15,413 nucleotides of DNA from Spirochaetia bacterium (GTDB lineage: Bacteria > Spirochaetota > Spirochaetia > CADAEX01), in NCBI GenBank assembly GCA_963662265.2, contig CAXXHA010000031.1:1-15413 (forward strand), read 5' to 3'. Both the position numbers and the translations under genes were made by a program. The first letter of the stretch is position 1. Every line of letters starts with the position of its first letter. Positions 1-15,413 of this stretch are shown here, in pieces. The notes beneath the pieces are model-generated. The model did no database searches. It worked only from the letters and a program-made list of their open reading frames with translations, and had not been told where the DNA came from.

Positions 1-144
1 TTTTTTTCAACAATTGTCAGCAGTTTTTTCACTGCTGTGCCTGTAACAGAGAAACCATTCATTCCCTTTTTTACTGATCCATATATCGACAGAACCGGTC
101 CTCATATGTGTAATACTGTCTATAATAAAATCTTTAAATATCAT
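1..144 (-). CDS. Possible N-terminal fragment of a hypothetical protein running off the window edge
   Basis: ATG at 144 reads MIFKDFIIDSITHMRTGSVDIWISKKGNEWFLCYRHSSEK. A stop follows a homopolymer run near 25-30, in an indel-prone region. No family recognised with confidence. Confidence 0.3.
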
Positions 145-184
145 ATCTTTTATTATTCTAATACATGTATATATAATATGTTAT

Positions 185-309
185 AAGGAAATCTCAAAAA
201 CTATGTTTTTTTTATTTCACATCATTTTATTCTAATTTAAACTATAGCCTCTTGTGTGATAATAATTTGTTGTATACTAAAACATAGTTTTCTTCTTATA
301 GATTTCCTT
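185..309. repeat. Imperfect terminal inverted repeat element (MITE-like)
   Basis: AAGGAAATCT (185-194) is the reverse complement of AGATTTCCTT (300-309). AAAACTATGTTTT (197-209) is the exact reverse complement of AAAACATAGTTTT (279-291). Confidence 0.55.
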
Positions 310-311
310 GT

Positions 312-363
312 GGGCAAACATCTAGGGAAAAAAACTCGCAAAAGCGAGTTTTCAGAGGTGCCC
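312..363. repeat. Short palindromic REP/MITE-like element
   Basis: Core hairpin AAAACTCGC-AAAA-GCGAGTTTT (331-352), closed by GGGCA...TGCCC ends. The right arm reads GTTTTCAGAGGTGCCC and the left arm is degenerate. Confidence 0.55.
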
Positions 364-400
364 ATAAATAAAAAATAATTTTTTTTAAAAGAGGGATTTA

Positions 401-2152
401 TTGAAAAAGGCAATTAATCTTCTGGTTCTTCTGTTAGGCATATTATCGCTTTTTTTTTGAATACATTTCAAAGGGATCATTACTGGAAAACAGTTTTTAT
501 AAATACAATAGACTTTTCAATAGTAGCCCTTTCCCTGCTGGATGTGTTATCCGACCTGAAAAAAGCAAGCTACAGGAGTGTATACCTGAGACGCAACATG
601 ATATCACTTCTTTTCCTTGCAGTTTTACATTGCTTTTTTTTATTTTCTCAAAATATTTTCTATTTCTATGGAAAGGAAAAACATTTTCAAGGGTTATGCA
701 TCAATAATTGTTTTCAGAAACATTTTTATTTTTCTGAAAATATTCTCAAGGTTTCAGAAACTCAGCATTTTCCTTCAGAATATTATTACACATCCTTCAC
801 AGACAATTGTACTCAGCTTCCTCATGCTGATTGTTGCAGGCTCACTCCTTCTTTCAATGCCTTTTTCATCGGCAGACGGATCAAGGATACCTTTTCTGGA
901 CAGTTTTCTTCACATCAACCTCTGCTGTATGTGTTACAGGCCTTGCAGTAGTTGATACAGCTTCAGGATTCAGCATTTTGGGGAAAGATTATCATACTTT
1001 TCCTTATCCAGGGCAGGCGGACTCGGGATAATGATAATATCATTTTCAGCCCTTTTCATCATGAAACGGGGGATCTCGATTGAAAACAAACTGATGCTTT
1101 CATACATGGTAGATGAAGATGAAATATCCAATGTTGCTTCTGCTGTAAAAAGGATAACAGCAGCTACAGTTGTCATAGAATTATCAGGCCGCAGGTTTGC
1201 TGTTTCTGTTTTTTTTCAGGAAGCGCTCTGCCTGCAGTTGAAAGGCTTTTTTATTCCCTTTTTCCATTCTGTTTTCAGCTTTCTGCAACGCAGGTTTTTG
1301 CTCTTTATTCAGACAGCCTGGTATCATTCAGAAAACAATTCAGGAGTTATGCTCACTGTTTTCATTCCTGATTATTGCCGGCGGACTGGGATTTTTCAGT
1401 AATTAATGATATCTATGAAAAAGGGAAAAAACAGGGTTCTGAATCCCGGAAACAGGGCAAAACAGAAAATAAGCCTTAATACTGTTTGTTGTGCTACAGG
1501 TAACAGCATTACTTCTCCTTGCAGGGACACTGCTTTTCTACTATTCAGAGCATGGAAGAACAATGAAGGAGATGTCCTCTTGCAGATCAGTATGTCAATG
1601 CTTTTTTCCAGTCTGTAACTCTCAGAAACCGCAGGATTCAATTCAATTGATTTCAATGCAGTCCTCAGTTCCGCTTTTTCTTTTAATGACTGTGTTCATG
1701 TTTATAGGGGGAGCTACAGGAAGCACTGCCGGGGGAGTAAAAGTCAACAACATAGCTGTAATTCTTTCCTATTTTCAAATCTGTTTTTTTATAACAGGAA
1801 AGAGACAACACTTTATAATTACCAGCTGTCCCCCATCCGCAATAATAAAATCCTTTACAGTTTATTGTTTCAGGCATGTTTATAGTCCACAGCAGGATTT
1901 TTTTATACTGTCAGTTTACAGAGGACTTCCCCCTGCATAAGATACTTTTTTGAAAACTGTTTCAGCTTTCGGGACTGTAGGGCTTTTCAACCGGAATAAC
2001 ACCAATGCTTTCCGCTTACGGGAAAATAATAATTATAATACTCATGTTTCTGGGAAGACTGGGGCCTTTGGACTATTGTCACTTCCCTCGGAAGAAGCAG
2101 CGCAGTTAAAACAAATATAAGTTATCCCGAAGCGGAAATATCAATCGGGTAA
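401..2152 (+). CDS. ktrB: KtrB/TrkH-family K+ uptake membrane subunit, long N-terminal form; many frameshifts in this sequence (likely sequencing errors)
   Basis: TTG start at 401 after AGAGGGA (MKKAINLLVLLLGILS). Family motifs lie in shifting frames: TSAVCVTGLAVVDT, FCNAGF, TAGFN, FIGGATGSTAGGVKV, VSAFGTVGL, LMFLGRLGPL. The C-terminus YPEAEISIG ends with TAA at 2150-2152. Confidence 0.9.
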
Positions 2153-2154
2153 GG

Positions 2155-2394
2155 ATGATAAAACCTGTTTTTATCATAAGCGACAGAGACTTTCTGAAAG
2201 AAAGTTGCTCGTTAGCGTTTAAGGAGGAATGATAAGTTTTATCATAAGTAAGCGACTTCCTGTAAGGAAGTGCACGCAAGTAAAAGGACTTCCGTTTATG
2301 GAAGTGCTCGAAAGCGTTAAAGTAAAAATGATAAAAGCTTGTTTTTTGACATAAGCGATAGAGACTTCCTGGAAGAAAGTGCTCGTTAGCGTTT
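2155..2394. repeat. Composite tandem hairpin repeat array (BIME/REP-like)
   Basis: Three ATGATAA...TTATCAT-type palindromes start at 2155, 2229 and 2328 (the third is degenerate). Each is followed by ACTT(T/C)C-loop-G(A/G)AAGT hairpins, at 2189, 2255, 2288 and 2364. Units 1 and 3 share the tail GCTCGTTAGCGTTT. Confidence 0.8.
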
Positions 2395-2418
2395 ATAAAA
2401 AGTGTTTAAGGAGAATAT

Positions 2419-3119
2419 ATGGAAAAAGTATTTGCAGTAATCGGGACTCGGATCATTCGGGAGACAGCTCTGTACAACAATAACTGAAAAACGGGGGCAA
2501 GGTTTATTGCAGTTGACAATGATCCTGTCCCTTGTTGACCAGATGAACGAGATTGTCACAAAAAGCGGTAATTCTTGATTCAACAGATGAGAATGCCTTA
2601 TCAGCACTGCTGACTGATGAAGTAGATATTGCGATTGTTGCAATTGGGGATAATGTGGAGGCAAATATACTTACAACCGCGATCCTCAAACAGATATCTG
2701 TTCCCTATGTAATATCAAGAATCTGTTACAGACCTTCACCAGAAAGTACTGAGACAGATTGGGGGCTAACGAGGTTATAAACCTTGAGATCGGGGGCGGA
2801 ATGAGACTTGGAAAAAAGACTTATAGCTCCCCAGCTTCTTGAAAGGGTTTCCTTCTCCCCTGAACACAGCCTTTCCGAGATCATGCTGCCGTCTGTGTTT
2901 TTCGGGAAACAGGTTTCAGATCTTCAGATCAGTACAAAATTTTCCCTTAACCTGATTTATGTAAAGAGAATAAAGCTTGATATTGATGAAGTTGGAAACC
3001 CGGAAAAGGAAATAAGCATTATTATTCCTGAAGATTCAGTTTCGCTTCAGGAGAATGATATTCTTATTGTGGCAGGAAGGAACAGGGATATCGAGGATTT
3101 TATCAAGGCGTCAGAATAG
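2419..3119 (+). CDS. ktrA: KtrA/TrkA-family K+ uptake regulatory subunit (RCK_N + RCK_C); frameshifted in this sequence
   Basis: RBS AAGGAG, then ATG at 2419. MEKVFAVIG/LGSFGRQLC gives the GxGxxG motif across an indel. The middle fragment DSTDENAL...DIAIVAIGDNVEANIL and the C-terminal RCK_C fragment ...LQENDILIVAG end at TAG 3119. Confidence 0.9.
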
Positions 3120-3122
3120 TTT

Positions 3123-3930
3123 ATGATAGTTTCAAAAAAGAGTTCAATTTATTTTTTTATCATTGCAGTTTCACTCCTTTTTCTCGGATTCGGAATATAT
3201 ACATATGTGATGATTTTTTTCACTGGAATCTGCATCAGGAGAATATATAAAGGGCGGCTGCGGAAAAAAGTATTTTTTCTGGGGACTGACTCTCTTTATC
3301 CTGATATTGTTTTCAGGAGCAAGGATAATTATAAAAAGTTTCAGGTTTGAAAAATCCCTTGATAAACTCCTCTTAATGAGCAGGACTCACGGTGTTTCAA
3401 CCGCAGAGGGGCTGAAAAAACTGGGAAGGCTCGGTAATAAACTTTCTGAAATCTACCTGGAACTCAACAGCATAAGCGAAAGAAAATCGCTCAAAATAGC
3501 GTCACTCAACCGGCTGATAAACATAATTTTCACTTTTATTGAGAAAAAGGTCATTGTTCTTTCAGTAACAGGTGAGATGGTTTTTGTCTCTGACTCAATT
3601 GAAAAAAAGGAAGGGAACAGTGTTTTACTGAAAAGCAGAATGATAACAGATATTTTCCCCGATTTCAGTATTTCTGCAGAAATTGATTCACTTGTATCAA
3701 GCAGGACTATGAAGAAGATTGATTCTATGAATGCCTATATTTACCCTGTATTCAACCCTCTCAATGAACTGGATTACATGGTCCTTTTTCTGGATGAGCA
3801 TATTAACCTCAGCATAATCCCTGCATCAAAGGAAATAATCAATTCAATGAAAAAAAACAGGCTGAAATTTTTCAATATGAAAATACCGGGTAAAGGTTTG
3901 ATGAAAAAAAAGAAAAAAAGTGATGTTTAA
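3123..3930 (+). CDS. Hypothetical membrane protein (N-terminal TM segments, coiled linker, PAS-like C-terminal region); frameshifted near 3210-3310
   Basis: ORF 3123 starts 3 nt after the ktrA stop with a hydrophobic helix (IYFFIIAVSLLFLGFGIYTYV). ORF 3307-3930 continues in another frame and ends next to the corA RBS. The segment KKVIVLSVTGEMVFVS resembles a PAS beta-hairpin. Confidence 0.6.
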
Positions 3931-3941
3931 GGAGATTTATA

Positions 3942-5006
3942 ATGGCAAGATTTATCCGAAACCAGAGTGACAGTAACGGGCTTCCCCCCGGTTCTTTCGT
4001 ATTCATAGGAAAACAGAAAGTTGATTTTTCAAGAATATCAATTATGGAGTATAACGAAGAAACTATTGCAGAAAATATTCTTGAAAGCCCGGATGATTTT
4101 GGAAAGAGTACTGATGATAAGTTTATCAGGTGGATAAATATTGACGGAATACATGACACAGATCTGATAAAGAAAGCCGGTAAAATATTCACCCTCCATC
4201 CCCTTCTGACAGAAGATATTCTGAACACCGGGCAGCGGCCTAAAATCGAGGAAGATGACAATGAGATTTTTGTTATTATAAAGATGCTTGATTTTGATGA
4301 AAAAAGAAAAATCGTCAGCACAGAACAGGTTGCAATGGTAGTTAAAAAGAACCTTGTTATAACTTTCCAGGAACAGCCGGGAGATGTTTTTGATCCAGTC
4401 AGGGACAGAATAAGAAAAAGCAGGGGAAGGATAAGATCTTCAGGATCTGATTATCTTGCCTATGCTCTTCTTGATACAATAGCAGACAATTATCTTCATA
4501 TAATCGAAATAATCGGCGACAGGATTGAGGAACTTGAAAATACAATTCTGGAAAACCCCTCACCTGCTATTCTGAGAAAAATAAATGTTTATAAAAAAGA
4601 GATTAATTTCATAAGCAAAACAGTCAGACCTGTCAAGGAAGCAGTGATAAGACTTCTTAAATTTGAGAACAGTATTATTTCAGACGAGATAGAAATCTTT
4701 TTCAAGGATCTGCAGGACCTTATTTTCAAGGCAGTTGACGGTATTGATGTATACAGGGAAATGCTTTCAGATTATTACAATCTGTATAATTCAATACTGA
4801 ACAACAGAAGCAATGATATTTTCAGATTTCTTACTATCTTTTCTACGATATTCATCCCGCTGACATTTATAGCAGGAATATACGGGACAAATTTCAAATA
4901 CCTTCCCGAACTCGACTACAGGTACAGCTACTATATATTTCTTGCAGGAATGGTGGGAATTGCATCTGTCATGATCTATATTTTCAGGAAAAAGAAGTGG
5001 TTCTGA
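3942..5006 (+). CDS. corA: CorA-family Mg2+/Co2+ transporter (GTN signature variant)
   Basis: 354 aa with RBS AAGGAG. Motifs GLPPGS, WINIDGIHD, LHPLLTEDILNTGQRPK and LTIFSTIFIPLTFIAGIYGTNF-LPEL, two C-terminal TM helices and a KKKWF end. Confidence 0.95.
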   Translation: MARFIRNQSDSNGLPPGSFVFIGKQKVDFSRISIMEYNEETIAENILESPDDFGKSTDDKFIRWINIDGIHDTDLIKKAGKIFTLHPLLTEDILNTGQRPKIEEDDNEIFVIIKMLDFDEKRKIVSTEQVAMVVKKNLVITFQEQPGDVFDPVRDRIRKSRGRIRSSGSDYLAYALLDTIADNYLHIIEIIGDRIEELENTILENPSPAILRKINVYKKEINFISKTVRPVKEAVIRLLKFENSIISDEIEIFFKDLQDLIFKAVDGIDVYREMLSDYYNLYNSILNNRSNDIFRFLTIFSTIFIPLTFIAGIYGTNFKYLPELDYRYSYYIFLAGMVGIASVMIYIFRKKKWF

Positions 5007-5018
5007 TTCTGTAATTGC

Positions 5019-5043
5019 GAAGCAGTACAACCAATATTGTTTC
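5019..5043 (+). terminator. Hairpin downstream of corA, possible terminator
   Basis: GAAGCAGTA-CAACCAA-TATTGTTTC forms 9 bp with two G.U pairs, 12 nt after the corA stop. There is no strong U-tract. Confidence 0.35.
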
Positions 5044-5155
5044 AAATGCTTAACAAAACTTATTCGGGATAAAACTTTATTTACTTTCGTTCATAGTTCC
5101 AAATCTCCTGAAATTTCATGTAGGCGGATTTTCATATTTTACAGTTTTATTAATA

Positions 5156-5644
5156 TCAATCTGAATAATAATGCAGAAGAATATCTTCAGTCTGATTCAG
5201 CCGTCTTGAAAGTTCACGTGCAATGTTGAGAATAAGCATGCAGTACAGCTCCTTATCAGTTTCATACAGCTTATAAAGCGTGTTGCTGGACAGCACTATC
5301 AGTTCAGTATCTTCCACAGCAATTGCAGTTGCAGTATGTGGTTCAATGCCGATCAACTCGTTATCGCCGAAGGAATGCCCTTTCTCAAATTCTATCAACT
5401 GATGGGGAGATTCCCTGTAATATTTAACAAGCCTGACTTTTCCGGATTTTATTATATAAAGACAGGAAGGGGATGTGCCTTCTTCAAAGATAATCTCATT
5501 TTTCTGAAAAGAAACCTTTTTAAGACTTTTAAACAATGTATAAAGCTGCTTATCATTAAGCCCGCCGAATATAGGGATTTGATTTATTATTGGAAGTATA
5601 TACTCAATATTTACAAGATTTTCATATGTTTTATTTTCACCCAT
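5156..5644 (-). CDS. Stand-alone cyclic-nucleotide-binding domain protein (no HTH)
   Basis: 162 aa. IPIFGGL...IIFEEG...LYIIKSGKV...FGDNELIGIEPHTATAIAVEDTELIVL plus a C-helix (NIARELSRRL) gives the cNMP fold. It is too short to carry a Crp DNA-binding domain. Confidence 0.85.
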   Translation of the reverse strand: MGENKTYENLVNIEYILPIINQIPIFGGLNDKQLYTLFKSLKKVSFQKNEIIFEEGTSPSCLYIIKSGKVRLVKYYRESPHQLIEFEKGHSFGDNELIGIEPHTATAIAVEDTELIVLSSNTLYKLYETDKELYCMLILNIARELSRRLNQTEDILLHYYSD

Positions 5645-5676
5645 AAATTAAATTATAACACTATATTTCTTTTTTA

Positions 5677-5716
5677 TAAAAAAAGAAGCTGCTCCATGTC
5701 AGGGAACAGCTTCTCT
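5677..5716 (-). terminator. Rho-independent terminator of the Hsp20 operon
   Basis: The minus strand reads AGAAGCTGTTCC-CTGACAT-GGAGCAGCTTCT followed by a T-run, about 15 nt after the stop at 5731. Confidence 0.8.
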
Positions 5717-5730
5717 TAAGTCATAAGCGT

Positions 5731-6111
5731 TTAAGATACGTTTATGCTTATTTGTCTTGTTTTCTGCTTTTCTTTTTTGGGCAGAAGGAGTTTCAGGGTT
5801 CCGTTTTTATAATCAGCATTAATTTCATCGCTGTTAACTGAATCGCCAAGATCAAATGATCTTTTGAAACCGGAATACATCATTTCGTCTCTCAAACAGG
5901 TGTAGTTTTCTCCGGCCCTTTTGGTACATTCAGCAGTGAGAGTTAAGATATCTTTTTCAACTTTCAGAGAAATATCATCTTTTTCAACACCAGGTATATC
6001 AAAATACATTACATATTCATTGTCATTTTCATATATATCGCAATCAGGTGTCTTGTAGATATTTCCTTTTGTTGATTCAACATTGTTTTTATCTTTTTTG
6101 ATAATTTCCAT
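5731..6111 (-). CDS. Hsp20/alpha-crystallin family small heat-shock protein (third gene)
   Basis: Motifs TPDCDIYE, DIPGVEKDDISL, GFKRSF and ADYKNGTLKLLLPK, with a C-terminal I-x-I (ISI). The start is moved to ATG 6111, which has an AAGGGGG RBS just after the upstream stop. Confidence 0.92.
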   Translation of the reverse strand: MEIIKKDKNNVESTKGNIYKTPDCDIYENDNEYVMYFDIPGVEKDDISLKVEKDILTLTAECTKRAGENYTCLRDEMMYSGFKRSFDLGDSVNSDEINADYKNGTLKLLLPKKEKQKTRQISINVS

Positions 6112-6121
6112 GATATCCCCC

Positions 6122-6526
6122 TTATTTAATCTCAATTTTTTTCGGTTTCATTTCAGCTGATTTCGGAAGCTTGATAATTAAAAGTCCATCTGAAGCTTCC
6201 GCCTTGATATTATCCATATCAATTTTATTGTTCAGCATGATATTTCTTTCAAATTCTCCGGAAAACCTTTCATCAAGATGCTTTTTAAGATCTTCAGCTG
6301 GTTCTTTTTTTCTTCTTCCCCTGATTGAGAGTGAATTATCTTTCAGAGTTATTTCAATATCATCTTTTTCAATTCCCGGAACTTTTGAAACAAGAATATA
6401 TTCCTCATTGTTTTCATAGGTATTGGTTTCAGGCCAGTTGGATTTTCCTGTAACACCGGCATTTCTGAAAACCCGGTTCATTTCCCTGTTAAGTTCAAAA
6501 AGATCATCAAAAATAGTTTTATACAT
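6122..6526 (-). CDS. Hsp20/alpha-crystallin family small heat-shock protein (second gene)
   Basis: Motifs WPETNTYE, VPGIEKDDIEITL, ERFSGEFER and DGLLIIKLPK, with C-terminal IEI. RBS GGGAGG. Confidence 0.95.
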   Translation of the reverse strand: MYKTIFDDLFELNREMNRVFRNAGVTGKSNWPETNTYENNEEYILVSKVPGIEKDDIEITLKDNSLSIRGRRKKEPAEDLKKHLDERFSGEFERNIMLNNKIDMDNIKAEASDGLLIIKLPKSAEMKPKKIEIK

Positions 6527-6544
6527 GGTAAAAGCCTCCCTGAA

Positions 6545-6970
6545 TTAATTAATTTTAATCTGTCGTGGTTTGAAATCATCCTGTTTCGGGATTTCAACTC
6601 TCAGAACACCGTCTTTAAGTTCTGCAGATATTTTATTGGAATCTGCACCTGTTACCTGGAAATTTCTGGAGAAACTACCTTCACTTCTTTCATACTTTGA
6701 CTTTTTCATAAACCCTTTCCTGTTTTCCCTTGTACGTGACCAGGATATCTTAAGAAGATCATTGTTTACTGTAATATCAATTTCATTCTTCCTGATTCCC
6801 GGAACTTCAAGCTCAATCCGGTACCTGTCATCCAGTTCCTCATAATCACATCTGCCGTTCATGATTTTTGTAAAATCATCAGGAAAACCCCTGAAAAGGT
6901 TTTTGTGATAATCAAATACTGAAGGAACATCACTCCAGAAGTCTTTAAATAATGCCAGTTCTTTACCCAT
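6545..6970 (-). CDS. Hsp20/alpha-crystallin family small heat-shock protein (first gene)
   Basis: Motifs LEVPGIRKNEIDI, ERSEGSFSRNF and AELKDGVLRVEIPK, with C-terminal IKI. RBS GGAGG. Confidence 0.95.
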   Translation of the reverse strand: MGKELALFKDFWSDVPSVFDYHKNLFRGFPDDFTKIMNGRCDYEELDDRYRIELEVPGIRKNEIDITVNNDLLKISWSRTRENRKGFMKKSKYERSEGSFSRNFQVTGADSNKISAELKDGVLRVEIPKQDDFKPRQIKIN

Positions 6971-7006
6971 AACGTGCCTCCGTTATTTAATCTTTACTAA
7001 TACAGT

Positions 7007-7022
7007 TGCAAAAACTGTGCCA
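7007..7022 (-). promoter_or_regulatory. Sigma54 (RpoN) -24/-12 promoter of the Hsp20 operon
   Basis: The minus strand reads TGGCAC-AGTTT-TTGCA, a perfect TGGCAC-N5-TTGCA consensus (GG-N10-GC), 36 nt upstream of ATG 6970. Confidence 0.85.
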
Positions 7023-7051
7023 AAATCATCTTCAAGCATTAAATGCTTATA

Positions 7052-7146
7052 ATACAAGGATTTATTTGTTTTCAAAATTATTATCAGAAACCAGGAATTG
7101 TATCATATTTACCCTAGCAAGAGAAAAAGTGTGTCAATAATATACA
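7052..7146. promoter_or_regulatory. Putative IHF-like site and tandem enhancer (bEBP UAS) sites for the sigma54 promoter
   Basis: ATACAA-GGAT-TTA (7052-7064) resembles WATCAA-N4-TTR with 2 mismatches. TGTATCA-TAT-TTACCCT (7099-7115) and TGTGTCA-ATA-ATATACA (7130-7146) are related imperfect dyads 31 bp apart. Confidence 0.4.
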
Positions 7147-7188
7147 TTTTCATTTTTTTATTATGGATTTTTTGTGTAAAAATGATTC

Positions 7189-7222
7189 AAAAAAAAAGCA
7201 GCAATTTTTAACATTGCTGCTT
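7189..7222 (-). terminator. Rho-independent terminator after the zinc-ribbon gene
   Basis: The minus strand reads AAGCAGCAAT-GTTAAAA-ATTGCTGCTT followed by a long T-run, about 10 nt after the stop at 7232. Confidence 0.85.
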
Positions 7223-7231
7223 CTGAAATTT

Positions 7232-7447
7232 TCATGCATAGTTGCTGTTCTGATTATTGCCCCAATACTTTCTGTATTTGTTTTTCATAAATGTATATAC
7301 AGCGTTATAGAGTTCGGTTTTTTCAGGCCCGGAAAACTGATAGCCGCATTTATGACATTTATGAACATTCATAAACTCGATTTCTGAAAAACCTGCTTTA
7401 AACGATTTTCTGCAGCTGGGACATTTGATATTAATATGATCCTTCAT
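7232..7447 (-). CDS. Small zinc-ribbon protein (CxxC-x18-CxxC, MJ0042-like)
   Basis: 71 aa: INIKCPSCRKSF...KCHKCGYQF. It has a GGGAG RBS upstream and its own terminator downstream. Confidence 0.7.
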   Translation of the reverse strand: MKDHINIKCPSCRKSFKAGFSEIEFMNVHKCHKCGYQFSGPEKTELYNAVYTFMKNKYRKYWGNNQNSNYA

Positions 7448-7616
7448 GCCAATATGATCTCCCGAGAAAATAGAATAAATTTTGTTTTAAGATAAATTAA
7501 TAAATTAAAAATAAATCGTAAATAATTTTTTATGATTTTTGATAAAAAACTCCAGTACTGTACAGGAACTTTATTACAATAACGCACAATTTCCGGATTT
7601 TATCTGCAGTTAAATG

Positions 7617-7657
7617 ATAACCGGTAATAAAGCTCACCCTGCCTTATCACCGGTTAT
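7617..7657 (-). terminator. Long hairpin after katG (probable terminator)
   Basis: The minus strand reads ATAACCGGTGATAAGGC-AGGGTGA-GCTTTATTACCGGTTAT (17 bp including G.U pairs), 15 nt after the katG stop. The U-tract is weak. Confidence 0.65.
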
Positions 7658-7672
7658 ATTTTTCAGTTAATT

Positions 7673-9886
<2,214 letters not shown>

Positions 9887-10157
9887 TTACCTTGATAGTT
9901 ATCTTGATGAGGATTTTCTGATGTCTTGAGGTTAAAAACTGCAGGCTGCTTTTACTTTTTCAAATCAATAATCCAGAAATTACCTGAAATTATTTTAATT
10001 GCGTTTTTACTTCCTCTATAATTAAAAAGTTTATAGGTTTGAAACCGGAAATCAAGAGTTAAAGCAGAAAATTATTGAACAATAACGTTTATTAAAAAAC
10101 CTGATTTTTATTAAATCCTGAAACACGGATTATCCATCAGATTCTGGCAAGGCAAAT

Positions 10158-10186
10158 TTGTTTAGGGAAACTGGTTGTACTATAAT
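10158..10186 (+). promoter_or_regulatory. Putative sigma70 promoter of the peroxiredoxin gene
   Basis: TTGTTT (10158-10163), a 17 nt spacer, then TATAAT (10181-10186), 39 nt upstream of ATG 10226. Confidence 0.5.
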
Positions 10187-10225
10187 TTTAGGTACTATAT
10201 TCAATTTAAAAAGGAGATCAATTAC

Positions 10226-10936
10226 ATGGAACACGAAGAAGTATCATTTGCCATGCCACGGATCGGCGACAAAGCACCAGTTTTCAAAGCAGTCACTACC
10301 CAGGGAGAGATAAATTTCCCTTCAGATTACAGCGGCAACTGGGTAATTCTATTCAGCCATCCCGCAGACTTCACACCAGTATGCACATCAGAATTTATTA
10401 CTTTCGCATCAATGGAACAGGATCTACTTAAAGCAAACTGCAAACTTGTAGGGCTTTCTGTAGATGGATTATACAGTCACATTGCCTGGCTCAGGACAAT
10501 CAAGGAAAAAATTGAATACAAGGGTAAAAAGAATGTAGAAGTCAATTTTCCACTGATTGAAGATATAACAATGGAAGTTGCTAAAAAATACGGAATGATT
10601 CAGCCGGGAGAAGACACCACAAAAGCTGTAAGAGCAGTTTTTTACATTGATCCGAAAGGGGTAATCAGAACAATTATCTATTATCCTCTCAGCCTGGGCC
10701 GTAATTTTGATGAAATATACAGGGTTCTGATTGCCCTGCAGACTTCTGATAATTTTGATGTAGCAACCCCTGCTGACTGGAGACCAGGCGATGATGTTAT
10801 AATTTCTCCTGCAGGATCTTGCGGTGTCGCTAAAAACAGGATGGATGGAAAAGAAGAAATGGAATGCCAGGACTGGTTTTTCTGTACCAGGAAGATTGAT
10901 AAAGACAAGATATTGAATAAAATCCTGAAAAAATAA
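10226..10936 (+). CDS. Peroxiredoxin, Prx6 (archaeal/bacterial TDXH-like) subfamily
   Basis: RBS AAGGAG, then ATG 10226 (236 aa). Active-site motif FSHPADFTPVCTSEF, plus GRNFDEI and ATPADW, and C-terminal CQDWFFC like the CxDWWFC of Aeropyrum-type Prx. Confidence 0.95.
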   Translation: MEHEEVSFAMPRIGDKAPVFKAVTTQGEINFPSDYSGNWVILFSHPADFTPVCTSEFITFASMEQDLLKANCKLVGLSVDGLYSHIAWLRTIKEKIEYKGKKNVEVNFPLIEDITMEVAKKYGMIQPGEDTTKAVRAVFYIDPKGVIRTIIYYPLSLGRNFDEIYRVLIALQTSDNFDVATPADWRPGDDVIISPAGSCGVAKNRMDGKEEMECQDWFFCTRKIDKDKILNKILKK

Positions 10937-11017
10937 TTAATTCTGCCTGCAGAGATTTACTCACATATGAAATTCCTGGCTGATGTCAGAGACAAGAAAA
11001 AGACGTCAGGAAATTTA

Positions 11018-11037
11018 CCCCCGCCTGAAAGCGGGGG
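11018..11037. terminator. GC-rich hairpin between convergent prx and betaine-binding-protein genes
   Basis: CCCCCGC-CTGAAA-GCGGGGG, 8 nt past the stop of the minus-strand gene. A second, weaker hairpin lies at about 10970-11016. Confidence 0.6.
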
Positions 11038-11045
11038 CAGATGTT

Positions 11046-11942
11046 TTATTTGATCCAGTCAGCAATAACTTCTTCGTTTTCTTTCAGCCATTCTCGTGCA
11101 GCATCTTCTTCACTTTTGTTGGATTCTCTTATTGCAACCATCAGAGATCCAACTTCGCTGTTGGTAAGAATCATATTTGAAAGAAACTGTGCAAGTTCAG
11201 GTTTATCTTCTTTGATATTTTTTCTTGCTGTAATATGGATATTTCCTTCGCCCCAGACTTTTTCACCATCCTGTTCAAGGAATTTAAGGTCAAAATAGCC
11301 GAACATTGAATGAGGTTTCCATGCTGTTACAACAATCCATTCCTCATTTTTATAAGCATCTTTAAGAGCTGCCATCATAGCTGGTCCAGAGGATGCAAGT
11401 AAGTTGTATCCTGCTTCGTTAAGCCCGTATTTATCAAACACTACATTTTCAGTAGTCTTCATGATTCCGGCACCTGCATCAATACCTGTAATTGTTAAAT
11501 CAAGTTTTTTTACAGCTTCATCTTTTTTAAGATCAGAAATTGTCTTAATACCAGCATCATACATATATGTCGGGATTGCAAGTCCGCTGAGAGTTCCTTC
11601 ATAAACATGACCTAGGTCAACAAGGTCTTCACCATATTTTTCTATATAATCCTTATGCAGAACAGGAAGCCATGTTTCCATAAATGCATCCTGATCTCCG
11701 CTTGCAACGCTTGCATATGCAGGCGCAACATCTGAAGCAGTGATTGTTACATCATAACCCATCTTATCTTCAAGAACTACTTTTGCGAGGTGTGTATATG
11801 CAACACCTTCTTCCCAGTTCGCATAAACCAGGTTAGCTGTTTTAGCAGGATCTTTGGATTCATTGCTTCCGCCGGCAAAAACCGCACTGCTTAAAACCAT
11901 CATAATTAAAAATGCTGTTACAATTTTCTTGTTAAAACTCAT
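11046..11942 (-). CDS. opuAC: Glycine betaine ABC transporter substrate-binding protein (OpuAC/ProX family)
   Basis: Signal peptide ending VFAGG. Trp-cage motifs YANWEEG, TWLPVLH and AWKPH, plus GIDAGAGIM, as in B. subtilis OpuAC. Confidence 0.92.
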   Translation of the reverse strand: MSFNKKIVTAFLIMMVLSSAVFAGGSNESKDPAKTANLVYANWEEGVAYTHLAKVVLEDKMGYDVTITASDVAPAYASVASGDQDAFMETWLPVLHKDYIEKYGEDLVDLGHVYEGTLSGLAIPTYMYDAGIKTISDLKKDEAVKKLDLTITGIDAGAGIMKTTENVVFDKYGLNEAGYNLLASSGPAMMAALKDAYKNEEWIVVTAWKPHSMFGYFDLKFLEQDGEKVWGEGNIHITARKNIKEDKPELAQFLSNMILTNSEVGSLMVAIRESNKSEEDAAREWLKENEEVIADWIK

Positions 11943-11971
11943 TATTTCTCCTTATATATTTTTATAAAAAA

Positions 11972-12820
11972 TTATTTTTTATTTTTTCCCGATATATCGC
12001 TCAACGCCTGGGTTACCCTGTCAAGAAAAATTGCAAGAATAACAATTGAAACACCGCCTTCAAATCCCATGTCAATTTTGAGCTGTGTTATTCCCTTTAA
12101 AACGACATTCCCGAGACCACCTGCACCGATCATTCCCGAAATAACAACCATTGAAAGGGCAAGCATTATTGTCTGGTTTACACCAGCCATAAGTGTGGGG
12201 AGCGCAACCGGAAGTTCAGCCTTTATAAGCATCTGCTTAGGTGTAGCGCCGAAAGCCCTGCATGCTTCCTTAATCTCAACAGGAACCTGCCTTATTCCCA
12301 GGTTTGTAAGTCTTACAACAGGGGGCAGTGAAAATATCAGGGTGGCGATTACACCGGGGACAGGCCCAAGCCTGAACAGGAGTACTGCCGGTATAAGATA
12401 TACAAACGCTGGCAGTGTCTGCATAAAGTCAAGTACAGGACGGAGGACTCTCCAGGCAGAATCAGATTTTGATGCCCAGATTCCAAGTGGTATTCCTGTA
12501 AGCAAACCGAAAATCACTGCTGAAAAAACAAGGGAAAGAGTATCCATTGTTTCATTCCAGTAACCCATGTAGGCAATCATGCTGAATCCGAGAACTGAAA
12601 AAACAGCTACTCCCCTGCCAGCTATTTTCCAGGCAATAAGTGTAAAAATCACAATCATGACTATTGCAGGTGGAAAATTAAACAGCCAGTTTATGCCATC
12701 GAGAAATCCCTCTACTATTAAAGCAATAAAATCAAACAGCCAGTCAGCGTTATCTGTCAGCCATTCAATTATTTTTTCAAAGCCTTTTCCTATATCTAAA
12801 ATATTACGAATTCCATCCAT
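11972..12820 (-). CDS. opuAB: Glycine betaine/proline ABC transporter permease (OpuAB/ProW)
   Basis: Motifs PVLDFMQTLPAFVYLIP, RLTNLGIRQV, the EAA loop (EACRAFGAT) and GVNQTIMLALSMVVI. Confidence 0.95.
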   Translation of the reverse strand: MDGIRNILDIGKGFEKIIEWLTDNADWLFDFIALIVEGFLDGINWLFNFPPAIVMIVIFTLIAWKIAGRGVAVFSVLGFSMIAYMGYWNETMDTLSLVFSAVIFGLLTGIPLGIWASKSDSAWRVLRPVLDFMQTLPAFVYLIPAVLLFRLGPVPGVIATLIFSLPPVVRLTNLGIRQVPVEIKEACRAFGATPKQMLIKAELPVALPTLMAGVNQTIMLALSMVVISGMIGAGGLGNVVLKGITQLKIDMGFEGGVSIVILAIFLDRVTQALSDISGKNKK

Positions 12821-12834
12821 ATTTGTATTTATCC

Positions 12835-14081
12835 TTATTTATTCTCAATTGTCTGTTCATCAATTATTTCACTGAATACAGTTGGAGCTTCTGATTCATC
12901 AGCTCCTTCATTCATTTCTGAAATAATTACTTCTCTATCGATGATGCCCAGGAATTTATTATTCTCATTTATAACAACAAGAGGGGTTTTAGACTCAAAA
13001 GCTGTTCCAAGTAAATCTGCAATTGAAGTCTCTTTGTAAGTAGTATAAAAATCATGCCTTACAATAGAGGAGAGGTCTTTTTCTTTTTTCTTCTTAAGTT
13101 CTATTACATCTTCGATATAGATAATACCAAGCAGAATTCTTTCTGAATCAACAAGATATGCGTATGATTCACCTGTCTTCTCCATTAAATGAAGAGCTGT
13201 CTTTGGACCGTCTTTTGTTACATTTAAAAGCGGTGTTTTGTGCATTATTGTACCTGCTGTTATAACTTTTGTTCTGTCAACATTCTGGACAAATTCCTTA
13301 ACATAGCTGTCAGCAGGAGATGAGAGAATCTCTTCAGGTGTGCCTATCTGCCGGACTTTACCGTCAGGACCCAGAATAGCAATTCTGTCGCCAATCTTTA
13401 AAGCTTCATCAAGATCATGTGTAATAAAAATAATTGTCTTGTGCATGCTGGACTGAAGCTCAACAAGCTCATCCTGCATCTGGGTTCTTATAAGTGGATC
13501 AAGAGCGCTGAACGCTTCATCCATCAGGAGTATTTCAGGATCATTTGCCAGGGCTCTGGCAAGACCGACGCGCTGCTGCATACCGCCCGACAGTTCACTT
13601 GGCAGGCTGAACTCAAACCCTTCAAGCCCTACAAGCTTAAGTGCCTGAAGCGCTTTTTCTCTCCTTGATTCCTTTCCTTCACCACCCAGTTCAAGGCCGA
13701 ATTCCACGTTGCTTACAACATCCCTGTGGGGAAGAAGGCCGAAATTCTGGAAAACCATTGACATCTTATAACGCCTGAGTTCTCGAAGCTTTTCAGAACT
13801 CATTTTTACAACATCCTCGCCATCAACAATAAGTTTTCCGAATGTCGGTTTTATGAGACGGTTCAGGCATCTTATAAATGTTGATTTCCCGCTGCCTGAC
13901 AAACCCATGACAACAAAAGTTTCTTTTCTTTCAATATCAAAAGTTGCACCATTAATCGCAACTGTACATCCGGTCTTCTTTTTTACTTCCTGTTTGGACA
14001 GCCCCTTATCTGTGAGCTGTTTTGCTTTTTTGGATTAGGTCCGAATATTTTATACAAATCCCGTACTTCAATTAATGCCAT
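12835..14081 (-). CDS. opuAA: Glycine betaine ABC transporter ATP-binding subunit with C-terminal CBS domains (OpuAA/ProV); one apparent -1 indel at 14026-14031
   Basis: ATG 14081 after GAGG reads MALIEVRDLYKIFGPNPK. After a 6-A run the frame shifts to KAKQLTDKG...GCTVAINGATFDI...VVMGLSGSGKST (Walker A), then LSGGMQQRVGLARAL and LLMDEAFSALDPLIR. Adding one A gives a 415-aa ORF. Confidence 0.95.
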
Positions 14082-14166
14082 TATTATCCTCTTCCGGTAT
14101 CAACCGTTTATTTTCTGTCGTTTTTTTTATTTTTTTTCAACTCAACAAAGACCCTGTTTTTACATC

Positions 14167-14257
14167 CCGGACATCTGATATAGCCCGTTTTCCAGTCAAC
14201 ACTGTTATTGAAAATTATTTTTGCCCTGCATTCCGGACATATTGCTGTTATTGAAAA
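14167..14257. promoter_or_regulatory. Direct-repeat operator-like sites in the opuA upstream region
   Basis: CTGTTATTGAAAA occurs at 14202-14214 and 14245-14257. CCGGACAT occurs at 14167-14174 and 14233-14240. Confidence 0.4.
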
Positions 14258-14335
14258 CATATATAAACCCCCAGAAATATATTAAATATTATTTCTTGTT
14301 ACAAATTAGTTTTTATAACTGAATCAGGTTACAGC

Positions 14336-14382
14336 AAAAAAAGCACTCTAACCCTATAAGTTATTATAGAGTTAGAGTGCTT
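14336..14382 (-). terminator. Strong intrinsic terminator upstream of, and co-oriented with, the opuA operon
   Basis: The minus strand reads GCACTCTAACTCTATAA-TAAC-TTATAGGGTTAGAGTGC-TTTTTTT. This is a 17-bp stem with one U.G pair that forms only on the minus strand. Confidence 0.9.
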
Positions 14383-14465
14383 AAGTTTCGCCTTTCGACT
14401 CACTTTATACCACTTATTGTAGTATAATTCATTGCCTTGTTCAGACCCTGAATAAACCCCAGTTC
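14383..14465 (-). ncRNA. Candidate structured cis-regulatory RNA (orphan riboswitch/attenuator-like) directly 5' of the terminator
   Basis: Hand-folded stems: GGGUUU/AAACUU, UUCAG/CUGAA, UUAUACUAC/GUGGUAUAA and GUC-GAAA-GGC. The G.U pairs consistently favour the minus strand. Confidence 0.4.
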
Positions 14466-14579
14466 CAAAAAAATATTTTTCAACTCAATTTTCTTCATAA
14501 AATTTCAGCTTGTAATATTACTACAAATGCATTAACACACTCACAAAAAAAATACTAATCAAGTTTACTTCACACATGC

Positions 14580-14608
14580 ATATTATTATAATACAACAAC
14601 TTAGTCAA
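14580..14608 (-). promoter_or_regulatory. Putative sigma70 promoter driving the long opuA leader
   Basis: The minus strand reads TTGACT (14608-14603), a 17 nt spacer, then TAATAT (14585-14580). Confidence 0.5.
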
Positions 14609-14861
14609 CAGCCGACCGCTACTCCGTTATTTTCAGGACTTTACAGACAATCATAAAATAAAAAAACAACAGCTTATTATCATATAAAAAGGCTTATTGG
14701 AAATACAAACAGCCTGTTAAAAAAAAGCAGTTAACGCTTTCGCCAGACGGGCTGCATTATGTTTTTTCCTGTCTACATACAGGAAAGAAAGCTTCTCTCG
14801 TGTTCGAAAACAGAACTGCAGCTGGAATATTCTGTTATGCCATATCGCTTAAACCTGTAAC

Positions 14862-15413
14862 TTATTCCATATAAAGATAACTGTACTTCTCAGAAACTGT
14901 CTTTATCAGTGCATTCATTTCAGAAGATATCCTGCTGCTTCCAGGTTCGACATCAAACACTTCCCCGCTGCTGCTGCGAATCCTGAAAAGTCTTTCATTC
15001 AGCTTGAGAAAACCTGTATTGTCGCTGTCCTGAAAATCCTCTTCCGACCAGAAAAGTGTTACTTTATCAAGATAGGGACTCCCGTCATGGGGACAGAAAA
15101 CTGTACAGTTTCCGCATTCATTACACATACCGTCAATGTGAATTATCTGATGCCTGTCTCTGAATATTCCCAACTCATCAGAAAGGGAAACTGCAATATT
15201 CGCCCTGTTCGGGCATACTTCGGTACATACTTCACAGATTGTCCCGCAGCTGAGGCATCTCCTGTCCTCATCAGGATCGAGTTTATCGTCAGAAAGTATT
15301 CCTCTTCTTTTGGTAGATATCGCTGTCAGGAGTCTCAATACTATATCTTGTAAAATCATTATCAAGAGACAGCTTATCTAGAATATCCATCGCAATAATT
15401 CTGCTTGATCCCA
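14862..15413 (-). CDS. ygfK: C-terminal part of a YgfK-like Fe-S flavo-oxidoreductase (putative selenate reductase subunit); partial, one frameshift near 15308
   Basis: RCLSCGTICEVCTEVCPNRANIAV and QIIHIDGMCNECGNCTVFCPHDGSPYLDKVTLF match the YgfK C-terminal 4Fe-4S dicluster region. An upstream frame (RIIAMDILDKLSLDNDF...) is open to the window edge. Confidence 0.85.

Follow-up and report, generated by a model that had tools for sequence, protein, structure and literature searches.

The yybP-ykoY (Mn2+) and czcD (NiCo) riboswitches fold as four-way junctions with conserved internal loops on their arms, and regulate in the ON direction: the metal stabilises a P1 helix that holds the 5' strand of the terminator. 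T-box leaders are built from a long 5' Stem I hairpin, a linker and an antiterminator that contains a 7-nt bulge and overlaps the terminator. Typical targets of ydaO riboswitches, in turn, include K+ transporter and cell-wall genes. In published work, ydaO riboswitches are described as controlling osmolyte transporters and kamA/ablA (PMC5737381, PMC9337991), and as OFF switches in which the aptamer lies apart from the terminator (PMC9337991). The latter source describes Na+-I (the DUF1646 motif) as an ON switch whose aptamer overlaps the terminator and which is sometimes associated with the osmolyte-synthesis genes ablA, eam and dapB (PMC9337991). For the proX motif the authors name osmoprotectants or c-di-AMP as ligand candidates, and the opuB ligand is linked there to shikimate and to aromatic amino acids (excerpts of PMC8632094 and PMC11109978). 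The FuFi-1 motif of Fusobacteria and Firmicutes, which is followed by a terminator, was considered and set aside: it lies rarely in 5' UTRs (excerpt of PMC5737381), and there was no Rfam match.

The DNA analysed here is a 15,413-nt stretch from a Spirochaetia bacterium (contig CAXXHA010000031.1; hereafter the window). Upstream of its opuAA-opuAB-opuAC operon, on the minus strand, lies a leader RNA of ~240 nt (14573-14336; Table 1) that, judged from its sequence, is a cis-acting, structured element of two domains, a rod-like 5' domain and a 3' four-way junction (P1-P4). The leader is very probably a real cis-regulatory terminator/antiterminator element for osmolyte genes; with a probability of roughly 0.6, we further propose that it represents a new riboswitch class, direct sensing and ON polarity included, that controls genes for compatible-solute uptake or synthesis. 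No family of Rfam 15 matched the window or 10 representatives, either at the gathering score or at E<=1-10, and the sub-threshold matches (Ref64 sRNA, miRNA precursors) covered the terminator-stem hairpin only and were rejected as chance. Specifically, the c-di-AMP riboswitch model (RF00379, >=38 bits) found nothing in the window, the source genome, five other carriers or the 10 representatives; the Na+-I model (RF03071, >=40.5 bits) found nothing in the window, the 10 representatives or five motif-bearing genomes; and the T-box model (RF00230) found nothing in the window or the 10 representatives. The literature searched does not describe the element, although an unnamed or weak candidate may still lie in the supplementary alignments of the Breaker laboratory. 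The Rfam result agrees with the initial annotation of this DNA, which had proposed an undescribed riboswitch-like attenuator before a glycine-betaine ABC operon, distinct from the ydaO/c-di-AMP riboswitch.

Table 1. Features of the leader and of the genes that follow it, with window coordinates.
Feature	Position	Strand	Details
Sigma-70-like promoter	14580..14608	-	-35 TTGACT (14608-14603), 17-nt spacer, -10 TAATAT (14585-14580)
5' domain, long irregular hairpin	14482..14573	-	covariation, motif conservation
A/U-rich linker (GAAAAAU...) joining the two domains	14468..14481	-	alignment A3
P1 5' strand UGGAACUGGGGUUU	14454..14467	-	consensus UAGAACUGGGGUUU; pairs with 14382-14367
P2: AUUCA/UGAAU + GUCU/AGGC	14427..14453	-	conserved GG/AA internal loop between; hairpin loop variable
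P3: UAUACUAC / GUGGUAUA	14406..14426	-	variable loop
P4: GU..GUC / GGC..AC	14385..14403	-	conserved GA/GAA internal loop; variable hairpin loop; then conserved GAAACUU
P1 3' strand AAGCACUCUAACUCUA = terminator 5' arm (switching sequence)	14367..14382	-	direct repeat ACUCUA-ACUCUA
Intrinsic terminator	14336..14382	-	19-bp stem (14382-14364 with 14359-14341), loop UAAC (4 nt), U7 tract to 14336
Zinc-ribbon ORF, 50 codons (CPEC...CPGC)	14108..14260 (codons 14260-14111)	-	first gene after leader; GGGGG ribosome-binding site
Regulated operon opuAA-opuAB-opuAC	11046..14081	-	opuAA ATG 14081 (ABC_tran + CBS); opuAB 12820-11972; opuAC 11942-11046

The promoter named in the initial annotation is present as a motif (score 9/12), and its two hexamers recur in the closest relative (alignment A2), but sites of such a score show no enrichment over chance (6 in the window vs. 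4.2+/-1.6 in shuffles). Its position predicts a transcription start at ~14573, which is where sequence conservation begins. Terminator-like sites number 2 in the window vs. 0.4+/-0.5 in shuffles. The U-tailed terminator was likewise correctly located, although its stem is 19 bp long and not 17; it has a fold energy of -26.7 kcal/mol, and its stem is 92.9% paired over 18 pairs across 51 leaders. In other assemblies of the locus the U tract is U8, with an extra base after 14335 (contigs of 3 runs). The segment 14325-14475 folds at -52.2 kcal/mol (z = -7.75), and none of 200 shuffles was equally stable; the structured block seen originally is real, but it is only the 3' third of a leader about three times longer than described.

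We gathered 71 distinct versions of the element from Spirochaetia, Fusobacteriaceae and metagenomes. In the species-genome collection, 26 of 27 pattern matches contained the whole element, every one from Spirochaetia or Fusobacteriaceae records, and 25 of 26 pattern matches in metagenomes were genuine. Model R1 matched 70 of 72 loci, and the two that it missed were exactly the chance pattern matches (L038, from a Micrarchaeota record, and L049), in which the rest of the element is absent and which were dropped. BLAST matches in two relatives (G005 and G035) were also dropped, as they covered the A/T-rich linker only and the motif was absent. Among the sampled genomes, the same model found the element in 9 of 151 from Spirochaetia and 16 of 151 from Fusobacteriota, at up to four copies per genome. 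Three copies occur in the source genome (at the opuA operon, an orphan OpuAC gene and an ablA-like lysine-2,3-aminomutase) and three in a cultured and harmless carrier, Propionigenium maris DSM 9537. The two further copies in the source genome, the 5' domain (14573-14482) and the zinc-ribbon ORF (14260-14111) had not figured in the initial annotation.

The homologous leaders, whose comparison had been suggested as a check, covary strongly in their stems. Across 51 leaders, a sequence count that overstates independent events because many of the sequences (two phyla and unassigned metagenome contigs) are close relatives, 92.1% of cells pair vs. 34-45% when the partners are slid, and both partners have changed in 47 of 61 pairs; none of 500 shuffles reached the observed values. 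RNAalifold predicted 56 pairs and compensatory change in 37 of these. For 70 model-fitted sequences the paired fraction is 97.3% vs. 28-48% when slid, with both partners changed in 22 of 34 pairs, values to be read with the bias of alignment A5, fitted to the model, toward the model's own structure.

In the 5' domain, conserved purine-rich loops (AAGUA/GAAAAA and UAGUA/GAAGAAA) flank the basal stem Pa (14566-14558 with 14489-14482), beyond which GUGAG...ACAAGC is followed by the apical AAUGC...GUAGU. In helices 1-3, 26 of 27 pairs show change in both partners, and the paired fraction of cells is 83-87%. Both the RARGUA motif (in leaders with full flanks) and the A-rich linker were present in 70/70 leaders, and the GAAAA of the linker is invariant in alignment A3. 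A leaderless mini-ORF at the conserved 5' end (RUG-AAG-UAR) was considered and rejected, as 5 of 51 leaders have no start codon at that position. The order of parts, with a 5' hairpin of ~100 nt carrying S-turn-like AGUA loops, a linker and an antiterminator over a terminator within ~240 nt, is like that of a T-box, and the 5' hairpin might accordingly be read as a Stem I and the antiterminator as capturing an uncharged tRNA or other RNA. This is scarcely credible: the antiterminator encloses a three-hairpin junction and not a 7-nt bulge; nothing like a variable specifier triplet was seen; neither the T-box model nor another Rfam model matched; and the genes under control are for osmolyte transport and unrelated to aminoacyl-tRNA.

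In the 3' domain, the P3 hairpin (UAUACUAC/GUGGUAUA; helix 7) holds as originally drawn, with 98% of cells paired and both partners changed in 7 of its 8 pairs. P2 (helix 6) has 10 pairs, 6 of which changed on both sides (94% paired), and its conserved form is AUYCA..GUC / GGC..UGRAU; the hairpin UUCAG-GGU-CUGAA proposed in its place pairs in only 44.6% of cells in the 51 leaders. All 5 pairs of P4 (helices 8 and 9; 94-96% paired) changed on both sides, including the three of the GUC/GGC stem proposed earlier, but the GNRA loop assigned to that stem is not conserved, since hairpin loops are variable throughout the leader. A kink-turn pairing of GGC with GUC found no backing, as it shows no both-sided change and one pair fails in as many as 10 of 51 leaders. 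Near-invariant in both phyla are the P1 strands, the P1 internal loop (AC/UAAC), the P2 GG/AA loop and the P4 GA/GAA loop. The 11 pairs of P1 form in 99-100% of cells, and two of them show CG compensations (8 and 9 of 51 leaders); five never vary, GAACUGGGG of the 5' strand is invariant across the 51 aligned leaders, and the covariation signal in P1 is limited because many positions are near-invariant.

Purine-rich internal loops of the AGUA...GAA type belong to a class frequently bound by proteins. The known targets of antiterminator proteins are short hairpins, and complex covarying junctions are typical of metabolite or ion aptamers. An RNA-binding regulator that stabilises P1 under osmotic stress by binding the conserved loops, or another trans-acting factor, could therefore be envisaged, and the size of the leader, its two domains and a terminator/antiterminator logic that fits a protein effector equally well accord with such antitermination. 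We nevertheless consider it decidedly improbable, as the RNA is conserved near base for base in two phyla around a covarying junction, no ANTAR-type or RAT-type Rfam model matched, and no adjacent regulator gene was noticed, the flanking genes varying by locus (upstream genes were viewed at two loci of the source genome).

P1 is identified as the antiterminator because this closing helix uses the 5' arm of the terminator; as the P1 3' strand and the terminator 5' arm are the same sequence, the two structures are therefore mutually exclusive. The supported register pairs UAGA..GGGGUUU with AAR-C-(A)-CUC..UCUA (99-100% paired), and columns 268 and 269 of alignment A3 covary both with the P1 5' strand (pair 163/269: UA 24, UG 19, CG 8; pair 164/268: UA 36, CG 9, UG 6) and with the terminator 3' arm. 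The attenuator reading of the initial annotation is thereby upheld, with the terminator competing against a conserved antiterminator, but wherever the columns of its antiterminator register (UGGGGUU/AACUCUA) vary, the pairing fails, in 8 and 9 of 51 leaders. The minimum free energy fold of the window RNA up to 14366 is the P1-closed junction; that of the full-length RNA is the terminator. The shorter P1 drawn originally (GGGUUU/AAACUU) is weakly supported, being 91.8% paired with four CG compensations but broken in 10 and 4 of 51 leaders at two pairs. This short P1 is compatible with the terminator and can form in most members, and an OFF design is therefore possible.

Downstream genes were typed by Pfam from ORF scans confined to the strand of the leader. 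The first gene after the leader in the window, the zinc-ribbon ORF, has no Pfam match and is conserved, with 60% identity over 50 aa to an ORF at the matching place in a related genome. The ATG of opuAA lies 255 nt downstream of the terminator, as annotated initially; the window sequence interrupts its frame near 14031, but contigs of three public runs have it intact. Among the 71 distinct cores, the first downstream gene encodes a BCCT transporter (25), an OpuA-type ATPase with CBS (20), an amino-acid permease (8), a lysine-2,3-aminomutase (3), another radical-SAM aminomutase-like protein (3), SBP_bac_3 (3), OpuAC (2), an ABC permease (2), PALP-GNAT (1) or a Ddl-like protein (1), with one lacking a Pfam match and two at a contig end; at the two radical-SAM aminomutase-like loci examined (L019 and L036), the next gene is a type III glutamine synthetase. 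The first downstream gene nearly always serves compatible-solute uptake or synthesis: 60-61 of the 69 cores with readable downstream DNA stand before transporter genes and six before aminomutase-type osmolyte-synthesis genes, and none of the 69 is followed by a K+ transporter or cell-wall gene.

These neighbourhoods also bear on whether the terminated ~240-nt transcript could be a trans-acting small RNA, placed beside osmoprotectant genes incidentally or secondarily. A same-strand ORF follows the terminator in all 69 readable cores (Pfam-matched in 68), and multiple copies in one genome each precede a different osmolyte gene; moreover, the 5' arm of the terminator is locked in a covarying alternative helix, which a plain small-RNA terminator would not need. 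Its own promoter-like site, its strong terminator and the distance of at least 77 nt to the next start codon in the window would suit a small RNA, but we hold this reading to be very improbable.

Organic-osmolyte accumulation is the common task of all the regulated genes, and the signal is therefore expected to report hyperosmotic stress. In the ON riboswitch that we favour, the terminator, by a wide margin more stable than P1, would make termination the default outcome; for read-through, P1 would have to be locked co-transcriptionally by a ligand or ion that binds the conserved junction and the internal loops, and the 5' domain may assist by docking. We infer this polarity from conservation logic and folding energies alone. 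As trigger we tentatively suggest a monovalent cation (K+ or Na+) or ionic strength; a protein or other factor is a doubtful candidate, c-di-AMP an unlikely one, and an osmolyte or amino acid quite unlikely. A more specific proposal, which we place on the unlikely side, is that the RNA directly senses intracellular monovalent cations (K+, or K+/Na+ ionic strength) and links K+ influx to the organic-osmolyte phase. If true, such a sensor would switch on the compatible-solute regulon as a whole (BCCT, OpuA, ablAB, eam-GS) in Spirochaetia and Fusobacteriaceae of marine habitats, and would close the gap that separates the first phase of osmoadaptation (K+ influx) from the second (organic osmolytes). 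No K+-responsive riboswitch is described in the literature searched.

The possible OFF design could instead make the leader a second structural class of c-di-AMP riboswitch: c-di-AMP, signalling that there is no osmotic distress, would bind the short-P1 junction and leave the terminator free, and without c-di-AMP the long P1 would form and allow read-through. The short P1 formable in most members suits this design, but it has C-A mismatches in 10 of 51 leaders, whereas at the columns concerned the long P1 stays intact in every leader; the invariance of the long-P1 strands and of the internal loop is also hard to explain for an unliganded competitor. The regulon argues on both sides, as no readable core is followed by the K+ transporter or cell-wall genes typical of ydaO, but osmolyte transporters and kamA/ablA are shared with ydaO, as described in PMC5737381 and PMC9337991. 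In sampled Fusobacteriota, 5 of the 7 ydaO cases examined lie upstream of betaine-type ABC transporter genes, so that both RNAs serve one gene category. In favour of the c-di-AMP reading, no ydaO was found in the source genome or in any of 151 sampled Spirochaetia genomes; against it, one genome (G177) has a bona fide ydaO alongside the present motif. The frequencies of ydaO over the cut-off among Fusobacteriota (1 of 16 motif genomes vs. 19 of 135 others) do not discriminate between the ligand hypotheses. A diadenylate cyclase (DAC) domain is encoded in 28 of 29 motif-bearing genomes, so that carriers can make c-di-AMP; this is permissive only, as DAC genes are near-universal and their presence is therefore uninformative. 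Taken together, we regard a c-di-AMP OFF switch as improbable and retain the ON riboswitch as the preferred reading.

To our knowledge, the induction of compatible solutes under salt stress is largely unexplored outside model Firmicutes and Proteobacteria. The leader places a single defined RNA element before salt-stress genes in two distant phyla, with a readable terminator-vs-antiterminator mechanism and few candidate ligands. Were the ligand a cation, the element would be a new ion riboswitch; were it c-di-AMP, a second class for that messenger; were it an osmolyte, a new feedback sensor; and were the effector a protein, a new antiterminator system. The element may also aid the annotation of osmolyte genes in uncultured marine anaerobes, such as amino-acid permeases and pairs of aminomutase with type III glutamine synthetase.

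In conclusion, the leader resembles several known systems in part. It has the length and part order of T-box leaders (long 5' hairpin, linker, antiterminator competing with a terminator), but differs from them in lacking T-box sequence, in an antiterminator that encloses a junction and in genes unrelated to tRNA charging. The proX motif (Spiribacter) and the opuB motif (Enterobacteriaceae) are likewise orphan candidates before betaine/proline-type ABC transporter genes; they occur in Proteobacteria and are described as acting by occlusion of the ribosome-binding site, and they appear distinct from the present leader on the taxa, size and mechanism given in the published accounts. If the ligand is a cation, the nearest functional analogue is the Na+-I riboswitch, but its Rfam model has 55 positions, compared with the ~240 nt and two domains here, and its regulon consists mainly of Na+ transporters, none of which was seen downstream of the present leader. 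The likeness to yybP-ykoY and czcD is architectural only, as the leader has other conserved sequences, an extra 5' domain and no Rfam match. With the ydaO-yuaA motif (RF00379) it shares a 5'-leader position, an intrinsic terminator and the control of osmolyte transporters and kamA/ablA; unlike ydaO, to which it has no sequence or structure match, it makes the 5' arm of the terminator the closing helix of a conserved junction.

We conclude that the leader belongs to a real and well-supported class of cis-regulatory RNA for osmoprotectant genes, with a terminator/antiterminator expression platform, and that it is most likely a gene-activating (ON) riboswitch for a putative ligand. The initial annotation's proposal of an undescribed riboswitch-like attenuator before the betaine ABC operon is borne out by absence from Rfam, by covariation and by one strand with two conserved partners. 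The element it delimited is real but about three times too short: conservation begins just after the promoter with RUGAAGUA and ends at the terminator, spanning about 230-280 nt. All 70 leaders with complete flanks carry a 5′ RARGUA motif and an A-rich linker; five or more consecutive T follow the hairpin in 67, and in the remaining three the T tract is interrupted. The U-tailed intrinsic terminator proposed earlier stands as a perfect hairpin and clearly exceeds the chance level (2 terminator-like sites vs. 0.4±0.5 in shuffles); the stretch 14325-14475 has a folding energy of −52.2 kcal/mol (z = −7.75). The promoter site is likewise present, but such sites are not above shuffles (6 vs. 4.2±1.6), so the match is not an outlier.

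Features of the leader and its surroundings in the window
Feature	Coordinates	Strand	Description
Promoter	14608-14580	−	sigma-70-like by sequence match; TTGACT, 17 nt, TAATAT
Conserved leader	14573-14336	−	238 nt; conserved from just past promoter to terminator
5′ domain	14573-14482	−	long irregular hairpin
RUG-AAG-UAR	14565-14573	−	conserved 5′ end
3′ domain	14469-14366	−	four-way junction
P1			UAGAACUGGGGUUU with AAR-C-A-CUC-UAAC-UCUA
P1 3′ strand	14382-14367	−	first 16 nt of terminator 5′ arm
P2			AUYCA..GUC / GGC..UGRAU; GG/AA loop invariant
P3			as drawn in the initial annotation
P4			GU..GUC / GGC..AC with GA/GAA loop
Direct repeat	14367-14378	−	ACUCUA-ACUCUA in terminator 5′ arm
Terminator	14382-14336	−	19-bp hairpin, U7 tail; terminator scan
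Spacer		−	77 nt, terminator to zinc-ribbon ORF
Zinc-ribbon-like ORF	14108-14260	−	50 codons (14260-14111); two CxxC pairs; strong GGGGG ribosome-binding site
opuAA	ATG at 14081	−	followed by opuAB and opuAC
CorA-type Mg2+ transporter	3942-5003	+	
Hsp20	6548-6970	−	
Peroxidase	7676-9862	−	catalase-peroxidase-like
Peroxiredoxin	10175-10933	+	

The stems are conserved and covary strongly in homologous leaders. From 30 leaders RNAalifold predicted 56 pairs, of which 37 show compensatory changes. In the alignment of 51 distinct full-length leaders (A3), a combined model of 61 pairs has 92.1% of cells paired, vs. 34-45% in controls with partners shifted by 1-3 columns; 47 of the 61 pairs change on both sides, and the observed values were reached by none of 500 shuffles. 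R1 is a covariance model of the 3′ domain; in an alignment of 70 sequences fitted to it, the figures are 97.3% vs. 28-48%, with 22 of 34 pairs changing on both sides. Hairpin loops all vary in length and sequence, and the invariant bases lie in P1, in internal loops and around the junction. Among the elements folded by hand in the initial annotation, P3 and P4 are correct; the P2 hairpin UUCAG/CUGAA is peculiar to the window copy (44.6% paired overall), and the kink-turn alternative GGC/GUC shows zero covariation and conflicts with the covarying P2. At the middle G-U pair of P1 (A3 columns 160/273), both sides change in the divergent L077:1501-1608 and L099:1501-1602, to U with C and C with C; as neither is a standard pair, the position could have a non-Watson-Crick or tertiary role.

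The 5′ domain has a basal stem of 8 bp and a variable distal half, shorter in one subgroup (L002, L009/L020, L023, L078). Conserved AGUA-type and GAA(A)-type purine loops flank the basal stem on both sides and may fit a loop-E or bulged-G consensus. In most leaders RUG-AAG-UAR, located where the transcript is predicted to start, reads as a mini-frame of start, Lys and stop; since 5 of the 51 aligned leaders lack the start codon, the frame may be a side effect of AAGUA loop conservation.

The 3′ strand of P1 is shared with the terminator, and both pairings are kept. Across the 51 leaders, pairing at the 11 P1 pairs reaches 99-100%, including pair 163/269 (UA 24, UG 19, CG 8) and pair 164/268 (UA 36, CG 9, UG 6); columns 268 (AU 36, GU 8, GC 7) and 269 (AU 23, GC 20, GU 7) also covary with the terminator 3′ arm. 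A single strand with two evolutionarily kept partners is the signature of functional alternative pairing, as which these sequence patterns identify P1 and the terminator. The ACUCUA-ACUCUA repeat, invariant across the family, offers either copy to the GGGG of P1, so that two registers look possible; only one is backed by covariation, and the antiterminator register proposed earlier (UGGGGUU/AACUCUA) does not hold in the leaders where columns 163 and 164 vary (8 and 9 of 51).

Window RNA transcribed to 14366 has the P1-closed junction as its minimum free energy fold (3′ domain −28.0 kcal/mol, or −23.6 in the consensus structure), and in the full-length RNA the predicted fold is the terminator (−26.7 for the hairpin by itself). 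As the stability gained by P1 is far below that of the terminator, termination would be the default, and read-through would depend on P1 being held closed with the terminator 5′ arm occupied. Across two phyla the P1 strands and their internal loop hardly vary, which suggests that specific recognition and stabilisation act on the P1-closed form, and hence an ON switch. The foremost of four rival readings, a second c-di-AMP class acting as an OFF switch, is kept alive by the short P1 of the initial annotation (GGGUUU/AAACUU), which would be compatible with the terminator and is possible in most copies (91.8% paired, four CG compensations), but is broken at one pair in 10 of 51. Below it we rank, in descending order, a protein-dependent antiterminator, a trans-acting sRNA and a T-box-like RNA sensor.

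Relatives carry homologous leaders too; we collected 71 distinct 3′-domain sequences (cores) from Spirochaetia, Fusobacteriaceae and metagenomes. A pattern of three invariant blocks, searched in a collection of one genome per species, gave 27 places, 26 with the entire element, all in Spirochaetia/Spirochaetaceae/Treponema or Fusobacteriaceae records (the latter Propionigenium maris DSM 9537, three times, Psychrilyobacter and Fusobacterium sp. MAGs); the 27th, in a Micrarchaeota record, is a chance match. A looser pattern gave 26 places in metagenome contigs, 25 real and 21 distinct. R1 recovers 70 of 72 loci tested, missing exactly the two chance pattern matches. In the window's class it has matches in 9 of 151 sampled genomes (the window's own among them), and in Fusobacteriota in 16 of 151, there with up to four copies per genome. 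Three copies deviate: L108:1501-1608 reads UAAUGUC for the invariant CAGGGUC and may be decaying, L034:2496-2585 lacks P3, and L103:1501-1585 keeps P1, P2 and the terminator without P3/P4-like parts.

By Pfam typing over the 71 cores (for five of them, a duplicate locus at the same site stood in), the gene that directly follows the terminator is a BCCT transporter (25), an OpuA-type ABC ATPase with CBS domains (20), an APC-type amino-acid permease (8), lysine-2,3-aminomutase, another radical-SAM aminomutase-like gene or an SBP_bac_3 binding protein (3 each), OpuAC or an ABC permease (2 each), or, once each, a PALP-GNAT fusion (L054:110-1450, −), a D-Ala-D-Ala-ligase-like ATP-grasp gene (L092:1757-2623, +) and an ORF without Pfam match; two cores meet a contig end. 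No K+ transporter, Na+ pump or cell-wall gene was seen in this place, so the regulon amounts to organic-osmolyte accumulation. The ligase-like and PALP-GNAT genes may be unrecognised osmolyte-synthesis enzymes. Type III glutamine synthetase is the next gene at the two scanned (L019 and L036) of the three other radical-SAM loci (the third being L061), making a route to beta-glutamate or beta-glutamine plausible. Within the window's own assembly (41 contigs, 90.6% complete), BLAST located two more copies of block and terminator: one (73% identity) precedes an OpuAC-type betaine-binding protein gene; the other (69%) precedes lysine-2,3-aminomutase and then a GNAT gene, by their families and by PMC9337991 an ablAB-like pair for N-epsilon-acetyl-beta-lysine.

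Placed between terminator and opuAA, the zinc-ribbon ORF is the first gene under the leader in the window. It has no Pfam match, shares 60% identity with an ORF in the corresponding position of a related genome (L021:2156-2320), and was not seen at the other opuA-type loci inspected. The opuAA frame is broken near 14031, a long ORF restarting at 13908. In contigs from three public runs that span this locus, an additional base follows 14031 and brings opuAA back into frame; these contigs also have one more base in the terminator U tract (14335-14336). The break thus looks like a homopolymer-length error or strain variant of the assembly, not a dead gene. The surroundings at 3942-10933 are rich in stress genes.

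The class is apparently new to the literature. Rfam 15 gave no family at gathering score in the window and nothing meaningful at E≤10 over 14050-14900. Full-text searches on riboswitches with BCCT, opuA, ablA, compatible solutes, Fusobacteria and the carrier genera turned up no account of this RNA, and a search on K+, osmolarity, betaine or second-class c-di-AMP riboswitches likewise gave none. Other candidates are set apart by their descriptions: the proX motif (Spiribacter) and opuB motif (Enterobacteriaceae) are distinct by taxon and mechanism as described, and FuFi-1 is seldom found in 5′ UTRs according to PMC5737381. A diadenylate cyclase domain is encoded by 28 of 29 motif-bearing genomes (carriers). 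The model of ydaO, the c-di-AMP riboswitch, matches nothing in the window's genome, five other carriers or 151 sampled Spirochaetia, and that of Na+-I, the sodium riboswitch, nothing in five carriers. In Fusobacteriota, 20 of 151 sampled genomes exceed the ydaO cut-off; of seven cases examined (L112-L118), five precede fused permease-OpuAC betaine-type ABC genes and two histidine kinases. One genome (G177; L118, G177:C7:3800-6700) carries both a classical ydaO and the new motif, there before a BCCT gene. Both known classes are reported before ablA/kamA and eam in PMC5737381 and PMC9337991. Taken together, the regulon, the outcome of the ydaO and Na+-I searches and the reported targets of both indicate that the new element holds the regulatory niche that these two riboswitches occupy elsewhere.
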